From: Candidatus Moraniibacteriota bacterium
GTDB taxonomy: Bacteria; Patescibacteriota; Minisyncoccia; Moranbacterales; UBA1568
NCBI GenBank assembly: GCA_008012175.1
Contig: SSEF01000020.1
Coordinates: 24,002-88,001 of the forward strand
DNA length: 64,000 nt
Direction of reading: 5' to 3'
Shown: piece by piece, positions 1 through 64,000 of the stretch
Position numbering within the stretch: position 1 is the stretch's first letter
How the letters are laid out: each line of letters starts with the position of its first letter
Notes under the pieces: generated by a model
Told to the model about the DNA's origin: nothing
The model's database searches: none
Seen by the model: the letters and a program-made list of their open reading frames with translations, nothing else
Program-made: the position numbers and the translations under genes

Positions 1-534
1 ACGCGCACTGTGGGAAGCAACGATGCCGCCGAGCGAGATGATGGCGATTTCCGATGTACCACCGCCGATATTGATGATCATATTGCCCTGTGCTGTATGG
101 ATTGGGATACCGGCGCCGATCGCGGCGAGGACTGGTTCCTTCACGACATACGCTGCTTTGGCTCCTGCCTTGATCGCCGCATCAACGACCGCGCGGCGCT
201 CTGTCGAAGTGATTCCCGCCGGCACCGACAAGACGATTTCCGGACGGATGAAGCGGACCCGGCCCATGACGCGATTGATGAAGTATTTGAGCATTGCCTC
301 GGTCACACGATAGTCAGCAATGGCGCCATCACGGAGTGGCTGACTTGCGGCAATAGTGTCTGGCGTGCGACCAAGCATCTCCTTGGCCTCGTTCCCGACG
401 GCGAGCACCTTGTTCTCAGAAAGCGAAATGGCGACAACGGACGGCTCGTTGATAACGATGCCTTGTCCCGGGACAAACACTAGTGTATTTGCCGTTCCCA
501 AGTCGATCCCAATTTTTTGTATGAGCCATCGCAT
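1..534 (-). CDS. mreB: Rod shape-determining protein MreB, N-terminal part; the gene runs off the window edge
   Basis: Own translation of the minus strand from the ATG at 534-532 gives MRWLIQKIGIDLGTANTLVFVPGQGIVINEPSVVAIS...GGGTSEIAIISLGG. This is the actin-like MreB N-terminal phosphate-1 motif and the overall MreB pattern. No stop codon occurs before position 1. Confidence 0.85.
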   Translation of the reverse strand, partial: MRWLIQKIGIDLGTANTLVFVPGQGIVINEPSVVAISLSENKVLAVGNEAKEMLGRTPDTIAASQPLRDGAIADYRVTEAMLKYFINRVMGRVRFIRPEIVLSVPAGITSTERRAVVDAAIKAGAKAAYVVKEPVLAAIGAGIPIHTAQGNMIINIGGGTSEIAIISLGGIVASHSAR

Positions 535-545
535 AGTGCCTCGAC

Positions 546-1811
546 CTAAACAGTCTCTCGGGAAATTCTTGCTCCGATACCCGACAACCGATCTTCAATC
601 CGCTCATAACCGCGATCAACTTGGTAAATATCCTCGATTATCGTTTCGCCCGTTCCTACAAGTGCTGCAATGATGAGTGCCGCACCAGCCCGCAGATCAT
701 AGCTCTTGATAACTGTTCCGCGGAGCGGTGTCTTGCCATGTATGAGTATCTGATGCGGATTAAGAACGGTCAGTTTTGCCCCCATCTTTTCGAGTTCAGC
801 CGCATAATTAAAACGACCTTCGAACATCGTATCAAAAATGAACGTGTCTCCGGTGGCTTGAGTCGCAAGAACAGCAAGAGGCGCCTGGATATCGGTCGGG
901 ATGCCAGGGTACGGGCGCGGATCAATCTGGAGAGATGGAGCGGAAAGCACTGGCGCGGGATGGATTGTGATCGCGTCCTCTTCAAAGGTGAAGCGTACGC
1001 CAAACTCGCGCAGACGTTCAAGCACGAGATCAAGATCATCTTCTCGGGCATGTTCAACCGTAATTTCGCTCCCTGTTGCCGCACCGAGGATGAGATAGGT
1101 CGCTGCCTCATTATGATCAGGCATGATTACGTGCTTCGCACCATGAAGATCAGAGCGACCACGGATGGTTATGGTATTCGTCCCGAGACCGGAAACAGTA
1201 GCCCCCATTTTCTCAAGGAAATGGCCGAGGTCGACGACGTGCGGTTCGCAGGCTGCAATCTTAACAGTCGTCTCACCCGGGAGGGCAGCCGCAAGCATCA
1301 TAATGTTTTCTGTCGCTGTCACTGACATTTGCCGCAAAACAACCTTGGCTGGCCGGCGGCCGGTTGCATCAATTACGAAACCTTTTTCTTCGGGCTGGAC
1401 TACGATACCAAGCTTTGCCAGCGCGTCGATATGTGCGTCAACCGGACGAGCGCCGATAACGCAGCCGCCCGGCTGACGCAATTCGAAATGATTGAAACGT
1501 GCGGAAAGCGATCCAAAAAGGAGGATCGAAGATCGAAGACGCTTCACTTTTTCTTGGTCTGCACGAGTCGGATCGATAGCATCCGGCGTGATGGCTACCG
1601 TCCGGTGCCCAAGCCACTCCACTGTAGCCCCTAAACTCTCGATGATTTCAAGCATCCGGAACACATCCTCTATCCGGGGGATGTTTTCGAGCACCGAACG
1701 TTCGCGCGAAAGAAGCGTCGCCGCAATGATCGGCGTCGCGGCATTTTTCAGCCCGTAAACGGGAATACGGCCGGACAGCTTCTTTCCGCCCTGGATTCGA
1801 AAGACTTCCAT
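546..1811 (-). CDS. murA: UDP-N-acetylglucosamine 1-carboxyvinyltransferase MurA
   Basis: 421 aa. The N-terminus FRIQGGKKLSGRIPVYGLKNAATPIIAA and the overall EPT-fold pattern are typical of MurA. It lies next to mreB. Confidence 0.9.
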   Translation of the reverse strand: MEVFRIQGGKKLSGRIPVYGLKNAATPIIAATLLSRERSVLENIPRIEDVFRMLEIIESLGATVEWLGHRTVAITPDAIDPTRADQEKVKRLRSSILLFGSLSARFNHFELRQPGGCVIGARPVDAHIDALAKLGIVVQPEEKGFVIDATGRRPAKVVLRQMSVTATENIMMLAAALPGETTVKIAACEPHVVDLGHFLEKMGATVSGLGTNTITIRGRSDLHGAKHVIMPDHNEAATYLILGAATGSEITVEHAREDDLDLVLERLREFGVRFTFEEDAITIHPAPVLSAPSLQIDPRPYPGIPTDIQAPLAVLATQATGDTFIFDTMFEGRFNYAAELEKMGAKLTVLNPHQILIHGKTPLRGTVIKSYDLRAGAALIIAALVGTGETIIEDIYQVDRGYERIEDRLSGIGARISRETV

Positions 1812-2057
1812 AGACCAGAGTATACTCCAAAAAAAACCTTATTTCAAGGCGCAATTCCGCCTCTTTTCCCTCATGAAAATGATAATCCGCTCATCGACGC
1901 GAAGGACGAGAGCGGCATCATTGAGGGTGGCGGCAGGCCTATTTTAGTGCTGCCGCGTGGGACAGGGACACCTGTTCCAGTATGCTTGAAAGCGCTTTAA
2001 CGCTTTTCTTTTTGTTTTTGTATTCTGTTTTTCGCACGAGAACGATGTAAAAAAAGA

Positions 2058-2083
2058 AAACGGGCGTTCACCCGTTTCTTCAT
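2058..2083 (-). terminator. Putative intrinsic terminator after the DGR RT gene
   Basis: Stem AAACGGG (2058-2064) pairs with CCCGTTT (2071-2077) around a 6-nt loop. On the minus strand it is followed by a T-run; on the plus strand 2044-2057 reads gtaaaaaaagaaaa. It sits immediately 3' of the RT stop codon at 2084. Confidence 0.5.
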
Positions 2084-3151
2084 TTACCTTACCAGTATAG
2101 CAGGTTTTACCCCCTCTGTCAAAGTCATTCTCTCTATCTTTTCCCTCAACCGATACCCGTTCCCATGGCTGAGCAATCCGAGATACGCATAAGCGTTCCT
2201 CTCGTCCAACATCCGAAACATCCTCCGCTTCGTTGATCCCCGCAATACGCGATGATCAGGGAAATGCACCCATCCGAGAAAGTCGACGCCCGAAGCAACG
2301 GCTTTGATCAACACCTTATCAGGATGTAAACAAAGTCCGAGTCGTTCCCAAAGAAATTTCCGGATCAATATCAGAAAACCCTCCAGTTGTTCACAGTCTC
2401 TCGACATGATGACAAAATCATCCGCGTAGCGAATGTAATACTTCGCTTTGAGCTTGTGTTTCACGAATTGATCGAATTCGTTCATGTAAATATTCACGAA
2501 AAGCTGCGAGGTCAGATTGCCAAGCGGTAACCCGATACCCGGTCTCTCTAGAGTACGAAAGCTCCGCATCACTCTTTCCAGCAACCAGAGAATATCCTGG
2601 TCAGGGATCCGGTCACGGAGAATACCAAGCAGTATTTCCTGATCGATCGACGCGAAGAACTTCCGGATATCGCACTTCAAGACCCACGCGGTTCTGGTAT
2701 CGTTACAAGAAATTTTCCTCGCAAACACTCGGAATCGATCAAGCGTCTTGTGCGTACCTTTTTCTTTGCGGCAGGAATACGAATCAGCGATGAAGAGCGT
2801 ATCGAAGAACGGATAGAGTATCCGGTAGATCGCGTGGTGGACCAATCGGTCTCTCACCGAAGCCTTGTGGATATCGCGTGGCTTGGGATCGTTTATTTTG
2901 AAGGCTTGATACCCGCCGTGCTCATACGTCTTGTTTTCTAGGTCTTCGTGGAGTGCGAAGATATGGTCCATGAGACGCGCCTCGAATACCTGGACATCTT
3001 GTTTGTTCTTCTTTCCCTTCAGAAATTCCTTCCATGCCTCAAGAAGATTTTCGAGAGATATGATATCATCGTAAACAACCGTTAATTTCTTCTTTGTTTC
3101 GCTATGGCTCTTCCTGGAGTTACCCCCCCCCGACTTGTACCAGTTTTGCAT
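2084..3151 (-). CDS. DGR reverse transcriptase. The full ORF extends to 3469, but the conserved RT domain begins near 3090 and the likely start is Met107 at 3151.
   Basis: RT motifs are present: ...LGNLTSQLFVNIYMNEFD (the DGR-specific [ILV]GxxxSQ variant of the QGxxxSP motif 4) and YADDFVIMS (the motif 5 catalytic YxDD). Upstream, RDRLVHHAIYRILYPFFDTLFIADSYSCRKEKGTHKTL matches the DGR Brt-like N-terminal region. The first 106 codons of the 461-aa ORF are the antisense strand of the avd-like gene and are probably not translated. Confidence 0.9.
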   Translation of the reverse strand: MQNWYKSGGGNSRKSHSETKKKLTVVYDDIISLENLLEAWKEFLKGKKNKQDVQVFEARLMDHIFALHEDLENKTYEHGGYQAFKINDPKPRDIHKASVRDRLVHHAIYRILYPFFDTLFIADSYSCRKEKGTHKTLDRFRVFARKISCNDTRTAWVLKCDIRKFFASIDQEILLGILRDRIPDQDILWLLERVMRSFRTLERPGIGLPLGNLTSQLFVNIYMNEFDQFVKHKLKAKYYIRYADDFVIMSRDCEQLEGFLILIRKFLWERLGLCLHPDKVLIKAVASGVDFLGWVHFPDHRVLRGSTKRRMFRMLDERNAYAYLGLLSHGNGYRLREKIERMTLTEGVKPAILVR

Positions 3152-3487
3152 AAGATAAAAGATGCGTATCTGTTTTGGTATACTCTCCTTTCTTCGCTTC
3201 CCAAGACACACCGCTACTCTCTCGGCCAGCGGATCGATCGTATCTTCATAGAATGCATCGAGTGCGTTTCGGCAGCCGCTTTTCTCTCGCCACAGGAAAA
3301 GATGCCATATGTCCGCCACGCTATCCGCAAAATCGATACGCTCAAGATTCTCCTGCTCGTCCTCTGGGAAACGAAGTCGATCGATACCAAAAAATATATC
3401 GCGCTTTCCGAAAAGATCGATGAGATCGGCAGGATGCTCGGCGGATGGAATGGACAACTCTCCAAACAAAACTCCTCCCGGAAATGA
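3104..3487 (+). CDS. avd: Avd-like accessory variability determinant. It belongs to the four-helix-bundle family, also annotated as the 23S rRNA intervening-sequence protein family.
   Basis: 127 aa. The C-terminal segment ...KKYIALSEKIDEIGRMLGGWNGQLSKQ matches the conserved Avd/four-helix-bundle C-terminal helix; compare bAvd ...AEVGRILGSWIARVNRK and IVS proteins ...ADEIGKMLNGLI. The N-terminal helix YLFWYTLLSSLPKTHRYSLGQRIDRIF matches the family's helix 1-2 region. The gene is on the plus strand, opposite to the RT, TR and target. Confidence 0.7.
   Translation: MALPGVTPPRLVPVLHKIKDAYLFWYTLLSSLPKTHRYSLGQRIDRIFIECIECVSAAAFLSPQEKMPYVRHAIRKIDTLKILLLVLWETKSIDTKKYIALSEKIDEIGRMLGGWNGQLSKQNSSRK
3123..3131. 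repeat. C9/G9 homopolymeric tract inside the antisense overlap between the avd and RT coding regions
   Basis: The sequence read is ta-ccccccccc-g. The tract covers avd codons 7-10 (T-P-P-R) and RT codons 7-10 counted from Met107 (S-G-G-G). Confidence 0.9.
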
Positions 3488-3505
3488 GAGGAGAAATGAA
3501 GAGAG

Positions 3506-3630
3506 TTGCGAAGCGCAGAGCCGGGTTATTGTCGTTCCAGTTGTTGTCGAGCCAGTTCCAGTTCAAGACAATCTGACCACCGTTCTCGATGAGGTACGGG
3601 ACGTTGAGGTTACCATTGCGGTTCTGCACG
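3506..3630 (-). repeat. DGR template repeat (TR)
   Basis: 125 bp are near-identical to 4030-4154. All 10 mismatches have T on the plus strand of this copy, which is A on the minus (sense) strand. The translated sense strand is Asn-rich (NGNLNVPYLIENGGQIVLNWNWLDNNWNDNNPALRFA), with AAC codons typical of a TR. Confidence 0.88.
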
Positions 3631-3929
3631 AATGTATAAGATGCCGTCTATACCACCGCCCATCGAATACTCTCAGGGTTGAATCGTATTCCGCATCTCA
3701 AATGCGCGAGTATCTTATACCAAGTATCTTCATTTTTTGACCCATTCGATAGGCTCAGGGTCATCCTGAGTTTTATCGAAGGATGAAGTGTCTGCATACA
3801 CCACTCTATCCGAAACGGTGGCCACGGATATTCTCAATGTATGGATACTGGATTCGGCCGCCGACGACCGTAATCACCTGCAAGATTCGCCTACTACCAA
3901 TCCCAGTGTATCAAAAAATGAGAAGTTGA

Positions 3930-3971
3930 AGAAATGAAAACCCCGCACTACCATGTAGGTAAAATGCGGGG
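3930..3971 (-). terminator. Putative intrinsic terminator after the DGR target gene
   Basis: Stem CCCCGCA (3941-3947) pairs with TGCGGGG (3965-3971). On the minus strand it is followed by TTTTCATTTCTTC. It lies 25-55 nt 3' of the target stop codon at 3995. Confidence 0.45.
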
Positions 3972-3994
3972 TCAAAGGACTAAGTATCAAGGGT

Positions 3995-4651
3995 CTAAGA
4001 GACCTGAGATACAGAGCCCTGAGGACTACTTGCGAAGCGCAGAGCCGGGTTATTGCCGTGCCAGTTGTTGCCGAGCCAGCCCCAGCTCAAGACAATCTGA
4101 CCACCGTACTCGACGAGGTACGGGACGTTGAGGTCACCATTGCGGTACTGCACGACTGATTTCCAGAGAGAGACTGCCTTGTCTCCGAAATATTTCCGGA
4201 AGATTTCGATGCCTTGCTTCTGGATTTCTTCGCCATCACGAAGCGACAGACAGCGTTCGAGTATCTTCTTTTCCTTGAGATACTCGTAGAGCTTGTGACC
4301 CTCGATACGTTGGCCATTCTTCTGCACGTCATGGAGCCAGAGGTCGACGGCCCCGAGGTCATACTCGACCGGACCGGTGGATTCCAGTTCCGGATGCATC
4401 ACCAGTTTCACCCAATCGGGATAGACGGGACGGATAGAACGATCGACATGAATGAGGGTGTCAAGCGGTGCTTCGGGTGCCAGAGTCGCTCCCTTCACTC
4501 CTTCACGAAGCACTTCAGCGAAACGTGACCGCCAGAGTTCACCATCGGTACTACCAACCTTGTTGACGGTGTCCAACAAGACTCCCAGTCGTTCTTGTGG
4601 GACACCCACGAGGGCACGGACGATGGGGGCGAGCATGTCATTTTTGGACAT
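3995..4651 (-). CDS. DGR variable (target) protein with a C-terminal C-type-lectin-like variable region
   Basis: 218 aa. The C-terminus ...VQYRNGDLNVPYLVEYGGQIVLSWGWLGNNWHGNNPALRFAS is encoded by the VR. It differs from the TR translation only at Asn/AAY-derived positions. The short GGxxxSWxxxxNNxRxAxR-like tail is typical of CLec-fold DGR targets. Confidence 0.85.
   Translation of the reverse strand: MSKNDMLAPIVRALVGVPQERLGVLLDTVNKVGSTDGELWRSRFAEVLREGVKGATLAPEAPLDTLIHVDRSIRPVYPDWVKLVMHPELESTGPVEYDLGAVDLWLHDVQKNGQRIEGHKLYEYLKEKKILERCLSLRDGEEIQKQGIEIFRKYFGDKAVSLWKSVVQYRNGDLNVPYLVEYGGQIVLSWGWLGNNWHGNNPALRFASSPQGSVSQVS
4030..4154 (-). repeat. DGR variable repeat (VR) at the 3' end of the target gene
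   Basis: Aligned 1:1 with the TR at 3506-3630, there are 10 substitutions and all fall at TR adenines. The 3'-proximal 26 nt (4030-4055 and 3506-3531) are identical and GC-rich, which is IMH-like. Confidence 0.88.
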
Positions 4652-4820
4652 GGTCTATCTCCTTTTTTGCAGGCACTAGCGGGCTCTCGAGAAATTGAGT
4701 TTGCCATAGTAGAGAAGGGCCTACATGAAGCCGCTTTCTGCTATGGCAAAACTGTATGATTTTTAAGGTTCGAAGTACTATCATACACCATTTTAGGTGT
4801 TCTGTCCAGGGTCGAGCAGG

Positions 4821-4858
4821 TCATTGAAAAGAGGCTTGCTACAGCCTCTTTTCAATGA
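4821..4858. promoter_or_regulatory. Perfect 15-bp inverted repeat (hairpin) downstream of trxB and upstream of the DGR target gene
   Basis: TCATTGAAAAGAGGC (4821-4835) and GCCTCTTTTCAATGA (4844-4858) flank an 8-nt loop. Confidence 0.4.
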
Positions 4859-4921
4859 CTCCACTCACATAACCCGCGATCGCTAATTAAGTGCTTACCG
4901 GACAAAAAAGAATGGCGGCAG

Positions 4922-5848
4922 TTAACCACCTTTGCGGACGAAGTCATAGGCGGCAAGCGCTGCCGTCACGCCCAGGCCGGCCGAGATATTGTTCTGCTTA
5001 TACGGAGCATCGGTCGCATCTCCGGTAGCGTAAATACCCAGCTTGGACGTTGAGGCATTCCTCGTATCGAGGACGATTTCACCACGCTCGTTCAAATCAA
5101 GGATATCCTTCACGAATTCAGTATTTGGAACCATGCCGATCTCGACGAATACCCCATCAAGCGCGATGTCCTTCTTTTCGCCTGATGTCTTGTCGAGATA
5201 GCGGAGCCCTTCAACATGAGCATTGCCAAGTATCTCGGCTGTCTCGCCGCTATAGATAACTCTCACTTTTGGGGAGGCAGCGATCTTGTCTTGGGTTACT
5301 TTGTCGCCTTTCAGCTCGGTACCACGAGCAATGAGCGTGATATCATCGGCATACGGCAAAAGGTCCTCGACAGCTTCGAGTGCCGAATTGCCGCTCCCGA
5401 TCACCGCAACCCTCTTGGCCCGGAAAAAAGGCGCATCACAAGTTGAGCAAAATACGACCCCCTTACCGATGAATCTCTCTTCACCTGGAACCTCGAGATG
5501 GCGATGCCGGCCGCCAGTTGCAACAATGACCGTCTTTGTTTCATAGCTCCCCTTATCGGTAATAAGCTGATAGCCGCCAGAGGAAAGTTCCTTGAGACCC
5601 GTTGCACGTTCACCGGTCCTGATTTCTATCCCCTCCTGTGCCCGTAAATGCTTCTCGAGCGCCTGACCGAATTCCCAGCCCGGGATGGTCACGGTCCCGA
5701 TCCAGTTTTCGATCGAAGCCGAGACCACCGACTGACTCAGGAAGCTTTCCGTGACAAAAAGCGTCTTCATCTGCTTTCGCGCCGCATACACCCCTGCCGC
5801 TACACCGCCCGGACCACCACCTACAATTATGCAGTCATACATACACAT
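4922..5848 (-). CDS. trxB: Thioredoxin-disulfide reductase (pyridine nucleotide-disulfide oxidoreductase)
   Basis: 308 aa. N-terminal FAD motif IIVGGGPGG, redox-active CSTCD (CxxC), and a second NAD(P) motif AVIGSGNSALE. Confidence 0.85.
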   Translation of the reverse strand: MCMYDCIIVGGGPGGVAAGVYAARKQMKTLFVTESFLSQSVVSASIENWIGTVTIPGWEFGQALEKHLRAQEGIEIRTGERATGLKELSSGGYQLITDKGSYETKTVIVATGGRHRHLEVPGEERFIGKGVVFCSTCDAPFFRAKRVAVIGSGNSALEAVEDLLPYADDITLIARGTELKGDKVTQDKIAASPKVRVIYSGETAEILGNAHVEGLRYLDKTSGEKKDIALDGVFVEIGMVPNTEFVKDILDLNERGEIVLDTRNASTSKLGIYATGDATDAPYKQNNISAGLGVTAALAAYDFVRKGG

Positions 5849-5853
5849 TTTGG

Positions 5854-6147
5854 TTATTGCATCTTAAACAGGCTCTTAAGATAGGCCTCGTCAATCTTTT
5901 TCTTCCCCTCCCACTTGCAGATAAAATCATCCTTAAGGAGCTCAACCCCGAGCATCGCAACTGCTTCGCGAATCGCCGAAATCTGCGCGATGATATTGAG
6001 ACACTCGTCGTTTCCCTCTACCATCCGCCGGATACCGCGAAGCTGTCCCTCAATACGGGCGATACGGGCAAGCACGGCATCGCGAGGAGCGCCAGGCTTC
6101 ACGCTTGCAATTGATTTCTTTTCAGGTCGAGCCATTGCAGTACACAC
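5854..6147 (-). CDS. Metal-sensing transcriptional repressor of the CsoR/RcnR/FrmR family
   Basis: 97 aa. IEGQLRGIRRMVEGNDECLNIIAQISAIREAV fits the DUF156 family signature with conserved Cys and His positions. Confidence 0.75.
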   Translation of the reverse strand: MCTAMARPEKKSIASVKPGAPRDAVLARIARIEGQLRGIRRMVEGNDECLNIIAQISAIREAVAMLGVELLKDDFICKWEGKKKIDEAYLKSLFKMQ

Positions 6148-6210
6148 AAAATATACCCTCTGGGGGTATATTACAAGCCGCTTATGAGGATGTCAACAGC
6201 GGTGCAGACA

Positions 6211-7629
6211 CTACCCTGTCTTGATAAGACGTTTAACTCCGTCACGGAATTGGTTGCCACGATCAAACTCATTCTGAAAAAGCCCAAAGCTCGCGACACC
6301 GGGCGAAAGTAGGACGACATCGCCGGAACAGGCTTCATCGGTTGCGACCCGAATTGCGTCTTCCATGCTCGTGACGACCGGAAAGACGGCTTCCGATTTT
6401 CCCATCGCAGTTGCCTCTTTCTCCATGAGGGGCAGGAGTTTTTCCGTTGCCGTCCCTTGAAGCAGGATCACTGCCTTTGGCTCGCTCACGAAAACACGCG
6501 CGAGCTCGGCATAATCAAATGCCTTGTCTGCGCCGCCTGCAATGAGCACGACTGGCTCCTCAAATGATCGAATTCCAGCAATCGCCGCTTCAGGCATGGT
6601 TGCCGCCGTATCATTATAAAAAACAACTCCGCTTTTCTCACCGACGCGTTCAAGCCGATGCGGGACACCAGCAAAGTTTTCAAGTGCCGCAAGAAGAGCA
6701 TCCGAACGTACGTTCTGGAGACGCGCTACAGCAATCGCTGCGAGGATATTGCCACGGTTATGCTGGCCCCGAAGTGCTGTCTTCGGCCAAGGGAAAAGCT
6801 CGGATTCCCTTTCCATCACCCGTTCAAACACATGGCCGTCCCGGACAAAAATCCCTTCATCCTGCAGCATGTCTCCATCGGAAAACCACACGACTCGACC
6901 AGGGGCTTTCGCCGCGAAAGCCCGTGTGCCTTCGTTGTCTCGATTAAGAATAAGCACATCGTCTTTCTTCTGGTAACGGAAAATGATCTCCTTATCGGAC
7001 ACATAAGCCGTCATCTTCTTGTAGTAGTTCAGATGGTCGGGATAGATATTTGTCACTACCGCAATAACCGGAGAGTACTTATGTGAAGCAAAGGATGAAA
7101 GACGCCAGCTCGAGAGTTCAGCAACCGCCAGCGCCCGCTCTGACACTTCATCAATCGCATCCAGAAATCCTACCTGATTGATCCCTACTCGGACGATTTC
7201 CTGATTGGACTGTTCAAGGATATGAGCGATAAGAGAAGCTGTTGTTGTTTTTCCCTTAGTTCCGGTGATGCCGATCATCGGCCGCTTTACAAGCGCAGTA
7301 AAAATGCTTGCATCCATCTCGACTGGTACCCCATTCTCCAAGGCGATCCTGATATACTCGTTTGTCCAGGGAATACCAGGATTCTTCACGACCATATCAG
7401 TTTGAGTGAAATCCTCTGGACGGTGTTGGCCAAGTACATAGACTATGTTCTTGTACTTCGAGAGTTCTGCCAGAGTTGGAGCGAGGTCTTCTCTTGTTTT
7501 GATATCAGTCGCAATCACTTCACGAACGCCGACATCGATTAGAAATTTTATCACTGCCAAAGCACCTCGGTTAAGACCGATACCGAAGACCGTGATACGC
7601 TTTCCTTTGAACCATTCGCGTTTCAACAT
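6211..7629 (-). CDS. murD: UDP-N-acetylmuramoyl-L-alanine--D-glutamate ligase MurD
   Basis: 472 aa. It has a Mur ligase N-terminal Rossmann domain, the P-loop GITGTKGKTTT, and the typical MurD length. Confidence 0.88.
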   Translation of the reverse strand: MLKREWFKGKRITVFGIGLNRGALAVIKFLIDVGVREVIATDIKTREDLAPTLAELSKYKNIVYVLGQHRPEDFTQTDMVVKNPGIPWTNEYIRIALENGVPVEMDASIFTALVKRPMIGITGTKGKTTTASLIAHILEQSNQEIVRVGINQVGFLDAIDEVSERALAVAELSSWRLSSFASHKYSPVIAVVTNIYPDHLNYYKKMTAYVSDKEIIFRYQKKDDVLILNRDNEGTRAFAAKAPGRVVWFSDGDMLQDEGIFVRDGHVFERVMERESELFPWPKTALRGQHNRGNILAAIAVARLQNVRSDALLAALENFAGVPHRLERVGEKSGVVFYNDTAATMPEAAIAGIRSFEEPVVLIAGGADKAFDYAELARVFVSEPKAVILLQGTATEKLLPLMEKEATAMGKSEAVFPVVTSMEDAIRVATDEACSGDVVLLSPGVASFGLFQNEFDRGNQFRDGVKRLIKTG

Positions 7630-7644
7630 AGTGAGAGAGTCACT

Positions 7645-8277
7645 TTATCGATCAGTTCTTCTCATGAGGCTGGAAGCGGCATACAAACCGAGCGCCACGA
7701 CACCACCAAGTATATCAGCAAGCATGTCTTTCTGAGCATCCCAAACATCCCCCTGACTCCCGAGAAAGGCAATTCCAGCCGCTGGATCACTCAGAGACAC
7801 GTACCACCATTCAATAATCTCGTAACCCATCGCAACGAAAGCAACGGCGAAAAGCGGGAGGAGGTAGGTAACGAATCGACGATTAGCTGCGCCCGTTTGG
7901 TCGACCCACTCAGCAATGGCGTAGGCATAGAAACCAACGGAAAAGTGCGCGACACGATCATACATGTTTCGTTCAAAACCGAACAGTTCACCAAACCATT
8001 CAAACGGTACTCGTTCGAAAGTATAGTGCCCACCAACCGTATGCGCAAAAACCAGCACGCTCATGAGTACGTAGGCAAGCGGAGAAAACCGGACTTCCCT
8101 GAAGTACAAGACCGTCAAGCAAAGAACGATGCCGACGATCGGCAGGTTCTCAGCGTACCAGACCATTCGGTCGTGCGGTGCAACGGAAAGGACGATGAAG
8201 AGTAGGATGTAGGCGCTCAGCAGGAATCTTGGTACAAAAGCATTCAAGCGCTCCATATAAATCACCAGGGTAGCCAA
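7645..8277 (-). CDS. DUF2238/YjdF-family inner membrane protein
   Basis: 210 aa and polytopic. The motif FERNMYDRVAHF resembles the RNxYDRxxHF signature of the YjdF family. Confidence 0.5.
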   Translation of the reverse strand: MATLVIYMERLNAFVPRFLLSAYILLFIVLSVAPHDRMVWYAENLPIVGIVLCLTVLYFREVRFSPLAYVLMSVLVFAHTVGGHYTFERVPFEWFGELFGFERNMYDRVAHFSVGFYAYAIAEWVDQTGAANRRFVTYLLPLFAVAFVAMGYEIIEWWYVSLSDPAAGIAFLGSQGDVWDAQKDMLADILGGVVALGLYAASSLMRRTDR

Positions 8278-9851
8278 GAATGCGGTTTCCGATAAATTGT
8301 ACCGGGCCGCTTGCCATTATACACCCCGTTTTCAATTACCAAAACGCCATTGATGAGGAGCGAGCTGACGCCTTCTGCATACTGATAAGGATCCTCTATC
8401 GTTGCCTTATCTGTAATAGTATTCGGATCAAATACAACGATATCCGCCAAATAGCCGGTTTTTAGAAATCCCCGACCAGCTAACTTGAACTTCGTTGCTG
8501 GCTTACCGGTCATCTTGTGCACTGCTTCCTCCCAAGAAAGCGAGTGCTGGCGCCGAACATATTCGGAAAATACCCGAGGAAAAGTACCGAAATTTCTTGG
8601 GTGAACGTGATCACCTGTTTTTGCATGTTCGAGAGTATAGCCCGATCCATTTGAACTCACGATCGAGAAAGGGTGACGGATCGCTTTCTGAACATTCTTC
8701 TCCGAAAGAGTCTCTAGCGAAACAATCGCCCGGCCCTCGCTCGCGAGCAGCACGTCGATAACAACATCTTCCGGAGACTTTCCATGAAGACTGGAAATTT
8801 CTGAAACCTTGCGCCGCGTGAGCATCTTGCTGATATTTGTGATGGAGAGGATCATTGAGGAATAGTCCGTGCCACTCTTCCGCATCTCAGCTACAACTGC
8901 CTCCCGAACCTTTGGATCGCGCAACCGGGCAAGCATGAGCTTGGCGCCATTTTCTGTTATCCAGGTTGGGAGAAATGTATACAGCACCGAACCCGTGACC
9001 GTATACGGGTAAACATCAAAACTAATATCCAGCTGATTGAGTGCTGCGGTCTCAATCAGATTGAAAGCTTCCTCCATGAGCGGCCAATTCTTCTTCCCAA
9101 CGGCTTTGAGATGGGAGATATGGAGTGGCACGTTGGATTTTCTCGCTACGGTAACCGCTTCCTCGACTGCCTTCGTGAGCCCTTCCCCCTCGTCACGAAC
9201 ATAGGTCGCATAAATCCCTTTCTCGCTCCGGACAAGGTCTACAAGCCGGAGAATTTCATTCATATGTGCACCGCGAGCATGCGTATAAAGAAGGCCCGTG
9301 GAGAATCCGATTGCCCCTTCGCGAAATGCTTGCTTCAACTGCCGTTCCATAACCTCCACTTCCGCATCATGAATCGGACGAGTTTCGTCTTTCATCGCAC
9401 CCCGGCGGAGAGTTCCATGGCCGATGAGCGTAGCAAAATTTACGGCCGGACGGCGCCTCTCAAGCGCCTCATAAAACTCGGCCAGGGTAAGCCAATTGAA
9501 GTTGATTTTGCTTACGTCAGTCCATTTTTGGATAGAGCGAATGATGTCCGGACGCACAAGCGGAGCGAGCGATGCTCCGGAATTGCCGCCGACGATTGTC
9601 GTTACGCCCTGATAGAGAAGGCTTTCAAGCGATGGAAAAGCCAAAAGCTGCCAATAGGTATCCGAATGATTATTCACGTCGATGAAACCGGGTGCAACAT
9701 ACTTTCCCGTTGCATCGATGACGCGCTCGGCAGCGCCGTTCACATTGCCGATAGCAACGATCCGCTCCTCCTGGATAGCAATATCGCCACGAAACATTGG
9801 CTCTCCAGAGCCATCAACTAAGGTTCCGTTCTTGATGAGAACATCGTACAT
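8262..9851 (-). CDS. N-acyl-D-amino-acid deacylase (D-aminoacylase), amidohydrolase superfamily
   Basis: 529 aa. N-terminus DVLIKNGTLVDGSG...IAIQEERIVAIG...ATGKYVAPGFIDVNNHSD (metal-binding HxH/HSD). C-terminal ...GYLADIVVFDP... is typical of D-aminoacylases. Confidence 0.7.
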   Translation of the reverse strand: MYDVLIKNGTLVDGSGEPMFRGDIAIQEERIVAIGNVNGAAERVIDATGKYVAPGFIDVNNHSDTYWQLLAFPSLESLLYQGVTTIVGGNSGASLAPLVRPDIIRSIQKWTDVSKINFNWLTLAEFYEALERRRPAVNFATLIGHGTLRRGAMKDETRPIHDAEVEVMERQLKQAFREGAIGFSTGLLYTHARGAHMNEILRLVDLVRSEKGIYATYVRDEGEGLTKAVEEAVTVARKSNVPLHISHLKAVGKKNWPLMEEAFNLIETAALNQLDISFDVYPYTVTGSVLYTFLPTWITENGAKLMLARLRDPKVREAVVAEMRKSGTDYSSMILSITNISKMLTRRKVSEISSLHGKSPEDVVIDVLLASEGRAIVSLETLSEKNVQKAIRHPFSIVSSNGSGYTLEHAKTGDHVHPRNFGTFPRVFSEYVRRQHSLSWEEAVHKMTGKPATKFKLAGRGFLKTGYLADIVVFDPNTITDKATIEDPYQYAEGVSSLLINGVLVIENGVYNGKRPGTIYRKPHSWLPW

Positions 9852-9875
9852 AACCTATCCACCGCTCATTTATCT

Positions 9876-10889
9876 TTATTTGACGAGCGTCACCATTTCG
9901 ACAAGTCGATTCGAGTACCCCCATTCGTTATCATACCACGCAACGATCTTTACCAAATCACCATCAATGACTTTTGTCAGTGACAAATCGACGATAGAAG
10001 AGTGCGGATTGCCTATGAAATCAGAAGACACGAGCGGCTCACTGGTCACCGCGAGCACGTGAGCATAACGCGGATTACGGCTCGCCTCCGTCAAGGCAGT
10101 ATTAATCTCTTGGACCGTCGTTTTCTTTTTCAAGAGAAACGTAAAATCTGTCAGTGAAACCACGACGGTTGGGACGCGAAATGACAGACCGTCAAAATGC
10201 CCTTTAAGTTCCGGAATTACCTGGGTCACAGCAATCGCCGCGCCCGTCGTTGTTGGGACAATATTCTGCGCCGCGGCGCGAGCACGACGCAAATCCCTGT
10301 GTGGACCGTCTTGCAAGCTCTGATCGGCAGTATAAGAATGAATGGTACTCATGAGTGCCTTCTCAATACCAAACCGTTCGTGCAGCACCTTAGCGACTGG
10401 CGCGAGTGAATTAGTCGTGCATGACGCATTGGAAATCATGGTCTCGCCAGCATAACCATCCGCATTTACACCGATAAGAAATGTTGGAACAGCACCATCA
10501 TCACCCTTTGACGGGGCAGAGAGTATCACGTGCTTCGCACCAGCCTCAATATGCTGCGCGATCGCGTCTCGATCAGTGAGACGCCCAGTACATTCAAGAA
10601 CAACATCAATTGCAAGCGCTTTCCATGGGAGCTTGAGAGGGTCCGGCTCGGCATACACAGGGTACTCTTTGCCATCGACAACAAGCTTCCTCTCTCCCGC
10701 TGTAACTGTTTTTGCATACTGGCCATAAGCCGTATCGTGCGCAAGAAGATGGGCCAAGACACTCGCCTCAGTCAGGTCATTGATCGCAACGATCTCTATT
10801 TCTGGCTTCTCCAAGGCTATCTTAAATGCTGCGCGACCAATCCGGCCAAAACCGTTGATGGCAACTCTCTTCTTTTCCATAGGCTGCAT
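9876..10889 (-). CDS. gap: Glyceraldehyde-3-phosphate dehydrogenase (type I)
   Basis: 337 aa. INGFGRIGR NAD motif, active site SNASCTTN, and C-terminal WYDNEWGYS. Confidence 0.95.
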   Translation of the reverse strand: MQPMEKKRVAINGFGRIGRAAFKIALEKPEIEIVAINDLTEASVLAHLLAHDTAYGQYAKTVTAGERKLVVDGKEYPVYAEPDPLKLPWKALAIDVVLECTGRLTDRDAIAQHIEAGAKHVILSAPSKGDDGAVPTFLIGVNADGYAGETMISNASCTTNSLAPVAKVLHERFGIEKALMSTIHSYTADQSLQDGPHRDLRRARAAAQNIVPTTTGAAIAVTQVIPELKGHFDGLSFRVPTVVVSLTDFTFLLKKKTTVQEINTALTEASRNPRYAHVLAVTSEPLVSSDFIGNPHSSIVDLSLTKVIDGDLVKIVAWYDNEWGYSNRLVEMVTLVK

Positions 10890-10926
10890 GTTAAACAGTG
10901 ATTTACGTCTTCTGTACTATACTCTC

Positions 10927-11787
10927 TCAGGCCCTGCCAGACGAACCGAAAAGATCCATCTTCGCCTTCACAGCTTCACGGAATGCTTCTCGAGCAGGCA
11001 TGAGTATTTTCCGGATATCAACGGCATCATTCGTAGGAAGTGTCTGACGAAGCGTCTGAATGAACGCTGTCTTCGTTGCAGTCTCGACATTGAAACAGGC
11101 GACACCCAGGCGGATGACTCGGTCAACCTTCTCTCCCTCCCAATCCGAAGCGCCATGGAGCACTAGTGGGAGATTGATGCGCTCACGAATCGCCGCCAGT
11201 CGATCAAAATCTGGCTCAGGCCGCTCAGGAAATGACCCGTGTGCATTGCCGATCCCAATTGCAAGGGTATCGACAGCTGTTGTCCGGACATAGGCATCGG
11301 CCTGCGCAGGATTTGTCATATACCTATCCCAATCCATATGTTCAATATCCGCAATTTCTCCTTTGTACGGAACGTTGCCCAGCTCCCCCTGAACGGTCGC
11401 GCCTTTCACATGAGCTTCACGGACGATTGCTGCGGTCGACTCCATATTCTCCTCATACGGCAATGTTGACGCGTCCATCATCACTGACTTGAAACCAATC
11501 GCGAGCGCCTCACGAACAACCGCTACATTACGGCCATGATCGAGATGGATCGCCAACGGGATATCAGGAAAATAAAAATCAGCGATATTCTTCACAAGAT
11601 GATACATCGCATGGCCACCGCCATACTGAAAAGTTTTCTCCGTCATCTGAATAATGACCGGTGAGCGTTTTTCGGCTGCAGCTTCCAGAATCGCCCATGT
11701 TGTTTCAAGATTGACGGTATTGAAAGCTCCTACAGCGTAACCGCTCTTTTGGGCCTCCGTCAGGATCTTCTTGGCTGAGATAATCAT
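10927..11787 (-). CDS. fba: Class II fructose-bisphosphate aldolase
   Basis: 286 aa. HLDHG metal-binding motif, GNxHG and LVLHGASD motifs of FbaA/TBP aldolases. Confidence 0.9.
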   Translation of the reverse strand: MIISAKKILTEAQKSGYAVGAFNTVNLETTWAILEAAAEKRSPVIIQMTEKTFQYGGGHAMYHLVKNIADFYFPDIPLAIHLDHGRNVAVVREALAIGFKSVMMDASTLPYEENMESTAAIVREAHVKGATVQGELGNVPYKGEIADIEHMDWDRYMTNPAQADAYVRTTAVDTLAIGIGNAHGSFPERPEPDFDRLAAIRERINLPLVLHGASDWEGEKVDRVIRLGVACFNVETATKTAFIQTLRQTLPTNDAVDIRKILMPAREAFREAVKAKMDLFGSSGRA

Positions 11788-11801
11788 AGCGTCCCGGGGT
11801 T

Positions 11802-12581
11802 TTATGACGATCGTCCTAAGGTTTGCTCGGCATCGAGCATCATCTTCACAAGTTCGCGCGGATACAGGCTCTCTCCACCGACAAGAACTCCTGCCATCTC
11901 GGCCTCCCAGGAGACAGATGCGAGCGTCGCTGCTTTCACTGACCCCCCGTAGATGACTGCTATACGCTCAGCCAGTACCGGGTCATAGAGCTCGGAAAAA
12001 AGCTTGCGAAGATAGACCCTGACCTGGAGGATATCTGCCGTTGAAGGCGTTATGCCCGTACCAATCGCCCAGCGCGGCTCGTAAGCAACTAATATACGCT
12101 CTGCAAAAAGTGGTGAGAGGCCAGAAAAAACCGGCCGGACAGTTCGCTCAATAACCGCTGCCGTTTCATCGCATCGGCGCTCCTCGGCCGTCTCTCCAAG
12201 ACAAACAATCGGGATCAGGTTCTCCTTGAGCGCAAGCCGCGTCTTCATTGCAACGAGCTCATCGGTCTCTGCCGCGTACATACGGCGCTCGCTATGGCCA
12301 AGAATAACGTATTCGACACCTGCGTCACGAAGCATGAGAGGAGAAATCTCGCCCGTGAAGGCCCCTTTTGTTTCCCAGCCCATATTTTGAGCAGCGATTG
12401 AAAAGCCGTCCGGTATATGACTGAAGCCTCCAAGATGGATGCTCGGCGGTGCAATAATACCGCGCGCATTCGGAAACGACTTGCCGGAGGATTCGCGACG
12501 GAGCTGTGACAGATACTCGGCCACTTCCTCACGACTTTGGAGGTTCATCTTCAAATTCCCGATGACATAGAAGGGCGCCAT
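11802..12581 (-). CDS. tpiA: Triosephosphate isomerase
   Basis: 259 aa. GNLKMN, GHSERR and AYEPRWAIGTG active-site motifs. Confidence 0.92.
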   Translation of the reverse strand: MAPFYVIGNLKMNLQSREEVAEYLSQLRRESSGKSFPNARGIIAPPSIHLGGFSHIPDGFSIAAQNMGWETKGAFTGEISPLMLRDAGVEYVILGHSERRMYAAETDELVAMKTRLALKENLIPIVCLGETAEERRCDETAAVIERTVRPVFSGLSPLFAERILVAYEPRWAIGTGITPSTADILQVRVYLRKLFSELYDPVLAERIAVIYGGSVKAATLASVSWEAEMAGVLVGGESLYPRELVKMMLDAEQTLGRSS

Positions 12582-12592
12582 ATGATTTTCTG

Positions 12593-13618
12593 TCAGGCTA
12601 CTTTCAACTGTTCGCGGAGAAAGGTGGCTGCTTTCTCGGGCTCGATCGATGAGATTTCGATCCCTGTTGAAAGCTCGAAGCCGGCCCAGGTCGCCGTATG
12701 CGGTGCAATTTCAATGTGCCACTGGAAATGCGGATAGTCCTTGCCATCACACGGTGCAGTATAGAGATAAAAATTATAGGCCGGATCTCCCAATCCTACA
12801 TAGATTGACTGGAGTGCTTTTTGAAGAGCATCGCCTGCTGTGAATTTTTCGGCCTCAGTCATCCGCTCGAAATATGGATTAGGTCGTTTTCCTACGACCC
12901 AGAGCTCAAATGCGACACGCGACGCATACGGAGCAAAGACAACAAAATCATCGTTCTCATAGACGAGTCGCTTTCGTTTTTCCTGTTCATAATCGACCAT
13001 AACACTGTAGACACGCTGACGATGACTCTTGTAGAAGCGCTCTGCACCGGAAAGGATCGATTCGACATATGGCGCTACGACCGGCACAGCCATGAGCTGG
13101 GAGTGCGGATGCGCGACGGAAGCGCCAGCTTCCTTGCCATGATTATGAAAAATCTGGATATAATTGACGCTCGCCTTGTTCATAAGCGCGAGATAACGGT
13201 CCTGATACGCGTCAAGGAGCTCCGCTACCTGCCAGTTCTCGAAAAGAGCGATCGAGCGATCCGCATCGCGCGTCACGATGACCTCATGGTATCCAACGGC
13301 AGACATGCCGAAATACGGACCATCAGCAAGCGACTTCGGACGACCATTTGAACGCGATACTGCCGGATACTTGTTGGGAAAAACCCGCAGGCTCCAGTCG
13401 CCGTCCGGGCGCATATAGATGAGTGTGTCTTCCTCTTGCCCGCTTGCTTCTGGATTCTCAAAAATATCCGGGCTCTTGGCCGTGTCAGCGCGGGGCGGAG
13501 CAACAAAGTCATCGGGACGCTTTGCTCGGGCTGTCGCTATGATGACCCAGTCCCCGGTCACCAGATCCTGCCGAAGTTCGGATACTCCTTGACGCTTGTT
13601 TTCTTCTCTGGCTGCCAT
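12593..13618 (-). CDS. galT: Galactose-1-phosphate uridylyltransferase (HIT superfamily)
   Basis: 341 aa. HPHSQ (HxHxQ) active-site motif and a GalT-like two-domain pattern. Confidence 0.75.
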   Translation of the reverse strand: MAAREENKRQGVSELRQDLVTGDWVIIATARAKRPDDFVAPPRADTAKSPDIFENPEASGQEEDTLIYMRPDGDWSLRVFPNKYPAVSRSNGRPKSLADGPYFGMSAVGYHEVIVTRDADRSIALFENWQVAELLDAYQDRYLALMNKASVNYIQIFHNHGKEAGASVAHPHSQLMAVPVVAPYVESILSGAERFYKSHRQRVYSVMVDYEQEKRKRLVYENDDFVVFAPYASRVAFELWVVGKRPNPYFERMTEAEKFTAGDALQKALQSIYVGLGDPAYNFYLYTAPCDGKDYPHFQWHIEIAPHTATWAGFELSTGIEISSIEPEKAATFLREQLKVA

Positions 13619-13660
13619 GGTATGTGTTTTTGTTCGTGTTTTCCTACTCCAGATCCTCGG

Positions 13661-14524
13661 CTAGGACTTGTAGTCACCTATCCTGTACTGCCCGGTCAAA
13701 AGACGCCATTTTGTCTTGAAGAGATCGATAAGCACCTGGATGAAACCGTTTGGGCCGGTAAGACTCACGGTCGAGCCTTCCTCATTCATCCAGCGGACTG
13801 GGATTTGTTTCACTTTGAAGCCCAGCTTTTCCGCGAGTACGATGAGCTCGAAATCAAAACCGAAACGATCAACCACCATTCGGCTCGCGATCGCCTCCGC
13901 AGCCTTTCCAGAGAGAACCTTGAACCCACACTGCGTATCTGGATAGCGCCAGAGCCCCAAGATGATGCGGATAAGCCAATTGCCTCCCTCGCCCATGATT
14001 TCCCGATGACGCGGCTGATGAACCTGGATGAATGAGCCTTCGATCTTGCGCGATCCGATTACAACATCATAGCCTTCTTGGAGGAGTGGGAGGCTCGCAT
14101 CAAGATGTGAGATGGCTGTTGATCCGTCAGCATCGAGAAAAACCCGGTATGTTCCCTTCCCTTCAAGAAGCGCCTGACGGACGACGTAGCCCTTGCCGTG
14201 GTTCTCGGGATTATTGACAACTCGAAGGTGCGGAACGGTAAGTGCATAGTTCCGGGCTACCTCAGCTGTATTGTCCGGTGATCCATCGACGACGACGATA
14301 ATCTCATAGGTAAACGTCTTGCTCTTGAGATAGCGATCAATCTCGAGCAAGTTATGGCCGATGCGCTCGCCTTCTTTGTATGCAGGAATCAAGACCGACA
14401 GGTATGGGGTCTCCATAGGAACGAAACAGTTAAAGCTTACGGCTTTATTGTAGCATAATAATCCCCAGTCCCGGGGAAAACCAGCCGCGGACAAGGAAGC
14501 TACAACGAGGAGAAATTTCATCAC
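13661..14524 (-). CDS. Family 2 glycosyltransferase (dolichyl-phosphate sugar transferase-like); the likely start is the internal Met at about 14416
   Basis: LSVLIPAYKEGERIG...IIVVVDGSPDNT...FLDADG are GT-A fold DxD motifs. Confidence 0.78.
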   Translation of the reverse strand: MMKFLLVVASLSAAGFPRDWGLLCYNKAVSFNCFVPMETPYLSVLIPAYKEGERIGHNLLEIDRYLKSKTFTYEIIVVVDGSPDNTAEVARNYALTVPHLRVVNNPENHGKGYVVRQALLEGKGTYRVFLDADGSTAISHLDASLPLLQEGYDVVIGSRKIEGSFIQVHQPRHREIMGEGGNWLIRIILGLWRYPDTQCGFKVLSGKAAEAIASRMVVDRFGFDFELIVLAEKLGFKVKQIPVRWMNEEGSTVSLTGPNGFIQVLIDLFKTKWRLLTGQYRIGDYKS

Positions 14525-14550
14525 GCGCCTTCATCTTCCCCTGCTATCGG

Positions 14551-14621
14551 TCGGGCTGCCGGGAATCGAACCCGGCCTACGTGCACCCCATGCACGCGTA
14601 CTGCCGATATACTACAGCCCG
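14551..14621 (-). tRNA. tRNA-Pro (anticodon GGG)
   Basis: Hand-folded cloverleaf. Acceptor CGGGCTG/CAGCCCG with the C1-G72 pair typical of tRNA-Pro. Anticodon stem CGTGC/GCACG, loop ATGGGGT with G37. T-arm CCGGG-TTCGATT-CCCGG. The 3' end is followed by CCG, so CCA is not encoded. Confidence 0.78.
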
Positions 14622-15126
14622 AATAACTTGTAGTCCCTGCGCTATTAAGAGGAAAGGAGTGTTTGAAACAGAGTGAGGATATCAAACTGGGAAGAAATTG
14701 AAAAGGAGTCTCTTGTGGAGGCTCCTTCTTGCCGCGTTGCGGCGGTGGCCCTGGGGCCGAAAGACGGTCATCTGCCGCCAGATTGCTTTTTCTCTTCCCC
14801 GAACGCCGGAATACCGTGTTCAGCGAGATGGTAGGATGTGTCTTCCATGTTCGGGTTCACGCTGCCATCATCCAGTCCGGTCCGATCAATAACCAGCGCC
14901 AGCCTTTCCCGAATGGTTTGCTCGGGGAGATCCAGGCGCCCTACTTGGTTCAGATCATCCATTTTATGCTCCTTTGAATCAGGGTAGAGGCATCGCCCCT
15001 ACAAAACAGAGAAAAACCCCGCTGATACGCACGGATGCGATTCAGCAGCAGGCCACCATATTCCCAGTCACCAGCCAGGAAATATACGCTATCCTATACC
15101 TATTGGATTTTTTTGCAAGGGCATAC

Positions 15127-15156
15127 AAAAAGGCCCCATCAGGGGTCCTTTTGGAA
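15127..15156 (-). terminator. Intrinsic terminator downstream of ndk
   Basis: GC stem AAAAGGCCCC...GGGGTCCTTTT. On the minus strand it is followed by TTTTTGTATG. It starts 20 nt 3' of the ndk stop codon. Confidence 0.55.
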
Positions 15157-15173
15157 GATGCTTCTACAGTTAC

Positions 15174-15806
15174 CTATTCAAGGATACCATCGAGATTTAC
15201 ATCGTAGAGGATCTGCTCCTGGACGAGGCGATACTTCAGGATCTCGGACTCTTCGAACCAGATCGGGATCTCGCGTTCGGCCTCCTCCGGACTATCAGAG
15301 CAGTGCACCAGATTTCGAACAGCACGGTTGTCGATAGAGGAAAGCGCGTAGGAATCCACGGTCAGGTCGCCGCGAATCGTGCCGACATCCGATGTGGTCG
15401 GTTCAGTCCCGCCGACGAGCTTCTTCACGATAGCGACGGACTGGTTGCCCTCGACGACGAACGCGAGGACCGGGCCTGATGTGAAAAAATCGACGTTCGC
15501 CTGGATGATGTCCTTGCCGTACTCGATCGGCTCCTTGTCGATAGAAAGCCCCTGAGCCTTGCGATCATCGACGACGCGCCCGCCCTTCTTCAGGAACCAT
15601 TCCTCGTCTTTGTTATAGTGCGTCCAGCACTGCTCCGCCTTTGGGAGGATGAACTTCATCGCCACGAACTTGAGGCCGGTATTCTCGATGCGCGACAGGA
15701 TAGTCCCCATGAGCGAGCGCTGGATAGCGTCTGGCTTCAGGATGACGAGCGAACGTTCTTTCTTCGGATGCGCGGCGACCATAGGCTCTTCCTTTATGAA
15801 AAACAA
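15174..15806 (-). CDS. ndk: Nucleoside-diphosphate kinase (longer than usual; the likely start is Met9)
   Basis: VILKPDAIQRSLMGTILSRIENTGLKFVAMKF and NLVHCSDSPEEAEREI (active-site His) are NDK signatures. Confidence 0.85.
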   Translation of the reverse strand: MFFIKEEPMVAAHPKKERSLVILKPDAIQRSLMGTILSRIENTGLKFVAMKFILPKAEQCWTHYNKDEEWFLKKGGRVVDDRKAQGLSIDKEPIEYGKDIIQANVDFFTSGPVLAFVVEGNQSVAIVKKLVGGTEPTTSDVGTIRGDLTVDSYALSSIDNRAVRNLVHCSDSPEEAEREIPIWFEESEILKYRLVQEQILYDVNLDGILE

Positions 15807-15855
15807 TTACGCTCGGACTCTAACACGAAATTCATTTTACTGCAAGGGTCTCGCG

Positions 15856-16704
15856 TTATTCTTTCCTCTTGCAGCGGTTTTCCCGACACGTATAGACAAT
15901 GTCGCCATCGGTATCCGTCCGACGGATTGCAGCACCGTGCGCTGAAAGCCGAGCAAGGACACTCGCATGCGGATGACCATAGCTGTTCTCCCCAACTGAG
16001 ATGACCGCTTCGTCTGGCTGTACGAGATCAAGAAATGCATCGCTCGTCGAATACTGCGAGCCGTGATGTGCCACTTTGAGAATAGCAGAGGGCCCGATAT
16101 CCGGGATGAACTGTTCCTCATCCGGCAGATCCCCCGCGAGGAGGAAGCTCGTCTCGCCGAATTCGAAACGAGCAACCACACTCCCCTCATTCGTCTCAGG
16201 CACATCGGCTGGAAGCGGCGCATATGGATAAAGGAAAGAGAGCCGACCGCCCTCTGGCAAATCAAGCACTGTACCGCGAAGCGCCGGGATGATCCGAGCA
16301 CCTTCACGCTCGAGGTCGCGATAAAAGAGAAACGCTGATTTCGTATCGGTCCGGGCACCGGTATCGGCAGCCATCACCACTTGATAGCGTTCGAGAAGAG
16401 CTGATAATCCGCCAACATGGTCGGCATCCGGATGCGTCGGAATGAGGAGTTCGATCGTCCGGTCGTAGAACGGCACATAGCGGCCGATCCGAGAGAGAAG
16501 ACGCCGCCCATCGCGACCGCCATCAACCAGGATCTGGTTCATGCCCTGCGAAATAAGAATGGCGTCTCCCTGTCCGACCGAGAGAAAAACAACGCGCGTC
16601 TCATCGATATCGGTATGGATAAGGTAGAGCCATGCGCCAAATACCACTACTAATACTGCAAGAAGTATTAGGAAAGTTGTTTTAGTGGCCCATCCCCAAT
16701 GCAT
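15856..16704 (-). CDS. comEC: ComEC/Rec2 C-terminal metallo-beta-lactamase-fold domain protein
   Basis: 282 aa. N-terminal TM helix, then HPDADHVGGL (an HxHxDH-like MBL motif) and VAHHGS. It overlaps the upstream comEC membrane part by 23 nt in another frame. Confidence 0.72.
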   Translation of the reverse strand: MHWGWATKTTFLILLAVLVVVFGAWLYLIHTDIDETRVVFLSVGQGDAILISQGMNQILVDGGRDGRRLLSRIGRYVPFYDRTIELLIPTHPDADHVGGLSALLERYQVVMAADTGARTDTKSAFLFYRDLEREGARIIPALRGTVLDLPEGGRLSFLYPYAPLPADVPETNEGSVVARFEFGETSFLLAGDLPDEEQFIPDIGPSAILKVAHHGSQYSTSDAFLDLVQPDEAVISVGENSYGHPHASVLARLSAHGAAIRRTDTDGDIVYTCRENRCKRKE

Positions 16705-18148
16705 AGCGTTTGCGTATTTTCTCTAGTCCGAAAAAAACAGCGCCCAAACTGACGTACCAGACTACAGTAAAAACCGGTGAACTGTCGAGACCAGAAAGGG
16801 TTGCCCAGGGGACGCCAGAAAAGATCTCGGCTGAACGAATGATCACCGCGAGCGGTAACCAGGCAAAGGGCAGTACGAGGAAACCGATCGTTGGAATAAA
16901 CGAGGTGAACGCGATAGCTGCAAGACCGGTAAACATGGCGATCGGGACGAGCGGGAGGATGAACGCATTTGCCAATGGGGCGACGAGCGAAAGCGTACCG
17001 AAGGCCCCGACAATGACAGGTAGCGTGAAGAGTTCGATAGTGATAGTCGTCAGGAAAAGCGCAGCTGCCTTGCCATACCAATGATGGAAGAATCCGAAAG
17101 TCTCAAAATGCCGCGCAAAGACAAGGAGTGCCAGGGTCGCGAGGAAAGAGAGCTGAAAACCGACATCATAGCGAATGAGCAGCGGATTTGCTACGAGCAT
17201 AATAGCGCCGGCAATGAGGAGTCCGTTCCATGATGCCGCCGGACGACCGACAAGGTAAGCACCGAAAGCGAGCCAGGCCATAAGCGCGGCGCGGAACGAA
17301 GCAGCTGAGCTGTCGATGACGAGAAGGAAAAAGATAAGCCCAATGACTGCCACTATAACTGCCCAACGCCGCCAAAGCCCGAGGCCAAGAGCGAGAATAA
17401 CGAGTCCCTCCGCAACGATGCTCATGTTGTATCCGGAGACTGCAACAATATGCGATAGTCCCGCGCGAGCAAACGCATCACGGATCTCTGGAACAAGACG
17501 GTCGCCTCCGCCCACGAGAAGGCCTGCAAGGAGTCTGGATTCCGGTTCGGGAAGGAGCGCACTCACCCGGCTTTCAAAATCAGACCGGATCAAGAAGAGT
17601 ATCTGGCGAAAACCGGATACTCCCCTATCTACTGATGCCTCAAAATGGCCACCGCGCTCACACGCATAGCCGATGCCCCGGCTCGCAAGGAACATACGGT
17701 AATCGAAATCCGAAGAAAAATTTTCAGGCCGTTTTAACTGGCAGGAAAAGTCAATCCTCTCGCCAGGCTGCCCAATGAAATCGATCGCAGCACGATACAG
17801 GATATCGCCGCCAGTCCAGTCGTTAGCAACGGGACGAAGCGCTACCGGCTGATAGAACACTCGAGTCTCTCCGCGGTCGATGATTTCGACCAGGCCAGAA
17901 AACTGAACCTCTCCGGCAAGTCCCTGCCAATGTTCGGCTGACCGGGCATACAAAAATATCCCGCCCCAGAAGGCAACCGCAAGCGCGATGCCGTGAAAAA
18001 CCTGCTGGCGTGATGAAATGAGGGCGATGAAAGCGATGCCGCCGGCAGTAAGAAGAAGTCCGATAACAATCGCTTCATGGAACAGCCACGCAGCAAGTCC
18101 CATGCCCGCGATCACTCCAATCGCCACCTCCTTCATCCATTGCGACAT
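16682..18148 (-). CDS. comEC: ComEC/Rec2 DNA-uptake channel, membrane part (DUF4131 plus competence domain). The ORF extends to 18289, but the likely start is the Met at about 18148.
   Basis: It is a highly hydrophobic polytopic protein. LSHIVAVSGYNMSIV is the ComEC competence-domain signature. Confidence 0.72.
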   Translation of the reverse strand: MSQWMKEVAIGVIAGMGLAAWLFHEAIVIGLLLTAGGIAFIALISSRQQVFHGIALAVAFWGGIFLYARSAEHWQGLAGEVQFSGLVEIIDRGETRVFYQPVALRPVANDWTGGDILYRAAIDFIGQPGERIDFSCQLKRPENFSSDFDYRMFLASRGIGYACERGGHFEASVDRGVSGFRQILFLIRSDFESRVSALLPEPESRLLAGLLVGGGDRLVPEIRDAFARAGLSHIVAVSGYNMSIVAEGLVILALGLGLWRRWAVIVAVIGLIFFLLVIDSSAASFRAALMAWLAFGAYLVGRPAASWNGLLIAGAIMLVANPLLIRYDVGFQLSFLATLALLVFARHFETFGFFHHWYGKAAALFLTTITIELFTLPVIVGAFGTLSLVAPLANAFILPLVPIAMFTGLAAIAFTSFIPTIGFLVLPFAWLPLAVIIRSAEIFSGVPWATLSGLDSSPVFTVVWYVSLGAVFFGLEKIRKRYALGMGH

Positions 18149-18191
18149 ATCCCGTCTGCGCTCCTTCCGATACCCAGCAGAAGGTAAAAAA

Positions 18192-18644
18192 TTATTGGTC
18201 GAATTTCTCCAGGACGCGACGAAAACCGCGAGCCGACCCGAACGATTGATATACACTTGCGAAACGGATATAGGCCACCTCATCGACATCCTTCAACTTG
18301 TCGAGAATTATCGTGCCAATATCCCGGCTTGCGATCTGATTTTTCTTCGCTTTCTCAGCGACGGTGTACTCGATCGCACCGATGAGTTTTTCCATCCGGC
18401 CCTGATCAAACGGCCGTTTCTCGAACGCCTTCCGGAGGCCCGTTTCGATCTTCTTCCGATCGTACGGCTGGTGACTACCATCCTTCTTCACGACTGACAC
18501 GCGGAACAGTTCGGCCTGCTCATACGTCGAGAAGCGTGCCTGGCAAGACAGGCACTCGCGGCGGCGGCGGATGACGCGTCCCTCGAGCGTCTCGCGCGAG
18601 TCGGTCACTTTCGATTCCGGATGATTGCAAAACGGGCAGCGCAT
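18192..18644 (-). CDS. nrdR: Transcriptional repressor NrdR
   Basis: 150 aa. MRCPFCNHPESKVTDSRE...RRRECLSC zinc ribbon followed by an ATP-cone. Confidence 0.92.
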   Translation of the reverse strand: MRCPFCNHPESKVTDSRETLEGRVIRRRRECLSCQARFSTYEQAELFRVSVVKKDGSHQPYDRKKIETGLRKAFEKRPFDQGRMEKLIGAIEYTVAEKAKKNQIASRDIGTIILDKLKDVDEVAYIRFASVYQSFGSARGFRRVLEKFDQ

Positions 18645-18759
18645 AGTAAGAAAATAGTGTGTCCCTCACTCTAGCAAATCGGGCTAAAAAGAAAAGGCCG
18701 CCCAGAGTGATACTCAGGCGGCAGAACGTTAGAACACGCAAGAATCGGCACTCTGTGAT

Positions 18760-19728
18760 TCAGAGCCGACGTGGTGGCTTCGGTCTCGGAACAACCGTGA
18801 CCACACGAGGGGCACCCTTTTTGTCAGGATAGTAATCCTTCGAGAGTACAGTCTGATCACAGCGATTCTCAAGCGGACACAGGGCACAGCTCTGTCGATA
18901 GCGTCTGAGTACGGATGGATCACTCCAGTCCGCATCCGGGTCATTGACTGCTAGGCGGCATGCCTCGCGCGAGAGCACGAAGAGGAGCTCCGAAAACAGT
19001 ACCGGGTCCATATCAAGAAATTGGTCAAGATATGACCGACCGATAGCGTCCCCAACCGCTAGGATCGGCTTCGGCGAATACGAACCCTCTGAGAGCCCGA
19101 TCATGCCCGTACTGATGAGCACTCGCAAGTGATGAAAGTCCACTGGAAACGACATGCTAATCCGCGGAATGAATCCCGCCCGCATGAGGTTGATGGAGAG
19201 GAGCGCGCACATCTTTTCCTTGAATGCGTAGAAGCCCCGATCCCGCGGCAGGAGATCATATCGCTCCTTATTTATCACCCGGGCCCGCACTTCGGCCTCA
19301 GTCGTCACCCCCTCATACACGTTGAGGATATCGCCATCCCAACCAGCAATGAGAGTTTCAGAGTTGCGCCGCCAAGCCTCACCATAACGTTGATGCTCCG
19401 GCACCGTCACGAACACATACTCAAGCCGCCGATCAATTTCAGACGCCGAGAGCTTGGCCGCACGGTATGGATCAAAGAGTTCGGGATATTTCTTCCGAAG
19501 CTCGATCGCCCGCGCAGTCGCCATATGACTCCGCACCTTCCCCCGAAGGAGATGAGTGACAAAGAACCAGTCATTGGCTGTCCAATCAGAAAGATCTTTC
19601 GGATCCACCATATGGTGGGGTACTCTGGCCAGATGTTCTGGTAGATAAGGAAACTCGTAGTCTTCACGAGCCGGAATAAGAAGGGCGAAATTACCACGGA
19701 CCCTTCGCCAATTGGTAACGATCTCCAC
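18760..19728 (-). CDS. Hypothetical protein with a C-terminal Cys cluster (CxxCx5C)
   Basis: 322 aa. No family is confidently recognised. The C-terminal SCALCPLENRC resembles the last three Cys of an Fe-S cluster loop. Confidence 0.45.
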   Translation of the reverse strand: MEIVTNWRRVRGNFALLIPAREDYEFPYLPEHLARVPHHMVDPKDLSDWTANDWFFVTHLLRGKVRSHMATARAIELRKKYPELFDPYRAAKLSASEIDRRLEYVFVTVPEHQRYGEAWRRNSETLIAGWDGDILNVYEGVTTEAEVRARVINKERYDLLPRDRGFYAFKEKMCALLSINLMRAGFIPRISMSFPVDFHHLRVLISTGMIGLSEGSYSPKPILAVGDAIGRSYLDQFLDMDPVLFSELLFVLSREACRLAVNDPDADWSDPSVLRRYRQSCALCPLENRCDQTVLSKDYYPDKKGAPRVVTVVPRPKPPRRL

Positions 19729-19896
19729 GATACCCCCCTTCGGAAGCAGTTTGGTTGCCTCTGATTATACCGGAAAAATGCCTGTTGGCAAGAGTAGCCT
19801 CTGGGAGAAGAAATCTAGCGTTCTCCCTTTGATAGAAAAGAGTTGCTTCCGAAAACCCGAGGAACGCCCTGGGTAGATCGACGGGCAAGAAGACCG

Positions 19897-21093
19897 TTAC
19901 TGCTTTCGGATGGTCAGAGACCGCATCAGAGCATTCAGCTGGTTGGGACTCGGGTCCAGATCACCATCCTTCCGCAAAAGATCAAACGAGCCCTCGATGC
20001 AGTCCTTTTCAAAACAATGCTCGTCCTTTCTGAGGTATTCTCGCAGCGCTTCCGAATAGAGCTCCTGTTGGAAATAGGCAAAGAACTTACCATCCTTCGA
20101 TATGCCCTGGAAGATATAGGTCGGCTGCTGCGCCGGGTCATAGGCCTGGAAATATCCTGCGTGGAGGTAGCCAACCCCATCGAAGTAGTCGCCCCGGATG
20201 ATTTGGTCCCGGTCGAGGCGACGCATCCCGGCATTGACCGGAGGAAAAGAAAAGAGTTTGCTCTCATCATCGGAAGAAAGTTTCTTACTGCCTCTGAGGT
20301 ACTGCTCCAACTTCAGGATATGCTCATAGAAATACGGGAGCGGCTCGCCGTTGCGGTGGCGCGCGAGCGCGCTGATATCGTAGATGCGGAGTTCACCTTC
20401 GGTACGAATTAACTCGTCTTCAAATTTCGTCCGCAGATAGCCGGGCTCATCGAGTTGCCATGGGACTTGCTTGTCTTCCAGATTGCCCGACGAAGGCCTC
20501 ACTGTCTCGGCATTGCTCGGGCCCCCACCTTTCCAGAGGATGTCTTCGCGGATGAGCCGCGTCTCCCCGAGGAGCTCTCTGTCATAGGCAGACACCTCGA
20601 CGAATTCTTTGTGTGGCGTATCCAGTATCTCGATGGTAACGAGTTCCTTCCCCGGTTTTTCGGGGACATAGGCCGCCACATACAGGTTCATCCCCGCTTC
20701 GGTCTGAGGCGTCGTCGCGAGCACGCGCTCGCCACTGGCTCCCGACACCGTGATGCGCACCTGGGCCGGATCGAATTTTGCGAATTCGTTCACGCCCGCC
20801 CCGATCGGGACACTCGTCCCCGTCGCAACCGTCATCTGCACTGGCGTATCATCATGGTCCGTCGGCGGTGAATACCCCCACTGGTCGAGGAGGAACCAGT
20901 AGCTCGGCGGCAGGCTCGCCGTATATGCGGCGGCCCCGGTGAGTTCTTGTCCTGCCTGATCGGTGACCGGCTCGATCACGGGCGTGTTCTGGTCGAGGAG
21001 CGAGGCGGAGTAGAGGAAAACGCCAGCGAGCACGAGTATCGTCAGTCCGGCGAAAAGGATTTTCTTTTGTTTCTGTTCGGCTTCCATGACCAC
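19897..21093 (-). CDS. Hypothetical membrane-anchored or secreted protein
   Basis: 398 aa. N-terminal signal anchor ILFAGLTILVLAGVFLY. No recognised domain. Confidence 0.5.
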   Translation of the reverse strand: MVMEAEQKQKKILFAGLTILVLAGVFLYSASLLDQNTPVIEPVTDQAGQELTGAAAYTASLPPSYWFLLDQWGYSPPTDHDDTPVQMTVATGTSVPIGAGVNEFAKFDPAQVRITVSGASGERVLATTPQTEAGMNLYVAAYVPEKPGKELVTIEILDTPHKEFVEVSAYDRELLGETRLIREDILWKGGGPSNAETVRPSSGNLEDKQVPWQLDEPGYLRTKFEDELIRTEGELRIYDISALARHRNGEPLPYFYEHILKLEQYLRGSKKLSSDDESKLFSFPPVNAGMRRLDRDQIIRGDYFDGVGYLHAGYFQAYDPAQQPTYIFQGISKDGKFFAYFQQELYSEALREYLRKDEHCFEKDCIEGSFDLLRKDGDLDPSPNQLNALMRSLTIRKQ

Positions 21094-21378
21094 TTAAGAA
21101 TTTGTTTTCCTAACAATTTCTTTTATTAGTTTAAACGCTGGCTTATAGATCGATAATAGTATTGCATCACAGTATCCATTATTCTTCTTTATTGTACCTT
21201 TCCACTTTGATCTCTGCATAGTAAATAAGATTTTTTGGAATGTCCTATACTTTTTCTGCTCAGCTAAGTTTTTTTCACGCTGTGCCAAATGCTCAAACAA
21301 TTCGAGTCGGTAAAGCTCCCCGTCGTAGTAATTTCTGTCGTGCACATGGCTACCTCTAGTATTAATTAGTGGCTCCAA
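21094..21378 (-). CDS. Hypothetical protein (AT-rich ORFan, Lys-rich)
   Basis: 94-aa ORF in a ~35% GC island. It overlaps the preceding ORF by 13 nt. Confidence 0.35.
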   Translation of the reverse strand: MEPLINTRGSHVHDRNYYDGELYRLELFEHLAQREKNLAEQKKYRTFQKILFTMQRSKWKGTIKKNNGYCDAILLSIYKPAFKLIKEIVRKTNS

Positions 21379-21848
21379 AGTTTTTGAAAATCCTTTAGAG
21401 CATCCTTCAGTTCCATTTCTAAGGCAGCGCTACAGTCGAGCTTTCTAGATTCTCTTCTTAGAAAAGAAACGAGTTTTTCAGCTCGCTTTTCAAAAATATA
21501 AACGGAGGAGAGATAATTTCCAATATGGTAAATGAACTGCTGGATTCTAGACATTCCATCTTTCCTTTTCTCTAACCCCCGTTGATACGAAGACATTATT
21601 ATAGGAAACCTCTCAAGCTGGGTTCGAGCAGACTCTAGTTGAGCAACCCTGTGACCGAACTCCTGCAACACCCGCTCTTTGTTTGTCAGTGGGAAGTTAA
21701 CGTCTTTCTCATCATGAGTTGAAATTGACTTGATAACTGATTTGGTAACACGTTTACTAGAAAAGAAATGATCAACTATAGCATTTTTTTCTTTCTTCCA
21801 TTTTTCAAAACTTTCTCTTTCTTTTTTCTCTTTTTCCTTTTGATTCAT
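21366..21848 (-). CDS. Hypothetical protein (AT-rich ORFan, Lys/Glu-rich)
   Basis: 160-aa ORF in a ~35% GC island immediately downstream of ftsZ. Confidence 0.4.
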   Translation of the reverse strand: MNQKEKEKKERESFEKWKKEKNAIVDHFFSSKRVTKSVIKSISTHDEKDVNFPLTNKERVLQEFGHRVAQLESARTQLERFPIIMSSYQRGLEKRKDGMSRIQQFIYHIGNYLSSVYIFEKRAEKLVSFLRRESRKLDCSAALEMELKDALKDFQKLWSH

Positions 21849-21892
21849 AGGATTTCCATAATATACAAAAAGCGCCCCGTAGGGCGCTTGGA

Positions 21893-23167
21893 TTATTTCT
21901 TCATCTTGCGGCGGATGAAGGCCGGGATCTCCAGGTCTTCTTCCTCGACGATGTCCTTGGACTCCTGCCGGAGGCTGAACGACTTCGGCTGGATCTTCTC
22001 TTCGATGATGAGCGGGGTCGGCTCGATCTTGCGCGACGTAAAGACTTGCGGCTCGTTCATTTCTTCCATCTCCTCGGCCGGCTCCTCGCGGCGATAGCTC
22101 GGGGTGTAGGACGCCGGAGTCTGGTTCTGCGGCTGGTTCTGCTGAGTGAGGGAACCGATAGTCGGGCTCTTGGCGCGGTTCACGAGGCCGATCGGCATCT
22201 CCTTTATCTTGCCTGAGTCGAAGCCAGTCGCCACGACCGTGATCTGGATATCGCCTTTCCGAATCTGCTCGTCCACGACGGCGCCGAAGATGACTTTCGC
22301 GTTCGGATCGATGTTTTCGGTGATGATATTGGCCGCCTCGTTGATCTCAAGCATCCCGATATCAGTCGAGCCAGAGATATTGAAGAGTACGCCCTTGGCC
22401 CCGTCGATCGAGAGCTCGAGGAGCGGGCTGTTGATAGCAGCGCGGGCCGCCTCGACGGCGCGGTTTTCACCGCTCGCGATACCGATACCCATGAGGGCGC
22501 TGCCAGAGTCCTGCATGATGGCACGGACGTCCGCAAAATCGACGTTCACGATACCGGGGCGGGTGATGAGGTCCGAGATGCCCTGCACGCCCTGGCGGAG
22601 CACGTCATCCACGATACGGAAGGCTGAGATAAGAGTGGTTTTTCGGTCAATGATAGAGAGGAGCTTGTCGTTCGGGATGGTGATGAGGGTGTCGACGCGA
22701 TCCTTCAGATTATTGAGTGCTTCCTCAGCGATAGCCCGGCGCTGCGAACCCTCGAAGGCAAACGGGCGCGTGACGACGCCAACGGTGAGCGCGCCGAGCT
22801 CCTTCGCCGTTTCTGCGACGATCGGGGCCGCACCGGAACCAGTGCCTCCGCCGAGGCCACAAGCAACGAACACCATATCGGCGCCCTTCAAGACTTCCTG
22901 GATCTCATCGCGGTTTTCCTCCGCCGCCTGGCGACCGATTTCCGGATTCATGCCGGCGCCGAGACCTTTGGTTAAGTTTTTTCCAATATGAACCTTCTCT
23001 TGGGCCTTTGAATGATGGAGTGCCTGCGCATCGGTATTGATAGCAACGAACTCGACGCCCTTGATCTTGGCATCAATCATCCGCGAAATCGCATTGTTCC
23101 CAGAGCCACCAACACCAACGACTTTGATTTTGGCAAATGTTTCGATGTCAGGTTTGATCTCGGCCAT
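21893..23167 (-). CDS. ftsZ: Cell division GTPase FtsZ
   Basis: 424 aa. Tubulin signature [10 protein letters not shown], and N-terminal [15 protein letters not shown]. Confidence 0.97.
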
Positions 23168-23301
23168 AGGGGCTCAAAGTCTAGCAATCGCCTAATTAGA
23201 AAAACATCCCGCGGACGCCGGGAGAAAGACGGGCACCACCCGGAGAAACGCTTGATGCACCACTCTATCACGCGGAATTGTGAAGTGTCAAGAAAGCAAT
23301 T

Positions 23302-24570
23302 TCAGGGAAGAAATCGCCTAAAAACCCCTTTGGCCCTGCTGAATGTGCTGCTCCAATCCCCTGGCAACTTATTCAGAAGTTGCGAAGCGGCACCAAAAGA
23401 GAAGCGATCATTCATGTCGTTCTCTTCAGCTGAAAGAAGTAGCAATCCGACGACCGTCGCCGAGGCGGGCCCATCCACATGATCGAGAATGCCGCCCAAA
23501 GGCTTTGGATAACCGATCTGAGCCGGAAGCCGCAAGGTTCGCTTGGCGAGTTCGACCGCACCCGGAACGAGCACACCGCCGCCGGTAAGAACAACTCCGG
23601 CCGGGAGCAGCGCTTCACGATTGATGCTCTTGAGTTCGAGATTCACGTAGTGGAAAATTTCTTCGAGCCGTGCCTCGATGATCTCGGATACATGGTGACG
23701 CGAAATTTCGTCATTCTCCTGAGAATCGAATTCTGAAAGCGGGATCGATTCCTTCTTACTGATCTCGGAAGGAATCGCGTGTCCGTACTGGAGCTTCACC
23801 GCTTCAGCAACATCGATCGAGGTCCGGAGACCAATTGCGATATCGCTTGTAATATGGCTGCCACCAACCGGGAGCACTGCAAGATGAAGCAGGTCTCCAT
23901 CTTCGAAAATGGCAAGGGATGTTGTATTGGCGCCAATATTCACGATGACAACGCCGAGCTCTTTCTGTTTTGCGCTCAGGATAGCCTCGGCTGAAGCGAG
24001 CGGTTCAGCGATAAAGTGACGGGCCGAGATGCCAGAAAGCTCGAGCGATCGGATGAGGTTTTTGAGATGATTACTCCCCGTCCCAATAACAAGACTTGAG
24101 AGCTCGAGCCGAACCCCTCGAAGACCAACAGGGTCTTTGATTCCTCCCTGATCATCAAGCCGGTAGTGTTGCGGAACGACATGCAAAATCTCCTTGTTCG
24201 GTCCGAGGACGGTGCGCGCCTGGGTTTCTTCGATAATGCGGGACAGATCGTCCTCTGTCACTTCGCCGTCTGCCTTTCCGACTGCAATGACCCCGATGGC
24301 TGAACTCGCAAAAAGATCAGCGCCGGAAACAGAACATGCAACCGCATCAACTGCCGTGCCTGCCATGCGTTCAGCTGCTTCAAGCGCGGCATTAATGGAC
24401 TTGGCCACCTCCTCCGGCTGAACAACAATCCCTCGACGGATACCAACGGACGGCGCAGTTCCAACTCCGATGACTTTTAATGGTCCGTCATCATACGGAA
24501 GCTCGGCAACAACCGCACGGATTGTTGCGGAACCGATGTCGAGTCCGACAGTGTAGTGTGATTTCGCCAT
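23302..24570 (-). CDS. ftsA: Cell division protein FtsA
   Basis: 422 aa. Actin-like ATPase: VGLDIGSATIRAVV and VVTGGGVLVPG. It sits immediately upstream of ftsZ. Confidence 0.92.
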   Translation of the reverse strand: MAKSHYTVGLDIGSATIRAVVAELPYDDGPLKVIGVGTAPSVGIRRGIVVQPEEVAKSINAALEAAERMAGTAVDAVACSVSGADLFASSAIGVIAVGKADGEVTEDDLSRIIEETQARTVLGPNKEILHVVPQHYRLDDQGGIKDPVGLRGVRLELSSLVIGTGSNHLKNLIRSLELSGISARHFIAEPLASAEAILSAKQKELGVVIVNIGANTTSLAIFEDGDLLHLAVLPVGGSHITSDIAIGLRTSIDVAEAVKLQYGHAIPSEISKKESIPLSEFDSQENDEISRHHVSEIIEARLEEIFHYVNLELKSINREALLPAGVVLTGGGVLVPGAVELAKRTLRLPAQIGYPKPLGGILDHVDGPASATVVGLLLLSAEENDMNDRFSFGAASQLLNKLPGDWSSTFSRAKGVFRRFLP

Positions 24571-24663
24571 AGGCCATTTAACAGCACCAAAAGAGGCAGA
24601 GCGAGAAAACGCTCATGCGGCTCATTATACAGGAAGAAAAAGATACCGGCCACCGCCTCGCAC

Positions 24664-25011
24664 CTACGTGATGTGAGGAATGAAGACAAGTAAGCCGACA
24701 ATCAGGGCTCCAAGCGCCGAAATCAGCACCGCACCAGCGACAAGGTCCTTGATAACTCGAACATACGGATGCACGCGCGGCTTTGTCATATCGAGCATCC
24801 GTTCGAATGATGTATTTACTAGTTCAAGCGACATGACTAGAACGGTAACCAACACTAGGATGGATCGTTCATCGGATGTTAAGGGAAAATACCAGGCAAG
24901 AAACCCGACTACCAACGCAAATGCGAACTCAATATGGAAATTCCTCTCCTCCCGGATGGCATAGCTTATGCCGGCAAAGGCGTGATAAAAGCTTTGGAAA
25001 AATTTACGCAT
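24664..25011 (-). CDS. dgkA: Diacylglycerol/undecaprenol kinase DgkA. The ORF extends to 25320, but the conserved domain and likely start begin at Met 25011.
   Basis: MRKFFQSFYHAFAGISYAIREERNFHIEFAFALVV...ELVNTSFERMLD is the prokaryotic DAGK signature. Confidence 0.8.
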   Translation of the reverse strand: MRKFFQSFYHAFAGISYAIREERNFHIEFAFALVVGFLAWYFPLTSDERSILVLVTVLVMSLELVNTSFERMLDMTKPRVHPYVRVIKDLVAGAVLISALGALIVGLLVFIPHIT

Positions 25012-25036
25012 AGCAGTGAGTTTTCTTCTTTGTTCA

Positions 25037-25498
25037 TCAACGGTCCGGCGAAAAAGCGTCGACCACGTCGTCCTGAATCTGAAACATCTGCTCCTCATGA
25101 TCGAAACCGACCAAATGAAGAACGCCATGCGAGAAGACATAGGTGAACTCGCGCTTCCATGATACACCATCCTCCTTAGCCGAACGAGCGATAAACTCCG
25201 GCGAGAGCACAATCTGGCCGAGATTGATCGGACCGGCCGGAGCCGCGAGGATAGCCCGGAGCCCTTCGAACTGTCCGAAAGAAAGAACATCGGTCGGTTT
25301 CGCTTTCTTGCGATAGTCACCGTTTAGCTTGGCGATCTCGGTATCGGAGACGCAGGCAACGTCAACCTTGACCGTCCGGGCTGCATCAAAGACCTGCGGG
25401 AACGAGCGCTCGAGCGTCTCGCGGACGATTGCCCGGAGAAAAGAAAGCGAGAGCCCGCGCAGGCTCCCCTCTCCATGGATCGTCATCCGGATCCGCAT
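25037..25498 (-). CDS. ybeY: Endoribonuclease YbeY (rRNA maturation)
   Basis: 153 aa. Zinc motif HGVLHLVGFDHE. Confidence 0.88.
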   Translation of the reverse strand: MRIRMTIHGEGSLRGLSLSFLRAIVRETLERSFPQVFDAARTVKVDVACVSDTEIAKLNGDYRKKAKPTDVLSFGQFEGLRAILAAPAGPINLGQIVLSPEFIARSAKEDGVSWKREFTYVFSHGVLHLVGFDHEEQMFQIQDDVVDAFSPDR

Positions 25499-25504
25499 AA
25501 CGCG

Positions 25505-25957
25505 CTATTTCAATTTAGCCGAGACGAGTTCTCGGACCAGGTTACCATCAGCGGCACCGACCGTTTCCTTCATGACAGCGCCCATGACGCGGCCCATGTC
25601 TTTGACCGTGGCGTCCGGCATCGCCGCGAGAACTTTCTCCACTGCTGCCTCGACCGCTTCGCGCGAGAGCTGTGCCGGGAGATAGGCTTCAATGAAGACG
25701 AGCTCGGCTCGCTCTTTCTCGACGAGGTCGGCGCGGCCGGCGGCCTGGTACTGAGCAATGCTGTCCTTTCGCTGCTTCACGAGCTTCTTGGCGACCGCCT
25801 CAACTTCGGCATCGGTGAATTCAGCCACCGGCTTCCGGGCCTCGATGGCAGCATTCTTGAGCGCGCTCTGGAAGAACCGGAGCGTATCGCGCTTCACGAC
25901 CTCGCCTGCCTTCATGGCAGCCTTCAACTCGTCGCCAATCTGTGTGATAAGAGCCAT
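25505..25957 (-). CDS. GatB/YqeY domain protein. The ORF extends to 26110, but the likely start is Met 25957.
   Basis: ALITQIGDELKAAMKAGEVVKRDTLRFFQSALKNAAIE... is typical of the YqeY family. Confidence 0.75.
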   Translation of the reverse strand: MALITQIGDELKAAMKAGEVVKRDTLRFFQSALKNAAIEARKPVAEFTDAEVEAVAKKLVKQRKDSIAQYQAAGRADLVEKERAELVFIEAYLPAQLSREAVEAAVEKVLAAMPDATVKDMGRVMGAVMKETVGAADGNLVRELVSAKLK

Positions 25958-26114
25958 AGGCTTCTTTGGTATAAAAAATTTTCTCATCTCGGGTGGATGT
26001 ATCCGTTTGGGCGGGATGCGAGGCGGCGGCGAGGCGCGGAGTAAGCTGTATTCGGGAATACAGTATCGAGCACCAGAGCCGCCAACGACGCAGCCCGCCA
26101 AACGGGACATTCAC

Positions 26115-26366
26115 CTAGCGGATCTTCTTCTTGATGTCGCGGAGGGCTTCATCATCGAAGCGGCCGAGCTTCTTCAAGCGATTGATTTCCTTGCGGATCT
26201 TCACTTTATAGAGCGCTTCATCGCGACGCTTCGGACGGCTCTGCTCTTCCTCGCGGAAGCGCAATTTTCGGACGCGCTTCAGGACGCCGGACTGCTGGAC
26301 ACGGCGGGAAAACCGGCGAATGAGCGCTTCGGCCGTCTCTTTCTCTTTTCGTTGGATATAGATCAT
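26115..26366 (-). CDS. rpsU: 30S ribosomal protein S21
   Basis: 83 aa and very basic. EALIRRFSRRVQQSGVLKRVRKLRFREE matches the S21 pattern. Confidence 0.8.
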   Translation of the reverse strand: MIYIQRKEKETAEALIRRFSRRVQQSGVLKRVRKLRFREEEQSRPKRRDEALYKVKIRKEINRLKKLGRFDDEALRDIKKKIR

Positions 26367-26462
26367 AAGGACCTCCTTTCTGGTCTGACGCGATTACTCT
26401 TCGAGAGAGCTCGCGTGCCCGGGCTCGTTCCAGGACGGAACGGGTGCGGACACGGGAATCCT

Positions 26463-26816
26463 CTATTTGCTGACTGGACGGATGCTCTCGGTGAGCCGCG
26501 CCCCGCCGAAGAGGTGGAGGTGGAGGTGTTGGACCTCCTGCCCCCCATGCTCCCCCACGCGAAAGAGCAGCTTATACCCTTTTTCCGAAATTTTCAAGTC
26601 TCGAGCGATATCCCGGGCGATCCGGAACATCTTTCCTACAATCTTTTCATCCTCGTCCTCCATCTCGGCGATCGAAACGATCCGCTTCTTCGGGACAATA
26701 AGGACGTGCACCGGGGTCGAACGATCGACATCAGGAAACGCCATGACTTCATCGTCTTCATAGAGAAAGGTGGCTGGGATCTCCCGGTCGCGGATTTTCT
26801 CGAAGACAGTCTTCAT
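26463..26816 (-). CDS. HIT-family (histidine triad) nucleotide-binding protein
   Basis: 117 aa. HVLIVPK and the HLHLHLFGG histidine triad. Confidence 0.82.
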   Translation of the reverse strand: MKTVFEKIRDREIPATFLYEDDEVMAFPDVDRSTPVHVLIVPKKRIVSIAEMEDEDEKIVGKMFRIARDIARDLKISEKGYKLLFRVGEHGGQEVQHLHLHLFGGARLTESIRPVSK

Positions 26817-26836
26817 ATGCTTGTTATTTGTCTCGC

Positions 26837-28342
26837 CTAGCGCTTATCATGATGGCGTTTCTCCTTTTCAAGACGCTCTTTTTCTTCCTCTTCTTCGTCA
26901 TCCTCGCTCGGCTTGGGGAGCGGGATACCATTCGGACCCATGAGCGCAGTATTGGCTTTCAAGATCTTCTTGGCTGCATCGACAAGCTTGTCCTGCATAA
27001 CCGTCTCCTGCGTACCGGACACCATGTCCTTCACGATGGCAGTGCCGTCAAGCGCCTCTTTCTGGCCGATGATGATAGTTACCTCGACGCCGAGGCGGTT
27101 CGCGACGCGGAGCTGGCTCTTGAGTGTTCCGCGACCAAACGATTCTGCGATGAGGATACCATTCTTCTCAAGGTCAGCGAAGAGGCGGAGCGATTTCTTC
27201 TTTGCCATATCGCCAAGCTGCGCGAGGAAGACGCGCGGCTTCGGCTCAACGTACGGCTTCACCTGGGTGCGCTTCATCTCGAGGATGATGCGGTCGAGGC
27301 CAAGGCCGAACCCGATCGCCGGTGTTGGTTCGCCGCCGAGCATCTGCACGAGCCGGTCATAGCGCCCGCCGCCACCGAGAGAATAACTCCGGCCCTCTTT
27401 GTCGGTCGAGCGGATCTCGAAGACAGTACGGGTGTAGTAGTCAAGCCCACGGACAAGCCGGGTATTGATCATGTACGGAAGCTCGAGCTCGTCGAGATAC
27501 TCAAGCAGGCGCTTGAAATGATCGCGTGATTCCTGATCGAGGTAGTCGAGAGACTGCGGTGCATGCGTTGTGATCTGGATGCACTTCTCTTCCTTGCAGT
27601 CGAGGATGCGCATCGGATTCGTCGTAAGGCGCTCCTTGCAGTTCTGGCAGAGGCGATGCTTCTGACTCTCCAGATAGCGGACGAGGACCTTCTCATAGTC
27701 GCGGCGGGATTCGGGCGTACCGATGGAGTTCACCTGGAACTCGATATTCTTCAATCCGAGGTCTCGGACAACGCGGAACGCGAGCTGGATCACCTGGGCA
27801 TCGAGGATTGGATCTTCTTCGCCGAAGACGTCAAAATTGGCCTGCGTGTGTTCGCGATAACGACCCTCTTGCGGCCGATCATAGCGAAAGAGGGAGCCCA
27901 TGGAGAAGAGTTTGATCGGCTTCGGCAGGACGCCCATCCCATGCTCAATATAGGCGCGGCACAGTCCGGCGGTCATCTCGGGGCGGAGCGCGACCCGATC
28001 ATTGCCACGCGTATTGAAGACGTACATCTCTTTGTCGATGATATCCGTACCTTCACCGAGCGTACGTAGATAGAGGTGGGCATACTCAACCATCGGGAGA
28101 TCGATGCGACGGTATCCATATTCGATCTGCGCATGCGAGAGAATACGACGCACCCTTTCCCAATACGGCTGTTCGTCCGGCAAGATGTCGCGCATACCAC
28201 GGAGCGCCTGGAGAAGCACTTCCTCTTGGGGCGCAACCGGGATAGCCGCGGCTGGTTTGGCGGATCTCTTTACAGCTGAAGCCTTAGCCTTCTTTACGGC
28301 TGGAGATTTCTTCGGAGCTTCCGTCTTTGTCGACTTGGCCAT
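26837..28342 (-). CDS. hisS: Histidine--tRNA ligase with Lys/Ala-rich N-terminal and charged C-terminal extensions
   Basis: 501 aa. Class II aaRS motifs (LRGMRD, FRYDRPQEGRYREHTQANFDVFG) and a C-terminal anticodon-binding domain. Confidence 0.9.
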   Translation of the reverse strand: MAKSTKTEAPKKSPAVKKAKASAVKRSAKPAAAIPVAPQEEVLLQALRGMRDILPDEQPYWERVRRILSHAQIEYGYRRIDLPMVEYAHLYLRTLGEGTDIIDKEMYVFNTRGNDRVALRPEMTAGLCRAYIEHGMGVLPKPIKLFSMGSLFRYDRPQEGRYREHTQANFDVFGEEDPILDAQVIQLAFRVVRDLGLKNIEFQVNSIGTPESRRDYEKVLVRYLESQKHRLCQNCKERLTTNPMRILDCKEEKCIQITTHAPQSLDYLDQESRDHFKRLLEYLDELELPYMINTRLVRGLDYYTRTVFEIRSTDKEGRSYSLGGGGRYDRLVQMLGGEPTPAIGFGLGLDRIILEMKRTQVKPYVEPKPRVFLAQLGDMAKKKSLRLFADLEKNGILIAESFGRGTLKSQLRVANRLGVEVTIIIGQKEALDGTAIVKDMVSGTQETVMQDKLVDAAKKILKANTALMGPNGIPLPKPSEDDEEEEEKERLEKEKRHHDKR

Positions 28343-28378
28343 AGAGGTGGCGTTAATGAGAAATAGTTTCGAAAAAAT

Positions 28379-29011
28379 TTAGTAGAGGGTCATCTCGGTA
28401 ACCGGCCATGCCCGAAGAAGCACTCGGCCGATGACTGCCGTTTTCTTGACTGGACCAAAGACACGCGAGTCGTAGCTGAATGCCCGGTTGTCCCCCATGA
28501 CAAAATACTCGTCTTCTCCAACCTTTGTCCGAGCGAGATCTGAAGTCTTCACGATTGAATCCAGATACGCACTCTCGTCAAGTAGATAGCCATCGGGATG
28601 AACCGCGTTGTAGATATACACCCTCCCCCCCTTGATCTCTACACTCTCGCCAGGCAACCCGATGACACGTTTGATGAAAAATTGGGACGGGTCACGCGGG
28701 AAACGGAAGACTACCGGCTCTTGGCGCGATAGCTCACGGAATGGGTCAACATCGATATCAACAAGCGGAATCTTCGTATGCTTCAGTCCAAACTCGCTAA
28801 TGACCAAATATTCCCCATCATCAAAATTCGGTTCCATGGATGAGCCCTGGACGAAGAACGGTTGGAACAAAAAAGTTCGAATCGGTATAATGACCACTGC
28901 AGCGAGGATGAGAATTTTTGCCATTTCCAGCAGCAGAGATCCTGTTGAAAGATACTCTTCATCTGGTTCGACTGGGACTGGGGACAGATTCTTTGATGTA
29001 TCTTCCATCAT
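28379..29011 (-). CDS. lepB: Signal peptidase I
   Basis: 210 aa. N-terminal TM helix, catalytic QGSSMEPNF (Ser) and ...IKRVIGLPGE... (Lys), and the GDNR box. Confidence 0.85.
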   Translation of the reverse strand: MMEDTSKNLSPVPVEPDEEYLSTGSLLLEMAKILILAAVVIIPIRTFLFQPFFVQGSSMEPNFDDGEYLVISEFGLKHTKIPLVDIDVDPFRELSRQEPVVFRFPRDPSQFFIKRVIGLPGESVEIKGGRVYIYNAVHPDGYLLDESAYLDSIVKTSDLARTKVGEDEYFVMGDNRAFSYDSRVFGPVKKTAVIGRVLLRAWPVTEMTLY

Positions 29012-29078
29012 AGTTAATTAGGGTATGAAGGCGGGAGAAGGCTGATCAACCGGGTCAACAACCGATAAAACAACCCAA

Positions 29079-30674
29079 TTGTACCACCTTTCACCGACGC
29101 TATCAAGAGGAGAAATGCCTTACTATAAAGAGAAAATTAGGAATCATCCCCCCGCAACCACTGGCCCGTTATCAGCCCGGGGATTTTCGCTTGGCCAGGC
29201 AGAACTCGGAGGATCTGAACGGACCACGCCACGGTTGCGCCGTTTCCTACAGCTCTTTATTGCGTCCGCGATTGGCTTATCGCTTGTACTTGGAATCGCA
29301 ACTATTTTTATAGGGACACGCTTCACCCAATCGCTACACTTTGAAAACCGCGACCTGTCATTCTTGAGCGGGATCCGTATCATCGGAGACTCGTTCCTCG
29401 GAACAGGAACCGCGCTCCGGGGCGAAACTGCCGGCCGAGTGAATATCCTCCTCCTCGGCCGCGCTGGAGAAAAATATCCCGGCCGTAATCTGACCGATAC
29501 CATCATGCTCCTCTCGCTCGACACTGAAAAGAAACTTGTCGGGCTCCTCTCGCTCCCCCGCGATCTCTTCGCGCCGATCCCTGGAACCGGACTTTCCACC
29601 AAACTGAACTCGCTCTACCAGATCGGATTGAACGAGGATGACGGCGCTGAGATCCTCCGGGAAAGCGTCGCTGAAATCACCGGCCAGCCTATTCACTACT
29701 ATGCCATGATCGACTTCGACGGCTTCGAACGGATGATTGATGCACTTGGCGGCATCCAAGTCGAAGTGATGCGCGACATCTACGATCCACGCTATCCCGG
29801 CAAGAACTACAGCTACGAGACCTTCGAGCTCAAAAAGGGGTGGCAGAGGCTCGACGGCAAGACCGCACTGAAGTACGCTCGCGAGCGGCATGACGATCCC
29901 GAGGGTGACTTCGGCCGGACAAAGCGACAACAACAGATCATGCAGGCAGTCCGCGACCAGGTCTGGTCCATCCCGACCTTCCTGAATCCGTTCACGCTCT
30001 CTGGCTTCCTCGAAAGTCTCGGTGAAAGTGTGACGACCGATATTCCGCCAGAAGAATTTGGCCGCGTGATCGAACTGGCACGATCCATCGATACGAAAAA
30101 TGTTTCGACGATTGTCATCGACGCTTGGAAGAAAGAGAGCTTACTGCGTGTTTCCCACGTCGAGAATGGCGGAGTCCGCGCCTTCATCCTCGTCCCGAGG
30201 AGCGGCACCTGGAGCGAGATCCGAGATGCGGCCGAGCACCTCTTCGAAGCGAATACTCTCGAGATGAAGCGCGAAGCGATGAAAAAGGAATCGGCCAGGA
30301 TCCTCGTCCTCGCCGCCCCTCGCTATCGGGCTAATGCCGAAGCGCTCGTCGCTGATATCCGCGAGACATTCCCTATCGCGAGCGTGAAGCTCCAAAGCAA
30401 TAGCGACTTGGACAGGGTGGGCGAAGCCGCTATGATACAGGACAAGAGTGGTGTCCGCGCCCCCTACACGCTCGATACGCTCATCGCCCGTTACGGCCTC
30501 GCGGTCGGCGATATCCGCGACACTGCCGGCCTGACTCGCGACGATACTGACCTCGTCATCCTGTACAATCAGTCCGGACCCGTTCTCCCGACACTCGATC
30601 GGACCGATACACTGATCGGCGAAACCGACTTCCAAGAACCGCTCGCTCCGCAGAAAAATCCGTATACTCGCTAG
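29079..30674 (+). CDS. LytR-CpsA-Psr (LCP) family cell-envelope phosphotransferase
   Basis: 531 aa. N-terminal TM helix. LCP core RNLTDTIMLLSLDTEKKLVGLLSLPRD...YARERH. Confidence 0.8.
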   Translation: MYHLSPTLSRGEMPYYKEKIRNHPPATTGPLSARGFSLGQAELGGSERTTPRLRRFLQLFIASAIGLSLVLGIATIFIGTRFTQSLHFENRDLSFLSGIRIIGDSFLGTGTALRGETAGRVNILLLGRAGEKYPGRNLTDTIMLLSLDTEKKLVGLLSLPRDLFAPIPGTGLSTKLNSLYQIGLNEDDGAEILRESVAEITGQPIHYYAMIDFDGFERMIDALGGIQVEVMRDIYDPRYPGKNYSYETFELKKGWQRLDGKTALKYARERHDDPEGDFGRTKRQQQIMQAVRDQVWSIPTFLNPFTLSGFLESLGESVTTDIPPEEFGRVIELARSIDTKNVSTIVIDAWKKESLLRVSHVENGGVRAFILVPRSGTWSEIRDAAEHLFEANTLEMKREAMKKESARILVLAAPRYRANAEALVADIRETFPIASVKLQSNSDLDRVGEAAMIQDKSGVRAPYTLDTLIARYGLAVGDIRDTAGLTRDDTDLVILYNQSGPVLPTLDRTDTLIGETDFQEPLAPQKNPYTR

Positions 30675-30682
30675 ATACCTCT

Positions 30683-31231
30683 ATGACCACGCTCATTGTT
30701 GGCCTCGGCAATCCCGGCCCGGAATACGCTCTCACCCGCCACAATATCGGCTTCCTCGCGCTCGATCGGCTCCGCGAGGAGTTCGGCGCGCCCGAGTTCC
30801 GACCCGAAGCAAAATTTTTTGCCGACCTCTCGTCCACGATCGTGAACGGAAACAAAGTCATCCTCGCCAAGCCCACGACTTATATGAACGAGTCCGGCCG
30901 CGCTGTCCGAGCGATCCTCGACTACTACAAGCTCGATCCGAAATCGCTCGCCGTCATCCATGACGACCTCGACATCGCTCCTGGCACGCTCCGCGCCACC
31001 GACTCATCGCGGGCTGCTGGACACAATGGCGTCCAGGATATCATCGATGTGCTCGGCACTCAGGACTTCTTCCGTCTTCGTCTCGGCATCGGCCGACCAG
31101 TAGACGTCGAAGGTGCCTGTATGTCGTCCCACGACTATGTCCTCGGTCGTTTCTCGGAAGCGGAGTCGAACGGGCAGGCCGCCCTCTTCGACGCTCTCGT
31201 CGCCGCCGTCCGGGCACGCCTCTCCAGCTAG
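30683..31231 (+). CDS. pth: Peptidyl-tRNA hydrolase
   Basis: 182 aa. LIVGLGNPGPEYALTRHNIGF and HNG motifs. Confidence 0.92.
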   Translation: MTTLIVGLGNPGPEYALTRHNIGFLALDRLREEFGAPEFRPEAKFFADLSSTIVNGNKVILAKPTTYMNESGRAVRAILDYYKLDPKSLAVIHDDLDIAPGTLRATDSSRAAGHNGVQDIIDVLGTQDFFRLRLGIGRPVDVEGACMSSHDYVLGRFSEAESNGQAALFDALVAAVRARLSS

Positions 31232-31376
31232 ATCAGAGCCGTTCGCGCATATGAAAACCGCCCGGGCGATCGGACGGTTTTTATTGTTGATGCTAAAGAA
31301 TATAGCTCCGATTTTTTTTGATAAAAAACAGGCGGCTTGGCAATCTCTTGCCATGCCGCCCATGAAACGATTCCGT

Positions 31377-32780
31377 TCAGAACGCGAATCGCAGACCGGT
31401 TACGATCTGATGATCCGAGGTCCCTGCATCACCGCCGGCGAGCCGCCTGTAGAGCGTCACGAACCAACGCACCGGACTGTCACCAATCGGCATTGAAACA
31501 TCGCCTTTCAGCATAGTGACCGGTTCGGTATTTCCCGGACCGCGGATGTGATACATCCCCAGATTGGTCGCTACCCCGTTCCACTGCCAGTCATGCTGCC
31601 ACCAGAGACCGGTTTGGCTCCCTGGCCGTCCGCCGGTATCCAGGAGGACGAGCTGCACTTTGCCGCAGACTTCCCCGCCACAGACCACCGCTTGAGGCGC
31701 GTGGATGCCGAGTTTCGGAATGAGCCGGTAGTAATTGTACGAGAGATCAGTACGCAGCCCCTCGATAGATGACCGCCAGCCGACCGTGACATCGATTTCC
31801 TGTCCGTCAGGTGTCTGCATTCCGGACGAAGCCCAGAGATTCAAGTACGCGCCCGTCGCCACATGGCTCGCCTCCACCCACGGTTGGATCACCGGACCAG
31901 GAGTCGGGACAAACCCGCTGTTGAGGACATACTGATTCTGAAGACTCATTCCACCGGACCAACTAAGTTCGGCTGCTGGCGAGTCCTCGTCCTTCTTCTT
32001 CTCCGGGCTCGCCGCCTTCACCGCGATCGGACAGATCACAGAGAACGCCGTGCTCACCATGACGGTGACGACTCGTACAAGATCACGGAGCTGCTGCTTC
32101 GGATCACCCCGATATGCGAAGAGCGTGACTGGCCAGGCGAGGAGCGAGAACGGAAGCCGTCCCATGAGAATCTCGAACCAGATATTGAAACCCTGGCCCT
32201 TGAGGCGGATCAGGAAGACAAGGAACGAGAGCACCATCCCCTCGGCATAGAGATACAGGATCTCTTCGCCGTGAAACTTCGTCTCGATGCCGTCGGAACC
32301 GATCAGCTTCTGTTCCCATCCTGGATGCTCGGCATCGAACCGCTCCCGTGCCGCACCAATCTCCTGAGCTGAGAACGCTGCGCGATATCTCTCTGATGTG
32401 GTGAACTGTGTCAGAGACTGGTCCGCGCCGAAACACTCTCTGTATGCCTGAGCCAAGCCTTCAGGTACTGCAGGTATCCCCTTGAAAACCCGTCTCATTA
32501 GCCGGCACTGGTTCTCGGCCTGACTCTTGGCCACAAGCTCCTCGAAATATCCGATTGCATCGCTCTTTAGCGGAGCAGTACTTATCGCCTGGTACTCACG
32601 TACCAGGGTGACGATCTCCTCAGAAGTCTTGAGATATTCCCTGTGGACCGTCTCACTCGTAAGCCGCGTGAAATGAAACAGTGCGACTACGAAGAGAAGA
32701 GTAAAGAGCACTATCTGTGCCCATATCCAACCATCTTGCCCGCTCGAAAATTCTCGGGCCTCACATCGCAGCGTCCTCAT
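31377..32780 (-). CDS. Hypothetical polytopic membrane protein with a beta-rich, Trp-rich C-terminal domain
   Basis: 467 aa. Four or five predicted TM helices. The C-terminus ...VTGLRFAF ends in an aromatic residue. Confidence 0.45.
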   Translation of the reverse strand: MRTLRCEAREFSSGQDGWIWAQIVLFTLLFVVALFHFTRLTSETVHREYLKTSEEIVTLVREYQAISTAPLKSDAIGYFEELVAKSQAENQCRLMRRVFKGIPAVPEGLAQAYRECFGADQSLTQFTTSERYRAAFSAQEIGAARERFDAEHPGWEQKLIGSDGIETKFHGEEILYLYAEGMVLSFLVFLIRLKGQGFNIWFEILMGRLPFSLLAWPVTLFAYRGDPKQQLRDLVRVVTVMVSTAFSVICPIAVKAASPEKKKDEDSPAAELSWSGGMSLQNQYVLNSGFVPTPGPVIQPWVEASHVATGAYLNLWASSGMQTPDGQEIDVTVGWRSSIEGLRTDLSYNYYRLIPKLGIHAPQAVVCGGEVCGKVQLVLLDTGGRPGSQTGLWWQHDWQWNGVATNLGMYHIRGPGNTEPVTMLKGDVSMPIGDSPVRWFVTLYRRLAGGDAGTSDHQIVTGLRFAF

Positions 32781-32972
32781 GGATATTTCCTCCGAAGTGG
32801 ACTCATCCGAAACCGTCGGAACCGCGGGTTACTACATAGAAAAGAACGAAATCCTTTATATCACATATTTGTAATCATGTCAACTATGCTTGAATGGTAC
32901 ACGCATGGTACGGAAACAAAAAGAGACTCGGGAGAGCCTCTTTTTGAATGATCTCTATAGTAGTCGGAGGGA

Positions 32973-33647
32973 TTATTTCTTCTCTTCCTTCTTCTCACCC
33001 TCAGCACCTTCCGGCGTTTCCTTTACGACGCCCTCCACCTTGGTCACATCCATCTCGACTTTCTCGTCGAGAGCGGCGACTTCGGCCTCGGTGCGCGGCG
33101 CCTCGACGAGCGCGACGATCGTCTCGAGCGTCTCGAGCATCTCGACACCCGCCGGGAGCACAATATCCGAGACCTTGAACTGGTCGTCGAACGTGGCAAG
33201 CCGAGCGAGATCAACTGCGAGGGAATGCGGCAAATCCTTCGGGAGACACTTCACCTTCACCTCATCGAGATTCTTGATGAGAACGCCGCCGAGCGCCTTC
33301 ACGGCCGGTGCCTCACCTACGAATTCGAGCGGGATATCGGTCTCGATCTCCTCGTTCATATCCACTTGGTAGAAATCAATATGCATGAATCGTCCCGAAA
33401 GCGGATCGATCTGGACATCATGAACGAGGACATTCACAGCTTTTTTCCCGTCAAAGGAAAGCTCGACAATAGTACTCTCGCCTGCCGCCTTGTACAGCTT
33501 GGTGAAATCTATATAACGAACCGAGAGGTTCATTGGCTCCTTACTGTGCCCATACCGAACCGCCGGGATGAACCCATCTTCACGAAGTTTGGAGAGGGAT
33601 TTCCCAGACTCCTTCCTTTCCAGCACATTCAGCTTCAAAGTATCCAT
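32973..33647 (-). CDS. rplY: 50S ribosomal protein L25 / general stress protein Ctc
   Basis: 224 aa. MDTLKLNVLERKESGKSLSKLREDGFIPAVRYG is the L25 N-terminal signature. There is a C-terminal acidic tail. It is convergent with pth. Confidence 0.85.
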   Translation of the reverse strand: MDTLKLNVLERKESGKSLSKLREDGFIPAVRYGHSKEPMNLSVRYIDFTKLYKAAGESTIVELSFDGKKAVNVLVHDVQIDPLSGRFMHIDFYQVDMNEEIETDIPLEFVGEAPAVKALGGVLIKNLDEVKVKCLPKDLPHSLAVDLARLATFDDQFKVSDIVLPAGVEMLETLETIVALVEAPRTEAEVAALDEKVEMDVTKVEGVVKETPEGAEGEKKEEKK

Positions 33648-33692
33648 ATAATATTTATCGGTAGTTTATAAGAAAACTAGTCACTACTTTAC

Positions 33693-34013
33693 CTACCGGA
33701 TAAGCTCATCAACACTCCGGTGCTCCTTCAGGAACCGATGAACTGTCAAAACTTCATCGCTTGAAATGACTTCTCCTTTGAAAAGCCGCCTGGCTTCTCC
33801 CTGCTCAAGATCAGTGAGCACTCCCATGGAAACAACGCCGACAGGCGACATTGAGACATAGACAAGGCTCGATGCGCTGCAACTCTCGCAGGTGAGATGA
33901 AGCGTGGAGCGCTTGTCTTCCTGGTCGAGGAGCAGCACCTTGGCTGGCCGGTACTCCTTGCTGCAGACCGGGCAATGGACAAGGGCCTTCAGATTTTCGA
34001 GGTTAGGCTTCAC
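33693..34013 (-). CDS. Hypothetical small zinc-ribbon-like protein
   Basis: 106 aa. Two CxxC pairs (CPVCSKEY and CESCSASS). Confidence 0.4.
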   Translation of the reverse strand: MKPNLENLKALVHCPVCSKEYRPAKVLLLDQEDKRSTLHLTCESCSASSLVYVSMSPVGVVSMGVLTDLEQGEARRLFKGEVISSDEVLTVHRFLKEHRSVDELIR

Positions 34014-34258
34014 GGTACTAGTTTACCCTGTTGAACAACTTTGAACAATTGAAGTGCTCCAAGGAAGAAAAGGACCTTCTTGGCAGAAAATCTTCTTCAA
34101 TGTTTCACAAGCGTCTATAGGTGAATCAAAAAATGCCCTGGACCAGCAATTTTTGAGTAAAACTAGTGTACCAGGAAGACCTACCGGGGTCAACCCCGTT
34201 TCATTGAATGGAAATTGACCAGCATCTTCCGCAATGCTAACCTACAGCGTCGTTCTTT

Positions 34259-34849
34259 TTGATAAGGAGCCTGGAAATGAGCACTTCTTTCGCTCTTCTC
34301 TTCATGCGTGCCATCGCGCTCGATGAGCGCCCCCCTCTCCGCTTTCTCCAGAATCGTGACTGGAGCGGGCTCTGGCAGATACGCGAACACCTCATCCTTC
34401 GCGCCGCAAATGCTGCCTTGCACCGGGGCCGCTCGTACCGTGACTTCCGTGTCGGCGCTGCTGCCTATGTCACGTGCCGGAAACCCGACCTCATGCGTTC
34501 GCTCGGCCGGACACCGCAGCACATCTATACCGGCGCCAACTGGAAACTGGGCCCAGACGAGCGCAATACCTGCGCCGAGCAGGAAATCGTCGCTCAGATC
34601 CGCCAGAACCAGCACTTCTTTCCGGCACGGCGGATCCTCGCCCTCACCGTGTATGGCTCACCCCAGGACGAGCCCGATGCTGAGAGCGGCATCCGGACAC
34701 CGACCCTCCATCCCTGCCGACACTGCCGGCGGCTCCTCCGAGAAATCCCCGAGATGCGGCCGGACACAGTCATTATCACGGCATCGCCCGATGGTCCGAT
34801 GGAACTCATGTCGTTTGCTGAACTCCTCCGCATCCACGGAATGGCATGA
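34259..34849 (+). CDS. cdd: Cytidine/deoxycytidylate deaminase family protein (tetrameric CDA-like) with an N-terminal extension
   Basis: The core LILRAANAALHRGRSYRDFRVGAAAYV...CAEQEI...PCRHCRRLL is the CAE...PCxxC zinc-binding signature of cytidine deaminases. Confidence 0.68.
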   Translation: MIRSLEMSTSFALLFMRAIALDERPPLRFLQNRDWSGLWQIREHLILRAANAALHRGRSYRDFRVGAAAYVTCRKPDLMRSLGRTPQHIYTGANWKLGPDERNTCAEQEIVAQIRQNQHFFPARRILALTVYGSPQDEPDAESGIRTPTLHPCRHCRRLLREIPEMRPDTVIITASPDGPMELMSFAELLRIHGMA

Positions 34850-34963
34850 ATGGACACGGCCGTTTCTTCCTTTGCAAGACCAATGTCTTGCTTTTTTTTC
34901 CAAAACAAAAAAGAGCTGGTCAGGCTCTTTGGAATTTTATTGACCATTTTGATTCGGAAGGTC

Positions 34964-35521
34964 CTACTCAGCCCAACGGCACGCCTTGAGAAGCGGCCAG
35001 AGATAGAGATTGCCGTCTTCTCGGGCAAATTGGGATATCCCCTCTCCCTCGAGGCCAAAGAACCTGATGGCGATAGCAGACATGGCTGCCTCCTCCAAAT
35101 CAGAGAGACCCGGAGGGCCAAACGGTGCATGGTCACCAGGAATGATTCCGTCCCAACGCGCGTTGGGTATCTGAGTCGCAATCCGGTCAAGACGGTCGAC
35201 AGCGAAAATGTCGGCTGAAGGAGAGGTTCCCGCAAATGAACGGATTTGATCGACTCTCCCCGATGCACGAGAAAAGCACCGCCCAAGCCGCTCAGGAATG
35301 GCGCTGCCAATCCTCATTGCCAATATCGTCCCTTCATTGGTTCTCCCGAAAAGTTCATCCATGGCTCGAAAAACTTCGGCCGCGATATCGGCAAACCGGC
35401 TACTCTCAAAAGGATAGCCGGAACACTCCTTTACGATTGCTTGATTCACGATGCTCCTTTCGTCGACAGATAATTTGGAAACACATTTGTGGACACATGT
35501 GAATTTAGGAAGAGGTCCCAC
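34964..35521 (-). CDS. Hypothetical protein
   Basis: 185-aa ORF with no recognised motif. Coding is uncertain. Confidence 0.35.
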   Translation of the reverse strand: MGPLPKFTCVHKCVSKLSVDERSIVNQAIVKECSGYPFESSRFADIAAEVFRAMDELFGRTNEGTILAMRIGSAIPERLGRCFSRASGRVDQIRSFAGTSPSADIFAVDRLDRIATQIPNARWDGIIPGDHAPFGPPGLSDLEEAAMSAIAIRFFGLEGEGISQFAREDGNLYLWPLLKACRWAE

Positions 35522-35704
35522 TCGGCGTTTCGCTTGGAAATAAAAGGTACGAGGCCCTTATGATAGTTTTTTACAGTCCTACCGTCAAGGGTATACGAGG
35601 CATCCTTCGCTCATCGACACGATCCATTCCCGTACTGACGATGACTTCGCCTGACTCCGGCATGTCATCCGAAGACGACATGGGGCGCCCCGCCTGAGAC
35701 GAAA

Positions 35705-37759
35705 CTACACGTCGAGATTCTTTACGTTCTTCGCATGCGTCTGGATGAAACGGCGGCGCGGCTCGACTTCGTTCCCCATGAGGACATCAAAGAGCCTGTC
35801 AGCCTCCTCCGCATCGTCGATCGACACCTGGAGCATGAGCCGATTGTCCGGATCCATCGTCGTCTCCCAGAGTTGCTCCGGGTTCATTTCGCCGAGACCT
35901 TTGTAGCGCTGGATATTGATGCCGAAGACGTTCTCTCCGCCCTCACTGTTCGCATCGGTATTCTCCGTCCCTTCCGGCGCCTCCTCTTTCGGTTCAACGA
36001 TTTTTTTCTTGGCGGCTTTGGCGCTCTTTGCTGCTTCGGCGGCTGACCGGATCGCCTCAATCACGCGGTCTTTCTCCTCCTCAGTATAGGCATAGCGCAC
36101 ATCCTTCCCCTTCTGGAGCCGATAGAGGGGCGGCTGGGCGATATAGATATAGCCGCCACGGACAAGCTCTTCGAAATAACGGTAGAAGAACGTGAGGAGG
36201 AGCGTGCGGATATGCGAACCGTCGACATCGGCGTCCGCCATGATGATGATCTTGTGGTAACGGAGACGCGAGATATCGAACGTCTCGCCGATGCCGACGC
36301 CGAGCGCGATAATGATCGGCTTCAGCGTATCGGACTTCACGACCTTGTCGATAGTCGTCTTCTCGACATTCACGAGCTTGCCCCGAAGCGGGAGGATCGC
36401 TTGGAATTCGCGGTTCCGGCCCTGCTTGGCAGAGCCGCCGGCCGAGTCTCCTTCTACGATGTACAGCTCGCTCCGGCTCGCATCCTTGCTCGAACAGTCG
36501 GCAAGCTTCCCAGGAAGCGTCATCCCTTCGAGCGCGCCTTTCCGGATGACAGCATCCTTGGCAGCACGTGCCGCGATCCTCGCCCGGACAGTGAGGACAC
36601 ATTTGTCGATGATGGCGCGCGCGTCCGATGGATGCGTCTCGAGGTAATCGGCGAACGCCTCGGCTACGACGGCCTGGACCGCGCCGCGGACTTCGGAATT
36701 GTTCAGTTTGTCCTTGGTCTGGCCTTCGAACTGCGGATTGGCAAGCTTCACCGAAACGACTGCTGTGAGGCCTTCGCGGAGATCCTCAGCAGAAAATGTC
36801 CCTTCTTTCTCCTTGATGAGATTATTCTTCTTCGCGTAGTCGTTCAGGACGCGGGTTAGCGCCATCTTGAAGCCAGTGACATGCGTACCGCCGCCCGGGT
36901 TCACGATATTGTTCGCAAACGAGAACATGTGCTCCTTGAAGCCATCGGTATACTGAAGTGATGCTTCGACATAGATGTTGTCGACCGTTTTCTCGACATA
37001 GAACGGCGTTGCATTCTTCAGCTCTTTGCCCCGGTTCAGGAATTTCACGAAGGAAATGATGCCCGAGTCAAAGTAAAATCCGTGCCGGACAGCAAGGTGT
37101 TCATCAGCTTCGGAGAGCACCTTGCGCCGGTCCTCACAGAGAATCTTTACACCCTTGGTCAGGAAGGCCTGATAGCGCAGGTACTCGAGGATCTTCGTCC
37201 AGCTATAGACGATCTCCGGAAAGATCTCAGGGTCGGCTTGGAACGCGACCGTCGTCCCCGTCCGGTCGGATTTGCCGATCGGCTTCACCGAAGCCTTCGG
37301 CTTGCCCTGCCGGAATTCCTGGAACCAGATCTTCCCTTCCCGATGAACGGTCACCTGAGTGGAAACGGAGAGCGCGTTCACGACCGAAACGCCGACGCCG
37401 TGGAGACCGCCGGAGATCTTGTAGCCGTCGCCGCCGAACTTGCCGCCTGCATGGAGGATAGTGAGCACTGTCTCGAGCGTTGATTTCTTGGTCTGTGGAT
37501 GGATGTCGACCGGGATGCCGCGGCCGTTATCAGTCACTTCGACGAAATTATCCGGCAGGAGGCGGACGACGATATCTGTCGCATAGCCAGCCATCGCCTC
37601 ATCGATCGAGTTGTTCACTACTTCCCAGATGAGATGATGCAAACCCTCAGGCGAGGTACCACCGATATACATACCTGGACGCTTTCGCACGGGATCAAGA
37701 CCTTCCAGGACCTGGATCGATTTAGCGCTGTAGTTGTCTGCTGCTTTCGATTTCGCCAT
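35705..37759 (-). CDS. gyrB: DNA gyrase subunit B
   Basis: 684 aa. GHKL ATPase motifs (LEGLDPVRKRPGMYIGGT, GLHGVG). Toprim motifs (EGDSAGGSAKQGR, the PLRGK-like segment). C-terminal ...KNLDV. Confidence 0.96.
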   Translation of the reverse strand: MAKSKAADNYSAKSIQVLEGLDPVRKRPGMYIGGTSPEGLHHLIWEVVNNSIDEAMAGYATDIVVRLLPDNFVEVTDNGRGIPVDIHPQTKKSTLETVLTILHAGGKFGGDGYKISGGLHGVGVSVVNALSVSTQVTVHREGKIWFQEFRQGKPKASVKPIGKSDRTGTTVAFQADPEIFPEIVYSWTKILEYLRYQAFLTKGVKILCEDRRKVLSEADEHLAVRHGFYFDSGIISFVKFLNRGKELKNATPFYVEKTVDNIYVEASLQYTDGFKEHMFSFANNIVNPGGGTHVTGFKMALTRVLNDYAKKNNLIKEKEGTFSAEDLREGLTAVVSVKLANPQFEGQTKDKLNNSEVRGAVQAVVAEAFADYLETHPSDARAIIDKCVLTVRARIAARAAKDAVIRKGALEGMTLPGKLADCSSKDASRSELYIVEGDSAGGSAKQGRNREFQAILPLRGKLVNVEKTTIDKVVKSDTLKPIIIALGVGIGETFDISRLRYHKIIIMADADVDGSHIRTLLLTFFYRYFEELVRGGYIYIAQPPLYRLQKGKDVRYAYTEEEKDRVIEAIRSAAEAAKSAKAAKKKIVEPKEEAPEGTENTDANSEGGENVFGINIQRYKGLGEMNPEQLWETTMDPDNRLMLQVSIDDAEEADRLFDVLMGNEVEPRRRFIQTHAKNVKNLDV

Positions 37760-37773
37760 ACGAGAGAAAATTG

Positions 37774-38151
37774 CTAGGGACGACTATATTGACGGACAGT
37801 GAATTCGATAAGAAGGATGAGAGCAAGAGCAAGGAGAACAAACCACCAGACGAGATACCCGAAGAATTGAGCGAGAGCGAGGCTCGTTCCCCAGGCGCCA
37901 AGCAGAGCTCCCTGCCGAACAGATCCAATGAGATACCCCTGAAAAGCAGATTGGCTTAGAAAACGCCGGGCGAGCGTAAGAAGAAAGAGCGTCGCTGCCG
38001 ACGTGCTAAGCATCCATAAGGCGACAAAAAAAAGTGTCTGCCCCGCGACCGTCAGCGCCGCTGGATCGACCCCAAAAATGAACACCCCGAGAACACCAAG
38101 AGCTACAAACACAAGGAGGCGGAAGAGTATGACTGCTGTATGGACGCGCAT
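37774..38151 (-). CDS. Hypothetical small membrane protein
   Basis: 125 aa with three or four hydrophobic segments. Confidence 0.4.
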   Translation of the reverse strand: MRVHTAVILFRLLVFVALGVLGVFIFGVDPAALTVAGQTLFFVALWMLSTSAATLFLLTLARRFLSQSAFQGYLIGSVRQGALLGAWGTSLALAQFFGYLVWWFVLLALALILLIEFTVRQYSRP

Positions 38152-38285
38152 CGGGAAAGGTACTTAACTATCACTGCCACTGATCCCAGTATATGGCTTT
38201 TTCTCGGACTTAGCAAGATATAAATTGGCTTATTTAAAGGAAAAATTTGCTTTTTTCCTGATAGTATGGGCAACGTAATTCTGGC

Positions 38286-38855
38286 TTATTTTTCCTCAGC
38301 AGCACGAGACACATACGTGCCCTTTTCAGTATTTACCACAACCCGGTCGCCGGTCTTTATGAAGAGCGGGGTCGTAAGTTGCATCCCAGTTTCGAGTACA
38401 ACCACCTTGTCGCCACCGGAAGCCGTATCACCCTTGATCCCCGGAGGGGCGTCTGCCACGGTGAAAGTCATCTTAATCGGGAGCTCGACATTGAGCGGGC
38501 GCCCATTCCAGTTGAGCATCGTCACCTCCGTCCCGTCGACGAGATAGTCAGCGAGGGAGCCAAGCGTACCCTTATCCAGTACAAACTGGTCATAGTCCTC
38601 CATGTCCATGAAGCTGTATTCATTCCCCTCATGATAGAGGTACTGGGCCTTCGACTTCGTCACTTCGGCTTCATCAACCTTATCCTTGTCCTGGAAGGTA
38701 TAGTCGATGATCGCGCCCGAGAGGAGGTTCTTCAGCTTGGTTCGCATGACCGCGCCACCGCGGCCGAGAAAGCTATGCTGGTACTCAACGACGACATATG
38801 GCTCTTCGTTCCAGAGGATGCGCTTGCCGGTCTTGATTTCAGTAAGGTTCAACAT
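38286..38855 (-). CDS. efp: Elongation factor P
   Basis: 189 aa. KTGKRILWNEEPYVVVEYQHSFLGRGGAVMRTKLKNL is the EF-P N-terminal KOW signature. Confidence 0.92.
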   Translation of the reverse strand: MLNLTEIKTGKRILWNEEPYVVVEYQHSFLGRGGAVMRTKLKNLLSGAIIDYTFQDKDKVDEAEVTKSKAQYLYHEGNEYSFMDMEDYDQFVLDKGTLGSLADYLVDGTEVTMLNWNGRPLNVELPIKMTFTVADAPPGIKGDTASGGDKVVVLETGMQLTTPLFIKTGDRVVVNTEKGTYVSRAAEEK

Positions 38856-38973
38856 ATGAAGTGTAGGACAAGAAATTTTTTCGTTTTAGACGAAATGTGA
38901 GACGCAACCGAAAGCTCCAGGAAAGGATGGAAGCGATAGCAAAACAGTCACTACAGGCAGAAACGAGTAAGGT

Positions 38974-39174
38974 TTACTTCACGACGTATGGAATGAGGGC
39001 CATGAAACGGGCGCGCTTGATTGCTAACGTGAGGTTGCGCTGTTCGGTCGCTGTCAGTCCGAAACGCTTCGGCGGATAAATCTTCCCCTGGGAGTTGAGG
39101 AAGCGACGGAGAAAATAGGCATCCTTGTAGTCCAGGCGGCCGAGCTTCTTCCGTGAGTCTTGATCGAGGGTCAT
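38974..39174 (-). CDS. rpsR: 30S ribosomal protein S18
   Basis: 66 aa. LDYKDAYFLRRFLNSQGKI...LTAIKRARFMALIPY is the S18 signature. Confidence 0.88.
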   Translation of the reverse strand: MTLDQDSRKKLGRLDYKDAYFLRRFLNSQGKIYPPKRFGLTATEQRNLTLAIKRARFMALIPYVVK

Positions 39175-39202
39175 AATAGATAGTCAGTAATTAACGGTAT
39201 AT

Positions 39203-39712
39203 TTAGAACGGAACGTCTTCGATTTTGATCTCTTTCTCGTCATCGAGATTGATCGTCGGAATCTCTTCTTCTTGGACTGGAGCAGCGTTCCGATTTGCAG
39301 CCATGGTGTTCGACGGGGTACGCGGTGCAACCGATCCGGAAGGCGATCCGCCCGCCCGGGAGCCGAGCTGCATGTTCTCGCCGACGACTTCCGTCACGCG
39401 GCGCTGAGAGCCATCCTTAGCTGTATACTCACGGGTCTGGAGCCGTCCCTCTATGAAGAGCTCCTGGCCCTTGGTAAGATATTGCCCAGCAATCTCCGCT
39501 TGGCGACCCCAGAGAATTACCGTGTGGAATTCTGTCTTTTCCTGCTTTTGGCCACTCTTATCGGTCCAGAAATTATTCGTTGCCATCCCGATAGTCGCGA
39601 CACTCTGTCCGGTTGGAGTTGTCCGAATCTCCGGGTCCCGGGTAAGACGGCCGACGAGGATGACTTTGTTCACATTCATAGCCTTGTTGCTAAAATTATG
39701 GTTTGCGTTCAA
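39203..39712 (-). CDS. ssb: Single-stranded DNA-binding protein (the likely start is Met12 at 39679)
   Basis: MNVNKVILVGRLTRDPEIRTTPTGQSVATIGMATN OB-fold, and a C-terminal acidic tail ending ...DDEKEIKIEDVPF. Confidence 0.9.
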   Translation of the reverse strand: MNANHNFSNKAMNVNKVILVGRLTRDPEIRTTPTGQSVATIGMATNNFWTDKSGQKQEKTEFHTVILWGRQAEIAGQYLTKGQELFIEGRLQTREYTAKDGSQRRVTEVVGENMQLGSRAGGSPSGSVAPRTPSNTMAANRNAAPVQEEEIPTINLDDEKEIKIEDVPF

Positions 39713-39730
39713 AATCCCACACGATAGAGA

Positions 39731-40258
39731 TCAGATATCGAGCTTCTCCTTCAGCTGGGCATCGATCTCCTCCTTGCTTGCATCTTTAGCTGGAGCTACC
39801 GGAGCAGGCATGGCGGCTGTACGACCCTCGCTGAACGGGGTAGCCGAACGCTCGCGACGGAAGCCACCGCGGGAGCGCGGATCCTTCTTTACATATTCGG
39901 TGCGCTCGATAGGCTTCAGCTCTGGAAGATCATCTGCTCGGAGGATGAGCGTGCGCAGCACCGTCTTCGAGAGGGAAAACTTTCGGTTGAGCCGAGTAAT
40001 CGCGTCCCCCTTCGCCATCTCAGCTTCAAACTCTGCTGCCGAGAGCTCGCCCTTATCCGGCAAAGTGAAGCGACGGGCAATATAGATGCCCCGCATCTCA
40101 CCTTCGACCTCGTAGGCAAGCTTACGCTTGTCCTGAGTCTCAGGCGCCAAGAATTCAGCTCCTTCCTCACGGCAGATTCCTTCAACTTCGGCCCGAATCT
40201 GATCAAGCATCGGCTCCTTACTCTCCCCGACCAGGTAAAACAGTTCGTATTCACGCAT
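39731..40258 (-). CDS. rpsF: 30S ribosomal protein S6 with a C-terminal extension (the ORF extends to 40291)
   Basis: MREYELFYLV...RKLAYEVEGEMRGIYIARRF. It is first in the conserved rpsF-ssb-rpsR operon order. Confidence 0.85.
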   Translation of the reverse strand: MREYELFYLVGESKEPMLDQIRAEVEGICREEGAEFLAPETQDKRKLAYEVEGEMRGIYIARRFTLPDKGELSAAEFEAEMAKGDAITRLNRKFSLSKTVLRTLILRADDLPELKPIERTEYVKKDPRSRGGFRRERSATPFSEGRTAAMPAPVAPAKDASKEEIDAQLKEKLDI

Positions 40259-40456
40259 ATACCCTAAATCTCTTAGCGGTTTAGAAAACAAAATCCCACA
40301 AACAATTCCGAAAGTCGTGGGACAGGCAGGTTCCTATCTCGAACGAACGTTCAAGCGGGAGCCCTTGGACTTTCTGAGTTGTTTTAGGAGGATACCAGAA
40401 CGAGATGCCTTTGGCAAGAGGAACGCTCCAGGAGCACTCAGCCCGATCGAGAGCAA

Positions 40457-41734
40457 TCAGTTGAAGAGCTTCTTATAGTTCTTTGACCAATAGACAATGC
40501 CATTATAGTAATGAGCATTGAAGGCTCCTAGATAGTTAATCGATGCCTTTCGGATGGTTGCCTCCTTGTCCGATGTCGCCCCAGCTTTGCGGAGCTTGAT
40601 AGCCATAGCCATAACGCCATCGGTCAGGCTCCACGGATCAGGATTCTTGTGTCCGGTCTTGGAACGAATCTCGGACTCATAGCCACGCCAGACATCCGAC
40701 ATGAACTGCGCCACGCCCATTGCGCCGCCCTGTCCGATATAATTTGGCGAGCAGGAAACCTTCTTCGACTTGTTATACCCGAGCGCATCGACGATATCGT
40801 AGAAAATTTCCTTGCGCTTGTAGAGAAGGTTGATGGATGCCTTGTACTTGCTCCCATACTTCTTATACCGAGCAATCGACACCTTCTCCACCTCGGCATA
40901 AGTACACTGACCAGTATTCGCTCCGAGATTCGTCTCCATCTTGAGGAAGCCGTAGAGAACACCTTCGGGAACGCCGGTCTCATCACTCGCATCCTCGACC
41001 GCCTCGCGGATATCCTTGGCGTTATAGGATTTCCCCGTCAAGGTTGCCAAGTCACCCTGGAGTTCGGCTAGTTCTTTCTTGAGACGAGCGACTGTCTTAG
41101 CGACGTCTTCGACATCCTCAAGCGTCTCTTGCTGATCAGAGACCAACACGTTTTTCTCAATCGACTTCTTCTGAAGCAATGCCTCATGATCCTTCTTTGC
41201 ATCCTCAAGCGAAAGCTTTTGGGATTCCGTGTCCGCTTTAGTCAGAGCCAAGGCGGTAAGTGCGGATGAGATTTTTTCCCCAACCGTGAGTAGTCTGTCA
41301 GGGTCATTCACAACATCCGTAAACTGCTCCTCGGCAATAAGTATGCGCGGAAGCGGCCATTCTCCTTGGTAATATAGTTCGCGCATAAGCCCGGCGATAA
41401 CGCCCTTCTTCCCTTCGATCTGCTCTTCCAGAAGTGCGACTTCAGCCTCTTTTCGCTCGATAGTATTGGCAGCTTGACTAATCCTGATCTGCGTTTCAGC
41501 GATCGCTCGCTGCGTCGAGGAGAGCGAGGCGTTGATGCCGGCAAGCTCCGCCTCGAGCGCCTTTTTCTTCGCTTCAGCCGCCTTCAGCTTCTTTTCAACA
41601 TCAGAGATATCGTCCTTGATTTCATCAGCATCATCTTCGGCTGAAACCGGTAGGGTCGTAAGAAAAATCCCGCTCGCTACGAGAAAAGAGAAAAGGAAGG
41701 AAGCTGATCGAAGCTTGTTTATTTTTGTACCCAT
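40457..41734 (-). CDS. Secreted coiled-coil protein with a C-terminal lytic-transglycosylase-like (SLT) domain
   Basis: 425 aa. Signal peptide, a long coiled-coil region, and C-terminal GQGGAMGVAQFMSDVW resembling the SLT AMG(L/V)MQ motif. Confidence 0.55.
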   Translation of the reverse strand: MGTKINKLRSASFLFSFLVASGIFLTTLPVSAEDDADEIKDDISDVEKKLKAAEAKKKALEAELAGINASLSSTQRAIAETQIRISQAANTIERKEAEVALLEEQIEGKKGVIAGLMRELYYQGEWPLPRILIAEEQFTDVVNDPDRLLTVGEKISSALTALALTKADTESQKLSLEDAKKDHEALLQKKSIEKNVLVSDQQETLEDVEDVAKTVARLKKELAELQGDLATLTGKSYNAKDIREAVEDASDETGVPEGVLYGFLKMETNLGANTGQCTYAEVEKVSIARYKKYGSKYKASINLLYKRKEIFYDIVDALGYNKSKKVSCSPNYIGQGGAMGVAQFMSDVWRGYESEIRSKTGHKNPDPWSLTDGVMAMAIKLRKAGATSDKEATIRKASINYLGAFNAHYYNGIVYWSKNYKKLFN

Positions 41735-41790
41735 TTTCCTATTATACCCTATGAAAAAAGCGGCTCTAGAGAGCCTCTTTTTCCGATTTT

Positions 41791-42813
41791 CTATTTGGCT
41801 GTCTCAGCCTCAAGCTCCTTGACTCGCTTCCAGACAGCTTTTTCAATCTCCTTCGCCAACTTTGGATTCTCCCGGAGAAAAGTCCGCGCCTGCTCCCGGC
41901 CGACACCGAGTTTCACCTCGCCGTAGAGGTGGCTGTTCCCTTGCTTCCTGATAACCTCGTACTTCAGACCGGTATCAAGTACGTCATCGCTCCAGGAAAT
42001 ACCTTCGTTATACATGATGAAGAACGACGTTGTTCGGAATGGTGGCGCGACCTTGTTCTTCACCACTTTCACGTTCACCTGATTACCGACGACTTCCTCA
42101 CCCTTTTTCACCTGAGCGCTCTTCCGGACCTCGACGCGGACCGAGGAGTAAAACTTCAGCGCATTGCCGCCAGTTGTTGTCTCTGGATTGCCGAACATGA
42201 CTCCGATCTTCATGCGCAGCTGATTGATAAAAATCACGACAACGTTGGAGCGGGCGATGATAGCCGTCAGCTTCCGGAGCGCCTGGCTCATGAGTCGCGC
42301 TTGACGACCGACATGCTGATCACCCATCTCACCTTCGATTTCCGCCCGTGGAACAAGCGCCGCGACCGAGTCGATGACGATGACATCGACCGCATTCGAT
42401 CGGACAAGCGTCTCGACGATATCGAGCGCCTGTTCGCCGGAATCCGGCTGCGAAATAAGAAGGTTATTTACATTCACACCGATGCGCTTCGCGTACTCGG
42501 GATCAAGCGCATGCTCCGCATCGATAAAAGCCGCGACGCCACCGGCTTTCTGGGCATTCGCGATCGTATGAAGTGTCAAAGTCGTCTTGCCTGATGACTC
42601 TGGCCCGTATACTTCGACAATACGGCCGCGCGGCATTCCACCGATACCGAGTGCGATATCGAGAGAGAGCGAACCTGTCGGAATCGCCTCGACATCCACC
42701 TTCCGGACATCGCCAAGCTTCATGATCATCCCTTCGCCAAACTTACCCTTAATCTCATCGACAACTGCATCGATGTTTTTCCGCTCCTTCCCAACTGTTT
42801 TTTCCTTTGGCAT
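41791..42813 (-). CDS. recA: Recombinase RecA
   Basis: 340 aa. Walker [10 protein letters not shown], and the loop L1/L2 regions. Confidence 0.97.
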
Positions 42814-42825
42814 ATACTGTCTTGA

Positions 42826-43824
42826 TTATGGATTAGTACTGACTGGATCAGGGGTCTTGGTATTTATTCCTCTTCCCAGATATGTTTTTCCGCTTACAGC
42901 GATAGCCTGTTCGCCGACGCGCTCCGGTGGGCCACCGTCGAGAATGACCTCTGTCTCCCTGCCATTATCCGTCGTAAGCTGGATGGCGGCGACAAGCCCA
43001 GAGAAACGCTCTTCCTTCCCGGGAGAAAGGGTCCCGCTATAGAGCACTTCCTCACCGCTCATGATAGTAACGCTAATAGGCTTTGAAAGCGCCCGGACAG
43101 CGATATCGAACCCTGACGAATCAGGAGAAGCTGCCACCGAATTAAAAACGACTCGGCTCTCAATAGTCACGATCTCCTCTCTAGTCTTTTCAAAACGATT
43201 GGTTGCGCGGACAGCGATACGATTCAACCCCTGCTGCAAGGTGAGCTCTTCGGAAAATTTTCCGTCCGCTGTAACATAGACCGGCTCGCCGTTAGCCGTC
43301 ACCATGGCTCCCGGATCGGTTTGCCCATGAAGCTCCACCATCGATCCGTCAACTATTGCCCCAGGCAACGGACCGGCAATTGAAAGCCTCGGCTCTGCGA
43401 CAAAACTCCGAAACTCTGAGAAGAGATAAAAAAACGTCCCGCCAAGCACCATCATGAGCAGCACGATCAACACTGTTCGCGGCGTGATAATCCAGGCATT
43501 CATCGTCGGATAACGAACAGGATTCTGCACGGCGGACTCCTGGCCAAGATTTTCCCGTATATCTTTTTCCTTGTCGTAAAGCTTCAAGAAAGCATCATCA
43601 TTCAGCCCAAGATGCCGGGCATAGCTCTTGAGGAAGCCACGTACGTACACTTCGGCAGGGAGCTTCTCATATTCTCCATTCTCCAGAGACTCCAAATACT
43701 TCGCCTGAATTCGGGTCGCCTTCGCTATTTCGGCATAGCTCATTCGATACTGTTGCCGGAGTTTTTTGAGCTTCTCTCCCAGAGTCAGTGATTCGACTTT
43801 CTTTCGGACAAATCCATCGGTCAT
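42826..43824 (-). CDS. rodZ: RodZ-like cytoskeleton protein (HTH-XRE, TM and a DUF4115-like C-terminal domain). The ORF extends to 43989.
   Basis: HTH LTLGEKLKKLRQQYRMSYAEIAKATRIQAKYLESLENGEY, a single TM helix, and a C-terminal beta-rich domain. Confidence 0.62.
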   Translation of the reverse strand: MTDGFVRKKVESLTLGEKLKKLRQQYRMSYAEIAKATRIQAKYLESLENGEYEKLPAEVYVRGFLKSYARHLGLNDDAFLKLYDKEKDIRENLGQESAVQNPVRYPTMNAWIITPRTVLIVLLMMVLGGTFFYLFSEFRSFVAEPRLSIAGPLPGAIVDGSMVELHGQTDPGAMVTANGEPVYVTADGKFSEELTLQQGLNRIAVRATNRFEKTREEIVTIESRVVFNSVAASPDSSGFDIAVRALSKPISVTIMSGEEVLYSGTLSPGKEERFSGLVAAIQLTTDNGRETEVILDGGPPERVGEQAIAVSGKTYLGRGINTKTPDPVSTNP

Positions 43825-43918
43825 ATGTCCTACTATATCAAATCCCTCAAAAGACCGAAAGAAAAAACGGCTACCAGTCCGTTTCTTCCCCTCTCCTTCA
43901 AAAGGATAGAAAAAAGGC

Positions 43919-46324
43919 TTATATCTGCCATTTTTCACGAGCAGATTGGTCGGCGATCGGGTCATCACCGTACTGCTTCCCCTCTTCAAGAGTCTTCACG
44001 AGCACTTCGCGCTTTTTGTTCACTTCTGGACCGACCACGCCGCGCTGCTCGAGCGTCTGCATGACACGAGCCGCTTTCGGATAGCCGATCTTGAGGAAAG
44101 TCTGCAGATATGTTGTAGACGCCCGCTGTGTCTCGACAACCAGCTTCTTGGCCGCCTGATAGATCGGGTCATGCTCGTCCTCATCACTCGTTCCCGTGTT
44201 TTCGAGATCGATCGGATGTTCGTCACTACCTCCGAAATCCTCGCCGATCTCATCCAGCCCCTTGTCAATCTTCTGTTGTTCGAGAAAATGCACGACCTTT
44301 TTCACCTCGTCCTCAGAGACGAAGACACCTTGGATCCTCTGCAGCGTAGAAGCTTCAGCCGAAGAGTACAGCATATCACCATTCCCAAGGAGCTTTTCGG
44401 CGCCACCCGTATCGAGAATGGTTCGCGAATCAATCTGGGACTTGAGCTGGAAAGAAATACGCGCCGGCATGTTCGCCTTGATGAGTCCAGTGATGACATT
44501 GACTTCCGGTCGCTGAGTTGCCAGGACGAGATGGATCCCGACGGCCCGTGCCATCTGGGCGATCCGGATAATCGTCGCCTCGACTTCCTTTCCGTGCGCC
44601 ACCATAAGGTCAGCCATCTCATCGATCACGATGACGATCTGAGGCATCGGTGCCAAGCTCTCCTCTCGGACTTCACCTGTTTCCGAGTCAACAACTCGCC
44701 GCTTCTCTCCGCGAAGAAGCTTTTCTCGGTATGAAGAGAGGTCGCGCGAGCCGACCGTTTCCAGGATCTTATAGCGACGTTCCATCTCCGCCACAGCCCA
44801 ACGGAGCGCGCCAACAACTTTGTTGTTATCAACAATGACATCTGTCTTGAGATGCGGAATACCCTTGTACAATGAGAGTTCGACACGCTTCGGATCAACA
44901 AAAATAAATTTCAGATCTTCGGGTGAATTCTGATAGAGGAGCGAGAGGATAAGCGTGTTGATACAGACGCTCTTGCCAGACCGAGTCGTGCCAGCGATAA
45001 GCAGGTGCGGCATCCGACCGAGATCCGCGTAAATGTATTTTCCTGAAACATCCTGTCCAAGCACCACAGTCAGGCTCGACTTGCGCTCGCGGAACTCTTT
45101 TGACTGCAGAAGTTCCCGGAGACGGACATTTACCTTCGCCTTATTCGGCACTTCAATACCAATGAGCGATTTTCCTGGAATTGGAGCCTCGATCCGAATA
45201 TGATGGGCAGCGAGGGCAAGAGCAAGATCATTATGAAGAGTCGTAATGCTCGCAACCTTTACACCTACGGCTGGGCGAAAAGTATACTGCGTCACGGTTG
45301 GGCCAACGAAAACCTCTCCTGGCTCAACATCAATATGAAAATGCTTCAGTGTCCGGATAATGATATCCTTGTTCTGCTCGATATCACCCCCTCCGCCTTT
45401 CGCATCTGAAGCAGATAAGAGCTCGAGCGGGGGGAATTCCCATTGAATACGACGGCGCTTGGGACGAATAAAGGCCGGGACGAGGACAGTCTCATCTTCG
45501 CTTTTCATTTCTGGAACGCCTTCCTGCGCCCCAAGTTCGGCATCTTGTTCGCTTTCAGCAAATCGAATATTTTGAACGTTCATTGGTAACGGGGCTGACT
45601 CTGTAGCTTTCTCAACCGGAACATTGTCTACATCCAAAACCTTGGCTACCGGCATCGGTGACTCAACAGTCGGTTCGAGCGCATTTTCGAGCGAAAGGGC
45701 CGCATCCGGAGAGGTGAGATTTTCTGTTCCAGGGTAGCGCTTCTCTTCTTTTACCTGCGAGTTATTTTCTCCGAAACGCGCCGTTGCCCTTTCAAACCAG
45801 TGGAGAAGGGACACGTTGAAAGCCGCGATTACGCCGGAAACGAATAGGGTGAAGAGAACGACAAACGCCGCAATCTTTCCCATACCGCCCGATAAGAGAC
45901 TTGAGAGAAGATACCCTATATATCCGCCCCCTTCACGTGCGGCTGCCACGGCCTCGAGCTCCTTGGCCGTATCACCGAGGAAAAGGTGCGATAGCCCCAG
46001 GAAAGCAAGGAAGGCGAGCCCGAGACCAGTGTATTTTATAATGTCCGAGAGGCTTGTCTCATGTCGGCGGATAATGAAATAACCAACGAGCGGAAGCAAG
46101 GGGAGGAGAAGCCATTTGCTCCATCCAACAGATAGGCCGATACCTCTGTCAAGCAACTGGCCGAAAGATCCAGCCTGATCGATGAACGAGAGTAGGCAAA
46201 GGATGGAAAAGGCGACGAGAAAAACAGCGACGATGCCCCGCTTAGCATCACCTCCGAGCACTTCTTTCCTTTTCTCTCTCTGCGAATCTAAGTCCGCGCC
46301 GTCATTTTTCTTTTTTCTTCCCAT
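43919..46324 (-). CDS. ftsK: DNA translocase FtsK/SpoIIIE
   Basis: 801 aa. N-terminal TM helices, Walker A GTTRSGKS, and a C-terminal gamma winged-helix domain. Confidence 0.9.
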   Translation of the reverse strand: MGRKKKNDGADLDSQREKRKEVLGGDAKRGIVAVFLVAFSILCLLSFIDQAGSFGQLLDRGIGLSVGWSKWLLLPLLPLVGYFIIRRHETSLSDIIKYTGLGLAFLAFLGLSHLFLGDTAKELEAVAAAREGGGYIGYLLSSLLSGGMGKIAAFVVLFTLFVSGVIAAFNVSLLHWFERATARFGENNSQVKEEKRYPGTENLTSPDAALSLENALEPTVESPMPVAKVLDVDNVPVEKATESAPLPMNVQNIRFAESEQDAELGAQEGVPEMKSEDETVLVPAFIRPKRRRIQWEFPPLELLSASDAKGGGGDIEQNKDIIIRTLKHFHIDVEPGEVFVGPTVTQYTFRPAVGVKVASITTLHNDLALALAAHHIRIEAPIPGKSLIGIEVPNKAKVNVRLRELLQSKEFRERKSSLTVVLGQDVSGKYIYADLGRMPHLLIAGTTRSGKSVCINTLILSLLYQNSPEDLKFIFVDPKRVELSLYKGIPHLKTDVIVDNNKVVGALRWAVAEMERRYKILETVGSRDLSSYREKLLRGEKRRVVDSETGEVREESLAPMPQIVIVIDEMADLMVAHGKEVEATIIRIAQMARAVGIHLVLATQRPEVNVITGLIKANMPARISFQLKSQIDSRTILDTGGAEKLLGNGDMLYSSAEASTLQRIQGVFVSEDEVKKVVHFLEQQKIDKGLDEIGEDFGGSDEHPIDLENTGTSDEDEHDPIYQAAKKLVVETQRASTTYLQTFLKIGYPKAARVMQTLEQRGVVGPEVNKKREVLVKTLEEGKQYGDDPIADQSAREKWQI

Positions 46325-46521
46325 AGAATACCCATAGTATAGCAGTCTCGTGACAACCGAATCAAAGCCGACCAGACATCATGAGCACTATCAGACACAA
46401 AAGACAAAGAGGGGCGGTTCACCCGCCCCTCTTTTTCCACCAGTTTCACCCGTCTAGTGTAGCACAAAAACACCCCTCTTTCAAGGGGTGTTTTCTGTCG
46501 ATGCGCGATTTTTTGAAGCAG

Positions 46522-50106
<3,585 letters not shown>

Positions 50107-50128
50107 ATGTGTGGAGTAAGTGAGCGAA

Positions 50129-53100
50129 TTAGACTGTTTCAACGTCATCCTCTTCTTCCCCGTCCACCGAGACGGTCTTCGCCCCCTTCAGCTCGACATT
50201 GAGGCAGAGGCCCTTCAGTTCGTTCACGAGCACATGGAACGAAGCTGGAATATTTGGACTCTTGATCGCCTCGCCTTTGATGATAGACTCGTAGGCTTTC
50301 GATCGGCCGAGTACGTCGTCAGACTTGATGGTGAGCATTTCCTGGAGCGTATGCGCCGCACCGTAGCCTTCGAGCGCCCACACTTCCATTTCACCGAAGC
50401 GCTGGCCGCCGAACTGTGCCTTGCCGCCGAGCGGCTGCTGGGTGATGAGCGAGTAGGGCCCGATGGATCGCATATGAATCTTGTCGTCGACCAAGTGGTT
50501 CAGCTTCATGATATACATGACGCCGACAGTCGTCTCATTGTCATACATCTGGCCGCTCTTGCCATCGACGAGGCGGATCTTGCCGCTTTCTGGCAGGCCA
50601 GCTTCCTTGAGCTGCGCTTTGATATCGGTCTCCGTGACACCGTCGAGAGATGAGCTCGCGACCTTGTAGCCGAGCGTCGAAGCCGCCCAGCCGAGATGCG
50701 TCTCGAGGATCTGTCCGATATTCATACGGGAGGCGACACCGAGCGCGTTCAGGACGACATCGACCGGAGTACCATCCGGGAGGTACGGCATGTCCTCGAC
50801 TGGTGCGACATGGGAAATAACACCCTTGTTGCCGTGACGACCAGCCAGCTTGTCGCCGACCTGAATCTTCCTGAGCTGAGCGACGGAAATCTGGATCTGC
50901 TCGAAGACACCCATCGGGAGCTTGTCGCCCTTGTCGCGGGAGAAGATCTTCACATCGACAACCTTGCCGTGCTCGCCGTGCGGGAGATAGAGGGACGAAT
51001 CCTTCACATCGCGCGACTTCTCTCCGAAGATGACGCGGAGGAGCCGCTCTTCGGCGGTCAGATCGCCTTCGCCTTTCGGCGTGATCTTGCCGCAGAGGAT
51101 GTCGCCGGACGAAACTTCCGCACCGATGCGGATGATACCGTTTTCATCGAGGTTCTTCAGGCGGTCTTCGCCGATATTCGGGATATCGCGGGTGACGACT
51201 TCCGGCCCGAGCTTCGTATCGCGGACATCGAGAGAGAAATCTTCGATATGGATGGAGCTCCAGCGGTCGCGCTGCACGACGCGTTCGGAAATGATAATGG
51301 CGTCCTCGTAGTTGTAACCCTCCCACGGGATGAACGCGACGAGCATGTTCTGTCCGAGCGCGAGTTCGCCCTGCTCGGTCGATGCACCGTCAGCGAGGAG
51401 ATCGCCGGCATCGACTTTCTGACCCTTCGCGACGCGCGGCACCTGGTTCATGGACGTGAACGCGTTCGACTTCTCAAAGCTCTGGAGCGGGTATTCGCGA
51501 TCGAGATGCTCTTTCTTTGAGCCGACCGGCGCCTTGGAGCGGACGATGACATGGGTCGCATCGACTTCGATGACCTCACCGGCGTCAAGCGCGAGGACGA
51601 CCTGGCCCGAATCACGGGCAGCCTTGTCTTCGATACCCGTACCGATGACTGGCGACTCCGGCACGACACAGGAGACGGCCTGGCGTTGCATGTTCGAACC
51701 CATGAGGGCGCGGTTGGCATCATCATGCTCGAGGAACGGGATGAGCGCGGTCGCAATCGAGATGCACTGCTTCACGGAGACATCGATATAGTCGACGGCC
51801 TCAGCCTCGATCGTTTCCGGATGACCCTTCACGCGAGCTTCGACTTGGGTCTCATTGATATTGCGGTCGGCGTCGAGAGAGATGCCGGCATGCGCGATGA
51901 TCTTGCGATCTTCAACGATAGCGTTCAGGTACTCGATCTCGAGCGAGACGAACGGCTTCACCGCGACGGTCTCGCCTTTCTTCTTCCCGGCGACTTTCTC
52001 CGCCAGCGCTTCGGTCAGATGATCGCCCTTCTTGGCGACGCCCTCCACGGTCTCGCGGAGGATGCGACCGGTAAGCTCCTCTTTCTTCGCGGCAACCTCG
52101 TGCTTCACGATGAGGTATGGCGTCTCGAGGAACCCGTATTCGTTCACGCGGGCATAGGTCGCGAGGTGGCCGACGAGACCGATGTTCGGACCTTCTGGCG
52201 TTTCGATCGGACAGATGCGGCCGTAGTGAGAGTGGTGGACGTCACGGACTTCGAAGCCGGCGCGCTCACGGGTGAGTCCGCCCGGGCCCATGGCCGAGAG
52301 ACGACGCTTGTGCTCGAGCTCGGCGAGCGGGTTGACCTGGTCCATGAATTGCGACAACTGCGAGCTCGAGAAGAACTCCTTCACGGCGGCAGCGACCGGG
52401 CGCGGGTTGATGAGCTGCCCTGGGACGACGGTCTCGACATCGCAGGTGCTCATGCGGTCCTTGATGTTCCTCACCATGCGGTAGAGTCCGACACGGAGCT
52501 TGTTCTGGATGAGCTCGCCCACGGCGCGCACGCGACGGTTCCCGAGGTGGTCGATATCGTCCGCTTTGCCTTCCGGATCATTGTTGAGGCGGATGACCTC
52601 GCGGATGATGAGGATGAGGTCATCGATGTTCAAAACGCGGTTCTCTTCTTTGTCGGGACGATCGACTTCGAGCCGCTGGTTCAGGCGATATCGACCGACC
52701 GCGCCAAAGTCATAGCGCTCAAAATTGAAGAACATGCCGTCGATCATCTGCTTGGCATTCTCCTCGGTCGCGAGGTCGCCCGGACGCAGGCGCTTGTACA
52801 CCTCGCGATAGGCTTCGCCCTGGTTGGCGGCACCATCTTTGGCGAGGGTCGTTTCGATATAGTTGATGTCGCCCTTATCGATATCGACGAATGCCTTGCG
52901 GATCTCTTTCTCCACCATGCCGAACGCCTTGAGGAGCGCGGTCACAGCGAGCTTACGCTTGCGGTCGATCTTCACCGAGAGCACGCCGTCGAGGTCGGTC
53001 TCGATCTCGAGCCAGGCGCCGCGGTTCGGGATGATCTTCGCGCCAAAGAGCTTCTTGCCCTTCTGATACTCCATGGTGAAGAACACTCCGGGTGAGCGGA

Positions 53101-53620
53101 TGAGCTGAGAAACCACGACACGCTCGACGCCGTTGATGATGAAGGTGCCGCGTTCGGTCATGAGGGGAACTTCGCCGAGATAGATCTCCTGCTCCTTCAC
53201 TTCGCCGGTCTTCTTCATGAGGAGGACCGCCTTCGCGCGGAGCGGTGCCTCGTAGGAGATATTCTTGTCTTTCGCCACGCTTGCCGGATACTTCGGCTCG
53301 TCGAGGTAGTAGCCCGTAAGGGAAAGTTCCAGGTCCTTGCCGGTGAAGTCCGTGACCGGATTGATCTCGTCGAGGAGCTCCTGAAGGCCTTTCTTCCAGA
53401 ACCAATCATAGGAGGCCGTCTGCACCTCGATGAGGTCCGGCAGAGACACCGTGATGCGGTTCTTGAAGAACCGACGCTTCTTGAGTGAGGAACCCGTGCT
53501 GATCGCGTCCTTGACGCGCAACGTCTTGCCCTTGGTCATAGAAAAACACCCACGCCGCTCCGTCTTGCTGGCGAAAAGCAAGCCGGGGGTATGAGGATTA
53601 CGGTTATTTACTTGTCCCAA
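50129..53620 (-). CDS. rpoB: DNA-directed RNA polymerase subunit beta
   Basis: 1163 aa. The rifampicin-cluster region and the conserved GEMEVWALEGYGAA C-terminal motif. Confidence 0.97.
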   Translation of the reverse strand: MGQVNNRNPHTPGLLFASKTERRGCFSMTKGKTLRVKDAISTGSSLKKRRFFKNRITVSLPDLIEVQTASYDWFWKKGLQELLDEINPVTDFTGKDLELSLTGYYLDEPKYPASVAKDKNISYEAPLRAKAVLLMKKTGEVKEQEIYLGEVPLMTERGTFIINGVERVVVSQLIRSPGVFFTMEYQKGKKLFGAKIIPNRGAWLEIETDLDGVLSVKIDRKRKLAVTALLKAFGMVEKEIRKAFVDIDKGDINYIETTLAKDGAANQGEAYREVYKRLRPGDLATEENAKQMIDGMFFNFERYDFGAVGRYRLNQRLEVDRPDKEENRVLNIDDLILIIREVIRLNNDPEGKADDIDHLGNRRVRAVGELIQNKLRVGLYRMVRNIKDRMSTCDVETVVPGQLINPRPVAAAVKEFFSSSQLSQFMDQVNPLAELEHKRRLSAMGPGGLTRERAGFEVRDVHHSHYGRICPIETPEGPNIGLVGHLATYARVNEYGFLETPYLIVKHEVAAKKEELTGRILRETVEGVAKKGDHLTEALAEKVAGKKKGETVAVKPFVSLEIEYLNAIVEDRKIIAHAGISLDADRNINETQVEARVKGHPETIEAEAVDYIDVSVKQCISIATALIPFLEHDDANRALMGSNMQRQAVSCVVPESPVIGTGIEDKAARDSGQVVLALDAGEVIEVDATHVIVRSKAPVGSKKEHLDREYPLQSFEKSNAFTSMNQVPRVAKGQKVDAGDLLADGASTEQGELALGQNMLVAFIPWEGYNYEDAIIISERVVQRDRWSSIHIEDFSLDVRDTKLGPEVVTRDIPNIGEDRLKNLDENGIIRIGAEVSSGDILCGKITPKGEGDLTAEERLLRVIFGEKSRDVKDSSLYLPHGEHGKVVDVKIFSRDKGDKLPMGVFEQIQISVAQLRKIQVGDKLAGRHGNKGVISHVAPVEDMPYLPDGTPVDVVLNALGVASRMNIGQILETHLGWAASTLGYKVASSSLDGVTETDIKAQLKEAGLPESGKIRLVDGKSGQMYDNETTVGVMYIMKLNHLVDDKIHMRSIGPYSLITQQPLGGKAQFGGQRFGEMEVWALEGYGAAHTLQEMLTIKSDDVLGRSKAYESIIKGEAIKSPNIPASFHVLVNELKGLCLNVELKGAKTVSVDGEEEDDVETV

Positions 53621-53866
53621 CTACGGTCGACTTGATCGAAAACTCGACTGTACGCATCACCCGAACTTTAAGCGAGTAAGCTATCGAGAAACCACTTCCC
53701 CTCTTGAAAACAGTTTTTCGACAGACCTCGTTCCAGAAATCGAAAACTTTCTCTAAAGTACTCACGAGTCTAGCAAGCGCTGAAAATCCTGTCAAATAGG
53801 ACAGAAAACCCCCTGGCTCGTATCGGGCCGCGGGTTCATTTCAGCTACTTTTTGTCTGTTTTTGCT

Positions 53867-54157
53867 TCACTCTATTCTTAGAGCAACGCTATCACTCACG
53901 GCCCAAGTATACACTTTTGCCACCGTCTCGGCAATTTTCACGCTCGTGAAATTTTCAGAAACATCGGTTTCAAGGCGAAAATCGGTCACATCCTCGGGAT
54001 TCAGGTCGTTTTCGGAAAGGAGCGCCTCTATCCCCTGAAAGAGCTGCCGCCCCAGATCCCGGCTCTCGGCCCAGCTTTTTTCCGCCACGGCCTCCCCGTC
54101 CCGCATGAGTACGAGCCGTGCATCGGTCTTAGTGAGAGTAAGGAGAAAGGAGTACAT
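53867..54157 (-). CDS. Hypothetical protein resembling only the N-terminal part of TsaB/YeaZ
   Basis: 96 aa. DARLVLMRDGEAVAEKSW...NDLNPEDVTDF parallels the TsaB N-terminus, but the ORF stops after about 96 aa. Confidence 0.3.
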   Translation of the reverse strand: MYSFLLTLTKTDARLVLMRDGEAVAEKSWAESRDLGRQLFQGIEALLSENDLNPEDVTDFRLETDVSENFTSVKIAETVAKVYTWAVSDSVALRIE

Positions 54158-54165
54158 ACCTAGAT

Positions 54166-54435
54166 TTATTTACTGGACATGAACGGAAGTATATCTTTTA
54201 TAAATTTCTTCTTCCTTTCGATCTCTTGAATTAAAGGCTCGTATTTAGCATCTAGCACCCGAATCTGGCCCTCAATAACGGGCATTGCAATTGTTTGACC
54301 TCTTACCTTATCTTTCTCAACATTCCAATCCTGATAGAGTCGTTCTTCCTTTCGTCTGTAGCATAGCATTACTAAAAAAGCACAGGACCAAACTAACGCA
54401 AATCCCAGAATACTTACCTTTGTTAACAGTTCCAT
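54166..54435 (-). CDS. Hypothetical small membrane protein (AT-rich)
   Basis: About 89 aa from Met23 of the 111-aa ORF. One TM helix. Local GC is about 38%. Confidence 0.3.
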   Translation of the reverse strand: MELLTKVSILGFALVWSCAFLVMLCYRRKEERLYQDWNVEKDKVRGQTIAMPVIEGQIRVLDAKYEPLIQEIERKKKFIKDILPFMSSK

Positions 54436-54439
54436 AATT

Positions 54440-55189
54440 TTATTTAAGCTTCTTCCAGTCGAATTTCCAGGGGTCAGTCTTCCTGCCCGGGGCGATATCA
54501 CCGTGGCCGACGACGGACTTTATCTTGTGGCGGCCTTTGATGTCGGCGATGAGCGCATTCACCGCTGCGTACTGCCTGTCCGTATAGCCGCTCTCCTCGG
54601 TCGCGATGATCTCGATACCGATGGAAAAGTCGTTCACGTTCTTCCGACCATCGGGCATTTTCGACGAGCCGGCATGGTAGGCGATATTCGCCTCTTCCAC
54701 CAGTCGGAGTACCGTACCAGAACGATCGATGAGGTAGTGGGCGCCCACGCCGTACTCTTCGTATTCCTCTATCGTCCGGCCGACCGAGTACACATCGCCC
54801 CCGAGCGCATTGTACGACGAGTGCAGCACGATCGTATCGATACTGCGCGGCGCGGGCGGCGTGCGGAAACCGAAGCGGAGGATGCGCGACTCGATGGACA
54901 GGCCAGCGTCTCCTTCCTTCTCTTCCTTTGGCTGGTCAACCGGCTTTTCAACTAGAACCTGAACTGGGGTAGGAGCTGGTGCTGTCGGTTTTACCTCTTC
55001 AGACGGAAGATCCGGGGTTGGGACAGATCCTTGCACGGCCGATTCCGGCGGCATAGGATCAGCCTCGAGTACAACAGCATCGTTTTCAAAAGCTATCTCG
55101 TCGAGCGGCGAATCGCCGGAAAAGCTGTGAAAAAGGCCGCCGATCGAGACGGAGAGGAAAGCGATGAGGCCGAGAAAGAGGCGGATCAT
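54440..55189 (-). CDS. N-acetylmuramoyl-L-alanine amidase (Amidase_2/PGRP fold), secreted
   Basis: 249 aa. Signal or anchor peptide. The core GAHYLIDRSGTV...AYHAG...FSIGIEI...GHGDIAP is the zinc amidase_2 signature. Confidence 0.8.
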   Translation of the reverse strand: MIRLFLGLIAFLSVSIGGLFHSFSGDSPLDEIAFENDAVVLEADPMPPESAVQGSVPTPDLPSEEVKPTAPAPTPVQVLVEKPVDQPKEEKEGDAGLSIESRILRFGFRTPPAPRSIDTIVLHSSYNALGGDVYSVGRTIEEYEEYGVGAHYLIDRSGTVLRLVEEANIAYHAGSSKMPDGRKNVNDFSIGIEIIATEESGYTDRQYAAVNALIADIKGRHKIKSVVGHGDIAPGRKTDPWKFDWKKLK

Positions 55190-55245
55190 AAGGGTCCTTA
55201 TTTGCCTCGATTATACTCCGGAAACAGAAAGTCGTCTGATAGTAG

Positions 55246-55482
55246 CTAGCGACGCGATTTTCTTGTAAGAAAAAGGGTTCCGGCCGCGCCGATCGCTGCG
55301 CCGAGGGACAGCGTGACGGCGGCTGCTTGGCGCGGATGCTTTTTCACATAGCGTTCGACCGCGCCGAGCGTATCGACGAGCTCCGTCTCGACACGAGTCA
55401 CCTCGCGGAGCGCCTGGCGCTTGGCTCGGGCGAGTTCCTTCTCGATGATGGCCTGCATTGTCCGGCGATCCGCTACATCCAT
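55246..55482 (-). CDS. DUF883/YqjD(ElaB)-like small membrane-anchored protein (the ORF extends to 55638)
   Basis: C-terminal ...HPRQAAAVTLSLGAAIGAAGTLFLTRK TM anchor, with a coiled-coil N-terminus. Confidence 0.35.
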   Translation of the reverse strand: MDVADRRTMQAIIEKELARAKRQALREVTRVETELVDTLGAVERYVKKHPRQAAAVTLSLGAAIGAAGTLFLTRKSRR

Positions 55483-55492
55483 ACCGGTAGCG

Positions 55493-55828
55493 CTAGCGGC
55501 GTCGCGAAAACAGCATGACAATGCTGGTGATGACGAGGATGAATGTCCCGACAGCGATCTGTCCGATGCCGGGAAATCGGACGAGAGCATTGATGACTTC
55601 GGCGCTTCCCGAGAGGACAAAGACGATCCCGACGCCAAGGAGGAGGAGCGCGAAGAGCCGCTGCACGGCGCGATTGATCACGATATGCGCCCGATCCTCG
55701 GCGAGGACCGAGATGCGGTCGATAAAACTCTCGACCGTGCCGAACATACGCTCGACGAAATACGGGATGAAGCTCCAGCGTTCCGGATTTTCCTTTTCTT
55801 CCCTCATTTTTTTTGTGTTTTCAGACAT
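55493..55828 (-). CDS. Phage-holin-superfamily-like small membrane protein (the ORF extends to 55882)
   Basis: Two TM helices (ALLLLGVGIVFVLSG and IAVGTFILVITSIVMLF) with a charged N-terminus. Confidence 0.4.
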   Translation of the reverse strand: MSENTKKMREEKENPERWSFIPYFVERMFGTVESFIDRISVLAEDRAHIVINRAVQRLFALLLLGVGIVFVLSGSAEVINALVRFPGIGQIAVGTFILVITSIVMLFSRRR

Positions 55829-55832
55829 AGAG

Positions 55833-57212
55833 CTAGCGGCGATTGACTTGATTGTATCTATTATCAAGAATTGAAAGCGCATCGTTTATATTACGCTCGC
55901 CCCGAACAATCGAGCTGATTGTATCGATGAGCAGTCCTTCGACCTGTTCGGTATTCCCGGGCTTCCAGCTCTTGGCGATGAGATTGCCGTTTGCGAAAGG
56001 GCTCAGGACTACGTCGCCCTGCTGATCGCGTATGAGGTCGCGACGCGCAGCAGGCTTCCTGGTAAGTTCAAGGTATTTCTTCGCCGGATCAAGCGCGACC
56101 GGGAAATCCGCCGCGCTCCCCGAGAGAGCGTTCGAGAGGCGTACCGTACCAGATGAATGCGGCAGGGTCAGATATGACAGCAACTGCCAGGCCTCGTGTA
56201 CTCTCGCCTGCTGGTACCGCTCTGTCGGGAGGGCGGTCTCTGGCCGTGACTGATCGATGACCTGCGCCTTATTCTTGGCTACTGCGAATCCCCAGTAGTT
56301 CGAGAAGTCCACTGGCGGCTGGCCATCAAACTGCGGCAGTGGTGCGACGGCAAAATTGAGCTTTGCATTTTTCTGCCGGATCGTCGCGTAATGATACGAA
56401 TAGTTTATCATCATCCCGAGCGTCCCCTCATAGAAAGCATCAATCGAGTAGTGCTGCCGCTGATTCCAGGTATAGACCGGGAGTCCAAGCCGTGAAAACT
56501 GGGTATAGAACTCCAGTGCCTGTCGATCGGGTTGCTCGCTGAAACGCGCATCTGTAATCGATGCCCCGTACTGCATCATGAGGGTCAGCAGAATATCGGA
56601 AGATCGGTTGATATTCTCACCTGATCCTAAGGCTATAGCGGCTTGATTGATATTGCCGAAATCATCCTGCTTGACCAGGAGCGGAACCATGGCGACGAGC
56701 TCTTCCCAGGTCTTCGGTGGCGCAGAGATTCCGGCAGCATTGAAGATGTCCTTATTATAGTAAAGCGCGAGCGAATCAACCGAGAGCGGGACGGCCATCA
56801 CTTGCTTTTTCTCATCAAGAAAGTCATCAGCAACGACGTCGACAAACGCATCACGGATAGTCTTCTCGGTAAACATCGCTGCAGGAGCCGGTATCGCCTT
56901 GTCGGCAAAACTCGAAAGCCAGGTATTCCGCAACATGAAAATATCCGGCCCGTTCCCCGAAGCCATGGCATCCAAGAGATCTTCTTTGTATGTCTCCGGG
57001 GCGAGCTTTCGGTACTTTATATCCTTGATGTGCGGATTGATCTTCCGATAATCCGCAACTATCTGATTGAAAATATCAGAATCATCGAACGTACCCCAGA
57101 CATCGAGCGTGATCTCGTACGGAACAGACTCGGGCTCTCCGCAACCAGAAAGCACCAGGATAAAGCCGCTAAGAAAAGCAAGCGAGGCGATACGCATTAG
57201 CCGATGTTTCAT
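55833..57212 (-). CDS. ABC transporter extracellular solute-binding lipoprotein (sugar-type SBP family 1)
   Basis: Lipobox LVLSGCG after Met37. The size and pattern fit a family-1 solute-binding protein. The ORF extends to 57320. Confidence 0.7.
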   Translation of the reverse strand: MKHRLMRIASLAFLSGFILVLSGCGEPESVPYEITLDVWGTFDDSDIFNQIVADYRKINPHIKDIKYRKLAPETYKEDLLDAMASGNGPDIFMLRNTWLSSFADKAIPAPAAMFTEKTIRDAFVDVVADDFLDEKKQVMAVPLSVDSLALYYNKDIFNAAGISAPPKTWEELVAMVPLLVKQDDFGNINQAAIALGSGENINRSSDILLTLMMQYGASITDARFSEQPDRQALEFYTQFSRLGLPVYTWNQRQHYSIDAFYEGTLGMMINYSYHYATIRQKNAKLNFAVAPLPQFDGQPPVDFSNYWGFAVAKNKAQVIDQSRPETALPTERYQQARVHEAWQLLSYLTLPHSSGTVRLSNALSGSAADFPVALDPAKKYLELTRKPAARRDLIRDQQGDVVLSPFANGNLIAKSWKPGNTEQVEGLLIDTISSIVRGERNINDALSILDNRYNQVNRR

Positions 57213-57219
57213 AGGCATT

Positions 57220-57867
57220 TTAGTGTTTCTTTTCTGCAAGAAAAGCATAGTGGAATCCACCAACTGGTGGCTCGTCAACGACCGTAAGCCCCGCTTCCGC
57301 CAGGGTATGCCGCAAATCATCCGGCTTCATCCGAAGTTCTCTGTCGGGACCGACAACCGATTCGCTCGGATCCCACTCGATGATGAGCGCTCGACCATTC
57401 GGCTTCAAGATCCGTGCCACTTCGCGCAAAATAGCTTCCTTTTCCTTGTTCTGGAGAAGCACATCCTTTGCAAGCACCCAATCTGCCGTCTCCGATCCGA
57501 GACCCGAACCATTCACGCGCTCTAGATTGCACCGCTGAGGAACAATATTCGTGAGACCGAGGGTCTTTGCCTGACTCGTGATCGCCTCCAAGGCGGACGG
57601 CAACACGTCAAGCGCATAGACCGTTCCCTCCGGACCGACAGCACGAGCAAACTCTAAAGAGAAATGACCGGAACCGGCGCCAAAATCTGCGACTACGTCC
57701 CCGGAACCGACCGAGAGAGAACGAATCACTTCTCGCGGCTCGACAAATGTCAGGCTTTTTGGTACGCCCATAATTTTATTCGTCATTCTCAACACCTCTT
57801 TGATTGTACAACGAAGAGAGCGAGTTTCCAACGCCAGAACCTCAACAAATAGTTGCTCTCCGGCCAT
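57220..57867 (-). CDS. Class I SAM-dependent methyltransferase
   Basis: VADFGAGSGHFS (motif I) and ILKPNGRALIIEW. Confidence 0.72.
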   Translation of the reverse strand: MAGEQLFVEVLALETRSLRCTIKEVLRMTNKIMGVPKSLTFVEPREVIRSLSVGSGDVVADFGAGSGHFSLEFARAVGPEGTVYALDVLPSALEAITSQAKTLGLTNIVPQRCNLERVNGSGLGSETADWVLAKDVLLQNKEKEAILREVARILKPNGRALIIEWDPSESVVGPDRELRMKPDDLRHTLAEAGLTVVDEPPVGGFHYAFLAEKKH

Positions 57868-57897
57868 TCTTTCGCTACACTGTGCTCGTCACAAAAC

Positions 57898-57984
57898 GGA
57901 AAGGTGGCCGAGTGGTTGAAGGTACTTGCTTGGAAAGCAAGCGTACGAGCAATCGTACCGAGGGTTCGAATCCCTCCCTTTCCG
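57898..57984 (+). tRNA. tRNA-Ser (anticodon GGA), type II with a long variable arm
   Basis: GGAAAGGTGGCCGAGTGGTTGAAGG...CTTGC-TTGGAAA-GCAAG...GGGTTCGAATCCC...CCTTTCC-G. CCA is not encoded. Confidence 0.88.
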
Positions 57985-58002
57985 CAACAAAGGATCTGGA
58001 GG

Positions 58003-58662
58003 CTAGTACGCCACTGGCATGGCAGGCATCGTCATTCCAGCTGGCAGCTTATCCTTCATCTCATCCATCATTTTCATCGACTGCTCGATCATCGCGCACT
58101 GGTCGATGAAGGAGACGTCTGTGGGGAGAGAGAAATCAACTGCGCTCGCTGCTTGGCACTGCACGTCCTTCAGACCATCAAACCCTTCACGGAGATCCTG
58201 AACAGAGGGGGCCGTATCCGACTTCTTAGAGGCGTCAGCTGACATGTCTTGGAAGCGAGCCGTCATCTTGTCGAGACAAGTTTTAGACATCTTGCTCCCC
58301 TGTTTCTCCTTGTCGGTCCAGGTGTACTGAGTCTCTCCATCGAAGAGGCCATGGACCGTCATATTCTTCATGACCGTTGTCGACTTGAATTTCTCGCCAT
58401 CTACCATGACGGTGGCCTGGATGGATTTGTCATCACCAATCGCATAGGCGCACTGCATCTTCCGACCGAGGCCCATCGCATCCTTGATGGAAGATACGAT
58501 GCCGCCTGTTTCTTTGGTTGCTCCCGCCACCTCATCAGAAACTCCCATCATTCCACCGTCTGTTTTCTCCATACCGGTCGAACCGGTCTCTCGGCTATTC
58601 CAATAGAGGAATCCGCCGATGAGAAGCACTGCCACGACCACGAGTCCAATGATTTTTCCCAT
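58003..58662 (-). CDS. Hypothetical secreted or membrane-anchored Met/Asp-rich protein
   Basis: 219 aa. N-terminal signal anchor IIGLVVVAVLLIGGFLY. Confidence 0.45.
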   Translation of the reverse strand: MGKIIGLVVVAVLLIGGFLYWNSRETGSTGMEKTDGGMMGVSDEVAGATKETGGIVSSIKDAMGLGRKMQCAYAIGDDKSIQATVMVDGEKFKSTTVMKNMTVHGLFDGETQYTWTDKEKQGSKMSKTCLDKMTARFQDMSADASKKSDTAPSVQDLREGFDGLKDVQCQAASAVDFSLPTDVSFIDQCAMIEQSMKMMDEMKDKLPAGMTMPAMPVAY

Positions 58663-58823
58663 AGCAAGAGAGGTTAATTGTCACTAGTATACCACTTGTC
58701 CAAAGACTCATTCGAAACTTTTTCAAAAAATCCTAGAAACAAGCCATCCACAGGCATAGTTCATGAACCTTCTCTGGTTTACAGCTGTTCTGTTTCCTGC
58801 TAGGCTCCCGGTACAGGCTTTCT

Positions 58824-59339
58824 ATGTTCGCGCAACTCTCTGAACCGACCGTACTTTTCGCCTGTCTGGGCGTTTTTTTCCTTTTACTGGCAATGCTTTC
58901 GGGAACTGTATTCATTCTCTTCCGGAAACTCGGGCGCCAAGAAAAGAAGCTCTCCGTATTCTTTTCAGGAAAAGAAGCCAAGGACCTGGAGACGCTCCTC
59001 CTCGAAGAGAAGGAGATCATCGCTTCGGTGGATGGCGACGTGCAGGAGCTCTTCGATATCTCGAACCAGCTCCATCAGCTCGGCAATCGGAGCCTGCACA
59101 AATGCGCCGTTCTGCGCTTCAATCCTTTCAAGGAAACAAGCGGCAATCAGAGCTTCGCTGTCGCACTCCTCGATGGGAAGGGAAGCGGTGTCGTTTTCTC
59201 ATCGCTTCACACCCGTGAAGGTACCCGCGTCTTCGCCAAGCCAGTCAAGCAGGGTGCGGCCGACGGATTCCCCTTTACTGAGGAAGAAAAGGCTGTGATC
59301 CGGGAAGCCGAACAGACTGCTCAGGAAAAAAAGGTCTAA
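58824..59339 (+). CDS. DUF4446-like membrane-anchored protein
   Basis: 171 aa. N-terminal TM helix. Recalled DUF4446 pattern (...RFNPF...SFAVALLD...GVVFSSLH...RVFAKP...). Confidence 0.45.
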   Translation: MFAQLSEPTVLFACLGVFFLLLAMLSGTVFILFRKLGRQEKKLSVFFSGKEAKDLETLLLEEKEIIASVDGDVQELFDISNQLHQLGNRSLHKCAVLRFNPFKETSGNQSFAVALLDGKGSGVVFSSLHTREGTRVFAKPVKQGAADGFPFTEEEKAVIREAEQTAQEKKV

Positions 59340-59393
59340 ATACGCTACCAAATTATCCCTCTTCAAAAACGTAAGCCTTACTTCAACATCACC

Positions 59394-61163
59394 ATGAGCA
59401 CTCCCGAGACCGTCACCACCAAATCCATCGCCCTTCCGGAAACCGTTACCGTCAAGAAACTGGCCGAGCTTCTGCGCGTGCCTGTTTCGAATGTCATCAT
59501 GGAGCTGATGAAGAACAAGATCATCGCGACCATCAACGAAGAGATTGATTTCGATACTGCTTCGATCATCGCGAACGACCTCGGCTTCGCTACGACCGCC
59601 GACACGACTGAAAAAGCCGGCTCGCTCACGCTTGAGGATCTTGCAAGTCTCGTCGCTGCAGAGAAGACCGAGACTGACCGTAAGCTCGTCTCCCGTCCGC
59701 CAATCGTCACCATCCTCGGTCATGTCGATCATGGCAAGACGACTTTGCTCGATACGATCCGCAAGGCAAACGTCGCGGCTGGTGAAGCGGGCGGCATCAC
59801 TCAGAAGATCAGCGCCTACCAGGTGAAGAAACATGGTGAACTCATCACATTCATCGATACCCCCGGCCACGAAGCCTTCTCCGGGATGCGTGAACGCGGT
59901 GTCTCGATCGCCGATATCGCCATCCTCGTCGTCGCAGCGGATGACGGTGTCCGACCACAAACCAAGGAGGTTATCCAGTTTATCAATGAAAAAAAACTCC
60001 CTGTCATCGTCGCCATCAACAAGATTGACAAGCCGGAAGCGAAGCCAGACCGCGTCAAGCAGGAGCTCGCCGAGCATGGCATCCTCTTTGAGGGTTGGGG
60101 TGGCGAAGTTATGTGCGTCGAGGTGAGCGCCAAGGGAAATATTAATATCGACAGGCTCCTTGACGCTATCCTCCTCGTCACGGAAGTTGAGGAATTTACT
60201 GCCGACGAAAAGCGTGATGGTCTCGCGGTCATTCTTGAATCCCACCTCGACCCGCAGAAAGGCCCTGTTGCGACCGTCCTCGTAAAGACCGGGACACTCA
60301 AGGTTGGTCAAGACATCATCGCCGGAAGCGCCTTCGGCCGCGTCCGCCGGCTCGAGGATTTTACCGGAAAGAATCGGGAGTCAGCTGGCCCATCAGTTCC
60401 GGCCGTTCTATACGGATTCAGCGATGTCCCGCAGGTGAACGATGTCGTCCAAGTCGTCTCAGGAAAATCACTCGCCCGGATGAAATCCCAGGAAGCGCTC
60501 CTCAAAGAGGGCGAGGTGAAGAAGGTGATCCGCAAAGAGGACGAGGACGTGAAGCGCCTCCCAATCATCATCAAGGCTGATGTTCAGGGTTCGCTCGAGG
60601 CAATTCAGCAGATCCTCGGCGCGATTGAACATCCCGAGGTTGTACTCGAGGAAATCGCTTCTGGAGTTGGCAGCATCACCGAGTCTGACGTAAAGCTCGC
60701 CGCTTCGAGCGGTGCAAAAATCTTTGGCTTTAATGCGGAACCAACTTCCGTCGCCAAGCGCATCGCCGAAACGAGCGGTGTCATGATTCAGAGCTTCAAC
60801 ATCATTTACAAGCTCGTTGAAGCCGTAAAGTCCGACCTCGCTGTCCTGCTTCCACCAGAAGTCATCCGGACTGACTTTGGTCGGCTCTCAGTTCTCGCCA
60901 TATTCAAGAGCGGCAAACGCGATATGATTATCGGCGGACGCGTTTCCGAAGGAAAAATCGTCCGGGGATCGCTCCTCGAAGTAAAACGCGATGGTGAAAT
61001 TCTTGGAAATGGAAAGATGGGCAATCTCCAGCGCAACAAAGAAAATGCTGATGAGGTCGGGCAAGGGAACGAATGCGGCCTTGTTTTTGACGGCTCGGTC
61101 AAGCTCGCCATCGGTGACACACTCATTTCCTACCAGGTTGAGGAAAAGCGCCGGACGCTCTAG
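59394..61163 (+). CDS. infB: Translation initiation factor IF-2 (short form)
   Basis: 589 aa. G-domain motifs GHVDHGKTTLLD, DTPGHEAF and NKID, followed by the C-terminal beta-barrel domains. Confidence 0.92.
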   Translation: MSTPETVTTKSIALPETVTVKKLAELLRVPVSNVIMELMKNKIIATINEEIDFDTASIIANDLGFATTADTTEKAGSLTLEDLASLVAAEKTETDRKLVSRPPIVTILGHVDHGKTTLLDTIRKANVAAGEAGGITQKISAYQVKKHGELITFIDTPGHEAFSGMRERGVSIADIAILVVAADDGVRPQTKEVIQFINEKKLPVIVAINKIDKPEAKPDRVKQELAEHGILFEGWGGEVMCVEVSAKGNINIDRLLDAILLVTEVEEFTADEKRDGLAVILESHLDPQKGPVATVLVKTGTLKVGQDIIAGSAFGRVRRLEDFTGKNRESAGPSVPAVLYGFSDVPQVNDVVQVVSGKSLARMKSQEALLKEGEVKKVIRKEDEDVKRLPIIIKADVQGSLEAIQQILGAIEHPEVVLEEIASGVGSITESDVKLAASSGAKIFGFNAEPTSVAKRIAETSGVMIQSFNIIYKLVEAVKSDLAVLLPPEVIRTDFGRLSVLAIFKSGKRDMIIGGRVSEGKIVRGSLLEVKRDGEILGNGKMGNLQRNKENADEVGQGNECGLVFDGSVKLAIGDTLISYQVEEKRRTL

Positions 61164-61304
61164 AAATAAAGATGATGTGTCATGTAAGAAGGCCGGCCGA
61201 TGCAGCCGGTTTTTTTACCGTCCTACGGAAACATGGATTGACTCCTCTTTCTCGCTATCCTATACTCGTCTTTCAACTCAACTCACATGCTAGACTGAAT
61301 CCGT

Positions 61305-62807
61305 ATGCATTGTTCGGTTCCCGTACCAGTCCTCGAAACCATCCAGGTGCTCGAACGCGCCGGCTTTAAGGCGTATATCGTTGGCGGATCGCTCCGCGAC
61401 CTCGTCCTCGGCCGCGATCCGAAAGACTGGGACGTGACGACCGATGCAAAGCCCGACGCGATCCAGAAAATATTCCCGGATTCTGTCTATGAAAATACCT
61501 TTGGGACAGTCGGTGTAAAGGTACCACGCTTTCTCGCATCTACTCCCGCCGAATACCAACATGATATTATCGAGATTACGACGTTTCGAACTGAATCTGA
61601 CTATCAAGATGGTCGTCACCCTGAAAAAGTTGATTTTGTCTCTTCTGTTGAGGAAGACTTGGCCCGCCGAGATTTCACGATCAACGCGATGGCCGGACGC
61701 ATCACAGCGACTACCGAAAATACCGTTGTTGAAATAATTGACCCCTTCGGAGGCCAGACTGATATTGAAAAGAAAATAATTCGTGCTGTCGGCAATCCCG
61801 AACAACGCTTCTCCGAAGACGGACTTCGGCTGATGCGCGCCGTTCGGCTCGCCATCGAACTGAGCAGCCCGTCGCAATCCATGCCCGACTGGTCCATCGA
61901 ACCCGCGACATTCACTGCCCTCAAAAAACTGGCTGACACCTTGCCACGGGTTGCTTTTGAACGTATCCGGGATGAATTCTCACGTATCATAGTTTCCGCC
62001 CGTCCAAGCGATGGGGTTACCCTTCTCCAAGAAGTCGGGCTCCTTCAGTATGTTATTCCGGAACTCACGGAAGGTATTGGCGTTACTCAAAATTTGCATC
62101 ATATTTATACCGTTTGGGAGCATAACTTACGTGCGCTCGCGACCTGCCCTTCAAAAAAGCTCGATGTCCGGTTGGCAGCGCTCCTCCATGATGTCGGAAA
62201 GCCCCGGACCAAGCGCGGCGAGGGCTATCGATCAACTTTTTACAATCACGATCACGTGGGAGCACGCATGACAAGGAAGATACTAGAACGCCTCCGCTAT
62301 TCGAAAAAGGTTGTCGATCATGCAGCCATGCTCGTTGACAACCACCTTTTCTACTACAATGTCGGCGAAGTGACCGAGGCTTCGGTCCGACGGCTTATCA
62401 AGCGTGTCGGGCTCGAAAATATGGATGATCTGATGGCTGTGCGTATCGGCGACCGTCTCGGTTCAGGCGTCCCGAAGGCAAAGCCCTACAAGCTACGGCA
62501 TCTAGAATACATGATTGACAAGGTCTCACAGGATGCGACATCGGTTAAAATGCTCAAAATCGATGGATCTGTACTCATGACCGAGCTACATCTTGCGCCG
62601 GGACCAAAAATTGGAGCACTCCTCGAGTGCCTCCTTGCAGAAGTCATTGATGATCCAGGCCTGAACGTTCGGCAACTCCTCCTTGACCGAGCACGCCAAC
62701 TCATGGATAATGACCTCGTTGTACTCAGAAACCTCGCTAAAGAACGTATCGATAGGGAGCGAGAATCTGAAGACAGGGCTATCCGGGGCCGCCATCGCGT
62801 AGTCTAG
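61305..62807 (+). CDS. cca: CCA-adding tRNA nucleotidyltransferase / poly(A) polymerase family protein with an HD domain
   Basis: 500 aa. GGSLRDLVLGRDPKDWDVTTDA (class II NTase GS...D.D), RDFTINAM, and HD motif LLHDVGKP. Confidence 0.85.
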   Translation: MHCSVPVPVLETIQVLERAGFKAYIVGGSLRDLVLGRDPKDWDVTTDAKPDAIQKIFPDSVYENTFGTVGVKVPRFLASTPAEYQHDIIEITTFRTESDYQDGRHPEKVDFVSSVEEDLARRDFTINAMAGRITATTENTVVEIIDPFGGQTDIEKKIIRAVGNPEQRFSEDGLRLMRAVRLAIELSSPSQSMPDWSIEPATFTALKKLADTLPRVAFERIRDEFSRIIVSARPSDGVTLLQEVGLLQYVIPELTEGIGVTQNLHHIYTVWEHNLRALATCPSKKLDVRLAALLHDVGKPRTKRGEGYRSTFYNHDHVGARMTRKILERLRYSKKVVDHAAMLVDNHLFYYNVGEVTEASVRRLIKRVGLENMDDLMAVRIGDRLGSGVPKAKPYKLRHLEYMIDKVSQDATSVKMLKIDGSVLMTELHLAPGPKIGALLECLLAEVIDDPGLNVRQLLLDRARQLMDNDLVVLRNLAKERIDRERESEDRAIRGRHRVV

Positions 62808-62865
62808 GCTGCCAGCTTTCCAGGAATGGAAACGACGCGTTTTTTCTTCCCGCCACATGAGACAT

Positions 62866-62936
62866 CGGGGCATAGTATAGTGGTAGTACGTGCGCTTCGG
62901 GTGCGTAAAGTCTGGGTTCGATTCCCGGTGCCCCGA
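62866..62936 (+). tRNA. tRNA-Pro (anticodon CGG)
   Basis: Acceptor CGGGGCA/TGCCCCG (C1-G72). Anticodon loop TTCGGGT (CGG, G37). T-loop TTCGATT. Followed by CTA, so CCA is not encoded. Confidence 0.75.
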
Positions 62937-63014
62937 CTACCTAAATCCTGCGGCGAGGAGAAAGCCCGTGTCGATCCCGATCTACAAGGATTGTCCTGAT
63001 ACCGCATAACTCTC

Positions 63015-63326
63015 ATGAAGTTCCTCATCCAAAATCCCGATGATACTACCGTTACGATCTTCCGACGAACTGGATATACGTTCCAGCGTGAGGAAAACGG
63101 TGAGATGAGCTTTGTTCGAGCACTTGCCAGTGCCGGATACCCGCGTTTTCATTGCTACGTAAAATCTCATCCCGAAGGCCTCGTCTGCAATATCCACCTT
63201 GACCAAAAGCGCGAAACGTATGGCCGCTCAGTTCGGCATCATGGCGAATACGAAGAGGATGGCGCGCTCGCTGATGAGGTTAAAAGGATTGGGCAGTTCA
63301 TCAAGGGCCTTGCTCGGCAAGCATAG
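63015..63326 (+). CDS. Hypothetical protein (tRNA-flanked ORFan)
   Basis: 103-aa ORF between tRNA-Pro and tRNA-Leu. No recognised motif. Confidence 0.35.
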   Translation: MKFLIQNPDDTTVTIFRRTGYTFQREENGEMSFVRALASAGYPRFHCYVKSHPEGLVCNIHLDQKRETYGRSVRHHGEYEEDGALADEVKRIGQFIKGLARQA

Positions 63327-63411
63327 GTGTAACAACCTTTTGCTTGCACCGCCCAAGACCTCTGCTAGTTAAGACTAGATACGGGGTATCGGGGCCGAGG
63401 AAAAAATATTT

Positions 63412-63495
63412 GCCATGGTGGCGGAATTGGTATACGCGCTAGCCTTAGGAGCTAGTGGGAGCAATCCCTTGAGAGTTCGATCCTCTCCCATGGCA
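63412..63495 (+). tRNA. tRNA-Leu (anticodon TAG), type II
   Basis: GCCATGGTGGCGGAATTGGTATACGCG-CTAGC-CTTAGGA-GCTAG-long variable arm-GAGAGTTCGATCCTCTC-CCATGGC-A. CCA is not encoded. Confidence 0.82.
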
Positions 63496-63723
63496 CTAGA
63501 TAAGAACCTCTTTCTGCTTGCAATGCGGCTAAACATGTTCCTGTTCTTCTGTACCGACAGCCAGCCGCATCGCTTCACGGAAACATACATAAAACAGGTG
63601 GGTATCAGTTCTAGACCATTTTTTCAGCCTTGATACGCACAAGGACCGAGGCAGTTCGAGCAGCCTTGGTTTTTACAGGAAACTCACTCCCGCATCCTGA
63701 ATGCGAGGAGAATACCCGTTGTA

Positions 63724-63975
63724 TCATTCACTTCCTAGCCGTCGCCTCTTCGAGAGAGTTTGCTCGGGAAAGTTCGGAATAATAGCGAACACCATCGCCG
63801 AAGCAAGAAGGATGAGCGCAGCAGAGAACAGGACCTTTAAGGAAAAGAGTACCGATCCCGGGAGATAACTAGCGATGAGCGCATAGTAACGCTTTGCTCC
63901 CGCAGCGGCGATATTCTCAATATCTGGCTGCTCTACCTGGATACTGCTGCCGAAGTAGCTCTCCGTTGTATCCAA
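63724..63975 (-). CDS. Hypothetical membrane protein, C-terminal part. It may continue beyond the window edge.
   Basis: Hydrophobic C-terminal segment. The ORF reaches within 25 nt of the window end. Confidence 0.3.
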   Translation of the reverse strand: MDTTESYFGSSIQVEQPDIENIAAAGAKRYYALIASYLPGSVLFSLKVLFSAALILLASAMVFAIIPNFPEQTLSKRRRLGSE

Positions 63976-64000
63976 CGCTGAAATCCCCCAAATATCTTCT

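Follow-up and report, generated by a model that had tools for sequence, protein, structure and literature searches.

Members of the HEPN superfamily, among them AbiD/AbiF, AbiV and RnlA, carry an R-x4-6-H motif at the point where a helix ends and a loop begins (PMC3710099), and genomic islands and transferred genes have been reported in their hundreds from the genomes of Patescibacteria (PMC12455944). Here we describe a locus from a Candidatus Moraniibacteriota genome, located within a 64-kb stretch of DNA that we analysed as a whole and refer to as the window. The locus differs from the reported Patescibacteria islands in that its foreign part is a single gene with no integrase, tRNA target or att repeats. 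We consider it likely that this gene is one acquired member of a rare, all-helical protein family, that it sits frameshifted in a variable stretch between ftsZ and nrdR, and that it is a probable pseudogene. Under this reading, a gene of about 251 codons would have been gained horizontally by Candidatus Moraniibacteriota in the interval that runs from the ftsZ terminator to the start codon of the following gene, and one base would have been lost from a T/A homopolymer pair to leave ORFs of 160 and 94 aa. The break would part the helices that bear a YH.ENY motif from a conserved R-x4-H motif, and the window copy would be a stranded, probably recently inactivated remnant.

The region from 21094 to 21890 of the window, which an earlier note on this DNA had singled out for a sharp drop in GC content, has 36.9% GC versus 53.5% over all 64 kb, where the standard deviation for 797-bp windows is 3.5%. 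It is the unique GC minimum among 797-bp stretches of the window and both of its 800-bp flanks have 59% GC, which bears out the drop, although the surrounding genome is moderate in GC and not high as the note had put it. The region holds, as had been described, two ORFs (ORF160 and ORF94, Table 1) that overlap by 13 nt directly downstream of ftsA-ftsZ, and the richness in lysine and glutamate ascribed to them is likewise seen, with a K+E content of 24% and 20% compared to 13-15% in neighbouring genes. The shift in composition is also present at synonymous sites and is therefore more than an effect of amino-acid content: GC3 is 0.36-0.38 in the islet versus 0.53-0.74 in neighbouring host genes, AGA and AGG make up 13 of 20 arginine codons versus 9 of 125 in host genes, and ATA makes up 6 of 16 isoleucine codons versus 8 of 155, a codon usage that is foreign to the host.

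Table 1. Features of the ftsZ-nrdR region in the window (positions are those of the 64-kb stretch).
Feature	Position	Strand	Description
ftsA	23302..24570	-	upstream of ftsZ
ftsZ	21893..23167	-	Pfam Tubulin (E 3.5e-51) and FtsZ_C (E 1.3e-32); conserved core gene, upstream border of islet
ftsZ terminator hairpin	21870..21889	-	intrinsic; GCGCCC-loop-GGGCGC and T run; right edge of insertion
AT-rich foreign islet	21095..21868	.	about 775 bp; 20-nt leader and single disrupted gene; delimited by GC/GC3 and homology breaks
ORF160	21366..21848	-	160 aa, ATG start; N-terminal part of disrupted gene; residues 1-156 authentic, last four (LWSH) out of frame
Y-H-x-E/G-N-Y motif	21513..21530	-	here YHIGNY; in long central helix, 101-136
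Frameshift site	21381..21390	-	TTTTCAAAAA; T4 at 21390-21387, A5 at 21385-21381; one base missing relative to intact homologues
ORF94	21094..21378	-	94 aa, TTG start; stop codon 21094-21096; C-terminal part of same gene, not independent
R-G-x-H-x-H motif	21340..21357	-	here RGSHVH; R165-x4-H170 of repaired protein
p398	19897..21093	-	membrane-anchored; likely start ATG at 21087; left border of islet
p322	18760..19728	-	second variable-region gene; host-like GC
nrdR	18192..18644	-	Pfam Zn_ribbon_NrdR and ATP-cone; ancestral neighbour, directly after ftsZ in most relatives

The borders of the islet can be placed by comparison with relatives. Nucleotide homology with loci L012, L013 and L021 continues across ftsZ and its terminator hairpin, ends at 21869/21867 and is regained at 21094. 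At this point L063 and L013 have conserved the beginning of the gene that follows (ATGGAAGCCGAACAGAAACAAAAG). These breaks at about 21868 and 21094 thus delimit a foreign segment of about 775 bp. In a terminator scan the ftsZ hairpin has eight pairs, six of which are G-C, and aligned hairpins are conserved in relatives. The islet gene is placed behind this terminator and no promoter is evident for it. We found no convincing direct or att-like repeats flanking the islet and no tRNA gene adjoining it, a search against Rfam gave nothing above threshold, and the 64-kb window contains neither a recombinase nor the small partner ORF that accompanies some relatives of the gene, as described below.

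To place the islet in a broader context, we compared 80 ftsZ loci of the lineage that belong to species other than this one and whose FtsZ proteins are 73-98% identical. Among the 66 loci in which both genes were found, nrdR lies no more than 320 bp after ftsZ in 43, compared to a gap of 3248 bp here, and ftsZ followed directly by nrdR is the ancestral arrangement. In 17 relatives the two genes are set apart by other inserts, each longer than 1 kb and unrelated in content. These include a low-GC HipA_C-like kinase with a 109-aa ORF (L013, FtsZ 91%), a low-GC membrane protein (L011), an NTP_transf_6 nucleotidyltransferase (L019), ClpB-like ATPases (L017, L018 and L021) and response regulators (L018 and L063). 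The stretch between the ftsZ terminator and nrdR is, in short, a variable cargo site, or hotspot, in Moraniibacteriota. The two other genes of this stretch in the window also belong to its variable part. p398, which starts within 6 nt of the ORF94 stop codon, has a host-like GC3 of 0.69, finds no family match in Pfam, PADLOC, PHROGs or NCBIfam, and is conserved only at its N-terminus, in L063 and L013; p322 has homologues only in L015 (66% identity), L018, L021 and L063 and no match in Pfam. Neither ORF160, ORF94 nor any member of their family is present in the 80 related loci. Together with the low GC and GC3, the codon choice and the loss of homology at the islet edges, this absence argues that the islet gene is foreign and was acquired horizontally.

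Word-indexed homology searches with each half of the islet returned matches only in the query species itself, including locus tag E6Q06_03075 from a Candidatus Moraniibacteriota MAG. The family is rare and became detectable only in an exhaustive phmmer run, in which ORF160 matched 17 proteins among 1.84 billion representatives, nearly all of them 230-257 aa in length. ORF160 aligns only with the N-terminal 150 or so residues of these homologues (approximately 5-153), its best matches being P0003 (48% identity, E 3e-34) and P0004 (E 4e-27), and BLASTP with ORF94 matches residues 163-247 of the former (E 8e-25) and 154-245 of the latter (E 5e-28). When full-length homologues were searched against the window by tblastn they matched in two frames, with the ORF160-frame match at 21800-21387 and the switch between 21387 and 21396. 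Homology in the ORF160 frame extends up to ...LKDALKDF and in the ORF94 frame from TLEPLINTRGSHVH (TLEPL) onward, with only TTTTCAAAAA in between. Restoring a fifth T at this site yields KDFSKTLEPL, with a serine as in P0003 and P0004, and restoring a sixth A yields KDFQKTLEPL; either repair gives a spacing to the RG.H.H motif that is identical to that of P0003. The repaired 251-aa protein aligns with 15 homologues with no gap at the junction and is predicted by AlphaFold2 to fold into one all-helical domain (mean pLDDT 89.9, pTM 0.85). ORF160 and ORF94 are halves of one gene of about 251 codons that is split by a single-base frameshift.

The family to which this gene belongs is rare, small and unnamed and consists of all-helical proteins of about 240 aa, at least some of which are found in candidate-phyla-radiation (CPR) bacteria. 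Scans of each half against Pfam, PADLOC and NCBIfam gave no match and PHROGs gave matches at noise level only, in line with the earlier description of both ORFs as lacking a recognisable domain. The repaired protein and its 15 homologues likewise yielded nothing beyond noise in these four collections, the PADLOC results for the 16 family members being scattered single matches with E values of 0.004 or weaker. A profile search of PDB sequences found nothing relevant, a family-profile search added only four sequences, one distant subgroup, and fold searches returned only generic helical bundles, among which the sole HEPN-containing match, Csx1-Crn2, ranked 25th.

The genomic surroundings of the homologues are more informative. 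In all 12 of the other loci that were measured, the GC content of the family gene is lower than that of the surrounding contig by 0.04-0.15. In four lineages (L100, L103-105, L106 and L111) a large serine recombinase adjoins the family gene or lies within approximately 7 kb of it, and the recombinases of L100, L103, L106 and L111 have the domain composition Resolvase+Recombinase(+Zn_ribbon_recom). At L103 the gene is located inside a 7.7-kb island that starts at the recombinase and has a GC content of 0.37-0.47, compared to 0.53-0.60 in the host. Four loci of one clade (L100, L102, L103 and L106) share a conserved ORF of 49-71 aa directly upstream of the family gene, with the sequence KSFKLGRDAxTGEFVPVxKAxxNPDRYVVEHVPKxGxGD, for which we found no match in Pfam and only weak, unannotated matches in plasmid collections. 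No relative of the family was found in IMG/VR or among GenBank phages, and the islands that bear family members contain no recognisable phage structural genes. The most fitting description of the family is as cargo of genomic islands, which in several lineages include a large serine recombinase. As a separate observation, family members in L103 and L109 are located near murE-ftsI.

We next consider the state of the window copy, in which the frameshift is genuine and fixed among 11 assemblies: all 11 contigs that contain the islet (L001-L010 and L098, 99.85-100% identity), which come from different samples and assemblers and were drawn from NCBI, JGI, ENA and Logan, have the T4/A5 configuration at the level of the consensus, with zero SNPs in the islet. 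At such identity the population is near-clonal and too uniform for selection on the islet to be measured. Apart from the frameshift, the window copy has no in-frame stop and no other lesion, and most of its best-conserved residues are intact, the exception being a glycine in place of glutamate at position 110, which is also variable in two homologues. The frameshift lies about 10 codons upstream of the R-x4-H motif, and neither fragment holds both conserved blocks. Because the gene stands behind a terminator with no evident promoter, lacks the partner ORF and a nearby recombinase, and has its conserved blocks separated, the window copy is most likely a recent pseudogene whose function would have been lost, and the copy itself is probably inert.

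The alternative that survives best, which we nonetheless regard as improbable, is that the frameshift is bypassed or reversible: slipped-strand phase variation, transcriptional slippage or -1 ribosomal slippage at T TTT C or A AAA C would yield full-length protein under some conditions, and a costly or toxic gene could in this way be turned on and off. The shift does fall exactly within the T4/A5 homopolymer pair, tRNA-Phe slipping back by one base on TTT would produce KDFSKTLEPL as found in the homologues, and the copy has no second disabling mutation. Moreover, two other members of the family are frameshifted, one at an A9 run near residue 33 (L100) and the other near residue 118 (L112). However, these breaks and that of the window copy, near residue 156, are all at different sites and most homologues are in frame at the point where the window copy is broken, so the shift site is not a conserved recoding site; recurrent breaks at differing positions in an A/T-rich gene look like decay and not like a conserved mechanism. 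The break also offers only single-tRNA slip sites, with no X XXY YYZ slippery heptamer, and the 100 nt downstream of it are not folded more stably than shuffled sequence (z = +1.0). Finally, at 4-5 nt the tracts are short if slippage or phase variation is to be efficient, and their length is equal in 11 of 11 assemblies, with no polymorphism at the consensus level. An acquired, frameshifted pseudogene thus remains our preferred reading of the window copy.

A far less probable reading is the one that the earlier note had favoured, in which the ORFs are two distinct, translationally coupled genes that make up an acquired defence pair, be it toxin-antitoxin, abortive infection or another type. 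The ORFs are co-directional and overlap, their composition is foreign, an AGAGG-like sequence is present 6 nt upstream of the GTG from which gene callers start the second ORF (giving a product of 83 aa), and a HipA-like pair occupies the same hotspot in a relative. Yet in some 15 homologues the sequences of both ORFs lie collinearly within one protein of about 240 aa, the repaired product is predicted to form one domain, and homology in the ORF94 frame reaches upstream of both candidate start codons. The 13-nt overlap is the out-of-frame continuation of one coding sequence and hence not a signal of translational coupling, as had been proposed, and neither the halves nor the family matches a defence-system model in PADLOC. 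What stands of the earlier claim is that the DNA was acquired, given its GC3 and its absence from all 80 related loci, where synteny downstream of ftsZ is not conserved; the claim of a two-gene defence module gives way to the note's own alternative of one gene split by a frameshift, which the collinear homologues, the gap-free repaired alignment and the one-domain model show to be correct.

It is also highly implausible, and marginally more so, that the split is a sequencing or assembly artefact at a homopolymer and that the true gene is intact. The break does lie within a homopolymer pair, but its runs are merely 4 and 5 nt long, and the same sequence in 11 independent contigs from varied samples, sources and assemblers makes an assembly artefact very unlikely. 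Least credible of all is that the islet gene is a housekeeping accessory of cell division that goes with ftsA-ftsZ, for example a divergent sepF or zapA. Despite its position directly after ftsZ and the family members near murE-ftsI in L103 and L109, none of the 80 related ftsZ loci contains it, it matches neither SepF, ZapA nor any other Pfam family, it has foreign codon usage and a frameshift, and a conserved terminator separates it from ftsZ; the lack of conserved synteny effectively refutes this reading.

To better understand what intact members of the family might do, we examined the residues conserved among 16 sequences. In the first conserved block, Y112 is invariant (16/16), at least 90% of the sequences have H108, and within a closer set of six sequences Y107, H108, N111 and Y112 are all invariant. 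In the second, at least 90% of the 16 sequences share R165 and H170 at a spacing of four, and the residue that follows R165 is a glycine in 13 of the 15 sequences that cover the motif. Other best-conserved positions are R122, D176 and W216-K217. In the AlphaFold2 model, a helix spanning residues 141-165 ends at R165 and is followed by a loop (166-176) and further helices, with a pLDDT of 69-77 in this segment. The polar nature of the conserved residues suggests that the family protein may be an enzyme. With low confidence, we propose that the intact protein could have enzymatic activity, perhaps as a HEPN-like RNase, and take part in conflict involving mobile elements or their hosts; such a conflict-type role may be indicated by the association with mobile elements, the partner ORF in one clade and the R-x4-H motif. 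That the protein would work like a HEPN toxin we regard as rather unlikely.

Membership of the HEPN superfamily was not assigned, given the glycine after the arginine, the lack of a match to any HEPN or Abi model and a negative comparison with RnlA. The lead towards RnlA had come from an RnlA-toxin_DBD match with an E value of 0.053 that covers only residues 30-65 of P0015, an unconserved N-terminal stretch away from the motif, and when the family was aligned to E. coli RnlA with hhalign the probability was 0.05%.

A more ambitious proposal would be that the family represents an unrecognised conflict system of Patescibacteria serine-recombinase islands, with or without the partner of about 50 aa, in which a HEPN-like RNase acting through the R-x4-H site would be repeatedly switched off, or switchable, by frameshifts at homopolymers and the stretch between the ftsZ terminator and nrdR would serve as a dedicated landing site. 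We regard this combination as doubtful.

For annotation, these results mean that E6Q06_03075 and the adjoining 83-aa call are to be merged as one frameshifted gene, and that the pair in the window should be counted neither as two ORFans nor as a toxin-antitoxin pair. They also define a protein family of about 240 aa that sometimes travels with large serine recombinases, along with a partner ORF of about 50 aa. The family, the partner ORF and the cargo site provide entry points to the study of gene flow and conflict in organisms that are not yet culturable alone.

Set against known systems, the locus shares features with several. Like core-gene integration hotspots and islets, it has ftsZ and nrdR flanking unrelated low-GC cargo across relatives, including a toxin-type kinase. 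The family resembles the cargo of large-serine-recombinase integrative elements in that its genes are found beside a recombinase or within about 7 kb of one in L100, L103, L106 and L111, whereas the window copy has no recombinase in 64 kb and no flanking att repeats. As in phase-variable contingency genes and homopolymer pseudogenes, a one-base homopolymer change splits the ORF and there are no other lesions; unlike in phase-variable genes, the tract is only 4-5 nt and shows no length polymorphism among 11 assemblies. Programmed -1 frameshift sites differ in having a heptamer, downstream structure and a conserved position, and type II toxin-antitoxin systems in consisting of two distinct proteins and not the halves of one. 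The likeness to HEPN RNases lies in the modelled all-helical fold and in the nearly invariant R165-x4-H170 at a predicted helix end and loop start, a fit in position only, and the likeness to HEPN toxins in the mobile-element and island context, the frequent inactivation of copies and, in one clade, the small partner ORF upstream. In contrast, the family has a glycine after the arginine where HEPN proteins usually have N, D or H, shows no sequence or profile similarity to them in Pfam, PADLOC, NCBIfam or PDB sequences, and has a modelled fold that matches generic helical bundles, Csx1-Crn2 apart. On present evidence, then, the locus does not represent a new kind of system, and its value is that of an annotation correction together with a modest lead in the form of the family, its partner ORF and the hotspot between ftsZ and nrdR.

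In Moraniibacteriota, the gap that separates the ftsZ terminator from nrdR has repeatedly served as a site for cargo. Across related ftsZ loci from other species of the lineage (L011-L090), this gap spans no more than 320 bp in 43 of 66 relatives, and 17 relatives carry inserts of more than 1 kb between the two landmarks (the table includes examples of inserts downstream of ftsZ). The L013 insert opens with a low-GC gene for a HipA_C-like kinase (Pfam E 3e-7, at the cut-off) accompanied by a 109-aa ORF, and the two are possibly a toxin-antitoxin pair; the L019 insert contains an NTP_transf_6 gene. In the window, the genes p322 and p398 occupy the interval between the AT-rich islet and nrdR, are host-like in GC, are absent from most relatives and matched no family. 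In L018 and L063, genes resembling p322 are accompanied by a response regulator and a gene of 366-371 aa; in L021 the companion is an unrelated gene of 325 aa. Conservation of p398, seen in L063 and L013, is limited to its signal-anchor N-terminus.

Many species-representative MAGs among these relatives (L011, L014-L018 and many others) are titled 'uncultured Bdellovibrionales bacterium'. They have ftsA-ftsZ-nrdR loci and an FtsZ 83-93% identical to that of the window Moraniibacteriota, and the taxonomic label of these records is probably wrong.

Coordinates of features in the window and in other loci
Feature	Locus	Position	Strand
Family gene, edge of ftsA-ftsZ	window	21095-21868	-
Region with family gene at edge of murE-ftsI-mraW	L103	5389-12809
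Region with family gene at edge of ftsI-murE	L109	5924-8726
Disrupted family copy	L100	7860-8060
Disrupted family copy	L112	88-800
49-71-aa upstream ORF	L100	7683-7841
49-71-aa upstream ORF	L102	2252-2401
49-71-aa upstream ORF	L103	7754-7951
49-71-aa upstream ORF	L106	127-342
251-aa gene	L113	4802-5557
Tandem paralogous pairs	L106	1106-5107
Insert downstream of ftsZ	L013	7337-8645
Insert downstream of ftsZ	L011	7330-8139
Insert downstream of ftsZ	L019	7314-7859
p322 and p398	window	18760-21093	-
Sigma-70-like match	window	21495-21523	-
Low-GC patch	window	54166-54501
1163-aa ORF	window	50129-53620

The family gene, which encodes an all-helical protein of about 240 aa, is disrupted in about 3 of 14 loci: the window copy; the L100 copy, whose frameshift falls near residue 33 in an A9 run (TTAAAAAAAAATTAA); and the L112 copy, frameshifted near residue 118. 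The disrupted window copy contains a putative sigma-70-like promoter (TTGGAA and TATATT, separated by 17 nt) that could, in principle, drive transcription of the downstream gene fragment and p398; no promoter-like site was found ahead of ORF160. Elsewhere in the window, GC also falls (to 0.375 in 200-bp windows) across a second, smaller patch, where a small membrane-anchored ORF is encoded. This patch sits upstream of a 1163-aa ORF that, from its sequence, looks like an rpoB candidate.

In one clade, the family gene is preceded, at a distance of 20-60 bp, by a conserved basic ORF of 49-71 aa (consensus KSFKLGRDAxTGEFVPVxKAxxNPDRYVVEHVPKxGxGD). This ORF had no Pfam match, gave only weak, unannotated matches to plasmid records and was not found in the window. 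In three lineages the family gene borders cell-division or cell-wall genes, which could reflect either chance in small genomes or an integration-site preference. The marine MAG locus L113, like L114 and L115, carries a 251-aa gene with a faint SIR2_2 match immediately upstream of its family gene, in a low-GC stretch (0.295 vs 0.389 for the locus). In L106 and L107, tandem paralogous pairs of 221-226-aa and 253-254-aa genes adjoin the family gene, and beyond them lie an HTH_3 regulator and a large serine recombinase.
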